DNA of 64,000 bases from an uncultured Chthoniobacterales bacterium. Its GTDB lineage: Bacteria; Verrucomicrobiota; Verrucomicrobiia; Chthoniobacterales; Terrimicrobiaceae. The position numbers were made by a program, and so were the translations under genes. The stretch is from NCBI GenBank assembly GCA_964445975.1, contig CAYUMP010000016.1:3679-67678 (forward strand). The letters are read 5' to 3'. Below the pieces are notes generated by a model. That model saw nothing but the letters and a program-made list of their open reading frames with translations. It ran no database searches and had not been told where the DNA came from. This document shows positions 1 through 64,000 of this stretch, piece after piece. The stretch's first letter is position 1, and each line of letters opens with the position of its first letter.

Positions 1-219
1 AGACGCTGTCGCGACATCCTTCAAACGCACCTGGGCTGCGGAGAATGTGGCGTTTTTCCAAATCGTGAAGCGCGCCCAGTGGTCGTTGGTGGCGTCGACC
101 GCGACAGAGGTCGGCGGAGTTCCGACCAAAAAGGAATTGCCCCACACCGTGTCAGCCCAAGCCAAAGAAGACAGGGACAGGAATAATCCGCACGCGGCCA
201 AATGGGTAAGACATCTCAT
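1..219 (-). CDS. secreted protein, 5' part only (gene runs off the left edge)
   Basis: Not in the ORF track because no stop lies in the window. A reverse-strand ATG at 219-217 opens a stop-free frame to nt 1: MRCLTHLAACGLFLSLSSLAWA/DTVWGNSF... This is signal-peptide-like. The start lies 11 nt downstream of the Kelch gene stop on the same strand. Confidence 0.45.
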   Translation of the reverse strand, partial: MRCLTHLAACGLFLSLSSLAWADTVWGNSFLVGTPPTSVAVDATNDHWARFTIWKNATFSAAQVRLKDVATAS

Positions 220-230
220 GGTGTGTTTTG

Positions 231-1337
231 TCAGTGAAGGTCAGCCAGGGGAACTGCAACCACGGCCGGAGTGCGTGTGGCCGGACGGACTTCTCCCGAG
301 ATGAGAACGGCCATGTTTTGCCAAATCACAGCAGGGGCAGCCACCATGGGCTCCGGGCCGGGGCTGGAAGGCAAATCGGGATTCGGCTTGCGGTCGCACG
401 GAAGCGGCGGGCCTTCCTTCCAAGTGTTTTGGGCAGGTGAATAAATCAACGTTTCTCGTTCAAAGCCGGGGTGGTCTTTTTGCGCGCCAGCGAAGACGAA
501 GCCATAGCCCCCGGCCACGAGAATGCGGCCATCGGGCAGCAACGGACATGGAGTCGCCGCACCAACACGAGCGAAGGGGAGGTCTTCCAGCTGGGTCCAG
601 GCACGGGTGACGGGGTCGTAGCGATAGGCGTTGTCAAGCGGTACGGGGCGGGCCTTTCCGTCGTCGGAGGGCAAGTAGTGCATGCCGCCAAAGACATAGA
701 AATGGCTGCCATCGCTTGCCGCCGCCATCACGTTACCCAGTTTGCCGGGGAAATCCGCGACCTTGGTCCATGCGGAGGATTGACCCGAGGAGAGCGGCAA
801 AGCCCAACACTCCCTGCCGGGTTGAGTAGAGCCTGCATCCGGCACTCCCCCGATCACATAGAACACATCCTTCACGATCGCGGCCGCACCGTAGACGATC
901 GGATGAGGCAGTGATGGCAGGGTGGTGACTTTCAACACCCCCTCTTGCAGACCGATGCGGTAAACATCCTTCAGCGAGCCGGTACCGTTCATGCCACCGG
1001 CGGAGATCACGTCCGATCCATAAGGCGCGCTGGCGGAGTGGGCAATTTCCTGAGGCAGTTTCTCCTTCAATTCTGTCCAGGGGCCTTCCGGACTCTTCAG
1101 CACAAAAACCTTGTCGCTATAAGCCTTGGTCCCGCCATTCCATATCGGCTTGTCGATGAAGCGGCTACCTCCGCCGGTGAAAAGCACGCCATCGGACACA
1201 CCGGCAAACATTCCACCGAAGCCTACGGGATCTGGCAGGGGCGGCAGGGTTTTCCAGGAAGTGGCGGGCGAGACGGCGGTGGCGGTCATAATGGTAAAAA
1301 GAAAGACGGCAATCGCACGGCAGGCCGGTCCCATCAT
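231..1337 (-). CDS. Kelch-repeat beta-propeller protein, exported (NanM/YjhT mutarotase-like)
   Basis: ORF 231..1394, trimmed to ATG 1337 (MMGPACRAIAVFLFTIMTATA, hydrophobic leader), which forms an ATGA overlap with the MFS stop. Repeated blade motifs: VLFTGGG, VISAGGM, FYVIGG, FYVFGG, ILVAGGY. Confidence 0.7.
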   Translation of the reverse strand: MMGPACRAIAVFLFTIMTATAVSPATSWKTLPPLPDPVGFGGMFAGVSDGVLFTGGGSRFIDKPIWNGGTKAYSDKVFVLKSPEGPWTELKEKLPQEIAHSASAPYGSDVISAGGMNGTGSLKDVYRIGLQEGVLKVTTLPSLPHPIVYGAAAIVKDVFYVIGGVPDAGSTQPGRECWALPLSSGQSSAWTKVADFPGKLGNVMAAASDGSHFYVFGGMHYLPSDDGKARPVPLDNAYRYDPVTRAWTQLEDLPFARVGAATPCPLLPDGRILVAGGYGFVFAGAQKDHPGFERETLIYSPAQNTWKEGPPLPCDRKPNPDLPSSPGPEPMVAAPAVIWQNMAVLISGEVRPATRTPAVVAVPLADLH

Positions 1338-2605
1338 GGTTGAGATGAGCCGGGGAATTTCACCGGTTTGATAAAGATCAATAATACCGCGCATATGATG
1401 AGTCCAACAGCGGACGCCTCAAAGACATAGCGGACATTGACATTGGCATCACGCAAAACTCCACCGAGCCAGATGGTGAGTCCGCCGATGACGCATGAGA
1501 AGAGATTCAAGATGCCAAAGCCCGTGGCCCGATAGCGGGAGTCGCAAACCATGCAGAGAATCGGCATTGTGTTGCCGTCCGTGCAGGCGCGGGCGAAGCC
1601 GAAAACGAGCAGGCCGGCGATGGCGCCAAAGAAGACCTCCGTATTGGCCGTAAAGAAAATCGCCGGAGCGGCCACACACATGCCGAGCACTGCGACGAAC
1701 AGGCGCCCGCGTTCATGAGAGCGGCTCCAGCGGTCGGCCAGGGCTCCGCCCAGCACGAAGCCTGCGAGAGTCGAAATTTGCAGATAGCCAGTGGCAGCCA
1801 ACCCGGCTTGCCCCTGGGACAGATGGAACTGCTGCTGCAAGTAAGTCGGCATCCAGCCAATGATGCCCCACCCGGCAAAACCCATCAGGCCCCAATGAGC
1901 CAGCAACTTCAAAAATGAGGCCTGCCCGAACAAGCTTTTTACGGCGGTGAAAAAGCGGACACTCCCGGCAGACTTTTCCTCAATGGTTTTCCCGGACGAT
2001 GGCGCGTCGCGCAGGAGGAAAATCAAAACACAGGAATAGACAATGCCAATGACGCCAAACAGATGAAAGGCGTAAGCCCAGCCATGCCGCTCAGCCAGCC
2101 AACCGCCCATGCCGCCCAAGCCGGAACCGATGCTGACGCCGCACAAATGAATGCCGGTCGCCAACGAGCGGGTGGAACCGCGATGATAATCCGTGATCAA
2201 AGCGAGCGCGGCCGGCAGGTAGCACGCTTCGCTCAGGCCCATGATGGCCCGGGTGGCCAGCAATTGCTCGAAGGTGACGGCATGGCTCGTCAGCCAGGTC
2301 GTAACGGACCAGAGAAACAAGCTGCCGACAATGATCTTGGACCGGCTGAATCGGTCGGAAAGAAAGCCGGCTACCGGGCTGAGAAGACCGTAGACCCACA
2401 AGAACACTGACGTCAGCAGCCCAAAATCGCCATCGGTCATCGGGATGGCGGCCTTCACCGAATCCCGCATCGTGGTAAGCATGATGCGGTCGAGATAGTT
2501 CAGACAGGCGACCACGCAGAGCAGCGCGACGATAAGCCAGGCCCGCGGGGGAAGACCTGCCACTGTGGACGAGCTTTGCTCGTCTGATGTCGTGGGGAGA
2601 CTCAT
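1334..2605 (-). CDS. MFS transporter (sugar-acid/anion symporter type)
   Basis: 423 aa and polytopic. MFS loop motif GFLSDRFSRSK follows TM2. Sits between the dehydratase-like and Kelch genes on the same strand. Confidence 0.85.
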   Translation of the reverse strand: MSLPTTSDEQSSSTVAGLPPRAWLIVALLCVVACLNYLDRIMLTTMRDSVKAAIPMTDGDFGLLTSVFLWVYGLLSPVAGFLSDRFSRSKIIVGSLFLWSVTTWLTSHAVTFEQLLATRAIMGLSEACYLPAALALITDYHRGSTRSLATGIHLCGVSIGSGLGGMGGWLAERHGWAYAFHLFGVIGIVYSCVLIFLLRDAPSSGKTIEEKSAGSVRFFTAVKSLFGQASFLKLLAHWGLMGFAGWGIIGWMPTYLQQQFHLSQGQAGLAATGYLQISTLAGFVLGGALADRWSRSHERGRLFVAVLGMCVAAPAIFFTANTEVFFGAIAGLLVFGFARACTDGNTMPILCMVCDSRYRATGFGILNLFSCVIGGLTIWLGGVLRDANVNVRYVFEASAVGLIICAVLLIFIKPVKFPGSSQP

Positions 2606-2611
2606 GGCGAA

Positions 2612-3859
2612 CTAGGTGCGAAGGACCTTGCCCTTCACGGAGTTGAATTCGCCCGTGCCCGGCTGGTAGGGATATTTGTTAATGACCTCCTCAGGGAGCT
2701 TCACATTCAGGCCAGGAACATCCGGGAGGTAAACACGGCCGTCCTTCAATATCGGTGGCTCCACCCAAAGATCGGAGAGCAGGGGCGAGAAGAAGTGCGT
2801 GTTTTTCGAACGATCCGAAGGATTGAAAGCGGCCATCTCGACGATCTTCGTCGCCCGTGAAGCCATGGCGGCGTGCAGATTGCCCATGGCGCCGACGCCG
2901 GAGGTCCATGAATGGGTGGCGACGGGGATGCCCTGAAGTTCGCACAAGTGGGCGATCTTTACAAAATTGGTCAGGCCGCCCATGAAGGCCGCATCGAGTT
3001 GCGCAAGGTCGAAGGGTTCCTCCTCCATCCAGTCGCGCCATTCTTCCACGCTGGTCAGACATTCGCCTCCAGCCACGGTCAGGCGTGTGCGGCCACGCAG
3101 GCTGCGGTAAGCGGACTTGTCGGTATAGGGCAACGGCTCCTCGAAAAATTCGATGGGATAGTCGGCCAGCGCTTCCAGGACGTAGGCCGCCGTGGGGAGA
3201 TCCCAGATATGGTCGCGCTCGGTCATATTATCCATATGGCCATCCATCATGAGGCGAAAATCTTTGCCAAAGCGCTGGCAGAGCCACTCGACTTTTGTCA
3301 CCTCGATATCCGCCGCCTCCTTGGCGGTGCGGCCGCGATAAAAAGGCTGACCCTGCTCGTGAATGCCGCCACCGAGTTTCACGGCGGGAAAGCCGACGGA
3401 GAGATACTGCGCGACCTTGGCTTCGAGTTTTTCCTTGGGCCAGTTCGATGCTCCACCGGTGGCATAGCAGTCGAAGGATTCATGGCACTTGCCTCCCAAC
3501 AACTCGTAGACGGGCACACCCAGAGCCTTGCCCTTCAAATCGTAGAGGGCCATCTCCAAACCGCTCAACACGATGGAGCCCAACCCGACCCGGCTCCAGA
3601 ATTTCCCGGCGAGAAACATGCGGGCGTAAAGCGTGTCGATTTCCAGCGGGTCGGCGCCTTCAAGAATCGGCGCGTAAAACTCCACGACCGCTGGGACAAT
3701 CTCCGGAACGAAATAGCCGGCGTAGGTCTCGCCGAGACCCACATGCTCGGTATCCGTTTCCAAAACAATGAAAGCCGCCGAGCGCATCGTCCGGGACCGG
3801 AAGTGTTCATCCTGATGGGGCGCCGAGCACAAAACCGTGCGGACTTTGGTGATTTTCAT
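2612..3859 (-). CDS. enolase-superfamily enzyme (mandelate racemase/muconate lactonizing family, acid-sugar dehydratase-like)
   Basis: 415 aa. N-terminal capping-domain pattern LETDTEHVGLGETY...ALYDLKGKALGVPVYELLGGK. Barrel metal-ligand-like positions MMDGH, FFEEP, AGGE. Confidence 0.85.
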   Translation of the reverse strand: MKITKVRTVLCSAPHQDEHFRSRTMRSAAFIVLETDTEHVGLGETYAGYFVPEIVPAVVEFYAPILEGADPLEIDTLYARMFLAGKFWSRVGLGSIVLSGLEMALYDLKGKALGVPVYELLGGKCHESFDCYATGGASNWPKEKLEAKVAQYLSVGFPAVKLGGGIHEQGQPFYRGRTAKEAADIEVTKVEWLCQRFGKDFRLMMDGHMDNMTERDHIWDLPTAAYVLEALADYPIEFFEEPLPYTDKSAYRSLRGRTRLTVAGGECLTSVEEWRDWMEEEPFDLAQLDAAFMGGLTNFVKIAHLCELQGIPVATHSWTSGVGAMGNLHAAMASRATKIVEMAAFNPSDRSKNTHFFSPLLSDLWVEPPILKDGRVYLPDVPGLNVKLPEEVINKYPYQPGTGEFNSVKGKVLRT

Positions 3860-3908
3860 GAATGATACTGATCTCTAGTGGGAGGGCATGAGCGATGGCA
3901 AGAGAATT

Positions 3909-3930
3909 TGCATTCGCATGCATGCATATA
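3909..3930 (-). promoter_or_regulatory. copy 1 of 22-bp ATGCAT-rich motif (reads TATATGCATGCATGCGAATGCA on the minus strand)
   Basis: Lies in the 103-nt gap upstream of the dehydratase-MFS-Kelch unit, 50 nt before ATG 3859. Used as the reference copy for the other three. Confidence 0.45.
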
Positions 3931-3962
3931 AACGCACGCGGCCTCCCTACAGAGGAAAACCC

Positions 3963-6900
3963 TCACTCGCTAACAGTTTCGAGGAGTTCGGAAACCACTT
4001 CCCCGGTGTAGCGGTCGATAGCGACGTGAAGCCAGTAGCGACGTTCGCCTTCGACCATGAAGTCGTCGATCGACTTTGGGCTTTTGGGGAATCGTCCGGT
4101 CTGGGCGACGAGGTCGATGAGGAAATTCCAGGTTCGGGTCTGGGTGGTGCCGGTGAGGGCACGGATGAGACTTTCCCGTTGCGTTTTGATGGCAAAGGAG
4201 GATTCGCCGCCAGCTCCCTTGCCAAGTTCCGCATCGGTGAGATTGGTCGGGGTGGAAAATTCGGTGACAAAGTCGGAGATGTTTTTCACGGGGCCGACGG
4301 TGCTGAGGTAGTTGCGAATACGATTGGCGGCGGCCAAAGCCTCGCCTTCGGTGAGCACGCTGGTAGGGGTCTTTTCCTCTTTGACGGAATCGATGAGTAG
4401 CGCCTTGAGGACATCGGCACTGGCCGAATTGGGATTCACCCGGCCTTCGATGGTTTCCGTGTCATCGATACTGAAGACATCCAGCAGAGAGGCGTCCGCG
4501 CTGTCGGTACTAGAGAAATTCAAGGAGCGCCAGGGGACGTCGCGATAGACGTAACCGAGATCGGCTACGGAACTGAAAGGACGGTCGAGGACGACAGGGC
4601 GGGAGCTATTCGTGCCAGCGGGGCGAGAACCACTGGGAGGCCAAGCGGTGTGGGTTGAATATTGCGCATGAATAGGCTCCATGGGATTTGGAATGTTATC
4701 ACCGGGGGCGAAGCCGCCGTCGCCCTGGCGATACTCACCATCGGGATCTTGCGCCCTAGTGGCAGCAATAGTGTTCTCCCATAACAAGCCCAGGAAATAA
4801 CTTGAACTACCTGCCGGGCTATATCCGTTACTCGGAGTTCCGTCCGTGGTCGCCACGCCATAGGGGGTGCCTTGACGGCCAAACTTGTCAAATCGCGGAC
4901 GAATACTATAGGGAGCGGTATTATTCGGCGCAAAGGTGCTTTCATAAAACTGAATTAAGCTTCCCGTCGGATTGGTAGTGGCTGTCGCGGGGGTTGGAAT
5001 CGTCTTGGTCGGCCGAAAATTCAGTCCAAAATAGCCAAGGCGATTGGTTCGCGGATCACCATGCGCAAAGCTGGTACTGCCGGCAATTCTGGGTGCGGCG
5101 TACATCGAAGCGTTATTTACCTCCGACATTTTTAAAAACGAAACATTCGTTTCTAAGGTTTTTTGATAAGTTCTTGGCACCCCATCTTTATCAATGACTG
5201 CGAGCTCAACAGAAATGGGACGCACGATATCGAATCGAGCAGAATTCGGACACCACCAGTAGGGAGCCGGATGCCCAGCCGTTTTTTTGTTGTAGTTGAA
5301 ATCCGGCAGGGGTTGGCGATCAAAACGGACGTGGGACGGTTCCGAGAAATAGTTGAAATTGCACCAGGTCTGAGCAGGAAACTGCTGGCCGGCTGAAATC
5401 GTTCTCGTGGTATCTAGGTTGCTTGTCCCTCCAGCGCCCGTGAGGGTTTCGGCTGGCGTCTCTGCGTTATAGGAGTCATACATTGTGACGCTAGTTGCAC
5501 CGCTAATGGCCAGTTTGATCTCGGGATTGTAGTCGCTCGCAGTGGGCAGGTGTTGAAAATTAGGATTCCAGAGTTCAGCGGAAACCCGGAATCCATATTT
5601 GTCGATTTCCCCCGGGGTGTTATTTCCTGTGACTTTATCATTTTTAAAATTTTCGCGCCCGATTGTCATATTATCCGCCTCGACTCCGGCCTTGACGGGC
5701 ACGTTCTCGCCCAGAAAGGAAATCTTATTTACATAAGGCAGGTTTTCCACGCCGTAGAGCGTTCCGCCATTCCACGCAATCGTCGTCGGAATGGGAATGC
5801 GTCCGGCGGCATTGGTATCGGGATCGAGATCGTATTGATCGATGATGTTTGCACCGATTTGCATGATATGAGTGTCTTTGTCCGAATTGTCCGCAACCAT
5901 GGCCGTAGTACCCGCGCTCTGCCCTATCGAGCCGGCCTCTATGGCGGCTTTTAGTATCTCAAAAAAATCAAGTTCTCGGTATTCCGACTCGGCCGCTATC
6001 TGGGCAGCGGTTTTTATGGTGGATGCCTTATAGGTAAACGAACGGGAACCTTGGATGTAGGTCAGCCCGAAGTATTTCGCGACGTCCTGCGCGAGAGCGA
6101 TATCTCCTGGATTTTGTGCTAGGTCGGAAATGAGTTTCAATCGGCTGAGCGGAAAGCGCTTTTCAAAAAGCAGACGGCCTGTGATGGCGTGACGCAGAGT
6201 GACAAACGATGGATTGGTCGACGATTCCACCGCAGTCGGTGGTTGGTAAGTCGGAGCGTTTTTTTCCCGGGAGAAAACGCTGAGGAAATTCAACTTGTCG
6301 TCGAAGCCGCTGCGCTTGGCGAAGCGAATCAGTTCCTGACGAGACAGGAAGCGATTATCGCCAGCCTCTGTCTTGGTGAAACCCTTGTGATCTCCTTTTT
6401 CAAGATACTGTTTGTAGAGCGCAGGAGTACTGGCATTGTGCGCATTGCGGAAAGAAACAACTTGGGCCGCCTCCGTGTCGGAAAGACCGACACCTTGGAG
6501 CTTGACGAGACCGGGTGAGCCTTTCTTGACCACATCAACGGCAGGGAGAGATGCCGGATAGCCCGCCACGTTCATGTCCAGCAGGCCGCTGATGTCATAG
6601 ATGGCAAAAGCGATGCGTCCGAGAACAAACCCCGCCTTAGTCGGATCGGAGGCGTCAGCCAAGGACAGCGACATCACAGGCCCTTTCCGGTCCAAGTAAA
6701 TCCAATCGGGGGTCTTTACGGTGGTCCCGTCAAATTGCCCGAGCGCGGATTTATTCCAGCGTAGTGCGCTAATCGAACGACCATTGCGCGAAGGCGTGGA
6801 AGACGATGCGGCCGAACCTTTGAGAGTGGCACCGGCACCAGTGAAAAGCGTCGTATTATTTTTGCTAACCTTCAGGAGATTGCCCAGCGGGTCGGCTGCG

Positions 6901-7229
6901 ATCTTTTCAGGGACCATATACTTGCGGTCGGTAGGCACATAGATGACAGGGCCTTTTTCCTGCGGGTCTCTGTTGGTGGTTGAGCGCGTTTCATCCGCGA
7001 TTTCCTTGCGCAGTTCCCCGATAACGAGTTCAAGTCCGCCGGCACCGAGTTCTTCCGCCTTCATCGAGTTAGTGAAGGCGGAGGTACTGGCGCGATCATT
7101 CGTGGCCAGTGAGAAGAAAACTACGATCAAAAAGCTGAGAGTCAGAACGGCAAAAAGCACGAGGACCAACGAAAGGCCGGACTCCTTTTTGACCGCGGAA
7201 ATTTCAAACCTTGGTTTCGTCTTTTTCAT
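3963..7229 (-). CDS. giant GspK/PilX-like minor pseudopilin-family protein (recalled as 'Verru_Chthon cassette protein A' type)
   Basis: ORF 3963..7307, trimmed to ATG 7229 (MKKTKPRF...), 8 nt after the upstream gene stop. One N-terminal TM segment, GLSLVLVLFAVLTLSFLIVVFF. The C-terminal 160 aa carry GspK-like signatures: GRVNPNSASADVLKALL (nt 4395-4445) and the ending RYWLHVAIDRYTGEVV. Confidence 0.6.
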   Translation of the reverse strand: MKKTKPRFEISAVKKESGLSLVLVLFAVLTLSFLIVVFFSLATNDRASTSAFTNSMKAEELGAGGLELVIGELRKEIADETRSTTNRDPQEKGPVIYVPTDRKYMVPEKIAADPLGNLLKVSKNNTTLFTGAGATLKGSAASSSTPSRNGRSISALRWNKSALGQFDGTTVKTPDWIYLDRKGPVMSLSLADASDPTKAGFVLGRIAFAIYDISGLLDMNVAGYPASLPAVDVVKKGSPGLVKLQGVGLSDTEAAQVVSFRNAHNASTPALYKQYLEKGDHKGFTKTEAGDNRFLSRQELIRFAKRSGFDDKLNFLSVFSREKNAPTYQPPTAVESSTNPSFVTLRHAITGRLLFEKRFPLSRLKLISDLAQNPGDIALAQDVAKYFGLTYIQGSRSFTYKASTIKTAAQIAAESEYRELDFFEILKAAIEAGSIGQSAGTTAMVADNSDKDTHIMQIGANIIDQYDLDPDTNAAGRIPIPTTIAWNGGTLYGVENLPYVNKISFLGENVPVKAGVEADNMTIGRENFKNDKVTGNNTPGEIDKYGFRVSAELWNPNFQHLPTASDYNPEIKLAISGATSVTMYDSYNAETPAETLTGAGGTSNLDTTRTISAGQQFPAQTWCNFNYFSEPSHVRFDRQPLPDFNYNKKTAGHPAPYWWCPNSARFDIVRPISVELAVIDKDGVPRTYQKTLETNVSFLKMSEVNNASMYAAPRIAGSTSFAHGDPRTNRLGYFGLNFRPTKTIPTPATATTNPTGSLIQFYESTFAPNNTAPYSIRPRFDKFGRQGTPYGVATTDGTPSNGYSPAGSSSYFLGLLWENTIAATRAQDPDGEYRQGDGGFAPGDNIPNPMEPIHAQYSTHTAWPPSGSRPAGTNSSRPVVLDRPFSSVADLGYVYRDVPWRSLNFSSTDSADASLLDVFSIDDTETIEGRVNPNSASADVLKALLIDSVKEEKTPTSVLTEGEALAAANRIRNYLSTVGPVKNISDFVTEFSTPTNLTDAELGKGAGGESSFAIKTQRESLIRALTGTTQTRTWNFLIDLVAQTGRFPKSPKSIDDFMVEGERRYWLHVAIDRYTGEVVSELLETVSE

Positions 7230-7237
7230 GGCGGCGG

Positions 7238-8104
7238 TTAACGCAAGGGAACAACGCGTTCGACGGTCGTAATGCCGTTGCGGAAACGTTGAGGTATGGC
7301 CCCCCAAATGGCAGGTTGGTTTAATTTTTCATCCCACAAGGCGGACAGGGAAACATTCGAATCCTCCGGTGTCTGCAGATAGGAATCGGTCATGAAATTT
7401 TGGCGAAAGGTGCCAAGCAAAGCGGGATTGCCGCGAATGACGGACTCAGTCCTTTCGTCGAGGAAAAGGAGGGTGATCACCGCCGCCTTGGACTGGGCCT
7501 TATCCTGATCGGAATTGTTGTAGCGGAGATAGTATTTCCCGTCATCGGCGAGGAAGCGCAGTTCCATGCGAATCACGCCTTTGAGAATGGGCTCAAATAC
7601 GCCCCCGGCATCGGTGGCGACTCGATAACCCTCGGCCACGGAATCCTTCGCGAATGGCATGGGGTCGGTGAGTGCATTGACGGCGGGATAGGTGCCGATT
7701 GCGTCCCACTGGACATTGATCGCTCCCCGCCAGAGAGCGAAGCCGGCGGCTGCGTCATCCTTGGCCTGGTATGCGACGAGGGAAAGTTGACGGAAATCGC
7801 GGGAATCGCTCCCCATGGGAGTCGTCCCGCCACGCCTGGTAAAAAAAACGAGCGCCGGATTATCAAAACCGTCCTGAAAGGGCGTAATATCCGAACGATA
7901 GAGACCCTGGCTCAAGTCGCGGGCAAGCAGATCCATGGCGGCGCGAGCCTTGGAATGAATCTCAAAGAAGCGCCGGCCCTGTCCCACGACATCCATGGTG
8001 GAGCCGATGATTTGATTGAGCAGCAAGACCAGCACGCAGAGCACCGCGGCGGCCACCAGTACCTCCAGCAGCGAGAAGCCCCGGGATGACCGCGCATGCC
8101 TCAT
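7238..8104 (-). CDS. prepilin-type N-terminal cleavage/methylation domain protein (GspJ-like; 'cassette protein C' type)
   Basis: N-terminus M(M)RHARSSRG/FSLLEVLVAAAVLCVLVLLL is a class III signal. ATG 8104 shares one base with the upstream TGA (TGATG). The track start at 8107 is a GTG. Confidence 0.75.
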   Translation of the reverse strand: MRHARSSRGFSLLEVLVAAAVLCVLVLLLNQIIGSTMDVVGQGRRFFEIHSKARAAMDLLARDLSQGLYRSDITPFQDGFDNPALVFFTRRGGTTPMGSDSRDFRQLSLVAYQAKDDAAAGFALWRGAINVQWDAIGTYPAVNALTDPMPFAKDSVAEGYRVATDAGGVFEPILKGVIRMELRFLADDGKYYLRYNNSDQDKAQSKAAVITLLFLDERTESVIRGNPALLGTFRQNFMTDSYLQTPEDSNVSLSALWDEKLNQPAIWGAIPQRFRNGITTVERVVPLR

Positions 8105-8571
8105 CACTTATACCGAATGTAGGTGGTGGTTTCGTAATTCTCCTCGGCCTTGGGGATCGCCTGATAATTTCCGCTGCTCTGCGGCGGATGCACCAGCGCG
8201 ACAAACACACGGGCTATCCCTTCATTCGAGGGTACGATCTCGTAAAACAGCGAGTAGTAGGCCTGAGAGCCACTCGAAGCCACCCGGCCCGAACGATCCA
8301 ACAAGGCGGTTTGCAGTCCGGCGGGACTGTTGGTCAGAGGCGGCAGCGGATGAGTTGCCGGCATGGTGGCCAGGGGGGCCGCCCGGCGTTCGGCTAAGAG
8401 GGAAGAGGCAACCTGAGCCGCAAAGAGTTCGGTCTTGGCTTGGCGAGCCACCTTGAGGCCGGAGGAGAGCAGGCCGCATAACGCGACGAGAGCAAAGACC
8501 ACCACGCCCAAGGCAATCATGACTTCGATCAGGGAAAAACCCTTTCGAGCCACCGACGATTTTCGGGCCAT
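8104..8571 (-). CDS. prepilin-type N-terminal cleavage/methylation domain protein (GspI-like; 'cassette protein B' type)
   Basis: ORF 8104..8649, trimmed to ATG 8571, giving MARKSSVARKG/FSLIEVMIALGVVVFALVAL. This is a short leader followed by the G/F-S-L-I-E motif. Confidence 0.75.
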   Translation of the reverse strand: MARKSSVARKGFSLIEVMIALGVVVFALVALCGLLSSGLKVARQAKTELFAAQVASSLLAERRAAPLATMPATHPLPPLTNSPAGLQTALLDRSGRVASSGSQAYYSLFYEIVPSNEGIARVFVALVHPPQSSGNYQAIPKAEENYETTTYIRYK

Positions 8572-8636
8572 AAAAACAGGCGAATATACAAATGCGGATG
8601 CCCATTTCCCGCATTTCCTCTTAACTAAGCCCTCAT

Positions 8637-8658
8637 TGCATGTATGCATGCGAATGCA
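8637..8658 (+). promoter_or_regulatory. copy 2 of 22-bp motif (TGCATGTATGCATGCGAATGCA, 19/22)
   Basis: Lies in the gap between the aldo-keto reductase stop (8712) and the pseudopilin B/C/A unit. 8652-8661 is a perfect palindrome, GAATGCATTC. Another GAATGCA sits at 8682-8688. Confidence 0.45.
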
Positions 8659-8711
8659 TTCAATTTATGTATTCACTATGTGAATGCAAGAAAAAGCTGC
8701 AGCCGAATAAA

Positions 8712-9653
8712 TTATTTTGCGTTTTCCGAAGCCTTCTCGGCCTTGCTGGGCCAGGTAGGCGGATCAATGAGCCAGCCGGGGACGGCGGGGTCAAAAGCCT
8801 CGATGCGGGCAAGAATTTCCGCATCGAGAGGAGGCTGGTTGAGCAACGCAAGATTTTGCCGGAGCTGGGTACGGTTTTCCATGCCCATCACCACCGAATC
8901 GATATCGGCGCGGCTGAGCATGGCCCGGGCCAGAAGATGAGGCAGAGGCAAATCATACTCCGTGGCCAGTTGCTGAAAAAACGTCCGGGCAGGAATGACC
9001 CCCTTGAGATGCTCGGGCGTATTTTCATCGCTCATCAGCAGGAGCCCCTGCAAATAACAGCTCCGAGCAAAAACCATGGCTCCCCGCTCCCTGGCCCGCC
9101 GCGTGGTTCCTCCATGCGTAAAGCGGCGATCCAAAACATTGGCCGGAATTTGAATGCCTCCCAGAAACGGGTTTTCCAGAAACGGCTCTGCACGTTCAAC
9201 TGAACCCATCGAGACCCCGCACTTTTCGATCAACCCCGCTTCCTGACATTTCGCCAACGCATCCAGGTAGGCGGGCTGGTCGTCGCGATGCAGCAGCACC
9301 AATGGAAGCGATTCCACGCGCAAACGCTGCAAGGATCTTTCCACACTTTGACGGGTTTGTTCTTCCGCTTCTTGGGTCGACAAACCCGGGTTCATCGGGG
9401 CGACTTTGCTGACGATATAAAAAGAATCCCGGAGACCGATTTCAGCGAGGGCCTTGCCCAAAACCTCCTCGCTTTCACCATAGGCTGCCGCAGTGTCCAG
9501 GCAATTGATGCCGGCGGCGGCCGCCTCCTCTAACATGGCGCAAATCTCGGAAAAGGCGGGAGTGCCCGCTTTGTTGGCGACTCCGTAGGCCAGCCCGAAC
9601 TGGACTGTACCCAGCATCAGAGCCGACGGTTGAATGGAATTGGCAATACTCAT
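8712..9653 (-). CDS. aldo/keto reductase
   Basis: 313 aa. N-terminal pattern LGTVQFGLAYGVANKAG...INCLDTAAAYGESEEVLGKAL is typical of AKR family oxidoreductases. Confidence 0.85.
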   Translation of the reverse strand: MSIANSIQPSALMLGTVQFGLAYGVANKAGTPAFSEICAMLEEAAAAGINCLDTAAAYGESEEVLGKALAEIGLRDSFYIVSKVAPMNPGLSTQEAEEQTRQSVERSLQRLRVESLPLVLLHRDDQPAYLDALAKCQEAGLIEKCGVSMGSVERAEPFLENPFLGGIQIPANVLDRRFTHGGTTRRARERGAMVFARSCYLQGLLLMSDENTPEHLKGVIPARTFFQQLATEYDLPLPHLLARAMLSRADIDSVVMGMENRTQLRQNLALLNQPPLDAEILARIEAFDPAVPGWLIDPPTWPSKAEKASENAK

Positions 9654-9805
9654 GGCGCTACTTTGCCGTATATTCCCCGCCGATGAAAAGATTGGTGCCT
9701 CGAATATCTTTCGAGAGCCCCGAAGTGGACAAAACCTGCTGAATTTTTCCTTCCAGAGAGAAGCGATTTAAGATTTTTTGAGGCATCGTGTTGAGAGATC
9801 ACTGA

Positions 9806-9864
9806 TGCACTACATGCATCTGCATTCACGCAGCAATGCAAAATCTCCTTAAAGTCTTGCATTC
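9806..9864. promoter_or_regulatory. cluster of five TGCA(T) cores, including two TGCATTC heptamers, in a divergent promoter region
   Basis: The 246-nt AKR/GntR divergent gap contains TGCA at 9806, ATGCAT at 9814, TGCATTC at 9821, TGCA at 9837 and TGCATTC at 9858. These share half-sites with the 22-bp motif. Confidence 0.35.
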
Positions 9865-9899
9865 TGCTACATACAGGTAAATGTGTATTTCGTGTTGAA

Positions 9900-10631
9900 A
9901 TGAGAAATCCGAATACAACCAAGGCATATGACTACCTGAGAAAGCGCATTCTCGGAGGAGACCTTCAGCCTGGGGCCTTTCTTTCAGCGCAGAGTATTTC
10001 CAAGGACATTGGTGTGAGCCGCACCCCGGTAAGGGAAGCGCTACGGCAGCTCGAATATGACGAACTGGTGACCATCGTCCCCAAACTGGGAGCAGTGGTG
10101 AAAACACTGAACCGGGATCAATTTCAGGATTTGCTGGGCTATCGCCAGGCCTTGGAGACCCATACGGCCGGAAAGGCCGCGGAACTACGCCGTCCGGAGG
10201 AGGTCGAGCAACTCAAAACGATCCTCGAAGGCATGCGAGAGCAAACCAACATTCTGGTGCAAAATCCGCGGGATGTTGATGCTCTCAGGCTTTTGGGGGA
10301 TTTTGATGTGCGTTTCCATCGTTTGCTTTTCGCGATGGCCCGCAATTCCCTCATCCGTGAAAAATTTGAGCGCGCACACATCCTCCAACGCATGCTGACC
10401 CTTACGCTCATCGAACAACAACTTCCGGAAGATGACGCCTTGAAGGAAAACGTGATGACCGTCTTTGAAGAGCACACGAATATTTACGAAGCCATCCGAG
10501 ACGGAGATGTCAGTAAGGCTCAAAACACCATGGGCAAGCACATGAGCAGCTTTGCGGCAAAAGCTTCCAAGCGCAGCCGGGCGGCCGCGGGTGAGAACTA
10601 TCCGCAAAGTTCGGTGGAAGTACTGATGTAG
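9900..10631 (+). CDS. GntR-family transcriptional regulator (FadR/FCD subfamily)
   Basis: N-terminal winged-HTH pattern: LRKRILGGDLQPGAFLSAQSISKDIGVSRTPVREALRQLEYDELV. The C-terminal region is helical and FCD-like. 243 aa. Confidence 0.85.
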   Translation: MRNPNTTKAYDYLRKRILGGDLQPGAFLSAQSISKDIGVSRTPVREALRQLEYDELVTIVPKLGAVVKTLNRDQFQDLLGYRQALETHTAGKAAELRRPEEVEQLKTILEGMREQTNILVQNPRDVDALRLLGDFDVRFHRLLFAMARNSLIREKFERAHILQRMLTLTLIEQQLPEDDALKENVMTVFEEHTNIYEAIRDGDVSKAQNTMGKHMSSFAAKASKRSRAAAGENYPQSSVEVLM

Positions 10632-10645
10632 CCTTCCTGAGCGGC

Positions 10646-11281
10646 TTAATTCGAGCCGCTCGTAAACCGGACAAACCCGGTCGGACCGTTCACGGCGAAG
10701 GAGTCCCTGACGTCCTTCATATGCCCCTCGATGGCCGATGTATTAAAGGCGATATTGCCCTGAACGCCGCTGCCGATCTTGGCTTCCCCGCTGGGTGAAA
10801 ACTGTACGCTGCGTGAGAGATCCACTTCCTTCGAACCCGTACGGACCTTGAACCTTGCCGTGGCGGCCAGGGAACTCGCCGAAGTTAAGTCAAAGTCACC
10901 CAGGGTCAGAATTTTGGTCACCGGGATAAACTCGGCATTGCTTGGCACATCGAAGGTCCGCGCTGCCCAAAGATCTTCGGGGCCATAACCCTGAGCCAAG
11001 CCGTTGCGCGAGGCCACGACACAAGCATAAAGCGGGCGACCGTTCATGGCGTTTTCGCTGAAAGCCACCCAAACGTATGTGTTTTTGGCGACGGCGTACT
11101 GGCGGGCGCCCTCAAAAAGCGAGGAAACATCCGTGAGGTATTTCGTGCGGCGGGAGGAAGCAGCCATATTCCCCAAAGCGGGAATGGTGGCGGTGGCAAG
11201 AATGCCAATCAATGCAACAACACTTAACAGCTCAATAAGTGAAAATCCTTGGAGGCGATATTTTTCGCCAAGTATATGCAT
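10646..11281 (-). CDS. prepilin-type N-terminal cleavage/methylation domain protein (GspH/FimT-like; 'cassette protein D' type)
   Basis: ORF 10646..11431, trimmed to ATG 11281, giving MHILGEKYRLQG/FSLIELLSVVALIGILATATIPAL. An upstream in-frame Met is possible. Confidence 0.7.
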   Translation of the reverse strand: MHILGEKYRLQGFSLIELLSVVALIGILATATIPALGNMAASSRRTKYLTDVSSLFEGARQYAVAKNTYVWVAFSENAMNGRPLYACVVASRNGLAQGYGPEDLWAARTFDVPSNAEFIPVTKILTLGDFDLTSASSLAATARFKVRTGSKEVDLSRSVQFSPSGEAKIGSGVQGNIAFNTSAIEGHMKDVRDSFAVNGPTGFVRFTSGSN

Positions 11282-11294
11282 GCATGCGGATTCT
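11273..11294 (+). promoter_or_regulatory. copy 3 of 22-bp motif (TATATGCATGCATGCGGATTCT, 19/22)
   Basis: The first 16 nt are the exact reverse complement of 3915-3930. The copy overlies the predicted start codon (11281-11279) of the GspH-like gene. Confidence 0.45.
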
Positions 11295-11524
11295 TTTGCG
11301 TGCAGTTTTGATCGACACAAACGAGCGGACTGATGCGCTGATTTCATGGAAGGGTCTGGGGGACAGTTGAATATATATGGTGATCTCATGTCCTGAGCAA
11401 GTTGTAAAAGAGTTCGCCTTTTACTAAGCAAAATTCATGCCAACGCGTTTTACAGAGAAAAATGACCTTTTTGCCCGCTCAATGATTTTGGAAATTTCCG
11501 GCTTGTTTTTGGAGAGATAGAACG

Positions 11525-11546
11525 TATATGTATGCATGAGTATGCA
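11525..11546 (+). promoter_or_regulatory. copy 4 of 22-bp motif (TATATGTATGCATGAGTATGCA, 19/22)
   Basis: Overlies ATG 11536 of the Gfo/Idh/MocA gene, at the far end of the same divergent gap as copy 3. Confidence 0.45.
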
Positions 11547-12516
11547 GTTAGGCTTGGATCAAGTAGGTCAAAAAAAGGAGGTCACAACACCCCCTTTTCG
11601 GCTGGCAATGCTGGGCATGATTTCCGGCAACGGCCATCCGTATTCCTGGTCCGCGATTGTCAATGGATTTGAGGCTAACGAATTGGATGCATGCCCCTAT
11701 CCCATCATCGTCGATTATCTTTCCCGACAACTCGACGCGGGGATGGAACATGCGGCGGTGACACATATCTGGAGCGACAATCCTGCCGATGCGGCCCAAG
11801 TCGCCCGATTCGCCAAGATTCCCCATGTCGTGGAGGCGCCACAGGATGTGATCGGTGAAGTCGACGCAGTGATCATTGCGGTGGACGATGGCGACGATCA
11901 CGTGGAGCGCGCCCGGCCTTTTGTCGAAGCAGGTCTGCCGGTGCTGGTGGACAAACCGCTCGCCACCAATGTGGAGGACCTGCGGACTTTCGTTTCCTGG
12001 CGCCGCAGTGGAGCCCAGATACTTTCATCCAGCGGCATGCGCTATGCCTCCGAATTGAACGACCTGAAGGGCATCTCTTGGGATTGGATGTCCGTGGTGT
12101 TGTCCAATTCCTGGAAGCGTTATGGCATTCATTTTCTGGAGCCCGTGTACACCCTCACCGGTCCAGGCTACCTCAGCATCCGCTCCTTTGAAGAGGGGCC
12201 CAATCAGTACGTCAGCCTGCGCCACAGCTCTGGCCAGTTGCTGACGCTTTCGTTTCTTCGGGAGGTCAAACTTCCCTTTGGGACCTTCCATGTGAGCGGT
12301 AAAGACGGGCAGAAGGCCTTCCATTTGCACGATACGTACGGGGCGTTCCGCCGACAGCTGCTAGCCTTTGTCGACTACGCCATGACCGGGCACGAGCCGT
12401 ATCCATTTTCCGAAACCATCGAGTTGATGGTGATCATCCTGGCCGGGATTGAAAGCACCCGCCGCAATGGGGCTGAGATCAACCTGAGCGAATTCCAAAA
12501 AAATCTAGCGTTATGA
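11536..12516 (+). CDS. Gfo/Idh/MocA-family oxidoreductase
   Basis: 326 aa. N-terminal Rossmann strand-loop FRLAMLGMISGNGHPYSW. Mid-region AVIIAVDDGDDHVERARPFVEAGLPVLVDKPLA is typical of the family. Confidence 0.7.
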   Translation: MSMQLGLDQVGQKKEVTTPPFRLAMLGMISGNGHPYSWSAIVNGFEANELDACPYPIIVDYLSRQLDAGMEHAAVTHIWSDNPADAAQVARFAKIPHVVEAPQDVIGEVDAVIIAVDDGDDHVERARPFVEAGLPVLVDKPLATNVEDLRTFVSWRRSGAQILSSSGMRYASELNDLKGISWDWMSVVLSNSWKRYGIHFLEPVYTLTGPGYLSIRSFEEGPNQYVSLRHSSGQLLTLSFLREVKLPFGTFHVSGKDGQKAFHLHDTYGAFRRQLLAFVDYAMTGHEPYPFSETIELMVIILAGIESTRRNGAEINLSEFQKNLAL

Positions 12517-13376
12517 AACTGCGAAAAAGCCGAGTCTTGAAAGAAACCCATCAAGGGATGGTAGCCACCTGTGCAAAAATCAACCTGAGCGATCCCCGCG
12601 TAATCGAACTATGCGGTCTCGCCGGCTACTCGACGGTCTGGCTCTGCCTGGAACACGTCCCAAACGACTGGAGCGTGATCGAAAATTGCGTGCGGGCGGC
12701 CAAAGCATACGACATGGACGTGATTGTCCGCGTGTCCCGTGGCTCGTACAGCGACTATATCCGCCCCTTCGAATGCGATGCAACGGGGGTGATGATCCCT
12801 CATGTGGAATCGGCCGAACAGGCGCGAGAAATCGTGGATTTCTGCCGCTTCAATCCTTTGGGACGCCGGGCCCTCGATGGCGGCAATGCAGATGGCGCCT
12901 ACTGCCAGGTGCCGCTGCAGGAGTACCTGCATCACGCCAATACCGAACGGTTTTTAATCCTGCAAATCGAATCCCCGGAGGCTCTGGAGAATGTCGAGGA
13001 AATCGCGGCGGTTCCAGGTTTTGAATACTTGCTCTTTGGCGCAGGCGACTATGCCCATCGCATCGGCAAAGCCGGCCAATACACCTGCCCGGAAGTGGAA
13101 AGCGCCCGCCGCCGCGTAGAAGCCGCCGCCCTGGCCAATGGCAAGCGCTGCGTGGGAGTGGGAATCATGCTAGAGGCTCCTTTGTTGAAGCAGCGCGGAT
13201 ATTCCGTCATCAATCTCGCGTCGGATGTCGTCGGGCTCGGCGGTTACCTCGCCAGCCAGCTTACGTCGCTTGAGCAGGAACCGACACTGCCCCCCGCCGC
13301 CTCGCTGTACTCCAACGGCAATGGTTCCAATGGCAACGGCCACAAGGCCGACGATTCCATGGTGCTGACGAAATAA
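12513..13376 (+). CDS. HpcH/HpaI-family aldolase (2-keto-3-deoxy acid-sugar aldolase-like)
   Basis: ATGA overlap with the upstream gene. Family-like pattern IELCGLAGYSTVWLCLEHVPNDW...VIVRVS...GVMIPHVESAEQAREIV...ILQIESPEALENVEEIAAVPG. Confidence 0.8.
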   Translation: MKLRKSRVLKETHQGMVATCAKINLSDPRVIELCGLAGYSTVWLCLEHVPNDWSVIENCVRAAKAYDMDVIVRVSRGSYSDYIRPFECDATGVMIPHVESAEQAREIVDFCRFNPLGRRALDGGNADGAYCQVPLQEYLHHANTERFLILQIESPEALENVEEIAAVPGFEYLLFGAGDYAHRIGKAGQYTCPEVESARRRVEAAALANGKRCVGVGIMLEAPLLKQRGYSVINLASDVVGLGGYLASQLTSLEQEPTLPPAASLYSNGNGSNGNGHKADDSMVLTK

Positions 13377-13400
13377 CTTCTCCCGCCATGCGAAAAAAAA

Positions 13401-13431
13401 CAACGGCCTCCTCGTAGCGAGGAGGCCGTTG
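13401..13431. terminator. bidirectional rho-independent terminator between the aldolase gene and recA
   Basis: Perfect 13-bp stem, CAACGGCCTCCTC / GAGGAGGCCGTTG, with a 5-nt loop. Flanked by A8 (13393-13400) and T6 (13432-13437). Confidence 0.85.
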
Positions 13432-13455
13432 TTTTTTCGGAACCGGGCTGAAGCT

Positions 13456-14493
13456 TTATTTCTTCTCGGCGTTTAAAAGCGCCTGCACTTCCTGGGTGAT
13501 TTGCTCGTACAATGCGGCGTCGTTCTTCAAAACCTCTTTTGCTGCATCACGGCCTTGCGCCACCTGGTTGCCTTTATAGCTTAGCCAGGAACCACGTTTT
13601 TCCAAAACGCCTTTTTCCAAGGCCAGATCCAGGAGGGAACCGGTGCTAGAGATTCCTTCATTATACATGATATCAAATTCCGCCTCGGTGAAGGGCGCCG
13701 CCACCTTGTTCTTCACCATCTTAATGCGGGTCCGGTTGCCGGTCACGGTGCCGTCACTGGTCTTGATCGCACCAATACGACGGATATCCACGCGCACGCT
13801 GGCATAGAACTTGAGCGCCTTGCCGCCAGGAGTCGTTTCGGGATTGCCAAACATCACACCGATCTTCTCGCGAATTTGGTTGGTAAAAATCACCACGGTG
13901 CGGGCTTTGGAAATGAAGGCCGTGAGTTTGCGCAGCGCATTGCTCATCAGGCGGGCCTGAGCGCCGACCACTGCATCGCCGATCTCGCCTTCCAGTTCGG
14001 ACTTCGTCACCAACGCGGCCACGGAATCCAGTACGATCACATCGAGTGCATTGGAGCGCACCAGGGTCTCGCAAATGCGCAGAGCCTCTTCGCCCGAACT
14101 GGGCTGCGAGACGAGCAGGTCATCGAGATTTACGCCCAATTTCCGGGCATAAGCGGGATCAAGAGCATGCTCGACATCGATGAAACCAGCCAGACCGCCC
14201 AGCCTTTGCGCCTGAGCCACGGCCGTGAGAGTCAAAGTCGTTTTGCCGGAGCTTTCCGGGCCATAAATCTCCACGATGCGGCCGCGGGGAAAGCCGCCTA
14301 CGCCCAAGGCACGATCAATGAGAATGTTCCCAGTAGGGATGGTTTCCACCTCGGAGGTGGAGTTATCACCGAGACGGCGAATAGCTTCGCTGCCATAATC
14401 TTTTTCGATCTGCTGGATGGCGAGATCCAGGTTTTTGGCACGCTGCGCAGCGGCCTTTTCATCAACGGAGGATACAACTTCTTCTTTTGCCAT
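13456..14493 (-). CDS. recA: recombinase RecA
   Basis: ORF trimmed to ATG 14493 (MAKEEVV...). Walker [16 protein letters not shown]. Classic RecA core: [28 protein letters not shown]. Confidence 0.97.
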
Positions 14494-14543
14494 GGTCACC
14501 TTGGAATTAAACGGGATTGGCCGGAATGACAAGTGGCCAAAAA

Positions 14544-14574
14544 GAAGAAAGCCCGCCAAAAGGCGGGCTTCTTC
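14544..14574 (-). terminator. rho-independent terminator after rpsD
   Basis: GCCCGCC/GGCGGGC core stem extended by GAAG/CTTC with one bulge, AAAA loop. On the minus strand it is followed by a T-rich tract. Confidence 0.6.
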
Positions 14575-14598
14575 ATTACGGGTGGGGAAACCGTTGAA

Positions 14599-15210
14599 CT
14601 AACGCGAATACAATTCGACCACGAGCTGCTCGTTGACGATCGGATTGATGTCGCTGCGGCTCGGGATGCGAGTGACGCTGCCAGTCAGATTCTCTTTGTC
14701 CACCACGAGCCAATCCGGCGTGCCGGCGGCGGCGGTCTGGTCGATCGCCTTCTGGGCGAGACGCTTGGAGCGCTCATTGAGCTTGATGGCGATTTTATCG
14801 CCAACCTTGAGGTTCATCGAGGAAGCATTGGTCTTGCGGCCATTCACGGATACATGTCCGTGGGAGACCATCTGACGAGCACCGCGCAGGGTTTTGGCAA
14901 AGCCCATCTTCTGCACGACGTTGTCGAGGCGGGTCTCCAGGAGCTGGAGCAGGATTTCACCCGTAACACCACGCTTGCTCGCGGCGAGCGCGAAGTAGCG
15001 ACGGAACTGGCGCTCAAGCACGCCATATTGGAACCGGAGCTTCTGCTTCTCGGCCAACGCGATCGCGTAGTCAGAGAGTTTGCGGCGAGAACCCTTCGGG
15101 CCATGCTGGCCGGGAGGGTAATTCTTGTTTTCGAACGCTTTGGGCGAACCGTGAATAAGCACGCCATAGCGGCGGCTGACTTTAGTTTTGGGGCCAGTGT
15201 AACGAGCCAT
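14599..15210 (-). CDS. rpsD: 30S ribosomal protein S4 (uS4)
   Basis: N-terminus MARYTGPKTKVSRRYG; 203 aa; follows S11 as in the alpha operon. Confidence 0.97.
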   Translation of the reverse strand: MARYTGPKTKVSRRYGVLIHGSPKAFENKNYPPGQHGPKGSRRKLSDYAIALAEKQKLRFQYGVLERQFRRYFALAASKRGVTGEILLQLLETRLDNVVQKMGFAKTLRGARQMVSHGHVSVNGRKTNASSMNLKVGDKIAIKLNERSKRLAQKAIDQTAAAGTPDWLVVDKENLTGSVTRIPSRSDINPIVNEQLVVELYSR

Positions 15211-15245
15211 CGGTCAGTAAATAATAAGTGGTGGAGTTGCGGGGA

Positions 15246-15941
15246 TCAGACGCGACGCTGTTTAGGCGGGCGGCAGCCGTTGTGCGGGACGGGGGTTACG
15301 TCGCGGATGATGGAGATTTCCAGACCGATGGCCTGCATGGCACGGACGGCGGATTCGCGACCGGCACCGGGGCCCTTGACGCGAACTTCGACTTCCTTGA
15401 GGCCGTGACCCATGGCTTGCTTGCAAGCGTCCTGGGCGACCATCTGGGCGGCGTAGGCGGTGGATTTACGAGATCCCTTGAATCCACATTTGCCGGCGCT
15501 GGACCATCCGATCAGCGCACCACGCAGATCAGTGATGCTGATGATGGTGTTGTTGAAGCTGGCCTGAACGTGGGCGATGCCTTGGATGACGTTCTTGCTG
15601 CCTTTGGCCTTGACGACCTTGAGCGGTTCGATGGTGTCATCGAGAGAGATGCTGATAGGAGCGGCCGGAGCAGCTTCTTTCTTTTCGTCCTTCTTGGGCT
15701 TTTTGGCGGCCTTGGGCTTGGCTGGGGCGGCTGGAGCTGCAGCGCCTTCAGCAGCGGGAGCTGCAGGGGCTTCGGCGGCAGGAGCGGCCACAGCTTCAGC
15801 GGCGGGAGCAGTCGTGGCCTCGGCGGTCGGGGCAGCAACGGCTTCGGTCGCTTCGGCGGCCTTTTTCTTGGGAGCCGGCTTTTTGGCGGGCTTGGCTTCG
15901 GCCTCGGGAGTAGCCGGGGTCTGGTTGGTTTCGTCAGACAT
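15246..15941 (-). CDS. rpsK: 30S ribosomal protein S11 (uS11) with an N-terminal Ala/Pro/Glu/Lys-rich extension of about 100 aa
   Basis: Core [18 protein letters not shown]...GWSSAG...[11 protein letters not shown] matches S11. ATG 15941 lies 7 nt after the S13 stop. No ATG, GTG or TTG lies just before the conserved core. Confidence 0.9.
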
Positions 15942-15948
15942 AGGTCAA

Positions 15949-16344
15949 TTATACTTTGCCGGCTTTGGCATTCGGGTTGCGCTGCACACCCACCGTCTTG
16001 CGCGGACCCTTACGGGTACGGGCGTTGGTGCCGGTGCGCTGACCGCGGACAGGCAATCCACGCCGGTGGCGGATGCCGCGATAGCAGTTAATAGCCTGGA
16101 GACGCTTCAGGTTGCCCTGGGTCTCGCGGCGGAGATCGCCTTCGATGACGATCTTCAGCGAGTTAATGGCATGAATGATCGCGTTGATTTGCTCAGGCGA
16201 AAGATCTTTGGCGCGCACATTGGGGTCAATGTTGGCGGTTTCGAGGATGCGTTTCGTATTGCTCGGGCCGATGCCGTAAATGTAGGGCAGGGACGCTTCG
16301 ATGCGCTTGTCGGCGGGAATTTCTACTCCAAGAAGGCGAGGCAT
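15949..16344 (-). CDS. rpsM: 30S ribosomal protein S13 (uS13)
   Basis: N-terminus [26 protein letters not shown]; 131 aa. Confidence 0.97.
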
Positions 16345-16374
16345 ATGATTAGAGGATGATGAGTTGCGTGGGGA

Positions 16375-16488
16375 TTAGCCCTGTTTCTGTTTATGGCGCG
16401 GGTTTTTGCAGATCACGCGCACGACATTTTTACGCCGCACGATTTTGCAGCTTTCACATTGGCGTTTTACGGAGGCTCGGACTTTCAT
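16375..16488 (-). CDS. rpmJ: 50S ribosomal protein L36 (bL36)
   Basis: Absent from the ORF track because it is too short. Hand translation gives [37 protein letters not shown] plus TAA. ATGA overlap with the infA stop. Confidence 0.95.
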
Positions 16489-16733
16489 TTTGCGTAGGTT
16501 GGTTTTGGCGCATCGTTTTTATGGCGGAAGGTGATGCGGCCCTTGGTGAGGTCGTAGGGGGACATTTCCACCATGACTTTATCACCGGGAAGGATGCGAA
16601 TGAAGTGCAGCCGCATCTTTCCGGAAATGTGTGCGAGGATGCGGTGCCCATTGGCCAGGTCAACTCGGAACATGGTGTTAGGCAGCAACTCGACGACTTT
16701 CCCTTCTATTTCAATAGCGTCTTTCTTGGCCAT
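16485..16733 (-). CDS. infA: translation initiation factor IF-1 (operon copy, 82 aa with a short C-terminal tail)
   Basis: Sequence [41 protein letters not shown]...[11 protein letters not shown]. Occupies the canonical position between map and rpmJ. Confidence 0.95.
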
Positions 16734-17470
16734 GTCAAGATTTCCGGAGCCCCGTCTGTGACGAGCACGGTGTGTTCAAAATGAGCGGACGGCAGGCCGT
16801 CGGTGGCGACCACTGTCCACTTGTCCTCCAGGACGCGGACGGCGGCCTTGCCCATGTTAATCATGGGTTCGATGGCCAGGATCATGCCGGCTTTCAAGGT
16901 CGGGCCGGTGCCCGGTTTGCCAAAATTAGGGACTTGGGGCTCTTCATGCAGGCTGCGCCCCACCCCATGGCCGACGAACTCCCGGATGACGGAATATCCA
17001 TTCTTGACGGCTTCGCTCTCCACATAGGCACAAAGGTCGCCCAAACGGCGACTGGCCCGGGCAAACTGCACGGCGCCATCGAGAATCTGCTCGGTGACGG
17101 TAAGGAGACGTTCGGTCTTCGGATCGATAATGCCTACAGGAAGGCTGGCGGCGGTGTCACCGATCCAGCCGTCGCGCACAATACCGACGTCGAGCTTGAC
17201 GATATCACCGTAGGCAATCTTGCGGGGCCCGCCAATACCATGAACGACTTCTTCGTTTAGCGAAATGCAGATGTGGCCAGGAAACTTTTTGTAGCCGAGA
17301 AATGCGCTTTTTACCCCGGCTTCAGCCATATACTGGCCGGCGGCATGGTCGATCTCGCCGGTGGTGACCCCAGGCGCAATGAGGGCGGCCAGACGATTTA
17401 AAATCTCGGCAGCTGTCTCACCAGCCTTCCGCATTTTGTCGATTTCGGCACCACGCTTGATCGGGATCAT
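16706..17470 (-). CDS. map: type I methionine aminopeptidase
   Basis: Patterns [23 protein letters not shown]...[12 protein letters not shown]...[13 protein letters not shown]. The 3' end overlaps infA by 28 nt. Confidence 0.93.
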
Positions 17471-18120
17471 AAGCCGGCGTGTCCTTTCACGTCCTCGTAA
17501 AGGTGAATGAAAACCTCATCCCGACCCTTGGTGGCGTCGACTTCCTGGAGCAGGCCTTTTTCACGATAGTGCTGGGCCACCGGTAAGGTCAGCTCACGGT
17601 ACTGGGCGAGTCGGCGCGAAAGTGCCTCGAAAGTGTCATCGGAACGACGCGAAAGCTCAGCTCCACACCGAGGGCAGTCGGACCCGGAGGTCACGTTGTG
17701 GAATTTCTCGTTAAAAACAGAACCACAGACCGCGCAGGTGAGACGGCTGGTCATACGATCGCTGACCTGCTCGTCGGAAAGATTCAAAAAATAGACAACA
17801 TCGAGAGGAAGATTGCGTTCCTCCAGCCCCTGGTCGAAAGATTCGGCCTGGCCCAGCGTGCGGGGGAATCCATCGAGAATGAAACGCTCATGGCCATCGA
17901 CCCATTGCCAGACGACGCGCAGAGCGAGCTCGTCGGGAAAGAGTTTCCCGGCGCTGACCCATTGATCAGCCTCGAGGCCAACGGCACTGCCTTTTTGTTT
18001 TTCTTCGCGGAGCATAGCCCCGGTCGAAGCCGCAGGTATTCCAAAGGTCGCCGACAAGAGAGCAGCCTGCGTGCCCTTTCCAGAAGCGGGAGGGCCAAGG
18101 AATACGATACGATTTTTCAT
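17467..18120 (-). CDS. adk: adenylate kinase
   Basis: Trimmed to ATG 18120 (MKNRIVFLGPPASGKGTQAALL). Zn-lid cysteines: CAVCG...CPRCG. Confidence 0.93.
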   Translation of the reverse strand: MKNRIVFLGPPASGKGTQAALLSATFGIPAASTGAMLREEKQKGSAVGLEADQWVSAGKLFPDELALRVVWQWVDGHERFILDGFPRTLGQAESFDQGLEERNLPLDVVYFLNLSDEQVSDRMTSRLTCAVCGSVFNEKFHNVTSGSDCPRCGAELSRRSDDTFEALSRRLAQYRELTLPVAQHYREKGLLQEVDATKGRDEVFIHLYEDVKGHAGL

Positions 18121-18124
18121 CTCC

Positions 18125-19630
18125 CTACCTTTGCAGAGCAAAGAAGATGACGCCGATGATGATGAGGCCGCCCACGGCCGCCCAGATCAAGACGAGGCTG
18201 TTGTCGCTCATGACCTGGCCGGAACCCAGGCGGGCGCGCTGCTCGCGGGCACCACGAATCTTGCCTTTGCGCAGGAAGCCATCGTAATGGCGCTGGAGCA
18301 AGTGAGTTTCGACCTGCCGCATGGTATCGAGAACCACGCCAACGATAATGAGTACACCGGTACCGCCGAAGAACTGGGCCGTCATGTACGGCACCTTCAG
18401 CGATTGCGCCATGAGCTGAGGCAGCACGGCAACGATGGTGAGGAAGATGGCACCCGCAAAGGTCAGGCGGGACATGGTGAAGTCGAGAAAGTCAGCCGTC
18501 GGTTTGCCAGGGCGGACACCGGGAATAAAGCCCCCGTATTTTTTCAGGTCATCCGCGATCTGCACAGGCTGGAACTGGGTGGCGACCCAGAAATAGCTGA
18601 AGAAGAAGATCATCACGCCATAGAGGGCATAGTGCAGCCAGCCAGCGTTAAGCATGGCGGCAAACTCCTGGGCACCACGATGCTGTGGGAAGGCCCAGGT
18701 AATGATGGTCGAAGGGAAAAGCAGAATGGCCTGGGCAAAGATAATGGGCATAACACCCGCATAGTTGATCTTCAGCGGCATGTATTGGGTCTGACCGCCG
18801 TAAACTTTCCGGCCAACCACACGCTTGGCGTACTGGATGCTGATCTTTCGCTGGGCCTGGGTGATGGCGATGACCGCAGCAATGACGATCACTAGAAACA
18901 AGCACAGCAGCACCAGAATGACCGGACTGACCGCCGCCTGGGTTTGGGCGCCCGATGGGACGAAAGTGCGCCAAGCCTGGATCAAACCGGCAGGCAACTG
19001 AGCTAGGATGCCGACGGTAATGATGAGCGACACACCGTTGCCGATACCACGCTCGGTGATCTGATCACCTAGCCACATGAGGAACATGGTGCCAGCCGTC
19101 ATGGTGGCGATGGTCATCAATTGGAAACCGAAGCCGGGATGGGGCACAAGGTCCAGCCCAAGCTTGTTGATCGTATCCATGATGCCGGGCAGGAACGGAT
19201 TGGCCTGCGGGCTCTCGAAGGATTTGGCCAGAAGATACCCCTGGAAGATACAAAGCGCGATGGTGGCATAGCGCGTGTACTGCATCACCTTGCGACGACC
19301 ACCATCCTCGCGGGAGAGCTTGCCAAGTTGCGGAACGACTGCGGTCAACAGCTGCATCATGATCGATGCGCTGATGTAGGGCATAATACCCAGCGAGAAG
19401 ATCGCGCAATGGGAGAGAGCTCCACCACTGAAGAGATTGAACAGCGCGGCCACGCCGCCGTGGGACTGCGCATCGGCGACGTTCAGGAACCAGACACGCA
19501 GAATCTCCGCGTTCACCCCCGGAGTCGTGATGGCAGAACCAGCACGGATGATAACAATCATGGCCAGCGTGAAGAGCACGCGCTGACGCAATTCCGGAAT
19601 TTTAAAGATGTTGGTAAAGGCGGAGATCAT
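18125..19630 (-). CDS. secY: preprotein translocase subunit SecY
   Basis: 501 aa, 10-TM profile. N-terminus IPELRQRVLFTLAMIVIIRAGSAITTPGV. Canonical position after L15. Confidence 0.96.
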   Translation of the reverse strand: MISAFTNIFKIPELRQRVLFTLAMIVIIRAGSAITTPGVNAEILRVWFLNVADAQSHGGVAALFNLFSGGALSHCAIFSLGIMPYISASIMMQLLTAVVPQLGKLSREDGGRRKVMQYTRYATIALCIFQGYLLAKSFESPQANPFLPGIMDTINKLGLDLVPHPGFGFQLMTIATMTAGTMFLMWLGDQITERGIGNGVSLIITVGILAQLPAGLIQAWRTFVPSGAQTQAAVSPVILVLLCLFLVIVIAAVIAITQAQRKISIQYAKRVVGRKVYGGQTQYMPLKINYAGVMPIIFAQAILLFPSTIITWAFPQHRGAQEFAAMLNAGWLHYALYGVMIFFFSYFWVATQFQPVQIADDLKKYGGFIPGVRPGKPTADFLDFTMSRLTFAGAIFLTIVAVLPQLMAQSLKVPYMTAQFFGGTGVLIIVGVVLDTMRQVETHLLQRHYDGFLRKGKIRGAREQRARLGSGQVMSDNSLVLIWAAVGGLIIIGVIFFALQR

Positions 19631-19663
19631 CGAGAGAAGAAGGGAAGGAGCGGGGAAGAAGAA

Positions 19664-20140
19664 TTATTTCTTCTTCTTTCCGGTCTCCGGCTTCTGGCTG
19701 AGCGTGACTGTGCCGCCCACCTTCTCGATTTTTTCCTTGGCGGAAGCGCTGATGCTGTCCACTTCGAGATGAAATTTCTTTTTCACCTCGCCGCGACCGA
19801 GCACCTTGACCCCGTCAAGGGAGCCGCGAATGACACCGGCGCCACGAAGGAGTTTTTCATTGATGGCAGCGCCATCTTCAAAGCGCTTTTCCAGATCGTC
19901 GAGATTGACGATGCCAAAAACGGTCTTGAACTTGGCGTTGGTGAAGCCGCGTTTGGGCAACTGCCGATAGAGCGGCATCTGACCACCTTCGAAGCCGTGG
20001 CGAATGCTGCCGCCGGAGCGGGCTTTCTGACCTTTGTGGCCCTTGCCGGAGGTTTTGCCATGGCCCGAGCTCTCGCCGGAGCCGAGACGCTTGCGGCGAT
20101 GTTTGGCGCCGGGATTGGGTTTTAAATCGTGGAGTCTCAT
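19664..20140 (-). CDS. rplO: 50S ribosomal protein L15 (uL15)
   Basis: N-terminus MRLHDLKPNPGAKHRRKRLGSGESSGHGKTSGKGHKGQKARSG. Confidence 0.96.
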   Translation of the reverse strand: MRLHDLKPNPGAKHRRKRLGSGESSGHGKTSGKGHKGQKARSGGSIRHGFEGGQMPLYRQLPKRGFTNAKFKTVFGIVNLDDLEKRFEDGAAINEKLLRGAGVIRGSLDGVKVLGRGEVKKKFHLEVDSISASAKEKIEKVGGTVTLSQKPETGKKKK

Positions 20141-20143
20141 AAC

Positions 20144-20692
20144 TTAGGCGGCGACGGGCACTTCGGTTTTCACACGAAGGGTTTTGCCGCGGATCTTGAA
20201 AATTTCAGCCTTCGGACGGAGCGCCATGAGCGCCTCGAGGGTGGCTTTGACAACATTGGATGGGTTGCTTGAACCGAGGGATTTCGCGAGGACGTCGCGA
20301 ATACCGGCGGCTTCGATGACAGCACGCACACCGCCACCAGCGATAACACCGGTACCGGGAGATGCAGGCTTGAGCAGCACGCGACCCCCGCCGAACTCAC
20401 CGATCACCTCGTGGGGGATGGTGTTTTCGTGGACAGCCACGGTAACCAAATGTTTTTTGGCCGCTTCCGTAGCCTTGCGAATGGCTTCGCTGACTTCGTT
20501 GGCCTTGCCGAAACCGATGCCGACCTTGCCCTTGTGATTGCCGGAGACAATCAAAGCGCTGAAGCTGAAACGGCGGCCACCTTTGACGACCTTGGCGCAG
20601 CGATTGATGAAGACAACCTTGTCGCTGAATTCCTTCGGCTCCTTGTCGTAGGAGTCGTTGGATTTCCTGTTATTTCTATTTGGAGGTGCCAT
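20144..20692 (-). CDS. rpsE: 30S ribosomal protein S5 (uS5)
   Basis: Pattern [39 protein letters not shown]. Confidence 0.96.
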
Positions 20693-20698
20693 AGGTGA

Positions 20699-21061
20699 TT
20701 AGAATTCGAGACCTGCTTCACGGGCGGCGTCGGCCAGGGCCTTCACTTTGCCATGATATTTGAAGCCGCCTCGGTCGAAGACGACTTTTTTGACATTTTT
20801 CGCGGACACACGCTCAGCGATGAGCTTGCCCACCTTGGTGGCGGTGGCGACGTTGGCCTGGTTGGCCTTGCCGGACCGCAGGTCGGTCTCGGTGGTATGC
20901 ACAGAGGCCACAGTCTTGCCTTCGGTATCGTCAATGACCTGGGCGGTAATATGACGTTCCGAGAAATGAACGGCGAGACGGGGACGCTCGGTGGTGCCGG
21001 TGACTTTTTTGCGCAACCGCACGTGGCGGAGGCGGCGTTTATTGGTGATTCTTGCAGACAT
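20699..21061 (-). CDS. rplR: 50S ribosomal protein L18 (uL18)
   Basis: Patterns [29 protein letters not shown] and the ending [26 protein letters not shown]. Confidence 0.96.
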
Positions 21062-21064
21062 GGC

Positions 21065-21604
21065 TTACTGGACGGTTTTGCCTTCCTTGCGACGAACTTG
21101 CTCGCCGGCGTAGCGGATGCCTTTGCCCTTGTAAGGCTCCGGCGGATAATAGGCACGGATGTCCGCCGCCGCCTGGCCGACAAGATGCTTGTCGATGCCT
21201 TCGATGGCGATCTTGGTGTTTTCCGTGACGGTGACTTTGATTTCGTTGGGGATGTCGAACAGGATAGGGTGCGACTTGCCGAGGCTGAGGTTCAGCTTCT
21301 GGCCCTGCACGGCTGCCTTGAAGCCGACGCCCTGAATTTCGAGGTCCTTTTTGAATCCTTCGTTAACACCTTGGACCATATTGGCCAGAAGGGAACGGGA
21401 CAGACCGTGCAGAGCACGGACCTGACGGGATTCATTTTCCCGCTCAACAGCGAGAGTGGAACCGTCGAGCTTGGCGCGAACCGCCTTGGGCAGCGTCCAG
21501 GAAAGTTTTCCCTTGGGGCCTTCAACGCTGACAGCGCCTTCGGTACCGACGTTGACCTTGACCTTGGCCGGGATTTCGATGGGTTTTTTACCGATACGTG
21601 ACAT
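21065..21604 (-). CDS. rplF: 50S ribosomal protein L6 (uL6)
   Basis: N-terminus MSRIGKKPIEIPAKVKVNV; 179 aa. Confidence 0.96.
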   Translation of the reverse strand: MSRIGKKPIEIPAKVKVNVGTEGAVSVEGPKGKLSWTLPKAVRAKLDGSTLAVERENESRQVRALHGLSRSLLANMVQGVNEGFKKDLEIQGVGFKAAVQGQKLNLSLGKSHPILFDIPNEIKVTVTENTKIAIEGIDKHLVGQAAADIRAYYPPEPYKGKGIRYAGEQVRRKEGKTVQ

Positions 21605-21616
21605 GGCTTTCCTCCG

Positions 21617-22009
21617 TTACCAGACGTAGGCGAGAAGCTCGCCGCCGACATTTTGTTTGCGTGCCTCGTGGCCGCTAAGGACACCACGAGAGGTGGAAAG
21701 GACCGCGATACCCATGCCGCCGAGCACACGTGGCACCTCGTCAGCACCGACATAGCGGCGCAGACCAGGTTTGCTGATGCGCTTGAGACCGGCAATGGCG
21801 CTGGTCTTGTTGACGAACTTGTTCTTGATCTTGAGTTGGGGGTGGCCCTTTTCAGGGGTCTCCACTTCAAAACCGGCGATGTAGCCTTCCTTCTCAAGAA
21901 TCCGGGCGATCTCGCTCTTCAGCTTGGAGTAAGGGACTAGGAATTCCACTTTGCGCGCGCGGGAAGCGTTGCGCAAGCGGGTGAGCATATCTGCGACTGG
22001 GTCTGTCAT
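21617..22009 (-). CDS. rpsH: 30S ribosomal protein S8 (uS8)
   Basis: N-terminus MTDPVADMLTRLRNASRARK; C-terminal ending GGELLAYVW. Confidence 0.96.
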   Translation of the reverse strand: MTDPVADMLTRLRNASRARKVEFLVPYSKLKSEIARILEKEGYIAGFEVETPEKGHPQLKIKNKFVNKTSAIAGLKRISKPGLRRYVGADEVPRVLGGMGIAVLSTSRGVLSGHEARKQNVGGELLAYVW

Positions 22010-22026
22010 GTATTATGTAGCAGTAG

Positions 22027-22647
22027 TTAGGCGGCCGCGGGGGCTTCCTCTTGCTGCTCCTCGGTTTTTGGCACGGCGGCGGGCTTCTTCGCCTTGTCGG
22101 AGAAGGGCATGCCAAGCTCCGACAGGAGTGATTTGGCTTCCGCGTTCGTGCGCGCGGTTGTGACGATGGTGATGTCAAAACCGATGTTGCGTTTGATTTT
22201 ATCGAGTTCGATCTCGGGGAAAATGGACTGGTCGGTCACCCCCAGGGTGTAGTTGCCGTTGCCGTCAAAAGCCTTGGCCGACACACCACGAAAGTCGCGG
22301 ATGCGAGGCAGGGACATTTTGATGAGGCGCTCCAGGAACTCATACATCGTCGCGCCGCGAAGTGTAACCTTGGCACCGATGGCCTGGCCTTCGCGCAACT
22401 TGAAGTTGGCGATGCTCTTCTTGGAGATGGTGGTAATGGGACGCTGACCGGTGATGGTGGCGATTTCCGTCCGGGCGATTTCCAAGGCTTCCTTGCTGTC
22501 CGAGCCGGCACCAATGGAGGTGTTGACCACGACCTTGGAGACTTTGGGAATCTCGTTGATATTCTTATAGCCGTGCTTCTCGCGGAGTGCAGGCACTACG
22601 CGGGTCTTGTATTCGTTCAGAAGCTCGGGATCTGGTTTATTAGCCAT
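22027..22647 (-). CDS. rplE: 50S ribosomal protein L5 (uL5)
   Basis: Patterns LLNEYKTRVVPALREKHGYKNINEIPKVSKVVVNTSIG and FDGNGNYTLGV. Acidic/Ala C-terminal tail. Confidence 0.96.
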   Translation of the reverse strand: MANKPDPELLNEYKTRVVPALREKHGYKNINEIPKVSKVVVNTSIGAGSDSKEALEIARTEIATITGQRPITTISKKSIANFKLREGQAIGAKVTLRGATMYEFLERLIKMSLPRIRDFRGVSAKAFDGNGNYTLGVTDQSIFPEIELDKIKRNIGFDITIVTTARTNAEAKSLLSELGMPFSDKAKKPAAVPKTEEQQEEAPAAA

Positions 22648-22653
22648 GGTTTA

Positions 22654-22938
22654 TTAGGCGGCTTTTTTCTTCGCCTTCTCCTTTTTGGGCGCTTTGGGTG
22701 CGACGGCTTCGACGATCTTCACATTGGAAATGTGAATCGGGCCTTCGCGTTCGATGATAGCACCGTTGGGTTGTTCCTGGGATTTACGCTGATGTTTCTT
22801 GATCAGGCGCACACCCTCGATAACGACCTGGGACTTGGCGGCGATCACCTGGAGGATCTTGCCGGAGGAACCGCGATGGTTCCCGGAAATCACCTGGACG
22901 GTGTCGCCACGTTTGACATGAAATTTGGGTTTGCTCAT
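22654..22938 (-). CDS. rplX: 50S ribosomal protein L24 (uL24)
   Basis: KOW-like pattern [24 protein letters not shown]. 4-nt overlap with rplN. Confidence 0.93.
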
Positions 22939-23300
22939 AGCACTTCGGGAGCGAGAGAAATGATCTTCATGAAGCTCTTGTCACGCAGTTCGCGGGCGAC
23001 AGGGCCGAAGATACGGGTACCGCGAGGATTGAGGTCCTTGTCGATGATGACGATCGCATTGTTGTCGAAGCGAAGATAGGAACCATCTTCACGACGCAAC
23101 GGCTGCTTCGTGCGAACGATGACGGCGCGGACGACGTCACCCTTTTTGACGGTGCCGCCGGAGGAAGCTTCCTTCACGTTGGCGGTGATGACGTCACCAA
23201 CACGAGCGGAACGCGTGGGCTTGCCGATGACACCGATCATCGTGGCCATGCGGGCGCCGGTGTTGTCGGCGACGTCGAGACGGGAGCGAATCTGAATCAT
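22935..23300 (-). CDS. rplN: 50S ribosomal protein L14 (uL14)
   Basis: N-terminus [24 protein letters not shown]; 121 aa. Confidence 0.97.
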
Positions 23301-23306
23301 AACGGC

Positions 23307-23591
23307 TTAGTGTTTGAGGACCTCCACCAGGCGCCAGCGCTTAAGGCGCGAGAGCGGACGGGTTTCCATGATGCTGACACGGTCGCCCACTTTGGCTTCG
23401 TTCTTTTCGTCATGCACGTGGAACTTTTTCACATGTTTGATGATCTTGCCGAATTTCTTGTGGGGCACACGCGTGACGGTGCTGACGACGATGGTCTTAT
23501 CCATCGCGTCGGACACGACTTCACCGACGCGGGTCTTGCGCAGGTTGCGGTCGCGGACCGGCGTTTCTGTGGTAGTAGCTGTTTCGCTCAT
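23307..23591 (-). CDS. rpsQ: 30S ribosomal protein S17 (uS17)
   Basis: Patterns [53 protein letters not shown]. Confidence 0.95.
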
Positions 23592-23596
23592 GGCAA

Positions 23597-23803
23597 TTAT
23601 TTGGCCGGTTTGGCGGCCTTGGTTTTCTGCGTGAGAACGGTCTCCACGCGGGCGGCATCGCGGCGCAGGTCGCGCAGCATATGGGGTTTCTCGAGCTGTC
23701 CACCCTGCTGCTGGATGCGCAGGTTGAAAACCTCCTGGCGAAGCTCGCGCTTGCGGTTGTTGAGCTCCTTGATGGTGAGTTCCTTGATTTCAGCGATCTT
23801 CAT
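23597..23803 (-). CDS. rpmC: 50S ribosomal protein L29 (uL29)
   Basis: N-terminus [32 protein letters not shown]. Confidence 0.93.
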
Positions 23804-23811
23804 GGCGCTAG

Positions 23812-24234
23812 TTATTTGACTGCGTGGTGACGCGAGATGAAACGCGTGCGCACGGGCAGTTTGTTGGCGGCGAGACGCAGGGACTCGCGGGCCACGGTTT
23901 CAGAAACGCCGTCGAGTTCGAAAAGCACGTTGCCGGGACGGATGACGGCGACCCAATGTTCCGGCTGGCCTTTGCCCTTACCCATGCGGGTTTCCGGCGG
24001 ACGGGCGGTGGCGGACTTGTCGGGGAAAATGCGGATCCAGAGCTTGCCTTTGCGCTTCATGGCGCGGGTCATCGCGACACGGGCGGCTTCGATCTGCACG
24101 TTGGTGATCCAGGCGCGCTCAAGGGTCTGGAGACCGAACTCGCCGAAATCAATCTTGAGCGTACGGGAAGCGTTGCCGGAACGGCTGCCGCGCTGGGTTT
24201 TGCGGTATTTAACGCGTTTGGGTAAAAGTGGCAT
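23812..24234 (-). CDS. rplP: 50S ribosomal protein L16 (uL16)
   Basis: N-terminus [22 protein letters not shown], followed by GEFGLQ. Confidence 0.96.
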
Positions 24235-24251
24235 GACGTGTCTTTCCTAAA

Positions 24252-24998
24252 TTAAGCGGCGGGCGCGGGTTCGGCGGGAGCCGGAGCGGGCTCAGGGGCG
24301 GCCTGTTGGGGGGCTCGGCGGCGTTCACGCTCCTTGAATTGCTGCTGCTGTTGCTGCTCTTCGGCCTCAGGATCGGTGGGCTTTTTGCAGATCCAGCACT
24401 TCACGCCGATCTTGCCGGCGACGGTCTCAGCTTCAGTGAAACCGTAGTCGATGGGCTGGCGCATGGTGTGCAACGGAACCTTGCCTTCGTGGTAGCGTTC
24501 GGTACGGGCGATTTCAGCACCACCCAGACGACCAGCGCAACGAATCTTGATGCCCAGAGCACCCTGCTCCATGGCGAGCTGGACGGCGCGCTTCATGGCG
24601 CGGCGGAAAGAAATACGGCGCTCGAGCTGGGAGGCCACATTCTCCGCGACGAGCTGGGCGTCGATATCGGGGGTCTTGATTTCCACGATGTCGACCTTGA
24701 CCTGCTTGCCGCCGGCGAGACGGGAAATCTCCTCAGTCATCTTCTCGATCTCGGAACCCTTGCGGCCGATGACCACACCCGGACGGGCCGTGTGAATGGT
24801 CACACGCACGCTATTCCAAGCGCGTTCGATCACGATGCGGGCCACGGCGGCCTGCTTGAGTTTCTTTTTGAGAAATGAGCGGATCTGACCGTCGGCGAAC
24901 AAATAGTCGGCGAAATCTTTGCGCGAAGCATACCAGCGCGACGACCAGTCACGACTGATCGGAAGGCGGAAGCCGATTGGATTGACTTTCTGTCCCAT
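24252..24998 (-). CDS. rpsC: 30S ribosomal protein S3 (uS3) with a Gln/Pro/Ala C-terminal tail
   Basis: N-terminus [24 protein letters not shown]. Tail [38 protein letters not shown]. Confidence 0.96.
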
Positions 24999-25001
24999 GA
25001 T

Positions 25002-25481
25002 TTACTCCTTGGATTCCGCGGCGGGAGCGGCGGATTCAGTTGCTGCGGCCGGCTGTTCAGCAGCGGCCTTTTTGGCGCCACCTTTTTTGGCGGCTGGTTT
25101 CTTGGATTTGGATTTCTTGGCCGTCTTGTCTTCGCGGCGTTTGATCTCGATTTCGTCCGTGAGAATGATGCGGATGTGGCTGGTACGCTTGAGGATCGGG
25201 CCGGCGCTGCCGCGGGCCTTGGGCTGGAAGCGCTTGAAGGTCGGGCCTTCACCCACGACGGCCTCTTTGACCACGAGGTTGGCAACATTCAGGTTGTTAT
25301 TGTTTTCCGCATTGGCCACCGCGCTGGCGAGGGTTTTGCGAACGAGAGGGGCGGCCTTTTTGGGCACAAAGCGGAGCAAGTCCAGAGCGTCCGTGGCCGG
25401 AAGTCCCTGGATTTCCCGCGTGACCTCACGCGCCTTAAAGGCGGAGATCCGTGCGTTACGGTAGATGGATTTGACCTGCAT
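25002..25481 (-). CDS. rplV: 50S ribosomal protein L22 (uL22) with a Lys/Ala-rich C-terminal tail
   Basis: Patterns ARISAFKAREVTREIQGLPATDALDLLRF and GPTFKRFQPKARGSAGPILKRTSHI. 159 aa. Confidence 0.95.
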   Translation of the reverse strand: MQVKSIYRNARISAFKAREVTREIQGLPATDALDLLRFVPKKAAPLVRKTLASAVANAENNNNLNVANLVVKEAVVGEGPTFKRFQPKARGSAGPILKRTSHIRIILTDEIEIKRREDKTAKKSKSKKPAAKKGGAKKAAAEQPAAATESAAPAAESKE

Positions 25482-25494
25482 GTTGTTGTTTTGG

Positions 25495-26298
25495 TTATTG
25501 TCTGGCGTCCACTTTCAGGCGGTCGCCGGTTTTAATTGGTGTTTTTTCCGATTCAAGACTCTGAATGATGGCCCCGCAGATGCGCTCGCGCACGTCCACG
25601 ACGCGCACTTCGCCGATGCGTTTATCCTCGCGCCAGACCTGGAAGGGCATGCCGATCAGCACACCCTGCTTCTCGCCGATGTTTGCCACCACGAGGGAAA
25701 GGTCGTCCTTGACGTCCACAACCATTCCGTCGTTGAGCGTCGCCTGCACGGATTCGGCCTGAGCGGCTTTGGGCGACCCCAGGGTTTCACTGGTTTTGCG
25801 CAATTCGGTTTCTACCGTGAGGCGGATTTGCGGGTCGATCTGCTCAGCGCTTTTGATCAGCACTTGGATCGCTTCGGCCAAGCGAAGCAGCTGGTTAACG
25901 GCGTCTTCATGCTGCTGTTTGGAGAGTCGAAGATCGCGCACTGCGGAGAGCAAGCGTTGTTCCAGCTTGCTCTGGTCTTTTTCGACGCCCGCAATGCCCA
26001 GAGCTTCCAGCTTCAGGGCCAGCTCACTTGATTGGCGTTTAAAGGCCTCGGCTTCGGCGTTGGAGATGGCAAGGCTTTCGGTCAGCGACTGGACGGTCGA
26101 ACGCAGCAGGAGGATTTTTTCCTGCAGCGCCTCGACATCATCAAGGCTGTCCTCACTGGCACTAGGCACAGTGACTTCCACCCCCTGCGCGAGGAGGATT
26201 TCATTTTCAGAGTCTGTCAAAGATCGGCTGCTCTGCGCATCCAGCCTCGCGGCGGGAAGGAGAGCGATAAGTCCCGCCGCTATCGCAGCGAGTCTCAT
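25495..26298 (-). CDS. exported coiled-coil protein of unknown function, embedded in the S10 operon
   Basis: A 267-aa ORF fills the rpsS-rplV gap, starting 3 nt after the S19 stop and ending 13 nt before the L22 start. Signal peptide MRLAAIAAGLIALLPAARLDA/QS. About 150 aa of heptad-like L/E/Q/A-rich sequence follow. The C-terminal beta-rich module reads GMVVDVKDDLSLVVANIGEKQGVLIGMPFQVWREDKRIGEVRVVDVRERICGAIIQ...IKTGDRLKV. Confidence 0.7.
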   Translation of the reverse strand: MRLAAIAAGLIALLPAARLDAQSSRSLTDSENEILLAQGVEVTVPSASEDSLDDVEALQEKILLLRSTVQSLTESLAISNAEAEAFKRQSSELALKLEALGIAGVEKDQSKLEQRLLSAVRDLRLSKQQHEDAVNQLLRLAEAIQVLIKSAEQIDPQIRLTVETELRKTSETLGSPKAAQAESVQATLNDGMVVDVKDDLSLVVANIGEKQGVLIGMPFQVWREDKRIGEVRVVDVRERICGAIIQSLESEKTPIKTGDRLKVDARQ

Positions 26299-26301
26299 GG
26301 T

Positions 26302-26580
26302 TTATTTGGTCACTTTAGCGGTGTGAGAACCGTGTTTCTTAAAGATTCGAGTCGGAGAAAATTCGCCAAGCTTGTGGCCGACCATGTTCTCCGTCACAAA
26401 AACGGGGATGAAGGTCTTGCCGTTGTGCACGTTGAACGTGTGTCCAACGAAGTCCGGAGTCACCGTGCTGCGGCGCGACCATGTCTTGATCGGCTTCTTC
26501 ACGTTGGAGTCGTTCATCTTGTCGATCTTATCGAGGAGCTTCCACTCCACGAACGGGCCTTTTTTAAGGGAGCGTGCCAT
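26302..26580 (-). CDS. rpsS: 30S ribosomal protein S19 (uS19)
   Basis: Patterns [43 protein letters not shown]. Confidence 0.97.
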
Positions 26581-26582
26581 GA

Positions 26583-27431
26583 TTATTTCTTAAGTTTTCC
26601 TTTACGGCGTTGAACGATGAAGCGATCCGACGATTTGTGCTTGCGGCGGGTCTTGAAGCCCTTGGCCAGCTGGCCCCAGGGGCTCATCGGGTGGTGGCGT
26701 CCGCCACCGCCCTTGCTCTTGCCCTGTCCACCACCCATGGGGTGATCGACTGGGTTCATGACCATACCACGAACGTGCGGACGGCGGCCGAGCCAACGGG
26801 TGCGGCCGGCTTTACCGCTGGAAACGTTCATGTGGTCGGTATTTCCGACTTGGCCGATGGTGGCGTAGCACTCTTCGTTGATCCGGCGGAGTTCGCCAGA
26901 AGCGAGTTTGATCAGAGCGTAACCGGCTTCGCGATTGGCGAGAACGGCAGTAGCGCCGGCGCTACGAATCATCTGCGCACCACGACCAGCCATGATTTCC
27001 ACATTGTGGATGGTGGTTCCTAGCGGGATCGCCTTGAGCGGGAGGGCATTGCCCACATTCGGCTCGGCTTTGGCACCGGAAACGATCTTCGCTCCGACCT
27101 CCAATCCCGCCGGAGCGAGGATGTAGGCCTTCTCGCCGTCGGTGTATTGCAAAAGGGCGAGACGGGCGGAGCGGTTCGGATCGTACTCGATCGCGATGAT
27201 CTCGGCAACGACATCATGCTTTTTGCGTTTGAAGTCGATGATGCGGTACTTGCGCTTATGACCACCACCACGATGGCGCATGGTCATGCGGCCGTTGTTA
27301 TTGCGGCCACCGCTTTTTTTCAGCGGCTCGAGCAGGGACTTTTCCGGCTTGTCCTTGGTGATCTCGGAAAAGTCCGGCAGCGCCTTGAAACGGGCGGCGG
27401 GAGTAAGAGGACGAAAGGTTTTAAGGGCCAT
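26583..27431 (-). CDS. rplB: 50S ribosomal protein L2 (uL2)
   Basis: Patterns [15 protein letters not shown] and [18 protein letters not shown]. Confidence 0.97.
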
Positions 27432-27436
27432 AGTGC

Positions 27437-27721
27437 TTAGACGATGTCGAGTTTTTCGCCTTCCTTGAGGGTGACAACGGCTTTTTTCCAGTTAGCGCGA
27501 CGACCAAAGCTGGCGGTGCGCTCACGTTTCTTTTTGCCGGCGAAATTGGCTGTGCGGACGTTGAGCACGGTCTTTTTGAAGAGCTGCTCGACGGCACGCT
27601 TGATCTCAATCTTGTTGGCGCGTGGGCTCACGCGGAACACGTATTGATTGTGCTTCTCGGAGAGAAGGGTGGCCTTCTCGGTGAGAATCACGGTCTGGAT
27701 ATGGTCGAAGGATTCGTTCAT
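27437..27721 (-). CDS. rplW: 50S ribosomal protein L23 (uL23)
   Basis: Pattern [37 protein letters not shown]. 4-nt overlap with rplD. Confidence 0.93.
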
Positions 27722-28335
27722 GACGCGAGCCTTTCAGCGATGGTGGCGAGAGCTTCCTTGGTCAGGACAATCTTGTCGAAAGCCAGGAGCTGCTCGGTGT
27801 TGACGTCGGCGGCGCGGGCCAGAAGAGCATTCTGGACGTTGCGGGCGGCGAGATAGGTCTTCTCGTCGAAGGTGTTGCCGACGATGAGAGTCTTGCGGGC
27901 GTCCTTGGCGGTTTCGCTAAGGAGGCTGATGAACTGCTTGGTCTTGGCTTCCTTGACAGCGAAGGCGTCGACGATGAGAACATCACCAGCGAGCGTGCGT
28001 TCACTAAGGGCCTTGCGGAAAGCGAGAACCTTGACCTTCTTGGGGGTGTGCTTGGCGTAGCTGCGAGGGCGAGGGCCGAAGACAACACCACCACCAACCC
28101 AGATCGGGGAGGCCTTGTCACCCGCACGGGCGCGGCCGGTACCTTTCTGGCGCCAGGGCTTCGCACCACTCAGGGCGACTTCGCCCTTCGTCTTGGTGCT
28201 GGCGGTGCCGCTACGACGATTGGCGCGCATGGCAACAACGACATCATGGACGGCCTGACGGCCTTTTTCGGTTTCGGTGATCAGTTCGATCTTGGCCTTT
28301 GCGGCCTCTTCAGCGGTAAAAACAGTGGCGCTCAT
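27718..28335 (-). CDS. rplD: 50S ribosomal protein L4 (uL4)
   Basis: Pattern [35 protein letters not shown]. Confidence 0.96.
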
Positions 28336-28338
28336 GGC

Positions 28339-28983
28339 TTATTTCTTGGCGGCTTTCTTTTTGATGGCGGGGCGAACGATGACGTTCGTGCCCTTGGCGC
28401 CGGGGACGGCTCCGCTGACGATGATGACACCATCTTCCTCGCGAACTTGGAGGATGCGGAGATTCTGCACGGTGATGCGCTCGTCACCCATGTGACCGGG
28501 CATGCCCATGTTTTTCCAAACGCGACCCGGAGTGGAGCGGTTACCGATGGCGCCGTTACGGCGGTGCATCATGGAACCGTGGGTCTGAGGCTGTCCGGCG
28601 AAATGGAAGCGCTTGACGACGCCCTGGAAGCCCTTTCCCTTCGACTGTCCGATAACGTCGACGAACTGGCCAACTTCGAAAACGCTTAAAGCGATATCCA
28701 CGCTCTCGGGAGCGGCTTCGCCCTCGGCGAGACGGAACTCACGAATGAATTTCTTCGGAGTGGAAGAGGATTTGGCGAAATGGCCGGTCTGGGCCTTGCT
28801 CACACGCTGCGGCTTCTGGTCGCCAAAGCCGACCTGCACGGCGGTGTAGCCGTCCTTTTCCTTGCTCTTAACCTGGAGAATGCGATTACCGCCCGCTTCG
28901 ATGACGGTGGCGGTGGAAACACGTCCCTTGTCATCATAGACGCGGGTCATTCCGATTTTTTTACCTAAAAGTCCAATGCTCAT
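28339..28983 (-). CDS. rplC: 50S ribosomal protein L3 (uL3)
   Basis: Patterns MSIGLLGKKIGMTRVYDDKG and GKGFQGVVKRFHFAGQPQTHGS. Confidence 0.97.
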   Translation of the reverse strand: MSIGLLGKKIGMTRVYDDKGRVSTATVIEAGGNRILQVKSKEKDGYTAVQVGFGDQKPQRVSKAQTGHFAKSSSTPKKFIREFRLAEGEAAPESVDIALSVFEVGQFVDVIGQSKGKGFQGVVKRFHFAGQPQTHGSMMHRRNGAIGNRSTPGRVWKNMGMPGHMGDERITVQNLRILQVREEDGVIIVSGAVPGAKGTNVIVRPAIKKKAAKK

Positions 28984-28995
28984 GACGTGGGCGTG

Positions 28996-29313
28996 TTAGA
29001 TTTTGATGGTGATGTCCACGCCGGCGGGGAGGTTGAGCTTGCGTAGCTCGTCCACGGTCTTGGCGGTGGGTTCGACGATATCCAGCAGACGCTTGTGCGT
29101 GCGGATTTCAAATTGGTCCATGGACTTTTTGTCCACGTGGGGCGAGCGGTTCACGGTGAACTTCTCGATGCGGGTTGGGAGCGGAATCGGTCCCGTTACC
29201 TTCGATCCCGTGCGCTTGGCCGTCTCGACGATCTCGGCGGCGGAAGCATCGAGGATGCGAAAATCAAAAGCCTTGAGGCGGATGCGGATGCGTTGGCCGG
29301 CTGGTGTTGACAT
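28996..29313 (-). CDS. rpsJ: 30S ribosomal protein S10 (uS10)
   Basis: Patterns [54 protein letters not shown]. Confidence 0.97.
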
Positions 29314-29688
29314 ATTTTTGTAAAGAACAGGTGAGGGATGGTCCCTTGGTTAAGTGTTATCGAAATCGCTTTCGGCCACAAAGGGGGGCGACCGCTCCGT
29401 GGAGCGTTTCAACAGTGCATTGAAAAGTGGTCGTCATGTCTTAGTGGCTGCCGTGTGGTCCCGCGACAGGCGTCAGGGGACAAAAAAAGCACGCTAGGTG
29501 CTCTCTCATTTCCCCGTCATGGTGCGGGAGGGAAGAAAGTAGTGAAGCGCAGCAGGGAAGCAAGAGAAAATTTGAAAATTCTTCTCTTTTACGTGGGTTT
29601 TCGACACCGCTGCAGAAATGGCGCCTATTTGAGGCGGAAAAATCCCGCATCCCGATAGCCAGACGGTCCTTTTTTCCCGGAAAAAGAT
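29314..29688 (-). promoter_or_regulatory. long untranslated leader/promoter region upstream of rpsJ
   Basis: 375 nt with no convincing ORF between the desaturase terminator and the rpsJ ATG. On the minus strand it contains a short hairpin plus T7 run, GAGCAC-CTAGC-GTGCTTTTTTT, at 29482-29504. Confidence 0.35.
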
Positions 29689-29729
29689 AATCCCCGCGCA
29701 GGTCGATTTTATCTGCCTGCGCGGGGATT
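29689..29729 (-). terminator. rho-independent terminator after the desaturase gene
   Basis: Perfect 14-bp stem, AATCCCCGCGCAGG / CCTGCGCGGGGATT, with a 13-nt loop. On the minus strand it is followed by ATCTTTTTCC. Confidence 0.8.
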
Positions 29730-29760
29730 GAGAGTTACCGAATTTTCAGAGAGAGGCCAA

Positions 29761-30903
29761 TCAGGCCGGAACGAGAACCATGCGATGCGTCTCGGCCCAA
29801 TGCCGAACGGCTTCACGCAGACTTTCTGCGGCTTCTTCGACCCGACGCTTGAGTTCACGGCGATTGACGCGAGAGATCTCGCCCCGGCGCTCGGCGGCCG
29901 CGCGATACTCGACCAAGTGCTTCTCCCACGAGACCAAGGCGGCATTCATGCGTTCCTGAGCGGAGTGAATCATGGCGTGAACGGATTCGGAAATGGGCTC
30001 ATGAAGTGCCGCCAGTTTTTCGGAGAGTTTGCGCTGCTGCTCGGCGATCTGGGCCTTGATAATGATTTCCTCCGGCACGGTGCGCAGGCGTTTGGCCAGA
30101 CCCAACTTATTCAGGAGCCAAATGGTCCATTTGGTCGGATCGAACTGCCAGGGCTTCACGCCGTTGCGATAATCGTATTGAAACTCGTGGTGGAAATTGT
30201 GGTAGCCCTCACCAAAGGTAAAGATGGCCATGAGGAAACTGTCCCGGGCCGTGCATTTGCTGGAGTAAGGGCGGTCGCCGATCCAGTGGCAAAGCGAGTT
30301 GATGCAGAACGTCATGTGGTGCACGAAGACCACCCGGGCCACGCCAGCGAGCAGGAAGGCCCCCAGCGCCGCCTGAGCACCGCCCACGAGAAAGCCGATG
30401 AGGGCGGGCACGCCGAAGCCGACAGCAAAGGCCAGCGGCACATAGTAGCGGTGCTGCCACCAGGCGAGCTTATCCTTTTGCAAATCGCGCACCCAGGTCA
30501 GAGGGGTTTCGGGACCAGTCCGGAAAAGCAGCCAGCCGATGTGAGCATGAAAGAAGCCCTTGGAAATATCGTAGGGGTCGTCGTCGTGGTCGACAAACTT
30601 GTGGTGACGGCGATGGTCAGCCGACCAACAGAGAGCCGAACCCTCAAAGGCAGCGGCGCCAAAGAGAAGGGTGAACACCTTCACCGGCCAGGCAGCCTGG
30701 AAGGTCAGATGGGAGAAGAGCCGATGGTAGCCGAGCGTAATACTCAGGCCGGTGGAGATAAAAAAGAAGAGAAACAGGGAAACCTGAAAGACATCGAGAC
30801 CATAGTGCCAGATGTATAATGGGACGGCCGTGATCGTGGTAACGAACGTCGTAATGAGGAACAGGCTGTTCTCCCAGCGAACTTTATAGGGCAGCTTTAA
30901 CAT
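29761..30903 (-). CDS. membrane fatty-acid (acyl-CoA/acyl-lipid delta-9 type) desaturase
   Basis: Three His boxes: GYHRLFSH, HRRHHKFVD, HNFHHEF. N-terminal TM pairs are present. The C-terminal extension of about 100 aa is helical. Confidence 0.88.
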   Translation of the reverse strand: MLKLPYKVRWENSLFLITTFVTTITAVPLYIWHYGLDVFQVSLFLFFFISTGLSITLGYHRLFSHLTFQAAWPVKVFTLLFGAAAFEGSALCWSADHRRHHKFVDHDDDPYDISKGFFHAHIGWLLFRTGPETPLTWVRDLQKDKLAWWQHRYYVPLAFAVGFGVPALIGFLVGGAQAALGAFLLAGVARVVFVHHMTFCINSLCHWIGDRPYSSKCTARDSFLMAIFTFGEGYHNFHHEFQYDYRNGVKPWQFDPTKWTIWLLNKLGLAKRLRTVPEEIIIKAQIAEQQRKLSEKLAALHEPISESVHAMIHSAQERMNAALVSWEKHLVEYRAAAERRGEISRVNRRELKRRVEEAAESLREAVRHWAETHRMVLVPA

Positions 30904-30949
30904 GCGGCGGACAACCTACACAGGGATCGCCCGCTGGCTAATGTTTTTT

Positions 30950-32155
30950 TTAACGTCGAGGGCGAAACGAACGGCGCGGCTGGAAGCGTTTGCCCCCTGC
31001 AACCGTCGGTTCTTTGATCCGATCGTGCCGGGGGCCGGAGGCGTAGACGAAACCCTCCAGAGACATTTGTTGGATTTTCTGTCCAATGAACCGCTCTATG
31101 GCGATCAGCTTTTTCTCCTCGTCCCGCGCGACCAGCGTAAAGGCGTCACCCGTGGCCTGGGCCCGGCCGGTGCGGCCGATACGGTGAACATAGTCCTCCG
31201 GATGCTGGGGGATATCGTAGTTGATGACGTGGCTGACTCCTGCAATGTCGATGCCGCGAGCGGCGATGTCGGTAGCCACCATGACCTCGTACTTGCCGGA
31301 TTTAAAGCCATTGAGAGCCTCAATACGCTGGTTTTGGCTGCGGTTGGCGTGCAAAACAGCGACCGAATGGTTCAGATTGCGCAGTTTTTTTGCGATCTTG
31401 TCCGCCCCGTGCTTGGTCCGGGAAAAAATGATCACGCTCTGGAAGTCGGTGGCCTTGAGCAGAGCCACGAGCAGGTCGAACTTGCGGTCCGGCTCGACCA
31501 TGTAGACCCCATGCTTGACTGTTTCGGTGACAGAACGCGCGACACCGATCTCGATGCGGACGGGGTCGCGAAGAGCGAAAGAGGCCAGGGCTGCAATCTC
31601 CGGCGGCAGGGTGGCCGAGAAAAAGAGCGTCTGCCGTTCCTTTGGGCATTTGGCGATGATGCGTTTGACGGCGGGGAGAAACCCAACATCGAGCATGCGG
31701 TCGACTTCATCAAGCACCACCACTTCGAGCCCATTGAGGCGTAGCACCCCCTGCTGCAGGTAGTCCTCCAAACGTCCAGGAGTAGCGACAATAATATCGG
31801 CTCCGCGCTTCAGGGCTTCCCGTTGCGCGCCATACCCCACCCCACCGTACAGGGAAAGGACCGAGATGTCGGTAAACCGCGCGAGATCACGAATGGATGT
31901 TTCCACCTGCATGGCCAACTCACGAGTGGGCTCCAGAATGAGGCAGCGACAGGCTCCGTGGCGATCCAGGCGCTGAAGGATCGGTAGCGCAAACGCAGCG
32001 GTTTTTCCCGTGCCCGTCTGGGCGGAAGCAATGAGATCCTTGCCTTCCAGAGCCGGCGGAATGGCGCGCAGTTGAATGGGAGTCGGGTCGCCGTAGCCCA
32101 TAGCCTGGACGCCGTGCAAAAGTGTCTTGGTCAATCCAAGGTTGGCAAATGGCAT
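30950..32155 (-). CDS. DEAD-box ATP-dependent RNA helicase (RhlE-like)
   Basis: Trimmed to ATG 32155 (MPFANLGL...). Q-motif GYGDPTPIQ, motif I AQTGTGKT, DEVD variant of the DEAD box (VLDEVDRML), SAT, HRIGRTGR. Arg-rich tail. Confidence 0.93.
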   Translation of the reverse strand: MPFANLGLTKTLLHGVQAMGYGDPTPIQLRAIPPALEGKDLIASAQTGTGKTAAFALPILQRLDRHGACRCLILEPTRELAMQVETSIRDLARFTDISVLSLYGGVGYGAQREALKRGADIIVATPGRLEDYLQQGVLRLNGLEVVVLDEVDRMLDVGFLPAVKRIIAKCPKERQTLFFSATLPPEIAALASFALRDPVRIEIGVARSVTETVKHGVYMVEPDRKFDLLVALLKATDFQSVIIFSRTKHGADKIAKKLRNLNHSVAVLHANRSQNQRIEALNGFKSGKYEVMVATDIAARGIDIAGVSHVINYDIPQHPEDYVHRIGRTGRAQATGDAFTLVARDEEKKLIAIERFIGQKIQQMSLEGFVYASGPRHDRIKEPTVAGGKRFQPRRSFRPRR

Positions 32156-32265
32156 AAAATTTTTGTTGGGCGCGCACCCTCTAGGCCTTCGCTCCATCTG
32201 TCAATCGTTTAGGGAACCCTCCATGATTTGAAAAGAAGTGCGTTTCCCCAAGCGAGAGTTGCAAG

Positions 32266-32778
32266 ATGGATGTCATGCCGCGACTCACTCCCCTCATCGT
32301 CTATTTGGGGATTCTCCTATTGGCTCTGACAAATCTTTTGATGCTCGATTCTGACCTCCCTCCCCGGCTGGCCACCCATTTCGACGCCGCTGGCCGAGCG
32401 AATGGGTGGGAGAATGCCGGCCAGTTTTTGGCCTCCCACTTTGCCCTCATCCCCATTTCATTGCTATTGCCGTTTATTACATTCAGCATCCGGTTTTTTC
32501 CGGCGAATCTCCTCAATGTTCCCAAAAAGGAATATTGGACCCTGCCGGAGAATCACCGCCGGGCCTCCGAGTTCTTGTTTTACTCTTCATTCTGGCAAGC
32601 TGCGCTCACCCTGTTTTTTCTCTCCGGCCTCTTTCTCCTGACAGTCAGTGCCAACCTCACATCTCCACCCGAGTTAAACAACATGGCCACCTATGCAGTA
32701 TCGGGAATTTTCCTCGTAGGAACACTCGCTTGGGTCGTTCGTGTCTTTGTGTTTTTTGGCACCGTTCCAAAAACGTGA
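32266..32778 (+). CDS. DUF1648-like integral membrane protein
   Basis: 170 aa, 4 TM segments. N-terminal pattern LPPRLATHFDAAGRANGW, as recalled for DUF1648/SdpI-N. Confidence 0.6.
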   Translation: MDVMPRLTPLIVYLGILLLALTNLLMLDSDLPPRLATHFDAAGRANGWENAGQFLASHFALIPISLLLPFITFSIRFFPANLLNVPKKEYWTLPENHRRASEFLFYSSFWQAALTLFFLSGLFLLTVSANLTSPPELNNMATYAVSGIFLVGTLAWVVRVFVFFGTVPKT

Positions 32779-32786
32779 CAGAGGGA

Positions 32787-32805
32787 AGCAAACGAAAGGT
32801 TGCTT
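32787..32805 (+). terminator. weak hairpin after the DUF1648 gene
   Basis: AAGCAA-CGAAAGG-TTGCTT followed by TTCC. The stem is only 6 bp and the T tract is poor. Confidence 0.25.
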
Positions 32806-32976
32806 TTCCGCCGAGTCGGGCGAAGGTAGTTACCCGCACGACGGATTTTCGGGCTTTTTATTTCGCGGATAAGTATCCGCCAATGAGTTCCGGCGCAGCT
32901 TGTCTGCTCCTTTTCTCGACGACCTAATCGTCAGACGCCCGGCTTTGACCCGCCATTCCGCGTTGCGCGCCCATAT

Positions 32977-33195
32977 ATGAATCAAGACAAGACGATTGAG
33001 CTCGAAGGCAGAATCACCAACGTGCTTCCCGGCACCATGTTTCACGTCGAGTTGGACAACAAGCACACGGTGCTGGCCCATATCTCCGGCAAAATGCGCA
33101 AGCGCTTCATCCGCCTGCTCAACGGTGACCGCGTGAAGTTGGAGATGTCTCCCTACGACCTCGACAAGGCCCGTATCGTCTATCGTCTCGGCTAG
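32977..33195 (+). CDS. infA: translation initiation factor IF-1, second (stand-alone) paralog
   Basis: 72 aa: [72 protein letters not shown]. Identical to the operon copy at 41 of 70 aligned positions by hand count. Confidence 0.9.
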
Positions 33196-33265
33196 TTCCC
33201 GGCTGAAAATTTTCAGCCTTCCCCCCATCAGTGTCCTACCCCATGGTTCAGGATGTCCGTGAACC

Positions 33266-34600
33266 ATGATTGAAATTCTCCTCGCCGTATTGGTGATTCT
33301 CGCGGTGGTTATCATCGCGCTGCTGCTCTGGCAGCAGACCGCCATTCGCGCCACTCACAGAGCGCTCGCGGAGCTTCCCTCCCAGTTTCGCAGTCAACTC
33401 GATGCCCTGGCCGTCCAGACACGGCAAGACGGTTCCGCCGGCCGGCAGGAACTTACGCAGTCCCTCGTCTCAGCCATCAATCAGACGTCGGATAGTACGC
33501 GCAATTCCCTGCGCACCCAAACCGAAGCCGTCTCCGGCCTGCGCGAGGCGCTTGATCGCCAACTCGCTCACCTGTCCCAAACCAACGAGCAGAAGCTCGA
33601 GTCCGTCCGCTCCACGCTGGAAAGCAAGCTGACGGCCCTTCAGCAGGACAACAACGCCAAGCTCGACCAGATGCGGGCCACGGTGGAGGAAAAGCTGCAA
33701 ACCACGCTTGAGCGGCGTTTGGGCGAATCCTTCAAGATCGTCAGCGAAAATCTCCAGCAGGTGCATACCGCCATGGGCGAGATGCGCAAGCTGGCCGGAG
33801 AAGTCGGCAGCCTGCAAACGCTGATGTCCAACGTGAAGAACCGCGGCGGCTGGGGCGAATACCAACTGGCGACGATCCTCGAGCAATTTCTCAGCCCCGA
33901 GCAATACGCCAAGAACGTGCAGCCGCGCGGCACGGGCGAGATCGTGGAATTTGCGATCAAACTCCCCGGCCGCGACAATGATGGCATCCCGGTCTGGCTC
34001 CCGATCGACGCTAAGTTTCCCAAGGAAGACTACGAAAAACTCATCGCCGCCTCAGACCGGCAGGACCTCGACCAAATCAAACTCTACTCCAGCCAGCTCG
34101 AGATCCGCATCAAAGGCAACGCTAAGGATATTTCCCAAAAGTACCTTCACCCCCCCCACACCACGGACTTCGGGATCATGTTCCTGCCGACCGAGGGCCT
34201 GTACGCTGAGGTGCTGCGCCGCCCCGGCCTGGCAGATTTCATTCAACGCGAACATCGCGTGGTCATTGCCGGGCCCACCACCTTGGTCGCCCTGCTTAAC
34301 AGCCTGCAAATCGGCTTCCGCACCCTCGCCATCGAAAAACAGTCCAGCGAAGTCTGGAAAGTGCTGGGAGCGGTGAAGGCGCAATTCGGCACCTTCGGTG
34401 ATGTCCTGGCCAAGGTGCAGAAAAAGCTCCAGTCCGCCACGACCGATATCGAGTCAGTCGGCACCAAAACACGCACCATGCAACGCAAGCTGCGCGAGGT
34501 GGAAACTGTCACCGTGCAGGACTCCAATGACGTTTTCGGTTTTCCCACGCTCGAGGAGCCTGTGGACCATGCGATAGATAGCCAGGCAGAAAATCCCTGA
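33266..34600 (+). CDS. rmuC: DNA recombination protein RmuC
   Basis: N-terminal TM segment, then a long coiled coil, then a nuclease-like core: NRGGWGEYQLATILEQ...FAIKLPG...VWLPIDAKFPKEDY...MFLPTEGLYAE. Confidence 0.88.
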   Translation: MIEILLAVLVILAVVIIALLLWQQTAIRATHRALAELPSQFRSQLDALAVQTRQDGSAGRQELTQSLVSAINQTSDSTRNSLRTQTEAVSGLREALDRQLAHLSQTNEQKLESVRSTLESKLTALQQDNNAKLDQMRATVEEKLQTTLERRLGESFKIVSENLQQVHTAMGEMRKLAGEVGSLQTLMSNVKNRGGWGEYQLATILEQFLSPEQYAKNVQPRGTGEIVEFAIKLPGRDNDGIPVWLPIDAKFPKEDYEKLIAASDRQDLDQIKLYSSQLEIRIKGNAKDISQKYLHPPHTTDFGIMFLPTEGLYAEVLRRPGLADFIQREHRVVIAGPTTLVALLNSLQIGFRTLAIEKQSSEVWKVLGAVKAQFGTFGDVLAKVQKKLQSATTDIESVGTKTRTMQRKLREVETVTVQDSNDVFGFPTLEEPVDHAIDSQAENP

Positions 34601-34710
34601 TTTCACGTCGCACAGGGCACGACAACGCAGAAATGGCGGTCAGGCGGAAGAATAGCAAGTATCATCGGCGGCTTCTTCGCCAAAACCCCGAGGTTTCTGG
34701 CCAAATAAAA

Positions 34711-34734
34711 AGGACGCCCCTTGCGGGGCGCCCT
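34711..34734. terminator. hairpin between convergent rmuC and fusA
   Basis: AGGACGCCCC-TTGC-GGGGCGCCCT with one mismatch. A-rich on the 5' side and T-rich on the 3' side. Confidence 0.6.
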
Positions 34735-34761
34735 TTCGATAATTATTTGTGTAAGGTCCGA

Positions 34762-36906
<2,145 letters not shown>

Positions 36907-37039
36907 AACAGAAATAGTTGGCTAAACCCGCGTCATAAGTCGGCGACACGGGGGGAAGGCAAGGTAGATAAGAGCCGGGGCAGGGCAAGAGAAAATTTGC
37001 CCCAGACCGGCCGAAGATCAAAGGAAACTCTGGAAACGC

Positions 37040-37327
37040 CTATTTGGCCGCTTCCTCGCGGAGCTGGCGCTCCGCCTCCACCCAGTCACCGTGCTCGGTG
37101 CCGGGCAAGCCCAGCTTCTGGCGGTGTTCCGAGATAAAGTAGGCGCGCAAAGAGATCTCCTCGATGGAAATTACCACCGTCGGCTTCTTTTTTGCCGCTG
37201 GAGCCTTTTTGGGCTTCGGCGCCGGAGAGGCGGCTTTTTCGACCGGAGCAGATTTCGTTTGGGAGACCTTTCCCACCTTTACTTTCTTCGGCTCCTCTTC
37301 CTTTTCCTTTTTCTTCTTTTTCGACAT
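37040..37327 (-). CDS. DUF2934-domain small basic protein
   Basis: Trimmed to ATG 37327 (MSKKKKKEKEEE...). C-terminal sequence EEISLRAYFISEHRQKLGLPGTEHGDWVEAERQL matches the recalled DUF2934 pattern. Confidence 0.6.
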   Translation of the reverse strand: MSKKKKKEKEEEPKKVKVGKVSQTKSAPVEKAASPAPKPKKAPAAKKKPTVVISIEEISLRAYFISEHRQKLGLPGTEHGDWVEAERQLREEAAK

Positions 37328-37423
37328 GATTGTTGGCCCTTTCCAGGGCATGATTAGCTCTCGGTTGGGCTCGCTTGGCAAAATAAATCTTCAAAAAAAT
37401 TCCGTATAAAATAGATTATTCCC

Positions 37424-37834
37424 ATGGGCTCCTTTCTCCTCCGCTGGTTTGTCACCACCATTGCGGTTTTTGTGGCCGAAAGGCTGTTACCCGGGATTCA
37501 TTGCGAGGGCTGGGGCGCTCTGCTGGGAGCCTCCCTTCTGCTAGGCATCATCAACGCCTTCGTACGCCCCATTTTGCTGCTGTTAAGCCTCCCCTTCATC
37601 ATCGTGACCATGGGCCTGTTCATCTTCGTGGTGAACGCGTTGCTCCTGCTGTTGGTCTCCAAGATCATCCCAAATTTTCAGGTCAACGGCTTCTGGGATG
37701 CCTTTTTCGGGGCCATCATCATCAGCCTGGTAAGCTGGGTGCTGAGCTCATTCTTCCGCGGCAGCGATGGAAAGATCTACACGATCACCCATCATACCTC
37801 GCCCAAGGCGGCCAACGCTCGGGTGATTGAATGA
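37424..37834 (+). CDS. DUF360 / phage-holin-4_2 family (YvlD-like) 4-TM membrane protein
   Basis: Pattern LLPGIHCEGWGALLGASLLLGIINAFVRPILLLLSLPFIIVTMGLFIFVVNALLLLLVSKIIPNFQVNGFW closely follows the recalled family pattern. Confidence 0.75.
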   Translation: MGSFLLRWFVTTIAVFVAERLLPGIHCEGWGALLGASLLLGIINAFVRPILLLLSLPFIIVTMGLFIFVVNALLLLLVSKIIPNFQVNGFWDAFFGAIIISLVSWVLSSFFRGSDGKIYTITHHTSPKAANARVIE

Positions 37835-38568
37835 CCTATTGTTTGAGCCTCCACTGCCGGGAGGGCCTTGCTTTTTTTTCCGATTCACGCACTAGCGCCG
37901 GCGTGGACAACGTTACCATCCATCCCAAAATGCGCGTCTATGAGCGGCGGGGCGACCGGGTGCTCTGCCTGTTGAGTTCCGGCAACCTGTCCATCACGCA
38001 ATCCGTCGGCGCGGTGATCGAACGTGATCTGGCCAAGACCGGGGAAGATCACCATTCCCTGCTCAATCTGCCGAACCTCTATGAAACAGCTCGCTACCTT
38101 GGCGAATGCATCCGTGAGATTCAGCGTCTCGACGCAGCGGCGCTCCTGCAGGGCGGGTTGGATTTCAACGTCAACTTCATCCTGGGCGGCCAGATCGGCA
38201 CGCAACCACCGGAAATTTACCAGGTCTATCCGCTAGGCAATTCCATCCACGCCAGCCGCGAATCGCCCTTCCTGCAAATTGGAGAGTTGAAATACGGCAA
38301 GCCGATCCTGGACCGCGGCTTCACCTATGACACCCCGCTGAAGGAAGCGGTGAAATTTGGCCTGCTCTCGCTGGATTCCACCGCCAAAAGCAACCTCTCG
38401 GTCGGTACGCCTTTCGAGCTGTTCTGCTACCAGGCCGGCAGCCTCGAGGCGCGCCACCGCATGAAGTTCGAAGAAAATGATCCTTACCTGCGAACCGTGC
38501 GCGAACGCTGGCAAAGCGGATTGATTCAACTTGTGCGCGACATCCCCACGTTGGAAAGTCTCAATTAA
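37831..38568 (+). CDS. proteasome-type Ntn hydrolase, Anbu (ancestral beta-subunit) like
   Basis: Starts MTYCLSL..., so Thr is residue 1 after Met removal. Asp17 (FFSDSRT) and Lys32 (HPKMRV) are in catalytic register. 245 aa. ATGA overlap with the upstream membrane gene. Confidence 0.7.
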   Translation: MTYCLSLHCREGLAFFSDSRTSAGVDNVTIHPKMRVYERRGDRVLCLLSSGNLSITQSVGAVIERDLAKTGEDHHSLLNLPNLYETARYLGECIREIQRLDAAALLQGGLDFNVNFILGGQIGTQPPEIYQVYPLGNSIHASRESPFLQIGELKYGKPILDRGFTYDTPLKEAVKFGLLSLDSTAKSNLSVGTPFELFCYQAGSLEARHRMKFEENDPYLRTVRERWQSGLIQLVRDIPTLESLN

Positions 38569-39216
38569 ATGAGCTTCTTCGAACCCGCCCCGCCCCTGCG
38601 GGCAAAAATCTGCGGTGTCACCAATCTGACGGATGCAGAAATCGTGGTGGCCGCCGGCGCGGATGCCGTAGGCTTCAACTTCTTTCCCGGCTCAAAGCGC
38701 TACATTGCCGCCAAGGACAGTTTCTCTTGGATATCCTCTCTCAAGGGAAAGGTGCAGCGCATCGCCGTGGTGGTGAATCCCACCGCCGACGAGGTGGCGG
38801 AGCTGCTGGATTCCGCATGTTTCGACGCCATTCAATTTCATGGTGATGAAACCCCGGAATTCTGCGCGAAGTCTGGTTTTACGCGGTGGATTCGTGCCGT
38901 GCGGATCAAGGACGATCATGCGTTCGAGGAGGCGCTGACCTACGACACACCGTATCTATTACTCGACGCTTTCCGCCCGGATGCCTATGGCGGCACCGGC
39001 CATCGGCTGAACTGGGACATCGCGCGCGATTTTGTCATTGCGAACCCGGATCGCAAAATCACATTGGCAGGTGGGTTGACCCCGCACAACGTGCGCGATG
39101 CCGTGCGCATTGTGCGCCCCCATGCCGTGGATGTGGCCAGCGGAGTCGAGATGGAAGCGCGGCGCAAAGACGAGTATCTCGTCCGGGAATTTATCAGGGT
39201 GGCACGTACGGCCTGA
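38569..39216 (+). CDS. trpF: phosphoribosylanthranilate isomerase
   Basis: Patterns KICGVTNLTDAEIVVAAGADAVGFNFFPGSKRYI, LLDAFRPDAYGGTG, LAGGLTPHNV. The ATG immediately follows the Anbu stop. Confidence 0.9.
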   Translation: MSFFEPAPPLRAKICGVTNLTDAEIVVAAGADAVGFNFFPGSKRYIAAKDSFSWISSLKGKVQRIAVVVNPTADEVAELLDSACFDAIQFHGDETPEFCAKSGFTRWIRAVRIKDDHAFEEALTYDTPYLLLDAFRPDAYGGTGHRLNWDIARDFVIANPDRKITLAGGLTPHNVRDAVRIVRPHAVDVASGVEMEARRKDEYLVREFIRVARTA

Positions 39217-39239
39217 GCGGCATATCCGCTTCAAGCTGA

Positions 39240-40388
<1,149 letters not shown>

Positions 40389-40533
40389 GAAACAGAGGCG
40401 GCGAAAGTTGCGCATTCTGAGTTTCTTACCTTGACGCGGCCCCAACTGCGCCCCAATTTCCCGGTTTTGAGTCGGTACCGCGCCCAGGCGACGAAGGCGC
40501 GCACCGCCCGCAACCTACAACTTACATATACCC

Positions 40534-41577
40534 ATGTTTGACAACGTCTTAGGATTTTTCTCAAACGACATCGGTATCGATCTCGGCACGGCCAATACCC
40601 TTGTTTACGTCAAGGATCACGGCATCGTCCTGCGCGAACCTTCTGTCGTAGCCGTTCAACAAGGCACCAAAAAGGTGCTCGCTGTTGGCGATGAGGCCAA
40701 GCGCATGCTCGGCCGCACTCCCGGCAATATCGTAGCCATCCGTCCGCTTAAGGACGGCGTCATCGCCGACTTTGAAGTCACCGAAGCGATGCTGCGCCAC
40801 TTCATCAGCAAGGTGCATAACCGCCGCCGCATGGTTCGCCCTCGGGTGGTGATCGCGGTGCCCAGCGGCATCACGGAAGTCGAAAAACGCGCCGTGAAAG
40901 ACTCCGCCACCCACGCGGGAGCGCGCGAAGTGTATCTGATCGAGGAACCGATGGCCGCAGCCATTGGCGTAGGCCTGCCGGTGCAGGACGCTGCGGGCAA
41001 CATGATCATCGATATCGGCGGTGGCACCACGGAAGTGGCGCTCATCTCGCTTTCCGGCATTGTTTTCAGCCGCAGCGTGCGCGTGGCCGGCGACGAACTC
41101 GACGAATCCCTCATCAACTACATGAAGCGCGCCTACAACCTGATGGTAGGCGAGCGGACGGCCGAGGAGATCAAGATCAAGATCGGCTCCGCCTACAAGA
41201 TGGAAAAAGAAACCACCATGGAGGTCAAGGGACGCGACCTCGTGGCAGGTTTGCCCAAGACCATCACCATTTCTTCGCAGGAGGTGCGCGAGGCCTTGTT
41301 GGAGCCCGTCTCCACCATCGTGGACTCGGTGCGCATCACCTTGGAACGCTGCCCGCCCGAACTTTCCGCGGATCTCGTGGATCGCGGCCTGGTGCTGGCC
41401 GGTGGAGGCGCGCTGCTCCGCGGCCTCGATAAACTGTTGCAAGAGGAAACCGGCCTGCCGGTGCACGTGGCAGAGGACCCGCTCAGCGCGGTGGCCGAAG
41501 GCACGGGCAAGGCTTTGCAGGAGTTAAAATTCCTCAAGGCCGTCGCCTCCAACGACCGCAACTCCACCACCATCTGA
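40534..41577 (+). CDS. mreB: rod shape-determining protein MreB
   Basis: Patterns [45 protein letters not shown]. Confidence 0.96.
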
Positions 41578-41609
41578 GAAACCAGCCTGGCGGATAATCC
41601 AAGGATCCG

Positions 41610-42419
41610 ATGAGCCGGCTAAACATCATCCTCGTCGTCGTCATCCTGGCGGTGGCCGTGCTGATTTCCTCCCTCGGCTCCGGCACCATGCAGAAATTGC
41701 AGGCGGGCTTCCTCGGCCTCGTCTCGCCGTTCCTCAAAACCGGATCAGCCGTACAGGAGCAAATCGGTGGCATCGGCCAGGGCTTGAAAACGCTCGAGCA
41801 GATCGAGGAGGAAAATCGCAAGCTCACCACGGAGAACAAGGAACTGCGCGCCACAAACCAGATCCTCCGTGACATCGAGATGGAGAATAACAAGCTCCGC
41901 ATGGCGCTGGACTACCGCAATCGCTCAGTTTTCAAACTCATCCCGGCGCGGGTCATTTCGCGCGACGCTTCAACTTGGTGGAATACGATCCGCATTAACC
42001 GCGGCTTTGAAGACGGACTGGATTCCGACCAGCCTGTGCTGACGGATCAGGGCTTGGTCGGCAAGACCACGACCGTAGGTAAAAATGAAGCCATCGTGCT
42101 GCTGATCACGGACGAAAACTGCCGGGTGGCAGCCAAGGTGGAGGGCTCCCGGGAACAGGGCATTCTGAGCGGCCTGCGCATCCAGAGCTCCACCACCCCC
42201 GGCGAAATGCAACTGAACTTTCTTTCCAAGACCGCGGATCTGCAACCCGGTCAGAAAATCTACACGGCCGGCGTGAGTGGAGGGGTATTTCCCTCCGGCA
42301 TAGCTCTGGGAACCGTGAAAAATTTCAAAGCACGTCCCCTGGACGGGCAGGCCATTGTCGAACCCGCGCAAGACCTGTCCTCCGTTGAGGATGTCTTTGT
42401 GGTGGTGGGGGCAAAATGA
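41610..42419 (+). CDS. mreC: rod shape-determining protein MreC
   Basis: N-terminal TM segment, coiled coil (LEQIEEENRKLTTENKELR), then a beta-barrel region. Position after mreB. Confidence 0.88.
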   Translation: MSRLNIILVVVILAVAVLISSLGSGTMQKLQAGFLGLVSPFLKTGSAVQEQIGGIGQGLKTLEQIEEENRKLTTENKELRATNQILRDIEMENNKLRMALDYRNRSVFKLIPARVISRDASTWWNTIRINRGFEDGLDSDQPVLTDQGLVGKTTTVGKNEAIVLLITDENCRVAAKVEGSREQGILSGLRIQSSTTPGEMQLNFLSKTADLQPGQKIYTAGVSGGVFPSGIALGTVKNFKARPLDGQAIVEPAQDLSSVEDVFVVVGAK

Positions 42420-42970
42420 AGCTCGCGATCGGCTGGCTGGCTTTGGCATTGGCGATCTTCGCCGCGCTGATCATGCAGGAGTTCATTCCCCGGCTGGATG
42501 GCCTGAACGGCGCAAGAGTACTCCTGGTGCCGATGTTGTTCTTTTACGGCGCCCTGACCATGCCTGTCTGGGCCATGCTGCTCCTCGCGGTCTACTCCGG
42601 CTTGGTGATGGACCTGATGAGCCTCCAGATCATCAGTGGACAGGTTGAAATAGCGCTGGGCTGGTCTATCGTTTACTTTGTGATTTTCGGCCTGCTCGCT
42701 CATGGCTTCCATCCCGCCTTTCAACGTGGGCACTGGTGGTTGCACACGCTGATCGCCGCCGTTGGCACGTCGCTCTATCTGGCCCTGCAATACGCCATGA
42801 TCTCCTTTCGCCGCGAGGGCTTCGTCTTCAACGAACTGGTGGTCTGGCGCATCCTGGCACCGGGCCTTATTGCCGCCCTTTTCGCTCCGCTCGTCCACCT
42901 CATTGCCGTACAAGCGGGCCACCTAATTCCAGGCCTTTCATCTTCGCGGAGGTATCGACTCGAACGATGA
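42416..42970 (+). CDS. mreD: rod shape-determining protein MreD
   Basis: Polytopic, 184 aa. 4-nt overlaps with both mreC and mrdA. Confidence 0.75.
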   Translation: MKLAIGWLALALAIFAALIMQEFIPRLDGLNGARVLLVPMLFFYGALTMPVWAMLLLAVYSGLVMDLMSLQIISGQVEIALGWSIVYFVIFGLLAHGFHPAFQRGHWWLHTLIAAVGTSLYLALQYAMISFRREGFVFNELVVWRILAPGLIAALFAPLVHLIAVQAGHLIPGLSSSRRYRLER

Positions 42971-45180
42971 GACGCGGACAACCAGCTTTTCGCATCCTCT
43001 TCATCGCCGCACTGATGCTGCTGGCGCTGGCCGGCATCACCTTCCGGCTGTGGTACGTGCAAATCGCCCGGGGAGCGGAATATACGGCCAAGATCGCCTC
43101 GGGTTCGCGGGTGACCGTGCGCATCCCGGCCGTGCGAGGTGAGATCGTCGACCGCAATGGCATCCCTTTGGTCCAGAATCGGTCGAGCTTTGACGTGGAT
43201 TTTTATCTGCCCGACATGGTGCGCTCCTATCGCGAAAGCAAGGGCAGCGTTCCTTCCGTCACTTATCGCGGCACTGTTCACAACATGCCCAAGGATATGA
43301 AGGAGGCTGACGTGAAGCAAATCGTAAGGGAGGAGATCATTCCCCGCCTTACGCAGCTTGGAGTGGCGCAGGATTACAACTCGGAGCGCCTGCAAATCCA
43401 CTACCGCAACAATCGCGAGGTGCCGTTCAACTACATGCAGGATTTGAACTTCGATACCATGGCGGTTCTTTCCGAGCGCAACCTCGGCCTGCCGGGTGTC
43501 AACGTCACAAAAAAGCCGATTCGCAGCTATACCTACGGCGCGCTGGGGGCGCACTTCCTCGGCTACGTGGGCATGCCCAATGACCTGAGCAAGCTCGGTG
43601 ACATCAACAAGTTCAATTTCTACGACCCGGATATGGAAGGAAAAGCCCAGATCGAGCTTTTCATGAACGAATACCTCAAGGGCACCCCGGGAGTTCGCAT
43701 CCTGCAGCGCAATGCCAAGGGCGTGATCGAAGGCGAAGTGAGCGTCACCGAGCCCAAACAGGGCGCGAATGTCTACCTCACCATCGATGCCCGCATCCAA
43801 TACATCGCGGAAAAAGCCCTCCGTGCCGTCGGCCGCGGCGCCGCCGTGGTGGTGGACCCCAATAACGGCGACATCCTCGCGATGGCTTCCGTTCCCTCCT
43901 ACGATCCGAACAAGTTCATCCCCGCCATCGCGGCCAAGGATTGGACGGCCTTGAACAAGGATGAAACCAACCCCCTGCTCAATCGCGCCATCAGCGCGTA
44001 TGCGCCGGGATCGACCTACAAGATTCCCATCGGCCTCGCCGGATTGCGGGCTGGCGTGGGTGACCGAGCCTTCAACTGCTCCGGCGGCGTGACTTACGGC
44101 AACAAATTCATGAAATGCTGGATCGCCGACAAACATGGCTCCCACGGTTCACTGACACTGGCCAATGCCTTGAAGGTCTCCTGCAACGCATTCTTCTATC
44201 AATACGGCAACGCGGCCGGCATCGACCAGATCGTGGCTACCGGCAACATGCTCGGTCTCGGCCAAAAATCGGGGATTCCCCTCTCCGGCGAGGCGCCAGG
44301 CATCCTGCCCGGGCCGGAATATCTGGCTCAGATCAGCCCCAACGAACGCTGGAGCAGCGGTTACACGGCAAATACCTCGATCGGGCAAGGCATGGTGCTG
44401 GCCACGCCCCTGCAAATGGCCATCATCGGAGCTACCGTAGCCAACGGGGGCACCTGCTACTATCCCCGCCTGATCGACAAGGTGGTCTCGCAAGACGGAA
44501 CAGTGCTCCTGCAGGAGCCGGCCAAGGTCCGCGCCAACCTCATCACCGATGGTGGCATGACCGCCGAGCAAATCGAGAAAGTCCGCCTGGGCATGAACAA
44601 GGTCGTCAACGAAGGCGGCGGCACAGCTGGCAAGGCCCGCATCAAGGACATCACCGTGGCGGGCAAGACCGGCACAGCCCAGTTCTGGCGTTCCGGCGTG
44701 AAAGACAACCACACTTGGTTCGTCGCGTTCGCCCCGTACGAAAATCCCAAATACGCCGTCTGCGTGATCGTGCAGGGCGCCAAGTCCGGCGGCGGCGTTT
44801 CCGCACCCATCGCTGCCAAGATTCTCGAAGACACCTTCGCCCTCGATAAACCACCGGCAGAAGGCGAAGAAAAGAAACCTTACGAACTGGCCTGGCTTGA
44901 TCCTGCCCCCGGCAACTTCTCCTTCGTCGACAGCGTCGACTTCAACCGCGACATCCCGGCCGCAACTACCATCGCGGCCGATGAGGAAACCGGCGGAGCC
45001 GACGCCGCCCAGGGTTCCCAGGAAAATACCCCGGCCGCTCCGAATGTACGGGCCGATGCCGACGAAGGCGGCCGCATCAAGAACAAGGAACGCAAGCCCA
45101 CCGCGCTTGATAAGTTCTTCAATATTTTCAAAGGCGGTAACAAGGAAAAGAAAAGCAAACCTGCTTCCGGACGCCGATGA
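42967..45180 (+). CDS. mrdA: penicillin-binding protein 2 (elongasome transpeptidase)
   Basis: Track ORF starts at 42736 inside mreD. Trimmed to ATG 42967 (MRRGQPAFRILFIAALMLLALAG), which forms an ATGA overlap. Motifs: SxxK as PGSTYK, SxN as SCN, KTGTA. Low-complexity C-terminal tail of about 120 aa. Confidence 0.92.
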   Translation: MRRGQPAFRILFIAALMLLALAGITFRLWYVQIARGAEYTAKIASGSRVTVRIPAVRGEIVDRNGIPLVQNRSSFDVDFYLPDMVRSYRESKGSVPSVTYRGTVHNMPKDMKEADVKQIVREEIIPRLTQLGVAQDYNSERLQIHYRNNREVPFNYMQDLNFDTMAVLSERNLGLPGVNVTKKPIRSYTYGALGAHFLGYVGMPNDLSKLGDINKFNFYDPDMEGKAQIELFMNEYLKGTPGVRILQRNAKGVIEGEVSVTEPKQGANVYLTIDARIQYIAEKALRAVGRGAAVVVDPNNGDILAMASVPSYDPNKFIPAIAAKDWTALNKDETNPLLNRAISAYAPGSTYKIPIGLAGLRAGVGDRAFNCSGGVTYGNKFMKCWIADKHGSHGSLTLANALKVSCNAFFYQYGNAAGIDQIVATGNMLGLGQKSGIPLSGEAPGILPGPEYLAQISPNERWSSGYTANTSIGQGMVLATPLQMAIIGATVANGGTCYYPRLIDKVVSQDGTVLLQEPAKVRANLITDGGMTAEQIEKVRLGMNKVVNEGGGTAGKARIKDITVAGKTGTAQFWRSGVKDNHTWFVAFAPYENPKYAVCVIVQGAKSGGGVSAPIAAKILEDTFALDKPPAEGEEKKPYELAWLDPAPGNFSFVDSVDFNRDIPAATTIAADEETGGADAAQGSQENTPAAPNVRADADEGGRIKNKERKPTALDKFFNIFKGGNKEKKSKPASGRR

Positions 45181-45237
45181 ACGCACTCATCCTCAACCCA
45201 ATTTTCTCCCCACTCGGGAGTCAACCCTCACTACTTC

Positions 45238-46818
45238 ATGATCGAAACTGTCAAAAAAATTCTTGGCCTGGGCAAAAAGAGCACAGGCATCAAACTCGTC
45301 GTCAGTTGCGAGCGCCTGGAAAAGCGCGTCGCACTGCTGGAGAATAACCGGCTCGAAGAATACACCATCGAGCGCGATTCCGACCGCAACATTGTCGGAG
45401 CCATCTTCAAGGGCAAGGTCCGGAACATCGAATCCGGCATCAAGGCTATGTTCGTCGACATCGGTTTTGAGAAAAACGCCTTTCTCCAATTCTGGGACGC
45501 CATCCCGGCCGCTCTCGACAGCGGCATCGAAGCCGTCACCCGCGAAGGTTCAAAGAAAAAAGCCCCGCCGAAGATCAGCCACAAGGACGTGCCGAAAATC
45601 TACCCGATCGGCTCGGACATTCTCGTCCAGGTCAAAAAGGGGCCGATCGGCACCAAGGGCCCGCGCATCACGACGGACATCAGCATGGCCGGCCGTTACC
45701 TCGTACTGATGCCTTACAACGAACAGTGCGGTATCTCCCGTAAGATCGATGATCCGAAGGAACGCGACCGTCTGCGCAAGATTCTCCGCGAGCTCGAAGT
45801 CCCGGAAGGCATGGGTGTCATCATCCGTACGGTCGGACAGGGCCAGCGGGCCCGCTATTTTGTCCGGGATCTGAGCATCCTCGTGGAGCAATGGACGGAT
45901 ATCCAGAAGGGCATGGAGGAAAGACCCGCCCCCGCCTGTCTTTTCCAGGAGCCTGACCTCATCGACCGCACCGTGCGCGACTTCCTCACCGACGAGGTCG
46001 ACGCTATTATCATTGATGACGCCAAGGCCTGCGAACGCATGCAGAACTTGGTAGGCCAGATTTCCTCCCGCGCCAAGAAACGCATCCAGCATTACACCGG
46101 CGCCCAACCCGTCTTTGATTGCTTCGGCGTGCAGTCCCAGATCGACGCCGCCTTCCATCGCCAGGTCTGGCTGCCGTGTGGCGGCTACATCGTGATCGAC
46201 GAAACCGAAGCGCTTATCGCCGTGGACGTGAATACCGGCCGCAATAAGGGTTCGAAGGACAACATGGAGAAAACCATTCTCCAGACCAACCTTGAGGCCG
46301 CAGATGAAATCTGCCGCCAGATGCGGCTGCGCAATACCGGCGGCATCATCATCGCGGACTTCATCGACATGAAGCACCGCAAGGACCAGCAAGCCGTCTA
46401 TCAGCGGGTGAAAGATCGCCTCAAACGTGACAAAGCCCGCACCCATGTGCTGCCCATCTCACAGCTCGGCCTCATGGAAATGACGCGGCAACGCGCCGCC
46501 GAGAGCCTGGCCAGCACCCAATTTGTTCCCTGCCCTCATTGCAACGGCAAAGGCATGGTCAAGAGCCCGATGACCATGAGCGTGGAGCTCCAGCGTGCGC
46601 TGCACTCCGTCATGCGCAAGCATCAGGACACCGTCCATGAAATCAAGGTGGTCGTCAGTCCCGACCTCCTGACCCGTCTGCGCAATGAAGACGAAGAGCA
46701 TCTGGTCGAGATCGAGCGTCGCTATGCCGGCCGATTGAGCTTCCGCTCCGACCCGACCTTCCATCAGGAAAAATTCCTGATCATCAACGCGCTGAATAAC
46801 GACGAACTGCGGCCTTAA
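45238..46818 (+). CDS. rng: Rne/Rng-family ribonuclease (RNase G-like)
   Basis: S1 domain NIVGAIFKGKVRNIESGIKAMFVDIG. Catalytic region GGYIVIDETEALIAVDVNTG, GGIIIADFIDM. 526 aa. Confidence 0.9.
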   Translation: MIETVKKILGLGKKSTGIKLVVSCERLEKRVALLENNRLEEYTIERDSDRNIVGAIFKGKVRNIESGIKAMFVDIGFEKNAFLQFWDAIPAALDSGIEAVTREGSKKKAPPKISHKDVPKIYPIGSDILVQVKKGPIGTKGPRITTDISMAGRYLVLMPYNEQCGISRKIDDPKERDRLRKILRELEVPEGMGVIIRTVGQGQRARYFVRDLSILVEQWTDIQKGMEERPAPACLFQEPDLIDRTVRDFLTDEVDAIIIDDAKACERMQNLVGQISSRAKKRIQHYTGAQPVFDCFGVQSQIDAAFHRQVWLPCGGYIVIDETEALIAVDVNTGRNKGSKDNMEKTILQTNLEAADEICRQMRLRNTGGIIIADFIDMKHRKDQQAVYQRVKDRLKRDKARTHVLPISQLGLMEMTRQRAAESLASTQFVPCPHCNGKGMVKSPMTMSVELQRALHSVMRKHQDTVHEIKVVVSPDLLTRLRNEDEEHLVEIERRYAGRLSFRSDPTFHQEKFLIINALNNDELRP

Positions 46819-47120
46819 GCCTCCAGCGTCCGCAGGTAGGCATAGGTGAAGATGCCGGTTTTATGGCCATCCGCCCAGCGAGGTTGGAGGCCATAACCGC
46901 CGACAATATCCCACCCGATAAGGTCGAAGCTTTCTGGAGTGTATTTGACCTCAGGGCGCACGACCTGGCTGGTGACATCCGGCTCACCCCCGCATGTCGC
47001 GCAAGGACAGGCCCGCCGGAGAGGCTCCAAAGGCACGTAACTTTCCCGGCCATCCGACCAGGCAATGGCTAGTTCTTGGCCGATTTTTTGGACGGATGTG
47101 GGTGAAAAATGGGCGTTCAT
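46815..47120 (-). CDS. DUF971-domain protein
   Basis: Sequence LAIAWSDGRESYVPLEPLRRACPCATCGGE matches the recalled DUF971 pattern. 101 aa. Confidence 0.7.
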   Translation of the reverse strand: MNAHFSPTSVQKIGQELAIAWSDGRESYVPLEPLRRACPCATCGGEPDVTSQVVRPEVKYTPESFDLIGWDIVGGYGLQPRWADGHKTGIFTYAYLRTLEA

Positions 47121-47176
47121 GAGAAAAATATTTGTTGCGCGAAGGTAATAACTACCTGTTTAGTGGATGTTTTTCG

Positions 47177-48013
47177 ATGGACCATCTCGACGAACTGGAA
47201 GCGCAAAGCGTTTATATCATGCGGGAAGCTTATCACAGCTTTTCCAATCTTTGCATGCCTTGGAGCATGGGCAAGGATTCAAACGTACTTATCTGGCTGT
47301 CCAAAAAGGCTTTCTGCGGAAAAATCCCCTACCCGGTACTCCACATTGATACCACTTATGAGTTTCCGGAAATGCTGGAATTCCGCGATTGGGCCCAGAA
47401 AGAATACGATCTGGATCTGATCGTAAAGATCAACGAAGACGCCCGGGCTGGTCGCGGCGTATACACTTCCTCGGTCGGGTATGAAACTCACGATCCGGTC
47501 ACTGTGACCCACGAATTGAAGACGGTGGCCCTCCAACAAGTGATGGCCGAACGCAAGTTCGACGCCCTCATTACCGGCATCCGTCGCGACGAGGACCCCA
47601 CCCGGGCCAAGGAACGCTATTTCTCGCCTCGCAACGCTGACTTTGAATGGGACTACAAGGACCAGCCGCCAGAGTTCTGGAATCAATTCACCACCGCGCT
47701 CGAGCCCGGCGAGCACATCCGCGTGCAGCCGCTGCTCGACTGGACTGAGGTGGACATCTGGCGCTACATCGAGCGCGAGCAGATTCCCATTCCTCAGATG
47801 TATTTTGCCCGTCCCGGAGAGGACGGAAAGTCCTACCGTTTCCGGTCGCTGGGCTGCTGGCCCATCACCAAACCGGTGGAAAGCAAAGCCGCCAATATCT
47901 CCGAAATCATCTCCGAATTGATGGTGACCAAGACCAGCGAACGCGCCGGCCGAGCCCAGGATCACCACGAGCGCAATGCCATGCAAAAGCTGCGCGCCAA
48001 AGGGTTCATGTAA
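47177..48013 (+). CDS. cysD: sulfate adenylyltransferase subunit 2
   Basis: Trimmed to ATG 47177 (MDHLDELEAQSVYIMREAY), which aligns with the recalled CysD N-terminus. PP-loop SMGKDSNVL. Confidence 0.92.
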   Translation: MDHLDELEAQSVYIMREAYHSFSNLCMPWSMGKDSNVLIWLSKKAFCGKIPYPVLHIDTTYEFPEMLEFRDWAQKEYDLDLIVKINEDARAGRGVYTSSVGYETHDPVTVTHELKTVALQQVMAERKFDALITGIRRDEDPTRAKERYFSPRNADFEWDYKDQPPEFWNQFTTALEPGEHIRVQPLLDWTEVDIWRYIEREQIPIPQMYFARPGEDGKSYRFRSLGCWPITKPVESKAANISEIISELMVTKTSERAGRAQDHHERNAMQKLRAKGFM

Positions 48014-48025
48014 GAAAGGTTTTTA

Positions 48026-49984
48026 ATGAGTGCTGTTCTCGCGGAGCCCGCTCCGTCTATCACCGTCAATAATTTTCCGGCCGCCAAACTGCGGATCGTC
48101 ATCGTCGGCCACGTCGACCATGGCAAATCCACGCTGATTGGCCGCTTGTTTCACGACACCAACTCGCTGCCGGAAGGCAAGGTCGAGCAAATCCGCAAGG
48201 CCAGCGAGGCCGAGGGGATGGAGTTCGAATTCGCCTTCCTGCTCGACGCCTTGCTGGAGGAACAGGCCCAAAACATCACGATCGATACCACGCAGTTGCC
48301 GTTCCGCACGGAAAAGCGCGAATACGTCATCATCGATGCTCCGGGCCATAAGGAATTTCTGAAAAACATGGTCACTGGCGCAGCCAGTGCCGACGCCGCC
48401 ATTCTGCTCATCGACGCCAACGAGGGCATCCAGGAGCAATCCAAGCGCCACGCGTATCTGCTCTCCCTGCTCGGCATCCGCCAGATCGTGGTGGCGGTGA
48501 ACAAGATGGATCTGGTGGGTTACCGCCAGGAGCGTTTCGATAAGGTCCAGGCCGACTACACTGAGTTTCTCGGCAAGCTTGGCATCGTACCACAGCACTT
48601 CGTCCCGATGTCGGCCAAGCTGGGTCTGAACATCACCAAAGCCAGCCCGGAACTGGCCTGGCACAAGGGGCCGGCCATCCTGGAAGCGCTGGAGGGGTTT
48701 GAAATCGCCGCGCCGCCGGACAATCAGCCCCTGCGTTTCGTTTTGCAGGACATCTATCGCTTCGATGAGCGGCGCATTCTGGCCGGACGCATCGAGACCG
48801 GAAAACTCAAGGTCGGCGAAGAGATCGTCTTCTGGCCCGATGGGAAGAGCAGCAAGATCAAATCCATCGAGGAATGGAATGCCAGGACCGCTCCCACCGA
48901 AGCTCATGTCGGCGAGTCGGTGGCCATCACCCTCGAGGAACAGATTTTCGTGGAGCGCGGCGACGTGGGTGGCCCGCCCGACCATGGGCCGGCCGAAGGG
49001 CGTGAAATCCATGCGAGCCTTTTCTGGCTCCAGAACGATCCCCTGCCCCTGAACGTGCCATTTACCCTTAAACTGGGCACCCAAAGCGTGGAAGCACGCC
49101 TGGTGGAGATTTCCCGGGTGCTGGATTCCTCCACCTTGGAGCCCCTGGCCGGATCGCCTGCCATCATCCACAAGAACGAGGTGGCCGACGTGCGCATCCG
49201 CGCTCGCAAGCCCATCGCCTTCGACCGACACGACCGGATCAATGAGACCGGCCGTTTTGTCATCGTCACCGGCAAACGCATCGGCGGCGGCGGCATCGTG
49301 CGCGAGGCCGAATATCAGGACGAAAAACGCCTCATTGGCGCCAATGAAAACCTGACGTGGACGGTAAGCCCTGTCACCCCGGAACTGCGCGCCGAACATT
49401 TTGGCCATCGCGGAGCCGTCGTCTGGCTGACCGGCCTCTCCGGCTCGGGTAAATCCACTCTGGCCATGGGCCTGGATTTTCAGCTCCATCGCCGCGGTAT
49501 TTCCAGCTACATCCTCGACGGCGACAACCTGCGCCACGGCTTGTGCTCGAATCTCGGCTTTTCGGCTGAGGATCGCTCGGAAAATATCCGGCGCGCCGGT
49601 GAAACGGCCAAACTCATGGCGGAAGCCGGACTGGTTGTGATCTGCTCGCTGATTTCACCTTTTCAGGCCGACCGCGAAAACGTGCGCAAGATTTGCCAGC
49701 GCGACGGTATTCCCTTCGCCGAGGTCTTTATCAATGCGCCCCTGGAGGTCTGCGAAGACCGCGATCCCCGCGGGCTCTACAAGAAGGCCCGGGCGGGTGA
49801 GATCAAGGAATTCACCGGCATCACCTCACCTTATGAAGCGCCGAAGGCCCCTGAACTGGAACTGCGCACAAGCGAACATTCCCTGGAGACGACTTTGAGC
49901 GACCTGATGAATTTCACGGTCGAAATCTCACGCATTCCCGAGCCGAGAGTGGCCGAGGAACTGGCTCGCGGTTCCGGCATTTAG
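48026..49984 (+). CDS. cysNC: bifunctional sulfate adenylyltransferase subunit 1 / adenylylsulfate kinase
   Basis: N-terminal GTPase: [24 protein letters not shown]-terminal APS kinase P-loop: [14 protein letters not shown]. Confidence 0.93.
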
Positions 49985-50044
49985 TCCTTCCGGCTTACAG
50001 AGAACGGGAAGCCGTCCTTTGATTTTGCCTCTGGTTGGTGTTCC

Positions 50045-52474
50045 TTGTTCCTAGTGGTTAATCATCCAGAGCTTCTGGCCCCGGCCGGGGATTGGGATTG
50101 TCTGCGCGCTGCCGTGGCGGCCGGCGCGGACGCGGTGTTCTTTGGCCTGCCACGTTTTAACGCCCGCATGCGGGCGGAGAACTTCTCCGAAGAAGACCTT
50201 CCGAAGGTCATGGAGTTTCTGCACAAACATGGAGTGAAGGGTTACGTCACCCTGAACGTCCTGATCTTTCCCGACGAAATGGACGATGCCGTGGCCGAGT
50301 TGCGGTTGCTCAACGACAACGGGGTCGATGCGGTCATTATCCAGGATTTCGGTCTGGCCGAAATTTCCCGCCAGATGTTCCCGGCCCTGCGGGTCCATGC
50401 GTCCACCCAGATGACAGTGACCTCGCCTGAAGGAGTCCAATTCGCAGAAAAGCTCGGCGCCAAACAAGTTGTCCTTTCACGCGAGCTGTCCTTGCGGGAA
50501 TTGGCCAAGTTTCCCAGTGGATTGCCGTTGGAAGTCTTCGTGCATGGTGCGCTCTGCGTAGCGTATTCCGGCCAGTGTCTCACCAGTGAGTCTCTCGGCC
50601 AGCGGAGCGCCAATCGAGGCGAATGCGCCCAGGCCTGTCGCATGCCTTACGACATCGTCGTCGATGGCAAGGTGCAGGATCTGGGCGATAAACGTTACCT
50701 GCTTTCCCCGCAGGACCTCGCGGCCGTGCGGGAGATTCCGGAATTGATCCGCCTCGGGGTTGCCAGTTTCAAAATCGAGGGACGTTTGAAGACCCCGGAG
50801 TATGTGACCGCAGTGACCAGCGTGTACCGCAAGGCCATTGATGAAGCCCTCTTGCAGCAAACCAAGGAAACGCCCGAGGCCGATTGGTACAAGCTGGAGA
50901 TGACCTTCTCCCGCGGCCTCTTCAGCGGCTGGATGCATGGAGTGGATCATCAACGATTGGTCAATGCCACCTACGGCAAGAAGCGCGGGGTGCTGGCCGG
51001 CCGCGTACGCGAGAGTGCTCGCGACCACGTCGAACTCGACACACAAATCCCCCTGCATGTGGGCGAAGGGATCGTTTTTGAAAATGCCGCGGACACCAAT
51101 GCGGAACAAGGGGGCCGCATTTATGAAATCCGCGGCAATCGCTTCTATTTCGAGCACGGCAAACTTAACACGGCAAAAATTCCGGTCGGCACCCGCGTCT
51201 GGAAAACCAGTGATCCCGCCCTGGAAAGAGATCTGAAGAGAGCCCGCCAGGCCCGTATCGAAACGGACGGACGCGGTAAACATTTGCTCTCCCTGAAATT
51301 CACCGGCCAGGTGGGACTGCCTCTGTCCCTCGAAGTCGAGGGCCTGACCTTGCGCACGACCGCACCGCTCGATGCCGCCCAAAAATTTTCCCTCGATGGC
51401 AAAACCTTGGAGGACATTTTTTCCCGCCTGAACGACACCCCATATCATCTGGAGAACCTCTCCTGCGAACTGGAAGGATCAACCTATTTGCCCAAGAGCG
51501 AGCTGAGCCGGCTCAAGCATGAAATGGTAAAGGCTCTCGACCAACTGGCGGCGGAGAAACGGCGCGCTTCCGGTGTCACCCTGCCAGCGGTGCTCAAGTC
51601 CCTGCTCGAAATCGTTCCGGCTCGAAACCAACCCGAATCTCTGCCTGTGTTATGCCGCACCATGGAGCAGATCGAAGCCGCCCTGAAGTGCGGCATCTCC
51701 ACAATCTACGCCGACTTTGAGGACATCCGCCGCTACAAGGACGCGGTGCAATGCGTCCGCCAAAAGGATGGCGCGGAAATCCTGCTGGCGACACCCCGTA
51801 TTCAGAAAGCCGGCGAACAGGGCTTTTTCAAACTCATCGAGAACATGGAGCCGGATGGCGTACTCATCCGCAATGTGGGGGCCATTTCATACTTTCAGGA
51901 CAAGCCGCTCCGGAAAATCGGCGACTTCTCGCTCAATGTGTCCAATCCGGCCACGGCGGCTGTGCTGCTTTCATTGGGATTGGAGCGGGTGACGATTTCT
52001 TACGATCTGAATATCACGCAGGTGCTGTCGTTGCTCCATTCCGCTCCGCCCGAGTGGTTCGAACTGACCATCCATCAGCATATGCCGATGTTTCACATGG
52101 AGCATTGCGTCTTTGCCGCGTTCCTTTCAAAAGGCTCGACCTTCCTCGATTGCGGGCGACCCTGCGAAAAACATCGTGTGCATCTGCGCGACCGCGTGGG
52201 GATCGAGCATCCACTCCGGGCGGACGTAGGTTGCCGCAACACCCTGTTCAATGCCGCCGCCCAGACCGGCGCGGCTCATTTCGACGACCTGCGGACCGCC
52301 GGGCTGCGGCAGTTCCGCGTGGAATTGCTGGAAGAAAGCGGCCCCGAGTCCGTCACCGCAATCCGGGCGTATCAGGAGTTGCTTGGAGGACAGACCAGTG
52401 GCGAAAATTTGTGGCATGACCTCAGAGCGAAATCCCAACTGGGCGTGACGCGGGGAACTTTGGTGGCCAAATAG
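50045..52474 (+). CDS. U32-family peptidase-like protein (long form)
   Basis: Patterns ELLAPAGDWDCLRAAVAAGADAVFFG and FVHGALCVAYSGQCLTS. 809 aa. The start is TTG 50045 or GTG 50054; no ATG is available. Confidence 0.85.
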   Translation: MFLVVNHPELLAPAGDWDCLRAAVAAGADAVFFGLPRFNARMRAENFSEEDLPKVMEFLHKHGVKGYVTLNVLIFPDEMDDAVAELRLLNDNGVDAVIIQDFGLAEISRQMFPALRVHASTQMTVTSPEGVQFAEKLGAKQVVLSRELSLRELAKFPSGLPLEVFVHGALCVAYSGQCLTSESLGQRSANRGECAQACRMPYDIVVDGKVQDLGDKRYLLSPQDLAAVREIPELIRLGVASFKIEGRLKTPEYVTAVTSVYRKAIDEALLQQTKETPEADWYKLEMTFSRGLFSGWMHGVDHQRLVNATYGKKRGVLAGRVRESARDHVELDTQIPLHVGEGIVFENAADTNAEQGGRIYEIRGNRFYFEHGKLNTAKIPVGTRVWKTSDPALERDLKRARQARIETDGRGKHLLSLKFTGQVGLPLSLEVEGLTLRTTAPLDAAQKFSLDGKTLEDIFSRLNDTPYHLENLSCELEGSTYLPKSELSRLKHEMVKALDQLAAEKRRASGVTLPAVLKSLLEIVPARNQPESLPVLCRTMEQIEAALKCGISTIYADFEDIRRYKDAVQCVRQKDGAEILLATPRIQKAGEQGFFKLIENMEPDGVLIRNVGAISYFQDKPLRKIGDFSLNVSNPATAAVLLSLGLERVTISYDLNITQVLSLLHSAPPEWFELTIHQHMPMFHMEHCVFAAFLSKGSTFLDCGRPCEKHRVHLRDRVGIEHPLRADVGCRNTLFNAAAQTGAAHFDDLRTAGLRQFRVELLEESGPESVTAIRAYQELLGGQTSGENLWHDLRAKSQLGVTRGTLVAK

Positions 52475-52475
52475 C

Positions 52476-53396
52476 ATGCTCGTCGTTGAAACCCTCGCGC
52501 CGCTGATCCTGCTCATCGCTCTCGGCGCGGGCCTGGCCCACATCAAGTTTCTCGGCCGGGATTTCATGAACGACCTGAACAAGCTGGCGTTCTGGATCGC
52601 ACTACCTGCCCTTTTATTTACTTCGGCGAACCATGCCGCCGAGCCTGGTTCGCAAACCTGGCTGCTATTGGGCGTGATGGTGGCAGCAACCCTACTCATC
52701 GTTGCGCTGGCGTGGGGTGCCAGCTTCCTGCTGCGTATGCCGGGAAACGTTCGCGGCACATTGATGCAATCGGCCTTTCGCGGCAATCTCGCCTACATCG
52801 GTATTCCCGTGCTGGCTTACAGTCTGGCCGGAGACAACAAGGCGATGGCTTCGGCTGTCATTGTGATGGTGCTGCTCATGGCCAGTTACAACATCCTGGC
52901 GGTCATCGTGCTGCAATCGAGCCACCATGGCGCAGGCACAGACTGGCGCAAAGTAGCGCGCTCCATCGCCACAAACCCTCTCATGCTGGCCGGCCTGCTG
53001 GGCCTGATTGTCCCACTCTTGAATATTGTCCTGCCTAGTTTTGTGGATCGCGCGCTGCAATCGCTGGGCAACGCGGCCGTGCCCATCGCGCTCCTTTGCA
53101 TCGGCGGTTCGCTGGCGATCACCCCATTGCATGGGCGGCGCTCATGGATCACAGCCGCCGCGCTGCTCAAAATCGCGGTTCTGCCCTTTATAGTTTTCTG
53201 GATCGCCCGTCTCGCGGGACTAGGCCCCCAGGAGCAGCGCATTGCGCTCGTCTTCGCTTCCTGCCCAACGGCGGCGGCATCCTTCGTGATGGCCAAGCAA
53301 ATGGGCGGAGACGAGGCCCTCGCCTCGGGCAGCATTGCCTTGAGTACCGTGCTCTCGGGAATTTCTCTGGCGGTGGCCTTGTGGCTGACCGCTTAG
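52476..53396 (+). CDS. AEC (auxin efflux carrier) family transporter
   Basis: 306 aa, about 10 TM segments. N-terminus LAPLILLIALGAGLAHIKFLGRDFMNDLNKLAFWIALPALLF. The ATG lies 1 nt after the upstream stop. Confidence 0.8.
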   Translation: MLVVETLAPLILLIALGAGLAHIKFLGRDFMNDLNKLAFWIALPALLFTSANHAAEPGSQTWLLLGVMVAATLLIVALAWGASFLLRMPGNVRGTLMQSAFRGNLAYIGIPVLAYSLAGDNKAMASAVIVMVLLMASYNILAVIVLQSSHHGAGTDWRKVARSIATNPLMLAGLLGLIVPLLNIVLPSFVDRALQSLGNAAVPIALLCIGGSLAITPLHGRRSWITAAALLKIAVLPFIVFWIARLAGLGPQEQRIALVFASCPTAAASFVMAKQMGGDEALASGSIALSTVLSGISLAVALWLTA

Positions 53397-53399
53397 TCC

Positions 53400-54281
53400 T
53401 CAATACTCGCGAGCGAGAAGGTAGTCGGCGAGTTCGCGAAGACGGTCGCCTTTCAGGCCGGGAGATTCCAGGGTCTCAAGCGCCTGGGCGGTTAATTTAC
53501 GAGCTTCCTTACGAGCGTTGTCCAGGCCAATGAGGGCCGGATAGGTCGTCTTCTGCGCAGCCACATCTTTACCGGCGCTTTTGCCGAGCTTTTCGCTCGT
53601 TTGAGTAATGTCGAGGATGTCGTCGATGACCTGAAAAGCGAGCCCGAGGTTGCGGCCAAAAAGGGTCAGCGCCTCCAGCGTTCCGGGAGAAGCGTTGGCG
53701 CTCATGGCCCCAAGACGAAGGCTGGCGATGATCATGGCCGCGGTTTTCCCTTCATGGATGAAACGCAACTCAGCCCGGGTGGATTTTTTGCCTTCGGCTT
53801 CGATATCCGCCACCTGACCGGCAATCAGTTTTTTACTGCCGGCCGCGACGGTGAGCTCAGCGAAGAAATGGCGCAGCTTATAGCGGGCGGTCTCCTTCTG
53901 GGCGAGGAGGACCTCGAAGGCCTGAGTCAACAGGGCGTCACCGGCCAATACAGCCACGCCTTCGCCAAAAACCTTGTGCGACGTAGGGCGACCGCGGCGG
54001 AGATCATCATCATCCATGCAGGGGAGATCGTCGTGAATGAGCGAGTAGGTATGGATGCACTCCACGGCACAGGCGGAGGGCAGCGCAGCCTCGGATTTTC
54101 CTCCACAGGCCTCAGCCGCAGCGAGACAGAGAATCGGCCGCAACCGTTTGCCGCCGGCAAAGAGGCTGTAGCGCATGGCCGTATGAATGGTCGGGGGCTT
54201 GGCCGAAGCCCGGGGCAGGAAGTCATCCAGGGCGGCATCGACCTGTTTGGACCTCTCCTTCAGATACTTTTCCAAGCTCAT
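53400..54281 (-). CDS. polyprenyl (farnesyl/geranylgeranyl) diphosphate synthase
   Basis: Trimmed to ATG 54281 (MSLEKYL...). First Asp-rich motif: LIHDDLPCMDDDDLRRG. Second: FQVIDDILD. Confidence 0.9.
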   Translation of the reverse strand: MSLEKYLKERSKQVDAALDDFLPRASAKPPTIHTAMRYSLFAGGKRLRPILCLAAAEACGGKSEAALPSACAVECIHTYSLIHDDLPCMDDDDLRRGRPTSHKVFGEGVAVLAGDALLTQAFEVLLAQKETARYKLRHFFAELTVAAGSKKLIAGQVADIEAEGKKSTRAELRFIHEGKTAAMIIASLRLGAMSANASPGTLEALTLFGRNLGLAFQVIDDILDITQTSEKLGKSAGKDVAAQKTTYPALIGLDNARKEARKLTAQALETLESPGLKGDRLRELADYLLAREY

Positions 54282-54364
54282 CGGGGGTGCATCTTGCACG
54301 GAAAAAAATTGTTGGGAAGCATCGCTTGCATGTCGGCCACGGGAAGGCATCATCGCGAGCCGCG

Positions 54365-54952
54365 ATGCATAAACTTCGGCTTGGTGTACTTGGTTCAGGA
54401 AAGGGGTCTAATTTTCGCGCCATTTTGGAGGCAATCCAGAGTAAAACTCTCGAGGCGGAGGTCGCCATTGTCATCGCGGATCAGCCCGAGGCGGGCATTT
54501 TGTCGCTGGCGAAGGAAGCTGGCATCGCCCACGCCACGATCACCGATTCCCGTTTCAAAACCAAGTTGTCGCCGGAGGTGGAGGGGGAACTGGTTTCACT
54601 GCTTAAAAATGCCCGGGTGGATCTGGTGGTTCTGGCGGGATATATGCGGATGGTGAAGGCCCCGATGCTGGAGGCTTTTGGTAAAAAGATCATCAATATC
54701 CACCCCTCCCTGCTACCGGAATTCCCGGGGTTGGCGGGGTGGCAACAGGCCCTGGAAGCGGGGGGGAAAACGACGGGGTGCACGGTGCATTATGTCGATT
54801 CCGGCATGGATACTGGGGAGATCATTGCGCAGGCCGAAGTGCCGATCCTGCCGGAAGACACGGCGGAGAGTCTGCATGCGCGCATCCAGGTGGCGGAGCA
54901 TGCCCTTTATCCGGCGGTCATCGCCCGATTTGCCAAGGGAGAACTGCCATGA
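54365..54952 (+). CDS. purN: phosphoribosylglycinamide formyltransferase
   Basis: Trimmed to ATG 54365 (MHKLRLGVLGSGKGSNFRAIL). Patterns NIHPSLLPEFPG, TGCTVHYVDSGMDTGEIIAQ. Confidence 0.92.
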   Translation: MHKLRLGVLGSGKGSNFRAILEAIQSKTLEAEVAIVIADQPEAGILSLAKEAGIAHATITDSRFKTKLSPEVEGELVSLLKNARVDLVVLAGYMRMVKAPMLEAFGKKIINIHPSLLPEFPGLAGWQQALEAGGKTTGCTVHYVDSGMDTGEIIAQAEVPILPEDTAESLHARIQVAEHALYPAVIARFAKGELP

Positions 54953-56955
54953 GCGGCTTTCGCTTTTTTGACCTCAACGAGGAGCAACTGTCTGCTGTCC
55001 AGCATGATACCGGCCCCATGCTCATCCTGGCCGGCGCGGGCACGGGCAAGACCCGCACCATTACCGCGCGCATCGCGTGGCTGATCGCCGAGGGCGCGGA
55101 CCCCAGCAAGATCATGGCCGTGACCTTCACGAATAAGGCGGCACGGGAAATGAAGGAACGTATCGCCGGCATGGTCGAGGCGGACGCGGCCAAGCAGGTG
55201 ACGGCCTCCACTTTTCACGCGCTGTGTGTGCGCATCCTGCGCGGCGATGCGGAACGACTGGGTTACAAGGCTAATTTCTCGATCTTCGATGAGGGCGATC
55301 AGATGGGGTTGATCAAAAAAATCATCACCCGCGTGGCGGCGAAAGACGAAAAGCTCGATCCTAATCTGGCTAAAAACCTGATCAGCAAGGCCAAAAACAA
55401 CGGCTGGGCCGCGCCGGCAGAGGAGGACACGCTGATCGGTTCGGTGTATCGGCGATACGAGCAGGAGTTGCGCGCGCTCAACGCGATGGATTTTGACGAT
55501 TTGCTGGGCAAGGCGGTGACGCTGCTGGCGGAGCATCCCGAAGCGCGGGAGAAGTGGCGCGCCCGCATCAAGCATTTGATGGTGGACGAATTTCAGGATA
55601 CGAACCGGCTGCAGCTCGATCTGGTAAACATGCTGGCGACGGGAACCCCGCCCAACGTGTGCGTGGTAGGCGACGACGACCAGAGCATCTACGGCTGGCG
55701 CGGGGCTGAAGTGTCGAACATTCTGGAGTTCGAGAAGCATTTTCCCGATCCGAAGGTCATTCGACTCGAGCAAAACTATCGCAGCACGAACTCCATCCTC
55801 GGAGCGGCCAACCGGCTGATCAGAAACAATCCGCGCCGCCGCGGGAAAAATCTGTGGAGTCCGCAGGAAGGCGGCGAACCGGTGAAGATCGTCGGAGTGC
55901 CGGATGACCGCAAGGAGGCGGAATTCGTGGCCCAGGAGATCGCGGCCCACCGCGACTCCGAGAAGCTGCCGTGGGAACATTTCGCGGTGATCTACCGCAT
56001 GAATGCGCAGTCGCGCTTGCTGGAGGAAAATCTGCGCAAACTGAAAATTCCCTACCGTCTGGTCGGCGGGAAGAGCTTCTTCGAGCGGCGTGAGATCAAG
56101 GATCTCACGGCATACATGTCGGTCCTCCTGAACTCTTCGGACGATCAGGCGCTGCTGCGCATCATCAATACTCCGCCCCGGGGCATTGGCCCTACGACGG
56201 TGGAACTAGCGTTGTCCTTTAGTATGGACCACAGTCTGAGTCTTTTCGAAGCGCTGCGGCATCCTGACCATCTGGATGGGTGTACGCGCAAGACGGGCGA
56301 GTCGATTCGAGCGTTCCTGGATGAGATCGAAACGGCGCGCATTCGCGTACTGACTCCAGGCGTTGACGCAGCCGAAATCATCTCCACCCTGCTGTTGGAA
56401 TGCGGGTATCTGGAAGACCTCAAGCGCTCGTGCAAAACCACGGACGAGGCGATGAATCGCGAGGAGAACGTGAAGGAAATGCTGCGCGGACTATCCGAGT
56501 ATCAGAAGCGCTCCAAACATGGCCTGCAGGGCTATCTGGACGAAGTCAGCCTCGATCGCGAGCGTGAGGAGGACAAGGAGGACACCAACCGTGGTGTAAC
56601 CCTCATCACCATGCATGCGGCCAAGGGACTGGAATTTCCCAACGTGTACCTGGTGGGAGCAGAGGACGGTTTGCTGCCTCACGAACGCTCAAAAACCGAG
56701 GGCACCGTGGATGAAGAGCGACGGCTTTTTTATGTGGGCATCACCCGCGCGATGAAATCACTGGTCATCAGCTGGTGCCGCGCGCGGACGAAATTCGGCA
56801 GCGCCATGCATTGCAGTCCGAGTCCGTTTTTAAAGGAAATCCGCGGGGAGAATGTGATTGAAGAAGGGTATGAGGAGATCATGAATCGTCCGATGGAAGA
56901 AGAGGACATCACCGCACAATTTGCCCGGGCGCGAGCGCAGCTGGCCGGATCATGA
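54949..56955 (+). CDS. uvrD: UvrD/PcrA/Rep-family ATP-dependent DNA helicase
   Basis: Track ORF starts at 54739 inside purN. Trimmed to ATG 54949 (MSGFRFFDLNEEQLSAV), which forms an ATGA overlap. Motifs: AGAGTGKTRT, DEFQDTN, VGDDDQSIYGWRGA, TMHAAKGLEF. Confidence 0.93.
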   Translation: MSGFRFFDLNEEQLSAVQHDTGPMLILAGAGTGKTRTITARIAWLIAEGADPSKIMAVTFTNKAAREMKERIAGMVEADAAKQVTASTFHALCVRILRGDAERLGYKANFSIFDEGDQMGLIKKIITRVAAKDEKLDPNLAKNLISKAKNNGWAAPAEEDTLIGSVYRRYEQELRALNAMDFDDLLGKAVTLLAEHPEAREKWRARIKHLMVDEFQDTNRLQLDLVNMLATGTPPNVCVVGDDDQSIYGWRGAEVSNILEFEKHFPDPKVIRLEQNYRSTNSILGAANRLIRNNPRRRGKNLWSPQEGGEPVKIVGVPDDRKEAEFVAQEIAAHRDSEKLPWEHFAVIYRMNAQSRLLEENLRKLKIPYRLVGGKSFFERREIKDLTAYMSVLLNSSDDQALLRIINTPPRGIGPTTVELALSFSMDHSLSLFEALRHPDHLDGCTRKTGESIRAFLDEIETARIRVLTPGVDAAEIISTLLLECGYLEDLKRSCKTTDEAMNREENVKEMLRGLSEYQKRSKHGLQGYLDEVSLDREREEDKEDTNRGVTLITMHAAKGLEFPNVYLVGAEDGLLPHERSKTEGTVDEERRLFYVGITRAMKSLVISWCRARTKFGSAMHCSPSPFLKEIRGENVIEEGYEEIMNRPMEEEDITAQFARARAQLAGS

Positions 56956-57728
56956 AAATGAAATTCGGCATTCTCGGCGCCATGCCCCAGGAAGTAGCCC
57001 TGATGGTTCGCTCCCTCACAGTCCTGCGCACGACGGAAGTCAGCGGACGCACGTTTTATGAGGGGACATGGGCGGGCCAGGACGTCGTGGTGGTGCTCTC
57101 GCGCGTGGGCAAGGTCTCGGCTGCGATCACGACCATGCTGCTGCTGGAGCGATTTGGGGTCAGTCATGTTATTTTTACCGGCGTGGCCGGCGCGGTCGAT
57201 ACCCGCCTGCGCATCGGCGACATCGTGGTCGGGGAGGGTTCGATCCAGCACGACATGGACGCGAGCCCGCTCTTTCCCCGCTTTGAGATTCCGCTGCTGG
57301 GAAAAACGGAGTTCGAAACGCCGTTACACGCCGAGGCTTTTTCGGCCGCCACCACCTATCTGGCCGGACCCTTCGATACCGATGTGCCGCCGGAGCGGCG
57401 GAGTGCCTTTGGCATTACCCAGCCCCAGGTCTACCGGGGACTTATCGTCAGCGGAGACCAGTTCCTCGCCGACCCCATCCGCACAGCAGCGCTGCGGAGC
57501 GCCCTTCCCCGTGCCTTGTGCACGGAAATGGAGGGCGCGGCGGTGGCCCAGGTCTGCCATGAAATGGGCAACGTCCCGCATGCCATCATCCGGGTCATTT
57601 CCGACCAGGCGGACCACTCGGCGGCGGTGGATTTTCTCCGGTTCGTCGATGAGGTCGCGGAATACGTGACCGGCGGCATCGTAAAAGCCCTGCTGGAATC
57701 ATTTGGCGAATCGCCCGCGAGTTCGTAA
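56952..57728 (+). CDS. mtnN: 5'-methylthioadenosine/S-adenosylhomocysteine nucleosidase
   Basis: Patterns KFGILGAMPQEVALM, VGKVSAAITTMLLLERFGVSHVIFTGVAGA, TEMEGAAVAQVC. ATGA overlap with uvrD. Confidence 0.9.
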   Translation: MKMKFGILGAMPQEVALMVRSLTVLRTTEVSGRTFYEGTWAGQDVVVVLSRVGKVSAAITTMLLLERFGVSHVIFTGVAGAVDTRLRIGDIVVGEGSIQHDMDASPLFPRFEIPLLGKTEFETPLHAEAFSAATTYLAGPFDTDVPPERRSAFGITQPQVYRGLIVSGDQFLADPIRTAALRSALPRALCTEMEGAAVAQVCHEMGNVPHAIIRVISDQADHSAAVDFLRFVDEVAEYVTGGIVKALLESFGESPASS

Positions 57729-57737
57729 ATTCCCTCC

Positions 57738-57953
57738 ATGAGCACAGGCAAAGGTTCGGCCGGAAATGTCATCGCAGCCCTCTGCAGTTTTTTTATCCCA
57801 GGGCTGGGTCAGCTGGTGCAAGGCCGCATCCTTGCGGCGATTCTTTTCTTTGTTTTTGCCGGAATCATCTGGGCCGTCACCTTTGGCATGTTCGGTTGGG
57901 TGATTCACCTCTGGGCCACCTTGGACGCGGCATTGTGGAAGCCGAAATCCTGA
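57738..57953 (+). CDS. small two-TM membrane protein
   Basis: 71 aa. Sequence IAALCSFFIPGLGQLVQGRILAAILFFVFAGIIWAV. The ATG lies 9 nt after the mtnN stop. Confidence 0.5.
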   Translation: MSTGKGSAGNVIAALCSFFIPGLGQLVQGRILAAILFFVFAGIIWAVTFGMFGWVIHLWATLDAALWKPKS

Positions 57954-57967
57954 GGTAAATTGGGGGC

Positions 57968-59449
57968 ATGGCCCCCCTCCATAACTACCTCAGTGGCCGT
58001 TTCGTCCCCAGCCGGGCGGGAGAGACGCGCGAAACCTTCAACCCGGCGGACAATTCCTCCCTGGGATTCGTCACGGATTCCGATGCCTTCGACGTGGACG
58101 ATGCGGTCAAAGCCGCGCGAAAGGCCTTTGATGAAGGCCCCTGGCCGGCGACGCCGGCAGGAGAGCGGGCGGCAAAGCTTTTCAAGCTGGCGGACCTGAT
58201 CGAGGCTAAGGCAGAAGAGCTGGCCCGCCTGGATACACGAAACAATGGAAAGCCGCTGCGGGAAGCGCGTTTTGATGCGGCGGATGCGGCGGGATGTTTC
58301 CGGTTTTACGCGGGATTGGCAACGAAGCCACAGGGACAAACTTATGAGGTGGGCGACCCGAATATCGTGGCGGAAACGGTGCGCGAGCCGATCGGGGTGT
58401 GCGGGCAGATCATCCCGTGGAACTATCCGCTGCTGATGGCGTCGTGGAAGCTGGCACCGGGGCTGGCGGCAGGCAACTGCTGCATCTTAAAGCCGTCGGA
58501 GTTGACGCCGCGGTCGGCGGTGCGGCTGTTTGAGTTGATCGATGAGGCGGGGTTCCCTCCGGGCGTGGCGCAATTGGTGCTGGGAGCTGGCGATCCGGTG
58601 GGCGCGGCGCTGGCGGAGCATCATGGGGTGGACAAGATCGCCTTCACCGGTGGCACAGTGACGGGGCGAAAAATCATGACGGCGGCGGCGGGAAATTTGA
58701 AAAAAATCTCTCTCGAACTGGGCGGCAAGAGCCCGAACATCGTGTTTGCGGATGCAGACTTTGCCACAGCTTTGGAGTACGCGATGTTTGGCATCTTTGC
58801 CGGACAGGGCGAGGTGTGCAGCGCCGGTTCCCGGCTGATTCTGGAGCGTTCGCTGGCAGACAAGTTTTTGCCAAAGCTGGCGGCGGCCTGCGACAAGATC
58901 GTGGTGGGCGACGGGATGGAAGAGGGGACCGAAATGGGACCGCTTATCACTCCGGGGCACCAACAGAAGGTGCTCGACTATATCGCGGCCGGTCGGGCCG
59001 AGGGAGCGCAGCTCCTGTGTGGAGGCGCCGGTTACACGGATGACCGGGCGAAGGGTAATTTCGTACGACCGACGGTCTTCACCGAGACGAAGCCGACAAT
59101 GAAAATCGTGCGCGAGGAAATCTTTGGACCGGTGCTGGTAGTGCAGCTTTTCGACACGGAGGAGGAAGCGATCAAGCTGGCCAATGATACGATCTACGGA
59201 CTGGCGGGAGCGGTTTTCACGAGCGACGGGGCGAAGGCGCGGCGGGTGATCCGCAAGCTGCGGGCGGGGATTACGTGGATCAATACGTATCATCCGACGT
59301 TTAACGAAGCGCCGTGGGGCGGGTATAAACAGAGTGGGATTGGGCGGGAGCTGGGGACCTATGGGTATGAGGCTTATACCGAGGTGAAGCAGATCAATAC
59401 GAATCTGGCGCCGGGGCCATTGGGGTGGTTTCGGGGCGTGAAGGATTGA
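57968..59449 (+). CDS. NAD(P)-dependent aldehyde dehydrogenase (betaine-aldehyde DH-like)
   Basis: Patterns IPWNYPLLMASWKLAPGLAAGN, ISLELGGKSP, GEVCSAGSRL, EEIFGPV. Confidence 0.92.
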   Translation: MAPLHNYLSGRFVPSRAGETRETFNPADNSSLGFVTDSDAFDVDDAVKAARKAFDEGPWPATPAGERAAKLFKLADLIEAKAEELARLDTRNNGKPLREARFDAADAAGCFRFYAGLATKPQGQTYEVGDPNIVAETVREPIGVCGQIIPWNYPLLMASWKLAPGLAAGNCCILKPSELTPRSAVRLFELIDEAGFPPGVAQLVLGAGDPVGAALAEHHGVDKIAFTGGTVTGRKIMTAAAGNLKKISLELGGKSPNIVFADADFATALEYAMFGIFAGQGEVCSAGSRLILERSLADKFLPKLAAACDKIVVGDGMEEGTEMGPLITPGHQQKVLDYIAAGRAEGAQLLCGGAGYTDDRAKGNFVRPTVFTETKPTMKIVREEIFGPVLVVQLFDTEEEAIKLANDTIYGLAGAVFTSDGAKARRVIRKLRAGITWINTYHPTFNEAPWGGYKQSGIGRELGTYGYEAYTEVKQINTNLAPGPLGWFRGVKD

Positions 59450-59582
59450 TCTTCACGCAAAGGTCACAAAGGGGTTTGCCCCCCAGTCGCATGTGCTTCG
59501 GAGGTTATGATGATTTTGGAGTGAATCGCGGCTAGCGGAAAATATCGTGAAACCTTGGGGGGCGGGATGGGGTTGAAGAGAT

Positions 59583-61478
59583 ATGACCCTTGTTCGTTTT
59601 TCTGCGTTGCTCTCGGTGGCAGCGGCGCTTGTTCCCGGCGCCTGGGCGGCAAGTGAACCGGCGATGCCACCGGCTCCGCCGATAGATCGGGCGCAGGTTA
59701 TTCATGTGCTCAATCGGATGACTTTCGGCATCCGGCCCGGTGACATCGAAACGGTCCAGAAGGAGGGGCTGCAGACTTACATCGAGCAGCAGCTTCATCC
59801 GGAGAAGCTGGATGATTCCGCAGTGGAGGCACAGTTCAAGGACTATCCCCTCCTCCATCTCAGCCAGAGCGACCTCCACCAGCTGTACGATGACCAGCGC
59901 AACACCGCCAAAAAAATTCGCGATCTCCAATATGGGGGAAAGAAGAGCGGCGGAGACACGATGATGGAAGAGGCGCCGACGATGCGCGAGGAGTCCATGA
60001 TGGAGTCGAAGGGCGGCCAGATGACGGACGGAGCGGCCGAAGTGATGGAAACGGCCGCCAGTGCGACTCCTGAAAAAGGCAGGGGGGGCAAGCGACTGGC
60101 GGAGATGGTCCATGCCACCGACTTGATGAAGCTGGCGGGCAACTACAATGCCGCACCCACGGAACTGTCCCACGCCAAGCTGATCCGCGCGATCGATTCA
60201 CCCCGACAACTCCAGGAGGTATTGGTGGATTTCTGGGGCAACCACTTCAACGTGGATGTGAAGAAAGGCCGCTGCGTGGTTTACAAGGTGTCAGATGACC
60301 GGGAGGTCATCCGCCCGAATGTCTTCGGCAATTTCCGCGACATGCTAGGGGCATCGGCCAAGAGCCCGGCAATGCTGTTCTATCTGGATAACGTGCAAAA
60401 CAGCGTACCAGCCCCCGCACAACCACAGCAGAAAGGGAAAAAGGGAAAGAAGGAGGGCGAGGTGGCCGCGGCGCCCAAGCCATCGAAGAAGCGCGCGCTG
60501 GGGATCAATGAAAACTATGCCCGGGAGATCATGGAACTGCACACACTCGGCGTAGATGCGGGCTATACCCAGAAGGACGTGCAGGAAGTGGCTCGCTGTT
60601 TCACGGGCTGGACGATCGACCGAAAGACAGGGCTTTTTACCTTCGACGCAATCCATCACGACAACGGCCCGAAGACAGTGCTGGGCCATCAAATTCCAGC
60701 CAACGGCGGAATGAAGGACGGGGAAATGATCATGGACATCCTGGCGGCGCATCCGGCCACGGCCCAGCATATCGCCCGGAAGCTCTGCCAGCGCTTCGTC
60801 ACCGACGAACCCTCGCCGGAGCTGGTGAATAAAATTGCAACGGTTTTCACGCAGACGAAGGGCGACCTGCGCGCGGTGACCGAAGCGATCCTGACCAGCC
60901 CGGAGTTCCTCGATCCCAAGAACTACGCCAACAAAATTAAATCACCCTTCGAGTTTGTAGTATCCGCCGTACGGGCTTCGGGCTCCGAGTATAATGAGGT
61001 TGTCGATTTCTCGAGCGCGAAAAGCGGCCGGAAAAAGGCCGAGAGTGCGGCGCTTCTGGGAAAGGGCAATGCGGCGGACACCTACGCCAATGCGAAAGCG
61101 CAGTCCCTGGCCTGGCATGTCTTACTGCTGGGTCAGCCGCTTTTTGCGTGCACCCCGCCGACCGGCTACAAGGAGGTCTCCGAGGTGTGGGTGAATCCCG
61201 GCGCGCTGATTGCGCGGCTGAATTTTGCCATGGCGCTGACGGAAGGCAAAGTGGCGGACATTCGTTTCTCCGCGAAGGAAGTGATCGGCTCGGCCGACCT
61301 CGACAAACCGGAGGGGCTACTCGACCAGTGCGTGACGTCGATCCTGCAGAAAGACGTGTCACCCACGACGAAGGCGGTGCTCACGGAATCAGCCCTGCCG
61401 CAAATGGGAGGACAAACCGTCAATCCCAACAAGCTGATCGCGCTCGTGATTGGATCGCCGGAATTTCAACGCAAATAA
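59583..61478 (+). CDS. DUF1800-domain exported protein
   Basis: Signal peptide MTLVRFSALLSVAAALVPGAWA. Patterns LVDFWGNHFNV and IMELHTLGVDAGYTQKDV are typical of DUF1800 as recalled. Confidence 0.75.
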   Translation: MTLVRFSALLSVAAALVPGAWAASEPAMPPAPPIDRAQVIHVLNRMTFGIRPGDIETVQKEGLQTYIEQQLHPEKLDDSAVEAQFKDYPLLHLSQSDLHQLYDDQRNTAKKIRDLQYGGKKSGGDTMMEEAPTMREESMMESKGGQMTDGAAEVMETAASATPEKGRGGKRLAEMVHATDLMKLAGNYNAAPTELSHAKLIRAIDSPRQLQEVLVDFWGNHFNVDVKKGRCVVYKVSDDREVIRPNVFGNFRDMLGASAKSPAMLFYLDNVQNSVPAPAQPQQKGKKGKKEGEVAAAPKPSKKRALGINENYAREIMELHTLGVDAGYTQKDVQEVARCFTGWTIDRKTGLFTFDAIHHDNGPKTVLGHQIPANGGMKDGEMIMDILAAHPATAQHIARKLCQRFVTDEPSPELVNKIATVFTQTKGDLRAVTEAILTSPEFLDPKNYANKIKSPFEFVVSAVRASGSEYNEVVDFSSAKSGRKKAESAALLGKGNAADTYANAKAQSLAWHVLLLGQPLFACTPPTGYKEVSEVWVNPGALIARLNFAMALTEGKVADIRFSAKEVIGSADLDKPEGLLDQCVTSILQKDVSPTTKAVLTESALPQMGGQTVNPNKLIALVIGSPEFQRK

Positions 61479-61490
61479 AACACCCTTCGT

Positions 61491-62810
61491 ATGAACAACG
61501 TCTCCCGCCGCATCTTTCTGAAACAAGGGGCCATGGCCTGCGTCTGCATGGGCGCGGGAGCGATGTTCGGCTCACGTTTCCTCCAGCAGAGTGCTTTCGC
61601 CGCCGATCTGGGGTCGTCCCTGGACAATAAAATCCTCATCTGCATCTTCCAGCGCGGCGCGGTGGACGGGCTCTCGATGGTGGTTCCGTACGGCGATCCT
61701 TTTTACTACAAGAACCGCACGGACATTGCGCTGGGCGCTCCGAGCAAGGCGGCGGGGAAAAATGCGAGTCTGGATCTCGACGGCTACTTTGGTTTGAATC
61801 CGGCGCTGGCTGCGTTGATGCCGATCTTCAAAGCGGGCAACCTGGCGGCCATTCAAGCGTGCGGCTCGCCCAACGCCTCGCGCTCGCACTTTGATTCTCA
61901 GGATCTGATGGAGGCCGGAGTGGAGATCGACAAGAGCATAGCAGACGGCTGGTTGAACCGAGCCCTGGGCTACTGCCCCGAGGATGCGGCAAAGGCGGCC
62001 TCACCCTTCCGCGCGACCTCGATGACTCCCACCACTCCGCGCTCGCTAATGGGTGAGCACGATACCCTCGTGGTGCGGGACCTCGACACCTTCGGCCTGT
62101 CGGGCGATGCGGCCACGCCGGTTCCATCCATGGGCGGAATGGGCGGCGGCAAGGGCGGCTTCGAAGGCATGTACGGCAGCGCGGTCGACACCGTGCTGCA
62201 TGGGACGGCGCGCGAGTCGTTCGATGCGATCGCGATGCTCAAGTCCGTGCGGGAGAAAAACTACGTGCCGGCGGATGGGGCGAAGTACCCGAACGACCGC
62301 TTCGGACGAAATCTGCGGCAGATCGCCCAATTGATCAAAGCCAACGTCGGCTTGCAGGTCGCCTTCGCCGAGATCGAGGGCTGGGACACGCACGCGAACC
62401 AAGGCAACGCGGATGGCACGCTGGCGACGCGTCTAGGTTCCTTCGGCCAGGGACTGGCCGCGCTGCATCGGGATCTCGGGGACCGGATGAATGACGTGGT
62501 GGTGGTGACGCAAAGCGAATTTGGCCGCACGGTGAAGCAAAATGGCAATCGCGGCACCGACCATGGGCATGGCACATGTTTCTTCGTGATGGGCGGGCCG
62601 ATCAAGGGCGGCAAGATTTATGGCGACTGGCCGACGCTGGCTCCAGACAAGCTCTTCCAGAACCGGGATCTGGCTGTGACGACCGACTACCGCGATGTGT
62701 TCGCCGAGGTGGCGCTGAAGCACCTGCGGGTGCCGGCGGCAAACATGCCTCAGGTATTTCCAAAGTATGCGATTAATTCCGGCCGTTTCCGGAATTTTTA
62801 CCAGGCGTAG
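61491..62810 (+). CDS. DUF1501-domain protein with a twin-arginine signal (sulfatase/alkaline-phosphatase-fold-like)
   Basis: Tat motif SRRIFLKQGA. Patterns GWDTHANQ, SEFGRTVKQNGNRGTDHGHG. Confidence 0.8.
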   Translation: MNNVSRRIFLKQGAMACVCMGAGAMFGSRFLQQSAFAADLGSSLDNKILICIFQRGAVDGLSMVVPYGDPFYYKNRTDIALGAPSKAAGKNASLDLDGYFGLNPALAALMPIFKAGNLAAIQACGSPNASRSHFDSQDLMEAGVEIDKSIADGWLNRALGYCPEDAAKAASPFRATSMTPTTPRSLMGEHDTLVVRDLDTFGLSGDAATPVPSMGGMGGGKGGFEGMYGSAVDTVLHGTARESFDAIAMLKSVREKNYVPADGAKYPNDRFGRNLRQIAQLIKANVGLQVAFAEIEGWDTHANQGNADGTLATRLGSFGQGLAALHRDLGDRMNDVVVVTQSEFGRTVKQNGNRGTDHGHGTCFFVMGGPIKGGKIYGDWPTLAPDKLFQNRDLAVTTDYRDVFAEVALKHLRVPAANMPQVFPKYAINSGRFRNFYQA

Positions 62811-62926
62811 ATGGCAAGCTCACCATCCGTTTTTAGCCACGGCTTAGCAGGAGCTTCGCCCTCCCAGCCGTTTCGATGTTTGCTTTGCAAACCGGACGAC
62901 AAGGCGATCGTCCCTTCATTTAAAAA

Positions 62927-63175
62927 TTAATCCGGGAGGGCGAGGGCCCAGCCGGGATAGAGGTGGCAGAGGAAGGCGGCTATGGCCAGGGAGGCGAGGC
63001 CCCAAAGCAGGGCGGCCGACTTGGGCGCAAAGTCTTCCCTCATGAGCACATTGCGCCCCAAAGCGAGGGAAAGCGCCAGCCAACCAATTGCGCGTCCGGC
63101 AAAATATATGGCGATAGAAAGAATGAAGAACATGGGGAGACAACTAGCTCTTAGCATATTCAACCAGTTGCGCAA
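62927..63175 (-). CDS. hypothetical small membrane protein (weak call)
   Basis: 82 aa with 2-3 hydrophobic segments. A competing overlapping frame exists (62916..63143), and the 3' end overlaps a small inverted repeat. Confidence 0.3.
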   Translation of the reverse strand: MRNWLNMLRASCLPMFFILSIAIYFAGRAIGWLALSLALGRNVLMREDFAPKSAALLWGLASLAIAAFLCHLYPGWALALPD

Positions 63176-63227
63176 GTCGGATAGAAAGGCTCTTCCGTAA
63201 AAGGCTCGTCAAAGGGAGGATTTTCCG

Positions 63228-64000
63228 ATGGGATGTCGACCGACCAGCCAAATACTCATGACCCTCCTTGGAATCGACATTGGCGGAACCGGAATCAAAG
63301 GCGCCCCGGTAGACGTAGAAACAGGTCAACTGACGGCGGAGCGATTCCGCATCGATACCCCCCAGCCGGCTTTGCCAAATGCCGTGGCTGATGTGGTCGA
63401 ACAGGTGGCGAATCACTTCAATTATAAGGGACCGACCGGGATTACCTTCCCGGCTGTGGTCAAACAGGGGGTGATCTATACCGCAGCGAATGTGGACCAT
63501 TCGTGGATCGGGACGAACGCGGGCGAGCTTTTCTCAAAGCATGTCAATGGACCGGTCGCGGTGGTGAATGATGCCGATGCGGCGGGAATCGCGGAAATGC
63601 GCTTCGGCGCCGGCAAGGACCGCAAGGGCGTGGTGATCATGCTCACACTGGGCACCGGCATCGGTTCGGCGATTTTCCTGGATGGAAACCTGCTGCCGAA
63701 TTCGGAATTCGGACATCTGCGGATTCGCGGCAAGGACGCCGAGAGGCGGGCCTCGGAGAAGATCCGCGAGGACAAGAAGCTTTCCTGGAAACAGTGGGCC
63801 AAACGGTTGAGCGAGTTCCTCAACGAAATGGAAAAACTGTTCTCCCCCGATCTCTTCATCATCGGCGGAGGCATCAGCAAGAAGTCGGAAAAATTCTTCC
63901 CGCTGCTGACGACGAAGACCGAGGTGATCGTGGTGCCGGCGCAGATGCGCAATGACGCCGGGATCATCGGTGCAGCCTATCTGGCCAAATCGGTGGCGCA
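63228..64000 (+). CDS. ppgK: polyphosphate/ATP glucokinase (ROK family), 3' end truncated by the window edge
   Basis: Not in the ORF track because no stop lies in the window. GGGAGGA lies 7 nt upstream of ATG 63228. The translation contains [46 protein letters not shown] and IIGGGISK. An alternative start is ATG 63258. Confidence 0.85.

Follow-up and report, generated by a model that had tools for sequence, protein, structure and literature searches.

The 64,000-nt stretch of DNA analyzed here (the window), from an uncultured Chthoniobacterales bacterium of the Terrimicrobiaceae (GCA_964445975.1, contig CAYUMP010000016.1, positions 3,679 to 67,678), raised the question of what a recurrent 22-bp motif does in front of genes for sugar-acid breakdown and pseudopilin-like proteins. 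An earlier note had described four copies and read them as operators of the adjacent GntR-family regulator or as a shared promoter or 5'-UTR element. A search of the window allowing up to 3 mismatches recovered these four and no others: the reference 22-mer at 3909 to 3930 on the minus strand (0 mismatches) and, on the plus strand, 8637 to 8658, 11273 to 11294, and 11525 to 11546 with 3 mismatches each. No match was expected by chance (0 in 100 dinucleotide shuffles). Reading the sequence bore out the finer details as well. Positions 3915 to 3930 are the reverse complement of 11273 to 11288, the sequence at 8652 to 8661 is GAATGCATTC, and five TGCA cores (9806, 9815, 9821, 9837, and 9858), two of them within TGCATTC (9821 and 9858), lie in the gap between the GntR gene and a divergent aldo/keto reductase (AKR) gene.

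The consensus was yATGYATGCAT-nn-GAATKCA, about 21 bp long, made up of a palindromic ATGCATGCAT core and, at a distance of one helical turn, a third hexamer resembling ATKCAT. Count matrices from 14 sites of this genome and 16 ortholog sites limited the symmetry to the 10-bp core. A 28-bp palindrome was considered as a general model and rejected, since its left arm was not conserved in the independent site set. The building-block hexamers ATGCAT, GCATGC, and GAATTC are palindromic, and ATGCAT is under-represented genome-wide, with 476 occurrences versus roughly 730 expected from base composition. When the whole window was scanned with a position weight matrix (PWM), the only strong sites were these four, scoring 31 to 35 bits; the other matches were shifted versions of them and two weak sites that scored 9.2 bits.

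Pfam searches upheld the gene assignments that had been proposed, namely, an MR_MLE dehydratase, an MFS transporter, three N_methyl pseudopilin-like proteins, an AKR, a GntR-FCD regulator, a GFO_IDH oxidoreductase, and an HpcH aldolase. The regulator (9900 to 10631, plus strand) carries a winged helix-turn-helix at residues 7 to 67 (PF00392, E = 1.4e-15) and a C-terminal FCD domain at residues 78 to 216 (PF07729, E = 1.2e-18), placing it in the FadR subfamily as the proposed binder of the motif. Site 1 (TATATGCATGCATGCGAATGCAaa, 3907 to 3930, minus strand, PWM score 33.2) precedes the dehydratase ATG at 3859 by about 50 nt, with a TTGCCA -35-like hexamer 7 nt downstream of its arm. The predicted operon beneath it (231 to 3859, minus strand) comprises the acid-sugar dehydratase (2612 to 3859), the MFS transporter (1334 to 2605), and a Kelch/NanM-like mutarotase (231 to 1394); both the gene order and the site are kept in the orthologous locus L040. 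Site 2 (TGCATGTATGCATGCGAATGCATTC, 8637 to 8661, plus strand, score 35.0) was found about 65 nt upstream of the start, at 8571, of a predicted minus-strand operon (3963 to 8571) and is kept in L040 at 9195. On the minus strand, it may occupy the spacer of a possible TTGAAT-17-TGCAAT promoter, and an extra GTGAATGCA arm, seen on reading the sequence, lies at 8680 to 8688 (plus strand), 30 bp or three helical turns from the site 2 arm. This operon would contain two N_methyl pseudopilin-like genes (8104 to 8571 and 7238 to 8107) and a gene at 3963 to 7232 whose 1,089-aa product had no Pfam match, its C-terminal part being weakly similar to the analogous gene of a relative.

The remaining strong sites both include start codons. 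Site 3 (11273 to 11296, plus strand, score 32.1) contains the minus-strand start at 11281 of a single pseudopilin-like gene (10646 to 11281; N_methyl, leader MHILGEKYRLQG followed by FSLIEL), and site 4 (11525 to 11548, plus strand, score 31.2) contains the ATGs at 11536 and 11542 ahead of a predicted operon (11536 to 13376, plus strand) for a GFO/IDH/MocA oxidoreductase and an HpcH/HpaI-type aldolase. The earlier note had placed copies directly on the starts at 11281 and 11536. The former stood, with the same register seen in L040 and L042. The latter did not: the oxidoreductase ATG common to all four orthologs corresponds to 11542, in the GAATGCA-type arm, and the frame from this position stays open across 3n indels, with an ATG-CAR codon pair in the four orthologs. 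Across the sites, start codons were found inside or a few nucleotides from the motif at about seven genes. The further claim that the motif marks every transcription unit held for four units with strong sites, while in the gap between the regulator and the AKR gene (8712 to 9653, minus strand) only the two weak sites were present, at 9809 to 9830 and 9856 to 9877 (both minus strand). The second of these (CTTGCATTCTGCTACATACAGG on the plus strand) is 23 nt upstream of the GntR ATG and is a candidate autoregulatory site; it has a counterpart at the same position in L040 (15.1 bits), L041 (6.8 bits), and, by eye, L045.

A genome-wide scan established that the motif is not generic; a similar density throughout the genome regardless of gene context, which the earlier note had named as refuting its reading, was not seen. 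Fourteen sites scored 25 to 38 bits, the next best reached at most 21, and a reversed-PWM control had a maximum of 13.6. In the 4.77-Mb genome, the roughly 14 strong sites fall at five places, namely, the window locus, a pair of loci on other contigs, and two isolated positions. Matches to the 22-mer with up to 5 mismatches fell mainly at three loci; two more, each with 5 mismatches, were isolated on other contigs. A PWM match inside an adenylate kinase gene (C7:19496) was taken as chance. This genome had 10 matches to the pattern, and 101 further genomes from the family had 0 or 1 each. As had been noted for the window, all strong sites are intergenic or at the 5' ends of genes, which are functionally related. 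Outside the window, the marked genes encode products of the same kinds as within it, including BNR sialidase-like proteins, PEP-CTERM/PATR proteins, GDSL and SASA esterases, a DUF1559 pseudopilin, Kelch/NanM-like proteins, and a second MR_MLE dehydratase with a 2-hydroxyacid dehydrogenase, so that the proposed regulatory link between pseudopilins and sugar-acid catabolism appears to hold and to extend to BNR, PEP-CTERM, esterase, and Kelch/NanM genes. The marked units lie on at least four contigs, and the orientation of the motif relative to the genes is mixed. On one of these contigs, C31, a second GntR/FCD gene has three strong sites around it, one of them the sole perfect 28-bp palindrome, and a DHDPS/NanA-like lyase gene is nearby.

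Orthologs were collected by a homologous-protein search followed by retrieval of the contigs encoding those proteins; a search of genome contigs for related loci with the GntR protein gave no match. Metagenome contigs with syntenic GntR/FCD orthologs (87, 84, 81, 67, and 51% identity) carried the motif at homologous intergenic positions. In the spacer of roughly 250 bp between the pseudopilin-like and GFO genes, sites 3 and 4 were the only conserved islands (alignment A1, by eye), and the motif was likewise the sole conserved island upstream of the dehydratase. Sixteen sites from other genomes yielded the same consensus independently. In genome G118, whose GntR ortholog is 51% identical, a 16-kb stretch next to the GntR gene holds 7 of the 8 pattern matches of the genome, in a cluster of GFO, Kelch/NanM, three BNR_2, HpcH aldolase, GDSL, two PEP-CTERM, and SDR-AKR genes and a gene for a 1,014-aa pseudopilin-like protein. 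These are the families marked by the motif at scattered loci in the present genome. In G022 (62% ortholog), the sole relaxed-pattern match of the genome is next to the GntR gene and precedes a BNR_2 gene. In L041, L042, L043, and L046, the divergent neighbor of the GntR gene is an AKR gene, either alone or together with an SDR gene, and good sites (19 to 32 bits) were found in the GntR divergent promoter region of L042, L043, and G118. Altogether, 6/6 loci with syntenic or near GntR orthologs carried the motif, and no regulator other than GntR was shared by all of the motif-bearing loci, favoring a local operator. An ortholog of at least 49% identity was present in 2 of 40 relatives (24 of the 40 in the family). 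Within 10 kb of two nonsyntenic homologs, L044 and L045 (62 and 56%), there was no PWM site of at least 7 bits other than in the GntR coding sequence itself, and no strong site accompanied a 54% GntR paralog on contig C40. Helix-turn-helix residues failed to separate homologs with the motif from those without, this region being nearly identical in all.

From the rarity, placement, and conservation of the motif and its co-occurrence with the GntR gene, we infer that it is probably the operator of the GntR/FCD regulator at 9900 to 10631, which would repress a dispersed sugar-acid and pseudopilin regulon. The regulator would bind in front of every transcription unit of this regulon, in the window controlling the dehydratase-MFS-NanM operon, the pseudopilin operon, the single pseudopilin gene, and the GFO-aldolase operon, with weaker binding at the AKR gene and at the gene for the regulator itself. 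Most sites appear to overlap the likely core promoter or start codon or to lie directly next to it. This suggests that several marked genes have leaders that are minimal or absent and that the regulator most likely represses, with repression being released once a sugar-acid-type ligand binds the FCD domain. A sigma-70 scan of the intergenic regions found no consensus promoter, and the promoter placements rest on hexamers picked by eye. Relative to these -35-like hexamers, the position of the motif was variable, with four sites lying upstream and others covering the spacer or -10 region, which makes the sign of regulation uncertain. A sigma-54 reading was dismissed by eye, as no GG/GC pair occurred at -24/-12 spacing. 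Counting against the operator assignment are the weak sites (9.2 bits) upstream of the regulator's own gene, the left arm not conserved in the independent site set, the lack of the GT-N-AC dyad usual in the FadR subfamily, the two nonsyntenic homologs that have a nearly identical helix-turn-helix but no nearby PWM site of at least 7 bits, and the second GntR/FCD gene on contig C31 with its three sites.

That second gene (L002, 7638 to 8432), or an unlinked factor, could instead supply the binding protein, in which case the gene at 9900 to 10631 would simply be a member of the regulon. The grouping of three strong sites with the only perfect palindrome around it, the departure of the consensus from canonical FadR-type operators, and the weakness of the local sites upstream of the first GntR gene are points in favor of this view, which we nevertheless consider rather unlikely. 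The second regulator is only 24% identical to the first and is missing from L040 to L043 and the G118 cluster, all of which have an ortholog of the first, and in L042, L043, and G118 the divergent promoter region of that ortholog holds good sites (19 to 32 bits). Moreover, G and T variants of the arm swap at orthologous positions, hence they do not define two site classes. The motif could also be a core promoter or leaderless-start element, serving as a -10/initiator module for a particular sigma factor. Its 5' TATATG resembles a -10 box and lies 5 to 6 nt before the ATG at site 4, and the proximity of starts at about seven genes and the failure to find sigma-70 promoters would fit. At site 2 and at C1:88215, however, the motif points away from the sole gene needing a promoter, and four copies stand 50 to 60 nt from the ATG, upstream of a -35-like hexamer. 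In G118, a TTGAC(A/C) hexamer occurs 2 nt upstream of five sites, so that the motif lies downstream of it, over the spacer and -10 region. A promoter class with about 14 sites, always beside one GntR gene, is also less economical than an operator, and we regard this explanation as improbable.

An action in RNA, as a 5'-UTR or translation-initiation element for a protein or small RNA, or as a hairpin, would account for the start codons inside several sites, for a palindromic core that is identical in either transcript, and for a terminator-like hairpin at 11281 to 11304 that includes the motif. The region from 3000 to 13000 gave no Rfam match at E <= 1, though, the majority of sites are not palindromes able to form a hairpin, neither L040 nor L041 retains the hairpin partner, and some sites lie upstream of -35-like boxes; such a role seems very improbable. 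The mixed orientation relative to the genes makes the promoter or 5'-UTR alternative of the earlier note less likely, and together with the Rfam result it leaves the motif best read as a GntR operator. Least credible of all is a dispersed REP/MITE-like repeat or a chance cluster of restriction-type palindromes of no regulatory role. Such an origin would agree with the palindromic hexamers and the under-representation of ATGCAT, but not with only about 14 copies devoid of flanking repeat structure, strict placement before related genes, conservation across species while the surrounding intergenic DNA diverged, or the absence of matches expected by chance.

To our knowledge, regulatory sites are almost unknown in Verrucomicrobia, and no relevant literature was found on a GntR operator in this group or on ATGCATGCAT. 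The locus offers a concrete candidate regulator-operator pair with a noncanonical GntR site. Judged from sequence, one regulon most likely joins pseudopilin-like, sialidase-like, and PEP-CTERM genes with sugar-acid breakdown in a group of uncultured Verrucomicrobia, giving a context of glycan and sugar-acid utilization to orphan pseudopilin-like and PEP-CTERM genes of the PVC superphylum.

In architecture, the regulator resembles FadR-subfamily GntR proteins (DgoR, UxuR/ExuR, LldR, PdhR, and Escherichia coli NanR), with an N-terminal GntR winged helix-turn-helix and a C-terminal FCD domain. As in those systems, its gene adjoins and is divergent from catabolic genes, multiple putative operators and a probable autoregulatory site precede the units, and binding of an acid ligand would be expected to release repression. 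No NCBIfam equivalog was matched at cut-off (NanR, 51 versus 260 bits). Canonical operators of the subfamily are inverted repeats with a GT-N(x)-AC core, whereas ATGYATGCAT-nn-GAATKCA is asymmetric with no such dyad, and the inclusion of pseudopilin-like and PEP-CTERM surface proteins is likewise a departure. The MR_MLE-type dehydratase, MFS transporter, and HpcH-family 2-keto-3-deoxy-acid aldolase recall the L-rhamnonate operon rhmRDTA (yfaXWVU) of E. coli. The rhm regulator is of the IclR type rather than GntR, and the present genes occupy several separate units and are accompanied by an oxidoreductase, an AKR, and a NanM-like mutarotase. All equivalog scores fell well short of the NCBIfam cut-offs, among them those for L-rhamnonate dehydratase (118 versus a cut-off of 393) and KDR aldolase (69 versus 441). 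Sialic-acid (nan) regulons share the BNR_2 sialidase-like proteins, SASA and GDSL esterases, NanM-like mutarotase, and DHDPS/NanA-like lyase. Unlike in those regulons, no nanA, nanK, or nanE equivalogs were identified here, the route would run through a dehydratase and HpcH aldolase, and the operator differs from the GGTATA repeats bound by E. coli NanR.

A functional analogy, and only an analogy, exists with the polysaccharide utilization loci of Bacteroidota. The units here are dispersed over contigs, and in place of a SusC/SusD pair the envelope parts are pseudopilin-like (N_methyl and DUF1559) and PEP-CTERM proteins. Minor-pseudopilin-like cassettes are hugely expanded in the PVC superphylum, and it may be speculated, tentatively, that they are substrate-specific envelope modules, a PVC counterpart of such loci. 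One ligand-sensing GntR protein would then coactivate the cassettes, BNR sialidase-like enzymes, PEP-CTERM proteins, and the sugar-acid pathway from an operator placed directly on leaderless start codons, with pseudopilin fibers serving secretion or capture in lieu of SusC/D. Common to both arrangements would be a single substrate-responsive regulator, surface or export proteins, glycan-degrading enzymes, and catabolism.

The four copies of the ATGCAT-rich 22-mer described in the earlier note were all recovered, at 3909-3930 on the minus strand with no mismatch and at 8637-8658, 11273-11294 and 11525-11546 (sites 2 to 4) on the plus strand with three mismatches each; shuffled controls contained no match (0 in 100 shuffles). 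Its finer details could also be read from the sequence: nt 11273-11288 are the reverse complement of 3915-3930, GAATGCATTC occupies 8652-8661, and 9806-9864 holds five TGCA cores, two of them as TGCATTC. The aligned sites gave the consensus yATGYATGCAT-(r n)-GAATKCA(t), composed of a palindromic 10-bp core, ATGCATGCAT, with two overlapping ATGCAT hexamers, and an arm, GAATKCA; a third, ATKCAT-like hexamer is spaced exactly 10 bp from the second. On the left, a mirror-image arm (TGAATTC) was weak in the own-genome sites. Sixteen independent sites from other genomes did not show it and otherwise yielded the same consensus. Therefore, the element is about 21 bp long and asymmetric overall, with a symmetric core.

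The proposed gene map of the locus was borne out by Pfam. The minus strand encodes a NanM-like mutarotase (231-1394), a galactonate-transporter-type MFS transporter (1334-2605), an MR_MLE dehydratase (2612-3859), a protein of 1089 aa that matched no Pfam family (3963-7232), three N_methyl pseudopilin-like proteins (7238-8107, 8104-8571 and 10646-11281) and an AKR (8712-9653). On the plus strand are the 243-aa GntR+FCD regulator (9900-10631; hereafter GntR), a GFO/IDH oxidoreductase (11536-12516) and an HpcH aldolase (12513-13376). Like the 1089-aa protein, a 1014-aa protein (L046, 1833-4865) is encoded beside pseudopilin genes; the two show weak similarity in the C-terminal part, resembling a GspK-type helix-hairpin-helix motif (GRVNPNSASADVLKALL versus GMFNVNSTSVEAWKAVL), and the remainder of each has no Pfam match.

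The genome, a draft of 4.77 Mb with 59% GC in 50 contigs, was scanned with a pattern and a position weight matrix (PWM) built from the aligned sites, with the reversed PWM as control. At up to five mismatches, the 22-mer was found at three loci, the window on contig C16, C1:85-88 kb and C31:45-49 kb, apart from two stray matches with five mismatches each. The PWM returned 14 sites at 25 to 38 bits, with the next best at ≤21 bits and a control maximum of 13.6; additional sites were C1:82312, C1:85587, C2:89333 and C4:209939. A match on C7 (17.6) was discarded as a site, as it lies inside a housekeeping gene, adenylate kinase. Among 102 same-family genomes, exact pattern matches numbered 10 in the own genome and 0 or 1 in each other genome. 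Neither this count nor the PWM scan revealed the generic genome-wide repeat that the earlier note had raised against its own reading, and the motif is not a generic element. The C4 copy (209939-209960, 27 bits) is an orphan in a stretch of ∼800 bp without a convincing downstream gene, the sole candidate being a 107-aa ORF at 210031. The ATGCAT hexamer occurs 476 times in the genome, where base composition would predict roughly 730 (our own calculation), a scarcity that may hint at site avoidance, e.g., through restriction-modification; the operator is itself composed of several restriction-type palindromes (ATGCAT, GCATGC and GAATTC).

The genes marked elsewhere are, as in the window, of glycan-degrading, surface or sugar-acid function. 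On C1, one site precedes a DUF1559 pseudopilin-like gene with a BNR_2 gene behind it, the gap separating a PEP-CTERM/PATR gene from a GDSL esterase gene holds two, and one coincides with the start of a further BNR_2 gene. On C31, the gap from a SASA esterase gene to a second GntR/FCD gene holds one site; another, a perfect palindrome of 28 bp (TGAATTCTTATGCATGCATAAGAATTCA), separates a 2-hydroxyacid dehydrogenase from a second MR_MLE dehydratase, and a third precedes the gene for a beta-propeller protein. The C2 site precedes a gene for a secreted 252-aa protein; the next gene encodes a protein of 566 aa whose repeats look Kelch-like in the sequence.

A protein search found many GntR orthologs in metagenome assemblies, and contigs were taken from Logan at 87, 84, 81 and 67% identity (L040 to L043). 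All four are syntenic, with the AKR gene, with or without an SDR gene, divergent from GntR, and pseudopilin, GFO-HpcH or dehydratase-MFS-Kelch units beyond it. Motif copies of 20 to 36 bits occupy homologous intergenic positions, and in an alignment of the pseudopilin/GFO spacer (∼250 bp) two motif copies stood out by eye as the sole conserved islands; the motif was likewise the sole conserved island upstream of the dehydratase. The NCBI assembly G118, with a 51% ortholog, contained eight pattern matches and no control match, seven of the eight within 16 kb adjoining the ortholog. There the copies separate genes for GFO, Kelch/NanM, three BNR_2, HpcH aldolase, GDSL, two PEP-CTERM and SDR-AKR proteins and for a 1014-aa protein with a pseudopilin-like N terminus; in the own genome, the motif marks these same families at dispersed loci. 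The genome G022 (62% ortholog) had one relaxed-pattern match genome-wide; it adjoins the GntR gene, lies upstream of a BNR_2 gene and is flanked on the opposite side by a PEP-CTERM gene. GntR is the one regulator that all these motif-bearing loci share. A regulator accompanied by its predicted operator and a conserved regulon typically leaves such a pattern, and this independent comparative evidence supports the suggestion that the motif is the operator of the local GntR. The occurrence of the same families beside the motif in relatives similarly favors placing pseudopilin genes and sugar-acid catabolism in one putative regulon. The SDR gene lies between AKR and GntR in L042, L043 and G118 and is missing in the own genome and L041; the 246-bp AKR/GntR gap of the window (9654-9899; minus-strand ORF 9650-9922, 90 aa) might hold an SDR remnant.

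Several points temper the assignment to GntR. The TGCA cores that had been taken to mark the AKR/GntR gap are present, but they are weak as sites (9809 and 9856, 9.2 bits each). A similar sequence, CTTGCATTC-N4-ACATRCA, occupies this position in L040, in L041 and in the non-syntenic L045, and sites before the regulator gene are strong in L042 (32 bits), L043 (23) and G118 (19). No strong site was found near two non-syntenic homologs (62 and 56%) or a 54% paralog on C40, and the helix-turn-helix of these homologs is almost identical to that of GntR. A GT..AC dyad is typical of FadR-subfamily operators, and the consensus has none. Upstream of the C40 paralog (C40:11361-11392) lies GTATTCCTAAGAATAC, a canonical GT..AC-type palindrome, possibly the operator of that paralog itself. 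The second GntR/FCD regulator, encoded among the C31 sites, is 24% identical to GntR, and its gene was absent from the other motif-bearing contigs. As the alternative to an operator, the earlier note had offered a shared promoter or 5′-untranslated-region (5′-UTR) element. Orientation relative to the gene needing a promoter was mixed: co-directional at 3909-3930 (site 1), site 4, C1:82312, C2:89333 and C31:49038, opposed at site 2 and C1:88215 (neither with a co-directional gene), and facing each other at the two sites of the PATR/GDSL gap. Rfam gave no match for window 3000-13000 at E ≤ 1. Mixed orientation and the empty Rfam search fit a protein-binding DNA site more readily than either a 5′-UTR element or a promoter module with a fixed direction.

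The position of the motif relative to promoter-like hexamers, read by eye, also varies. Four sites (including site 1, C31:47737 and C31:49038) lie 7 to 8 nt upstream of a TTGCCA/TTGACC hexamer, 50 to 60 nt from the ATG. In G118, TTGAC(A/C) ends 2 nt before five of the sites, which therefore extend over the spacer and −10 region. A possible minus-strand promoter, TTGAAT-17-TGCAAT, has site 2 in its spacer; an automatic sigma-70 scan returned no consensus promoter in these gaps. In the stretch G118 C37:457000-476991, the sites at positions 3824, 6152, 9378 and 15146 of that stretch have TTGAC(A/C) exactly 2 nt upstream, at 3824 on both sides, an arrangement that suggests divergent promoters with operator-filled spacers. 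A terminator-like hairpin at 11281-11304 (TGCATGC...GCGTGCA, then a T run) pairs the motif with the adjacent conserved TTTGCGTGCAG; the partner is kept in L042 and poorly in L040 and L041, and the region may alternatively be another TGCA unit, 10 bp in phase.

Two copies had been placed directly on start codons. The pseudopilin start at 11281 does lie inside the motif, as the leader MHILGEKYRLQG/FSLIEL allows no other ATG, and the gene calls in L040 and L042 begin in the same motif register. The oxidoreductase start also falls in the motif, but 11536 is common to only three of four orthologs, the ATG common to all four being 11542. In all four, the frame is open from an ATG-CAR codon pair within the motif arm, and a poorly conserved N-terminal stretch of 19 to 21 residues (window 11536-11610; L041 to L043), differing in length by whole codons across species, precedes the conserved RLAMLGM...GNGHP. 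The open frame and whole-codon differences argue that oxidoreductase translation begins within the predicted operator. With the common ATG in the motif arm and a TATATG −10-like hexamer 5 nt before the first oxidoreductase ATG, the mRNA may be leaderless or nearly so. Motif and gene start also overlap or abut at a BNR_2 gene, at the PATR and GDSL genes, at the C2 gene and at a PEP-CTERM gene of G118, and genes with such starts probably have very short leaders or none. A bound protein would occupy the transcription or translation start, and for that reason the regulator would most likely act as a repressor that is released when its FCD domain binds a ligand.

The data thus point to a regulator and predicted operator that form a new pair, with a new regulon, of a kind already familiar. 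Less ordinary would be the non-canonical GntR site, the start codons inside the operator, and a regulon that joins sugar-acid catabolism to pseudopilin-like and PEP-CTERM genes. The pathway enzymes comprise the MR_MLE dehydratase, MFS transporter, HpcH aldolase, GFO oxidoreductase, AKR and NanM-like mutarotase; no NCBIfam equivalog came near its cutoff for them. The BNR, SASA, GDSL and NanM content lends the set a sialic- or ulosonic-acid flavor, no more, and the enzymes of the window resemble non-phosphorylative sugar-acid routes such as that of E. coli rhmDTA.

Follow-up and report, generated by a model that had tools for sequence, protein, structure and literature searches.

All four open reading frames called in a preliminary description of the window (the 64-kb stretch of DNA analyzed here) are present and lie on the minus strand. 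In gene order, they encode a GspH/FimU-like prepilin (D; 10646..11281, 211 aa), a GspI/PilV-like prepilin (B; 8104..8571, 155 aa, or 181 aa from an alternative ATG at 8649), a GspJ/XcpW-like prepilin (C; 7238..8104, or to 8107, 288/289 aa), and a giant GspK/PilX-like cap subunit (A; 3963..7229, 1088 aa). The stop of B and the start of C overlap, and 8 nt separate the stop of C from the start of A. The same description likened the gene order to that of the tip complex of type II secretion systems (T2SSs). The order D-B-C-A indeed agrees with this likeness, but the genes are not contiguous. D is its own transcription unit and is parted from B-C-A by an aldo-keto reductase gene (8712..9653, minus strand; Pfam Aldo_ket_red, E = 8e-34) and a divergent gene for a GntR/FCD-family transcription regulator (9900..10631, plus strand; Pfam GntR and FCD), which places a regulator inside the cassette. 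The D-B-C-A order recurs in ∼60 of 75 related loci, and the cassette is therefore not a product of chance.

Class III signal peptides, proposed earlier for three of the proteins, were found in D, B, and C. Each satisfies the pattern G|F-x-x-x-E followed by a hydrophobic helix (...RLQG|FSLIELL in D, ...ARKG|FSLIEVM in B, and ...SSRG|FSLLEVL in C) and exceeds both the gathering score of Pfam N_methyl and the cut-off of TIGR02532. The proposed likeness to GspH, GspI, GspJ, and GspK holds by fold for the J-type subunit, by an N-terminal profile for the K-type subunit, and through family members for the H-type subunit, whereas the I-type subunit is recognized by position, size, and prepilin N-terminus alone. 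D has N-terminal matches to GspH, PilA_Myxo, and TIGR02596, all below cut-off, and the Pfam GspH domain (PF12019) is matched by 9 of 46 D-family members (best E = 9.5e-6), with no match for D of the window at E ≤ 0.01. B matches PilV, XpsI, TIGR02598, and GspI at its N-terminus only, each below cut-off; the B family profile gave no globular match and no pilin when compared with the PDB and nothing beyond N_methyl when compared with Pfam. Sequence models of GspJ likewise match C at the N-terminus only and below cut-off. The AlphaFold model of C (pLDDT 84.7, pTM 0.80), however, has as its best 11 matches in a Foldseek search of the PDB exclusively XcpW (GspJ) structures, N-terminally truncated crystal chains among them (E = 9e-7 to 1e-3, probability 1.00, target TM scores of 0.45–0.51). 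These were the sole significant matches, and they identify a J-type globular fold in the model of C. Identification of the locus as a GspH/I/J/K-type tip set is supported.

The K-like N-terminus without Glu5 that had been noted for A was confirmed. The protein starts MKKTKPRFEISAVKKESG|LSLVLVLFAV, which is hydrophobic and has Leu at +5. Its architecture consists of a pilin helix (residues 19–78), a conserved N-terminal half, a variable middle (∼520–880), a conserved C-terminal helical region, and three beta-strands, and the best-conserved blocks in the conservation profile are residues 881–920 and the C-terminal 1041–1088. With hhalign, the A family aligned to 18 verrucomicrobial GspK proteins at 95% probability (E = 3.6e-8), with 61 columns that correspond to A residues 9–69. 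A match of A residues 874–974 to the helix-hairpin-helix region of the GspK alpha-domain (150–242) was weak (41%, E = 2.8e-4). NF037980 is matched by 10 of 44 A-family members; giant A paralogues match its positions 1–80 only, below the 130-bit cut-off. A Foldseek search of the PDB with the model of A (pLDDT 81, pTM 0.84) returned no significant fold match, GspK included, and the A profile found nothing among PDB sequences. Domain and fold searches detected neither a carbohydrate-binding module nor a lectin fold in A.

The cassette is related to, and distinct from, the Verru_Chthon cassette to which it had been compared. The models TIGR02600, TIGR02598, TIGR02599, and TIGR02596 do match A, B, C, and D, respectively, and the own-letter model is among the best matches of each protein. 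The matches, however, cover only the first 50–66 residues and score far below cut-off (21.2 vs. 332.3 bits for A, 27.3 vs. 51.4 for B, 27.9 vs. 256.5 for C, and 25.9 vs. 70 for D). None of 44 A-family members comes near the TIGR02600 cut-off (best E-value 6e-9). With all four proteins below the curated NCBIfam cut-offs and matched at their N-termini only, membership in the Verru_Chthon cassette proper is rejected, and by sequence the window's family is a sister of the catalogued one. Both are four-gene D-B-C-A sets of Verrucomicrobiota that occur in many copies per genome, combine three prepilin-type genes with a K-like protein of >1000 aa, and are unstudied as to function; unlike the Verru_Chthon set, the window's cassette has its D gene split from B-C-A by the regulator and the reductase. 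The expectation of several alternative copies per genome was borne out. This genome has eight cassettes of the window's family, three true TIGR02600 copies (two on contig C35 and one on C6), and three intermediates, for 14 tip sets when sister families are counted. Named homologues are all from Verrucomicrobiota, except for one on a probably misbinned contig, and the nearest named one is from Terrimicrobiaceae.

The cassette is not linked to a filament machine. The absence of machinery nearby, reported earlier for the 64 kb, extends to the whole 125.9-kb contig (C16), on which T2SSE/PilB/PilT ATPases, secretin, GspF/PilC, and prepilin peptidase are without a match. PF00437, PF00482, and PF00263, searched for linkage to gspG/E/F/D, likewise have no match on this contig, and a motif scan of it revealed no prepilins besides D, B, and C. 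The minor pilins are not accompanied by a gene for a PilY1/PilC-type adhesin, and the locus encodes no other large exported protein; the cassette is flanked instead by genes for a dehydratase, the aldo-keto reductase, the GntR regulator, and an oxidoreductase. As a gene inventory, the machinery predicted to lie elsewhere is indeed present on other contigs. Genome-wide, there are one prepilin peptidase gene (Peptidase_A24, C7:165879-166514), five platform genes, six GspE/PilB-type and five PilT-type ATPases, and five secretins. Two T2SS loci are complete, and each has its own ordinary GspK (318 and 326 aa).

Genes predicted to function in sugar-acid catabolism are interleaved with the cassette. 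An operon downstream of A (231..3859, minus strand; Pfam) encodes an MR/MLE-type sugar-acid dehydratase (2612-3859), an MFS transporter (1334-2605), and a NanM/Kelch beta-propeller protein (231-1394). On the other side, a divergent operon (11536..13376, plus strand; Pfam) encodes a Gfo/Idh/MocA oxidoreductase and an HpcH/HpaI aldolase. This interleaved synteny is kept in relatives at 60%, 50%, and 43% identity (range of 43–61%). The GntR/FCD gene has an equal position in related loci L001 and L002, the aldo-keto reductase gene is kept between D and B in L001 and L003, A is followed by the complete downstream operon in L003 and by its first two genes in L001, and the divergent operon is kept in L001. 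A paralogue of the regulator adjoins the cassette on contig C40. Six of the seven other cassettes in the genome have carbohydrate-active enzymes, sugar transporters, or sugar-catabolic genes among their neighbors, and 46 of 163 seed-family matches fall within the 7.3% of this genome that is near cassettes. Few sugar genes are near two of the eight cassettes, and a crude seed-based test found carbohydrate genes in no overall excess across 80 foreign loci. Verrucomicrobial genomes are rich in carbohydrate genes, and for this reason neighborhood alone is weak evidence.

A TGCAT-N4-ATGCA box is associated with every transcription unit of the locus and occupies equal places in orthologues. Exact matches are located upstream of B (8640..8660), just downstream of a promoter-like TTGCAT-N17-TAAAT element, between the stop of A and the start of the dehydratase gene (3908..3930), and over the start of the Gfo/Idh/MocA oxidoreductase gene (11528..11548). 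The first has counterparts in L001 (8562) and L003 (1597), the second is kept in L001 (13318) and recognizable in L003, and the third has a counterpart in L001 at 5030. A degenerate box covers the D start codon (11270..11296), with counterparts before D in L001 and L002 (6875). In the divergent region between the aldo-keto reductase and GntR genes (9806..9881) are two sites that resemble the box and a promoter-like stretch that is conserved, with ∼70 nt nearly identical in L001. The 4.77-Mb genome has six exact boxes, three of which are within the 7.6-kb locus, each at a gene start. The box also precedes a BNR_2 gene and a GDSL esterase gene on contig C1, the products of which both look secreted. 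Because the number of boxes in the 64-kb window (5 vs. 2.4 expected; 7 of 100 shuffles gave at least as many) is not significant alone, weight lies only in their clustering, placement, and conservation.

We favor, with a probability of about 0.6, the reading that the locus encodes a spare type IV filament tip (initiation) complex, of a T2SS pseudopilus or a type IVa pilus, within a sugar-acid regulon. The data suggest a sugar-specific, substrate-induced, and interchangeable tip that is fitted to a shared filament machine, with glycan capture or cargo selection as its putative role. For processing, assembly, the machine used, the binder of the box, and the function of the head, we infer the following sequence of steps. 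D, B, and C would be the H-, I-, and J-type minor (pseudo)pilins and A the K-type cap, with a pilin core and an ∼800-residue head that has a variable middle. All four are predicted substrates of the only prepilin peptidase in the genome. Once paired, B and C would recognize folded A, the conserved C-terminal beta-strands of which may complete its own pilin sheet. A would be apical because it is without Glu5, D would join underneath, and the finished complex would prime filament growth on a machine of ATPase, platform, and secretin that is encoded elsewhere. The cassette and a pathway of dehydratase, aldolase, two oxidoreductases, MFS transporter, and NanM-like protein would constitute one local regulon, probably controlled by the cassette-encoded GntR/FCD regulator, presumably through binding to the TGCAT-N4-ATGCA boxes. 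The remote pair of genes for a BNR_2 glycosidase-like protein and a GDSL esterase is probably in the same regulon. Given a regulon shared with sugar-acid catabolism, we propose that the tip is made in the presence of the sugar and that the eight paralogous cassettes are alternative tips for other substrates.

Parts of this proposal have counterparts in characterized systems. The cassette resembles GspH-GspI-GspJ-GspK of T2SSs (XcpU-V-W-X; PDB 3CI0, 5VTM) in gene order, prepilin N-termini, and the J fold, as well as in the K N-terminus that lacks Glu5 and the GspH domain matches in the D family. It differs in that gspG/E/F/D are unlinked and in that A, at ∼3.4 times GspK in size, has a middle that varies and matches no fold in the PDB. 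In Myxococcus xanthus, several minor-pilin sets can serve one type IVa machine (PMC7541494, PMC8833165). By analogy, the cassettes may be alternative tip sets encoded away from their machine, as are the minor-pilin/PilY1 sets of M. xanthus, for which conditions differ per set. Unlike those, the cassette is without PilY1 and has a large part built into the K subunit, and there are eight sets (14 with sister families) tied to sugar loci rather than three. K-type subunits with large in-cis inserts are known, and their C-terminal strand acts in assembly (PMC13533445). A may be analogous to CpaL of Tad pili and the large PilK homologues of competence pili described there, each of which has the core of a minor pilin and a large insert, with a conserved beta-strand at the C-terminus that comes back into the pilin sheet. 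In A, conservation likewise peaks in the C-terminal block, but the insert is larger (∼800 aa) and the filament class is different. Finally, in the verrucomicrobium Verruconatronum alginivorum, induction of an alginate cluster extends to pseudopilin genes (PMC13274419). Shared with the present case are a pilin-type gene within a glycan cluster and dozens of paralogues per genome. Induction was measured in V. alginivorum and is predicted here, and the gene there encodes a single PulG-like pseudopilin, in contrast to an H-I-J-K set with a giant cap.

Two special cases of the favored reading assign the tip to a particular machine. It is possible, though doubtful, that the cassette provides a retractile type IVa pilus with a tip that binds glycans. 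The variable head of A would attach to a polysaccharide or particle, PilT-driven retraction would then draw this in, and the pilus would serve the catabolic locus as its front end. The PilT-type ATPases in this genome and 30 of 31 relatives, the occurrence of the cassette in genomes without ordinary GspK, the variable middle of A, and the in-cis adhesin inserts of K-type subunits in Tad and competence pili (PMC13533445) are consistent with this. Yet A is without a detected carbohydrate-binding module or lectin fold, and neither a major pilin nor a PilY1 gene is linked. We consider it unlikely that the cassette instead replaces the resident GspH-K in one of the two T2SSs as a cargo-selecting tip, its pseudopilus exporting the glycosidases and esterases of the regulon, such as the BNR_2 and GDSL proteins. 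The matches of C to T2SS XcpW and of the A N-terminus to T2SS GspK, the two complete T2SS loci, the box before the two secreted-looking genes, and the proposal of alginate lyase export by a T2SS (PMC13274419) point in this direction. Against it, each T2SS locus already comes with a GspK, ordinary GspK is undetectable in at least four near-complete relatives that carry the cassette, and the XcpW match may be biased because the PDB may hold no PilW structures.

Other explanations sever the link between tip and sugar or between cassette and filament. The locus could be a real tip set that resides in a plastic, carbohydrate-rich region and is functionally unconnected to sugar use, since carbohydrate genes are common, the 80 foreign loci had no overall excess, and two of eight cassettes are sugar-gene-poor. 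We find such coincidence improbable. The regulator splits D from B-C-A identically at 43–61% identity, one conserved box marks both pilin and catabolic units, and 46 of 163 seed-family matches are in the cassette-near 7.3% of the genome. In Sulfolobus, sugar-binding proteins with pilin-type signal peptides form a bindosome. The cassette is tied to a locus with a sugar transporter and, following this precedent, its class III signal peptides might just anchor a surface or periplasmic sugar-binding assembly, with no pilus primed. This is very improbable given the GspJ fold of C, the K-type N-terminus without Glu5 and conserved C-terminal strand of A, and an H-I-J-K order that is that of filament tips; an ABC-type binding-protein fold was not seen.

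This kind of cassette is known but unstudied. The cassette of the window is a variant, and what is new is its interleaving with a GntR/FCD regulator and sugar-acid catabolic genes. More speculatively, and improbable as we consider it in this general form, Verrucomicrobiota may maintain a library of sugar-inducible, interchangeable tips, one per glycan-utilization locus, in which the variable head of A recognizes the polysaccharide or enzymes of its locus and turns a shared (pseudo)pilus machine into a front end for capture or export. If true, the tip library would be a pilus-based counterpart of SusD and the surface-glycan-binding proteins of Bacteroidota and a candidate mechanism of "selfish" polysaccharide uptake in PVC bacteria.

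The cassette is encoded on the minus strand by four genes, named after the Verru_Chthon cassette models for the H-like (D; TIGR02596), I-like (B; TIGR02598), J-like (C; TIGR02599), and K-like (A; TIGR02600) proteins. Three of the products, D (10646-11281; 211 aa), B (8104-8571; 155 aa), and C (7238-8104; 288 aa), have G/FSL(I/L)E prepilin N-termini and score above cut-off with both Pfam N_methyl and TIGR02532. The fourth, A (3963-7229; 1088 aa), has a K-type hydrophobic N-terminal segment, ESG/LSLVLVL, with Leu rather than Glu at position +5. Genes B, C, and A are tightly coupled, as the stop of B overlaps the start of C and 8 nt separate the stop of C from the start of A. The open reading frames and N-termini agree with the preliminary description of an orphan GspH/I/J/K-like set of four genes, but the genes are not contiguous: D is split from B-C-A by an aldo-keto reductase gene (8712-9653) and a divergent gene for a GntR/FCD regulator (9900-10631). 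The start of B has two candidates, 8571 and 8649, and gene callers took the long form in two orthologous loci, L001 and L003.

The cassette had been likened to the Verru_Chthon kind, and this assignment stands in part. Each of the four models matches the protein of its own letter, but only over the first 50-66 positions and with 21-28 bits against cut-offs of 51-332. Among 44 homologues of A, TIGR02600 gave a weak match in 26 (best E = 6e-9) and the GspK model NF037980 matched 10. Because matches are N-terminal only and far below cut-off, and those to TIGR02600 are weak among homologues of A, the cassette is, judged by its sequence, a sister family of the catalogued Verru_Chthon cassette. In the A family, all Pfam and NCBIfam models stay below their cut-offs, so its members are annotated as hypothetical proteins.

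The AlphaFold model of C (pLDDT 84.7, pTM 0.80) has XcpW, the GspJ of Pseudomonas, as all eleven of its best PDB matches (E = 9e-7 to 1e-3, probability 1.00), and these reflect the globular fold because N-terminally truncated crystal chains are included. Searched against PDB sequences, profiles of B, C, and D matched only the N-terminal helix of full-length pilins. B shares only the prepilin N-terminus with PilV, GspI, and XpsI, and its I-type assignment is one of position and size only. Pfam GspH matches 9 of 46 D-family members and does not match the D protein of the window itself. These matches speak against the alternative that D is a major pilin specific to the cassette, which we consider less likely.

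A is three times the usual size of a K cap. Profile-profile comparison of its family with 18 ordinary GspK proteins from Verrucomicrobiota gave an alignment over the N-terminal 61 columns only (95% probability, E = 3.6e-8), and there is a weak match (41%) between residues 874-974 and the helix-hairpin-helix region, RPFxSV...G-x-(V/I)-N-x-N-T, of the GspK encoded in this genome. Confidence in the model of A is high (pLDDT 81, pTM 0.84), and it consists of a pilin helix of 60 residues, a long region of mixed alpha/beta structure, segments rich in beta-strand (483-740), poorly predicted loops (741-866), and a C-terminal end with a helical region followed by three long terminal strands. Conservation is high at 1-510 and 880-1088, with peaks at 881-920 and over the final 48 residues, and is low and gappy at 520-880. 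Conserved ends and a variable middle are consistent with a K-type subunit in which a large head is inserted into the pilin core and the subunit's own C-terminal strands complete that core. The same layout has been described for GspK and CpaL, as well as for certain K subunits of competence pili (PMC13533445). The A family profile matched no PDB sequence. Foldseek comparison of the 1088-aa model with the PDB returned only scattered beta-sandwich proteins, with a best E not under 0.04, and for lack of a significant match we dropped any claim of a fold or lectin for A.

The expectation of several copies per genome is borne out. Searches with tblastn and profiles gave a total of eight such cassettes for the genome (4.77 Mb, 50 contigs, 98% complete): on C16, which carries the window at 3679-67678; on C40 joined to the end of C3; on C13; on C3 at 241-247 kb; and on C11, C38, C1, and C17. 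An assembly break splits the paralogue closest to A (47% identity), whose N-terminal half ends C40 (13474-15019) and whose C-terminal half ends C3 (312595-314167). The genome also has true TIGR02600 genes (two on C35 and one on C6), three intermediates, and one decayed remnant, a TIGR02600-type A gene (C23:35498-36267; model positions 1016-1293) with three in-frame stop codons. Seven of the eight family cassettes encode, downstream of A, a protein of ~210-250 aa that is conserved and exported and belongs to no Pfam family (C11:18741-19439, C38:18185-18943, C13:63642-64391, C3:241747-242529, C3:311952-312620, C1:323926-324726, and C17:92522-93232). It is missing after the window cassette and in L001 and L003, whose A proteins are 60% and 50% identical to that of the window, and is present in L002 (43%).

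Of 80 public-genome loci, 75 include upstream sequence, and ~60 of these have the order D-B-C-A, in most cases with stops that overlap starts. One scan found at least 441 relatives, all hosted by Verrucomicrobiota except for one contig, and among named relatives the one nearest to A is from Terrimicrobiaceae. The exception, L029 (JAWXBW010000001.1), sits in a bin labelled Blastochloris sp., an alphaproteobacterium, and is probably misbinned because every other match is verrucomicrobial. Copy number reaches at least 13 in one complete genome of the Chthoniobacteraceae. The family is patchy: of 30 close relatives, 12 carry it, each with 1-11 matching segments, a few of these being pieces of a single gene, but none of 40 genomes sampled across the phylum had an A-family match at E <= 1e-20.

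Genes of the locus share a motif, TGCAT-N4-ATGCA. Six exact copies occur in the genome and three of these are inside the 7.6-kb locus; with degenerate copies counted, five places are marked: upstream of B, between A and the dehydratase gene, over the start of D, over the start of the oxidoreductase gene, and in the divergent region between the reductase and regulator genes. All are at gene starts and have equivalent positions in orthologous loci. The argument is therefore one of clustering, placement, and conservation and not of number, as the count within the 64-kb window is not significant relative to shuffles. A conserved promoter-like element, TTGCAT-N17-TAAAT, lies beside the box upstream of B and of the regulator gene. 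A generic scan of the locus for sigma-70 promoters and terminators gave fewer sites than shuffles and was set aside. In D, the oxidoreductase gene, a BNR_2 gene on C1, and B when taken in its long form, the ATG is inside or directly after an ATGCAT-rich box (8571-8649, 11279-11289, and 11533-11546 in the window), which points to leaders that are very short or lacking, or to operators overlapping the starts.

A further three boxes are at C1:85506-88235 (1507-4235 of region L018), ahead of genes for a GDSL esterase, a PATR-repeat protein, and a BNR_2 protein. Two are between the PATR-repeat and esterase genes and one is over the start of the BNR_2 (sialidase-like) gene. This group is probably a remote part of the regulon of the window locus. 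We infer that the box-marked pilin, catabolic, and C1 genes may form one regulon, probably governed by the GntR/FCD protein as its putative regulator.

The genes around the cassette point to sugar acids. Directly downstream of A are genes for an MR/MLE-type dehydratase, an MFS transporter, and a NanM/Kelch protein, and upstream of D and divergent from it are those for a Gfo/Idh/MocA oxidoreductase and an HpcH/HpaI aldolase. From family names, these together with the reductase look like a non-phosphorylative sugar-acid pathway of the 6-deoxyhexose type. L001 has the same genes in the same order up to recA, plus an SDR gene; L003 has reductase-B-C-A-dehydratase-MFS-NanM; and in L002, D, a divergent GntR/FCD gene, and B-C-A are followed by genes for BNR_2 (sialidase-like), an SSF transporter, NanM, and GH28. 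The SDR (adh_short) gene of L001 (6827-7564), between regulator and reductase, is missing from the window's copy of the locus, where 9654-9899 is a 246-nt intergenic region only. The accessory locus adjoins recA and ribosomal protein operons (13456-14559 and beyond), a junction kept in L001.

Neighbors of the other cassettes in the genome are a paralogous GntR/FCD gene, aldolase and oxidoreductase genes, two BNR_2 genes, and NanM (C40/C3); a SASA esterase (C13); a DHDPS-family lyase and NanM (C3 at 241-247 kb); GDSL and ricin-lectin proteins (C11); GH106 and an esterase (C38); MFS_2, GH2, and a GH65C-domain protein (C17); and PATR/PEP-CTERM proteins only (C1). Two true TIGR02600 cassettes in tandem (C35:8000-28000) are flanked by homologues of GntR/FCD, Gfo/Idh/MocA, NanM, two BNR_2, MFS_2, and SDR genes; the canonical family thus has the same kind of neighborhood. 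In other genomes, cassette loci include GH78, GH38, RhaT, GH35, GH39, CBM9, and CBM4_9 genes and GntR-PBP or AraC regulators.

We give a probability of roughly 0.6 to the cassette being a substrate-induced spare tip complex. That its sugar neighborhood is instead a coincidence we consider improbable. Of 163 seed-family matches in the genome, 46 are within 10 kb of a cassette (7.3% of the genome), a figure inflated by the 17 seeds drawn from those same neighborhoods. A phmmer search of 80 foreign loci with 28 seed proteins, too insensitive and biased a test, showed no general excess (42 matches in 1.48 Mb vs. 163 in the 4.77-Mb home genome); GntR/periplasmic-binding regulators alone stood out, with 12 matches vs. 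nine across the entire home genome. In the clade of the window, the sugar link has good regulatory and syntenic evidence, and as a general rule it is only suggestive.

More specific readings concern the head of A. Binding of glycan by the head is a possibility we hold tentatively. Somewhat more doubtful is that the head selects secreted enzymes for a T2SS, and it may have some other role. Two loci in the genome look like complete T2SS (C2 at ~100-110 kb and C10 at ~96-105 kb), each with an ordinary GspK, of 318 or 326 aa, and another looks like a type IVa pilus locus (C3 at ~260-276 kb). Co-occurrence among relatives does not separate these two machines as partner of the cassette, because PilT is near-universal and an ordinary GspK is found in only 7 of 13 cassette-carrying genomes. 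At least four near-complete relatives have the cassette and no detected ordinary GspK.

A spare tip complex would use machinery encoded elsewhere, and the inventory agrees with that earlier proposal: the genome has six GspE/PilB-type and five PilT-type ATPases, five secretins, five GspF/PilC platform genes, one prepilin peptidase, and about 60 prepilins, and none of these ATPases, secretins, platforms, or the peptidase is on C16. Beyond gene content, all steps of the mechanism are conjectural. Prepilin peptidase would process D, B, C, and A; B would pair with C, and A would fold and present its C-terminal strands. A trimer with A at its apex would form, D would join underneath, and the complex would prime a filament on a machine encoded elsewhere, the tip of which would end up carrying the large head of A.

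In outline the kind is known, from the cassette already named in TIGRFAMs, a pseudopilin co-induced with a glycan cluster in a Verrucomicrobium (PMC13274419), insert-bearing K subunits, for which large inserts have been explained (PMC13533445), and Myxococcus xanthus, in which alternative tip sets serve one machine (PMC7541494, PMC8833165). Full-text searches aimed directly at the cassette found no paper on it. What is new is its status as a sister family, the split architecture with an internal regulator, and the conserved box, by which the pilin genes are linked to genes for catabolism and for glycosidase-like proteins.

Both the timing and the site of type IV filament initiation are set by tip complexes, as is what the filaments touch. 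Verrucomicrobiota rank among the major degraders of complex glycans in soil, in water, and in the gut and, to our knowledge, lack SusC/D systems. Here, a whole tip set is apparently under sugar-specific control and occurs in many versions per genome. For the study of filaments, the family offers a naturally occurring series of K subunits that carry very large heads in cis. If the link with sugars is real, it would provide a concrete and testable handle on how Verrucomicrobiota meet their substrates.

Follow-up and report, generated by a model that had tools for sequence, protein, structure and literature searches.

The order of rpsS and rplV is regarded as essentially invariant in bacteria, where few gene orders are better conserved than that of the S10 operon. 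In the window analyzed here, a stretch of 64,000 nucleotides, the cluster reads S10-L3-L4-L23-L2-S19-X-L22-S3-L16-L29-S17-L14-L24-L5-S8-L6-L18-S5-L15-SecY-Adk-Map-...-S13-S11-S4, where X is an additional gene between S19 and L22 (Table 1). In the list of open reading frames, gene X has an ATG start and 267 codons (267 amino acids). A preliminary description had placed an 804-nt ORF on the same strand as S19 and L22, separated from them by 3 and 13 nt. The coordinates and the junction sequences agree with this, and the strand is the minus strand. The S19/X junction reads AAA TAA ACC ATG AGA, and the X/L22 junction reads TAA CCAAAACAACAAC ATG.

Table 1. Gene X, its predicted parts and its immediate neighbors, in window coordinates
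Feature	Coordinates	Strand	Basis or detail
rpsS (ribosomal protein S19), immediately upstream of gene X	26302..26580	-	92 aa; Pfam Ribosomal_S19 E 6.3e-38
S19 stop / X start junction, TAA-ACC-ATG, 3-nt gap	26296..26304	-	sequence
Gene X, predicted exported coiled-coil/beta-barrel protein	25495..26298	-	stop codon included
Predicted signal peptide of X, residues 1-21	26236..26298	-	SPase I type, without lipobox; rule-based
Acidic low-confidence linker of X, residues 22-51	26146..26235	-	pLDDT, motif RSLTD[SF]E
Helical coiled-coil/bundle region of X, residues 52-173	25780..26145	-	AF2 secondary structure, periodicity, motifs
Modeled C-terminal six-stranded beta-barrel of X, residues 189-264	25507..25734	-	domain-only AF2 model and Foldseek
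Spacer from X stop to rplV start, 13 nt, A/C-rich	25482..25494	-	sequence
rplV (ribosomal protein L22), immediately downstream of gene X	25002..25481	-	159 aa; Pfam Ribosomal_L22 E 2.4e-37

As the preliminary description had argued, gaps of 3 and 13 nt leave no room for separate transcription, and we found no minus-strand promoter-like or terminator-like site between positions 20000 and 30600. No Rfam element was found around gene X. These observations suggest that gene X is most likely co-transcribed in the S10 operon mRNA. The X start has no strong Shine-Dalgarno sequence; its anti-SD duplex (-2.3 kcal/mol) is typical of the cluster, and its initiation context resembles that of the neighboring ribosomal protein genes. 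Judging from the junction, termination-reinitiation coupling between S19 and X is likely: ribosomes that finish S19 would most likely reinitiate on X 3 nt further on, and the same would probably apply from X to L22. Production in step with ribosomes, as originally proposed, is likely for the mRNA; an equal yield of protein is unsupported. The codon adaptation index of X (0.519) lies at background (median 0.541) and below that of every ribosomal protein gene in the cluster (neighbors 0.64-0.80), which does not support expression at the level of a ribosomal protein and argues against very high abundance.

Gene X holds the same position in relatives. We tallied 80 GTDB species loci, 12 context look-ups of divergent representatives and 47 metagenome loci. 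S19 lay directly upstream of X in 131/131 assessable loci and L22 directly downstream in 132 of 133, the exception being one MAG contig (L010) in which a holB-like gene takes the place of L22. Ribosomal protein genes neighbored X in all 138 loci, and where the S10 operon of a relative is broken after L22, X remains together with S19 and L22. Carriers include Chthoniobacterales (the window comes from a Terrimicrobiaceae MAG), Verrucomicrobiales (Prosthecobacter, Brevifollis and Roseimicrobium) and further lineages. The insertion noted in the window is thus a conserved one, and in at least two Verrucomicrobiota orders gene X has a fixed place between rpsS and rplV. Because this slot has been held across at least two orders while X diverged to about 29% identity, there appears to be selection for the linkage itself. 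The close S19-X spacing is typical of Chthoniobacterales (median 3 nt, IQR 3-6, in 66-74 species) but does not extend to other lineages, where the median is 29 nt. The X-L22 spacer has a median of 20-28 nt in relatives.

The preliminary description knew of no precedent at this position, and our literature search likewise found no paper on the X family. The insertion is apparently an exception to S10 gene order that has gone undescribed so far. In Gammaproteobacteria and Bacilli, the insertions analyzed in detail lie mostly between operons (PMC8046335). The closest analogues of gene X as a passenger are secY, adk, map and infA of the spc/alpha units, which are also non-ribosomal, tightly packed on the same strand and conserved within ribosomal protein units. 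Three of them, secY, adk and map, lie further down the same cluster as X, and secY also serves protein export. Judged by its sequence context, X has the features of an embedded passenger, with a shared strand, no intervening promoter or terminator and a position conserved across lineages. However, the known passengers are near-universal and belong to the spc operon, whereas X is lineage-specific and lies within the S10 operon. In addition, they encode cytoplasmic or translocon components, whereas X is predicted to encode an exported substrate.

Gene X is a genuine protein-coding gene under purifying selection. We identified 1,168 homologues among the candidates scored, with 1,016 clusters at 50% identity (E<=1e-3). 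The family keeps a conserved length (median 265 aa), with members as little as about 29% identical to the window protein. The dN/dS of X is 0.129, compared with 0.016-0.068 for S19, L22 and L2, so the X protein evolves faster than the neighboring gene products. Among cluster names and in a homologue search, the only taxon labels were "Verrucomicrobiales" and "Verrucomicrobia bacterium", apart from a single weak pointer to Methylacidiphilales. The X protein is not covered by any Pfam or NCBIfam family, and the full-length protein returned only non-significant coiled-coil noise from Pfam, NCBIfam, PADLOC and PDB sequences. By these labels and searches, the X family is specific to Verrucomicrobiota and uncharacterized. 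We disregarded the automatic JGI names of homologues (YlxP, SlyX, Lpp, XseB, "chromosome segregation ATPase", "transcriptional regulator") because they are mutually inconsistent. We also ruled out the PVC "signature protein" CT421.2 as the identity of X, since that protein is small and distinct.

The product had been described as not ribosomal in appearance, and we agree. Ribosomal proteins are basic, rRNA-binding and cytoplasmic and match a ribosomal protein family. X has a pI of 4.89 (family median 5.6), while the 17 neighbors range from 9.4 to 11.6. X matched no ribosomal protein family in Pfam, and there was no ribosomal protein among the best 50 Foldseek matches of its C-terminal barrel.

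The N-terminus of X begins M-R, continues with LAAIAAGLIALL and then reads PAARLDA/Q, where the slash marks the predicted cleavage site. Residues 1-21 are thus MRLAAIAAGLIALLPAARLDA, and the mature end would begin QSS. We compared this region with the rules for Sec/SPase I substrates (positive charge in the n-region, an h-region of 7-15 residues, small residues at -3 and -1, no lipobox). In X, R2 supplies the positive charge and the uncharged core is 15 residues long. A helix-breaking Pro comes next, and then a conserved site of A-x-A-like form, LDA/Q, whose A21 at -1 is at least 90% conserved. This assignment is a rule-based judgement. A hydrophobic N-terminal segment is present in 120/143 diverse members, the sequence of the segment itself is not conserved, and K or R precedes the h-region in 90% of members. 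X has no later transmembrane segment, and a lipobox occurs in 0/141 closer relatives. These features are consistent with the signal peptide and LDA/QS cleavage site proposed in the preliminary description, and we infer that X is exported and that SPase I cleaves the signal peptide. Across the family, the uncharged run has a median of 19 residues and reaches 30, long enough in part of the family for an uncleaved anchor.

The disordered linker that follows (residues 22-51) has a pI of 4.05. Its residues R25, S26, L27, T28 and D29 are at least 90% conserved, and the motif RSLTD[SF]E is conserved in Chthoniobacterales. AF2 gave residues 1-51 a pLDDT below 50, and the full-length model was poor overall (pLDDT 65, pTM 0.30). 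AF2 secondary structure places helices at 52-99, 109-150 and 156-173. This region has a 3.5-residue periodicity (z=2.0 and 3.8) and family-wide motifs (SLAxANxEAExF(K/R)R, EALG and LEQRLLxAVxDLR). The heptad-periodic helices of the original description were thus recovered, but they cover about 120 amino acids (residues 52-173) rather than about 150. Searches of the helical region against PDB and Pfam gave generic, non-significant coiled-coil matches only, and we rejected vimentin, liprin, Lpp and BST2 as homologues of the helices because they are generic coiled coils (profile vs PDB, E >= 0.06).

The likeness of X to Lpp, the N-terminal coiled coil of CpoB and Skp is of the same generic kind: these proteins are exported and consist largely of an amphipathic helix with heptad repeats. 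The Lpp profile scored E 0.16 against the helical region, which is non-significant, and one automatic JGI annotation names a homologue "Lpp". Lpp has a lipobox Cys, a trimeric coiled coil and a C-terminal Lys tether, whereas X has neither lipobox nor Lys tether and ends in a barrel, so we rejected a lipoprotein or Lpp-type tether. Unlike CpoB/Skp-type proteins, X has no TPR or OmpH domain.

The C-terminus of X is confidently modeled as a FlgT-C-like six-stranded barrel of 76 residues. The domain-only AF2 model reached pLDDT 92.1 and pTM 0.79; the family motif is G-x3-GV-x2-GMPF ... VVDVR-x3-SGA ... GDR, and the C-terminal barrel ends in ...VDARQ. The best Foldseek match was FlgT in the Vibrio LPHT ring (8z5n_0, TM 0.69, E 5.4e-4), and FlgT 3w1e scored TM 0.68. 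The second-best class, the F1-alpha crown, scored about 0.64 (class TM about 0.60-0.65). The C-terminal beta module of the preliminary description is therefore a barrel in a confident model, but its suggested SH3 or OB identity found no support in Foldseek, and the module is instead of the FlgT C-domain/F1-ATPase crown type. Matches of the full-length model came only from the barrel, with misleadingly low TM scores. The same fold also occurs in cytoplasmic proteins (F1 crown, riboflavin synthase). PDB is rich in ribosome structures, yet none was among the best 50 structural matches.

Profile searches gave a similar picture. Pfam FlgT_C (PF16538) matched 40/59 X domains at E<=1, with a best E of 7.8e-6 that is below the gathering threshold. 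The window domain scored 15.9 bits (E 0.019) against a gathering score of 27 bits, and one distant X member has a precomputed PF16538 match. TsaP (3jc8) gave a weak profile match to the barrel (E 0.004). Like X as predicted, FlgT and TsaP carry an export signal, and their FlgT-C-like domains build periplasmic rings around envelope machines, as described for TsaP (bioRxiv 10.1101/2020.05.29.123786). However, X lacks the FlgT N and M domains (no FlgT_N or LPP20 match), and its N-terminal two thirds are coiled coil. TsaP has an N-terminal LysM and two FlgT-like domains, whereas X has no LysM match and a single barrel. Moreover, gene X lies in the S10 operon and not in a flagellar or pilus locus. 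The crown barrel of F1/V1-ATPase alpha/beta packs laterally into a ring, illustrating how such barrels oligomerize. It belongs to a large cytoplasmic ATPase subunit; X has no sequence similarity to the crown and no nucleotide-binding domain.

We favor, with a probability of roughly 0.7, the explanation that X is a Verrucomicrobia-specific scaffold protein of the periplasm that is co-transcribed with the S10 operon, exported and oligomeric. A Sec/SPase I signal would direct X across the inner membrane. The mature protein would be acidic, about 27 kDa in mass, and composed of a flexible N-terminal peptide, a helical stalk or bundle of ~120 residues bearing conserved polar surface motifs, and a FlgT-C-type barrel. 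X would most likely assemble with itself and bind an envelope structure, acting as a scaffold or strut in the periplasm. We infer this oligomeric, scaffolding role by analogy with the other domains built on this barrel, all of which line up laterally in rings or arrays: FlgT in the flagellar H ring, TsaP around the secretin PilQ, the barrels of MreC and the crown of the F1-ATPase. Location within the S10 operon would tie the mRNA supply of X to ribosome synthesis and thereby to growth rate, and the growth-rate-coupled envelope function suggested in the preliminary description may follow from this. A bolder version, in which X is an essential, abundant, Verrucomicrobia-specific periplasmic structure (a ring or strut setting envelope architecture) whose synthesis is hard-wired to ribosome production, seems to us rather unlikely.

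The alternative that fares best, though we consider it unlikely, is that X is a morphogenetic scaffold like MreC, anchored in the inner membrane by an uncleaved signal anchor, dimerizing through its coiled coil and organizing peptidoglycan synthases with its barrel. Growth-linked expression would then serve wall growth. The two proteins have the same order of elements (N-terminal hydrophobic segment, coiled coil, periplasmic beta-barrel), and the median uncharged run of 19 residues could span the membrane in some members. The MreC barrel core (PF04085) matched 8/59 C-terminal domains, with a best E of 7e-4, and one full-length distant member. All of these matches are far below the Pfam threshold, however, and no MreC chain was among the best 50 Foldseek matches, in which FlgT came first. 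MreC has two barrels, a membrane anchor and mreBCD context, whereas X has one barrel, a likely cleavable signal peptide and no mreBCD context. The uncharged core of the window protein is short, at 15 residues, and runs into Pro and the conserved LDA/Q.

The location of gene X would be explained directly if X were a cytoplasmic ribosome or translation factor, such as an assembly factor or membrane tether, with a hydrophobic N-terminus that does not serve export. Linkage to ribosomal protein genes is strict over very large divergence, genes sharing an operon with them typically function in translation or secretion, as with secY, map and adk of this cluster, and the barrel class is shared with cytoplasmic F1 crown domains. 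We nonetheless consider this improbable. The acidic pI is unlike that of every ribosomal protein of the cluster, and a signal-peptide-like N-terminus has been kept in most of the diverse members despite sequence turnover. Furthermore, the nearest barrel relatives (FlgT_C, TsaP and MreC) are periplasmic, and the best 50 matches contain no barrel from a ribosomal protein or translation factor.

Less probable still is selection on the ORF mainly in cis, with its translation serving as a spacer or buffer to adjust how tightly L22 to S17 are coupled and in what proportions they are made, while the protein itself is of minor importance. The junctions are tight on both sides, codon usage is ordinary and the protein evolves faster than its neighbors, all of which such a role would accommodate. 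However, a dN/dS of 0.13 together with invariant motifs at ~29% identity shows that the sequence of the protein is itself selected; conservation extends to its domain architecture, signal peptide and well-folded barrel, and an 800-nt ORF is implausibly costly as a spacer. We dismiss a chance ORF, a freely varying spacer that codes for nothing and a recently inserted selfish or mobile element without host function: GC-rich DNA does yield long spurious ORFs, the region has many antisense ORFs and no curated family matches X, but more than 1,000 homologue clusters, strong purifying selection, a conserved length, a fixed position in at least two orders, a confidently folded domain and the lack of adjacent repeats or mobile-element genes refute it.

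If X is the hard-wired periplasmic scaffold component considered above, it would represent a direct genetic coupling of growth capacity to envelope building that has no counterpart in model bacteria. Its locus is also a natural setting in which to ask whether an operon can link ribosome synthesis with the building of the envelope. X is a candidate for a major periplasmic component, as predicted here, in a phylum whose envelope is little understood, and the family to which it belongs is unannotated and has a domain architecture amenable to study. Its position between rpsS and rplV also provides a simple synteny marker for the Verrucomicrobiota lineages that carry it. Some X-bearing loci carry S19 proteins that match their counterparts in Prosthecobacter, Brevifollis and Roseimicrobium exactly or with at least 90% identity. 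Cultured carriers of X therefore appear to exist, which would make experiments feasible.

The minus strand of the window encodes a complete S10-spc-alpha-type ribosomal protein cluster, in the order S10-L3-L4-L23-L2-S19-X-L22-S3-L16-L29-S17-L14-L24-L5-S8, followed by L6-L18-S5-L15-SecY-Adk-Map-...-S13-S11-S4. The S19/X junction is TAA-ACC-ATG (3 nt) and the X/L22 junction is TAA-CCAAAACAACAAC-ATG (13 nt). Pfam matches for both flanks and the junction sequences agree with the preliminary description, which placed X between S19 and L22 with these gaps; its account was accurate but left the strand unstated. Judged by sequence, X is a lineage-specific gene for a predicted exported protein, fixed in the S10 operon and founding an unannotated family. 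We favor, with a probability of roughly 0.7, a reading in which X would be co-transcribed with the S10 operon genes, coupled ribosomes would translate it, and the product would be exported by Sec, cleaved after Ala21, and self-associate in the periplasm as a coiled-coil protein. Its FlgT-C-type barrel would pack against its own copies or an envelope complex, and X would serve as a scaffold or strut, with an mRNA supply that follows ribosome synthesis.

Features of the X locus and of compared loci (window positions unless a locus is named)
Feature	Position	Strand	Remarks
X	25495..26298	-	ORF, ATG start, 267 aa
S19 (rpsS)	26302..26580	-	Pfam E 6e-38; upstream flank of X
L22 (rplV)	25002..25481	-	Pfam E 2e-37; downstream flank of X
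r-protein C-terminal tails (L22, S3, L5, L24)	25002-25150, 24252-24400, 22027-22100	-	beyond Pfam domains
S11	15246-15941	-	231 aa; Pfam S11 domain at residues 121-230 only
L5-S8 gap	22009-22027		17 nt
S5-L15 gap	20140-20144		3 nt
recA	13456-14559	-	after S4
Fatty-acid desaturase, DEAD-box helicase	29761-32197	-	upstream side of S10
Antisense ORFs	25465-26326	+	185-193 aa; over X and S19
Region where a holB-like gene follows X	L010:3959-5929		L22 not after X
Frame-disrupted X	L063:4001-4802		long-read MAG
Loci broken after L22			L013, L018, L019, L020, L043, L044, L046, L047, L058, L059

A consensus scan found no promoter-like or terminator-like site on the minus strand of the whole cluster, in keeping with the earlier remark that X has no terminator or promoter-sized gap, and Rfam gave zero matches at E<=0.1. 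Gaps between most cluster genes range from -17 to +33 nt, with weak or absent Shine-Dalgarno complementarity, and X fits this pattern, with a 3-nt gap and -2.3 kcal/mol. Because these features are shared, co-transcription and termination-reinitiation coupling of X would be the simplest reading. With the cluster's r-protein genes as reference, X has a codon adaptation index of 0.519. All 17 r-protein genes score higher (0.637-0.803), and X sits at the level of the median (0.541) for 30 further long ORFs of the window. This background level argues against r-protein-like abundance.

Residues 1-21 of X (MRLAAIAAGLIALLPAARLDA|QSS) have the n/h/c organization of an SPase I signal peptide, and at least 90% of the aligned sequences keep Ala21. 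A strongly hydrophobic N-terminal 11-mer occurs in 120 of 143 diverse members (median start residue 11), Lys or Arg precedes it in 90%, and no TM-like segment follows later. That the feature is kept though its sequence varies is characteristic of a targeting signal. None of 141 closer relatives has a lipobox, and few distant ones do (3-7 of 154). These data uphold the signal peptide first proposed, with cleavage after Ala21 predicted by rule.

In a domain-only AlphaFold2 model, residues 189-264 form a six-stranded beta-barrel (pLDDT 92.1, pTM 0.79). The best PDB match is FlgT as part of the Vibrio LPHT ring (8z5n, E 5e-4, TM 0.69), with TM 0.68 to the FlgT crystal structure 3w1e; the crown barrels at the N-terminus of F1/V1-ATPase subunits come next (TM about 0.60-0.65). 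Thus the C-terminal beta-rich module of the preliminary description is modelled as a barrel, but one that best matches FlgT rather than SH3 or OB folds. Sequence evidence agrees: of 59 diverse C-terminal domains compared, 40 match Pfam FlgT_C below threshold (best E 7.8e-6) and 8 match the MreC barrel core, and a barrel-domain profile reaches TsaP (E 0.004). TsaP, whose domains are FlgT-C-like, encircles the PilQ secretin as a periplasmic ring (bioRxiv 10.1101/2020.05.29.123786). Membership of X in FlgT, TsaP, MreC or Lpp was rejected, as it lacks defining features of each and has in common with them only the barrel fold and a general periplasmic-scaffold logic. An uncleaved, MreC-like inner-membrane scaffold would accommodate the hydrophobic N-terminus and the MreC signal; given the conserved Ala21 and FlgT as the top structural match, we consider it unlikely.

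Position in the operon might instead point to a cytoplasmic, ribosome-associated factor. X has a pI of 4.89 and a net charge of -10 (family median pI 5.6), versus pI 9.4-11.6 for the cluster's 17 r-proteins, and the 50 best structural matches of its barrel include no ribosomal protein or translation factor. X is indeed not ribosomal-looking, and such a role seems improbable. Non-ribosomal passengers of r-protein operons are well known, near-universal and located in the spc region, and secY, adk and map lie in the same cluster as X. In contrast to these, X is lineage-specific and sits inside the S10 operon. Of the insertions that a systematic study of Gammaproteobacteria and Bacilli examined closely, most fall between operons (PMC8046335). 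The literature searched does not refer to any gene lying between rpsS and rplV in Verrucomicrobia, matching the initial statement that no described precedent was known at this position. The published PVC signature protein CT421.2 was rejected as X; it is a different, small protein.

Between signal peptide and barrel lie an acidic linker (residues 22-51, low-confidence in the model), with an RSLTD[SF]E motif conserved within Chthoniobacterales, and three predicted helices (residues 52-173). The significant 3.5-residue hydrophobic periodicity of the helical region (z=2.0 and 3.8) fits the heptad-rich coiled coil noted at the outset, and its similarities are to generic coiled coils only and non-significant. 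The family-wide polar motifs of the helices (SLAxANxEAExFKR, EALG, LEQRLLxAVxDLR) argue that this region is a dedicated interaction surface and not an inert spacer within the protein. A translated spacer acting mainly in cis would suit the short junctions of the gene; we give that idea very little credence.

Four lines of evidence show that X is a genuine gene. Among 5.8 billion proteins, a word-indexed search gave 1,168 hits, the best 120 of them 261-270 aa long and 60-100% identical. When 1.84 billion cluster representatives were searched exhaustively with a profile, 1,016 clusters matched at E<=1e-3, of which 433 reach E<=1e-10 and 146 reach E<=1e-30. Across 13 Terrimicrobiaceae genomes, dN/dS is 0.129; X is clearly under purifying selection, evolving faster than S19 (0.016), L22 (0.068) and L2 (0.061). 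Distant members (25-33% identity) have unchanged length and architecture. An artefact or selfish insertion can be set aside. No family in Pfam, NCBIfam or PADLOC covers X, and sequence comparison links it to no solved structure. The frame disruption in locus L063 and a metagenome gene call (P0186) joining the X C-terminus to L22 are probably sequencing or gene-calling errors, not pseudogenes.

Synteny was tallied uniformly over 138 loci, many of them MAG contigs: 80 species-level GTDB genomes, 11 loci obtained by looking up twelve divergent representatives by exact protein, and 47 metagenome contigs. The insertion recurs in relatives, with S19 directly upstream in 131/131 assessable loci and L22 directly downstream in 132/133, down to 29% identity to the window protein. 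The sole exception, L010, has a DNA polymerase III delta'-like gene after X, which reflects either a genuine rearrangement or a chimeric MAG contig. About ten Chthoniobacterales loci have an operon interrupted beyond L22, with S3 not adjacent, and X remains with S19 and L22. Three of these (L043, L044, L047) have the same new gene downstream of L22, so at least their rearrangement is real; in L018 a lipoprotein-like ORF and purD occupy this place. The S19 stop and X start are a median 3 nt apart (IQR 3-6) in the Chthoniobacterales set, and a median 29 nt apart in other lineages; from X stop to L22 start the median is 20-28 nt. Six loci (L018, L019, L020, L023, L028, L066) have X-L22 spacers of 95-117 nt, versus a median of about 28 nt, some holding GC-rich palindromic stretches.

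The window S19 is identical to that of a 'Terrimicrobiaceae bacterium' MAG, and the GTDB loci are Chthoniobacterales throughout (Terrimicrobiaceae, Chthoniobacter, 'Spartobacteria'). Other loci were placed by S19, through an identical protein or a common 90% cluster. The matching S19 proteins are those of Prosthecobacter sp., P. fluviatilis, Brevifollis gellanilyticus, Roseimicrobium sp. ORNL1, R. gellanilyticum, marine 'Verrucomicrobiales bacterium' MAGs and Chthoniobacteraceae; one lineage (L084) may, on weak evidence, be Methylacidiphilales. Two MAGs labelled 'Pseudoalteromonas tetraodonis' (L081, GCA_047615205.1) and 'Candidatus Saccharimonadia bacterium' (L087) at NCBI have clearly verrucomicrobial S10 operons, and the labels are probably binning or taxonomy errors.

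The cluster has further peculiarities. S14 and L30 are absent from their usual spc-region places, where the L5-S8 and S5-L15 gaps are too small for them. recA stands where rpoA-rplQ is expected, and the genes upstream of S10 are not tuf/fus. The antisense ORFs over X and S19 have similar counterparts across the cluster and were not accepted as genes, being typical of GC-rich coding DNA. The first ~100 residues of S11 are an Ala/Pro/Glu/Lys-rich low-complexity extension beginning 7 nt past the S13 stop, and L22 (159 aa), S3 (248 aa), L5 (206 aa) and L24 have K/A/E/P/Q-rich C-terminal tails. These extensions suggest a lineage habit.
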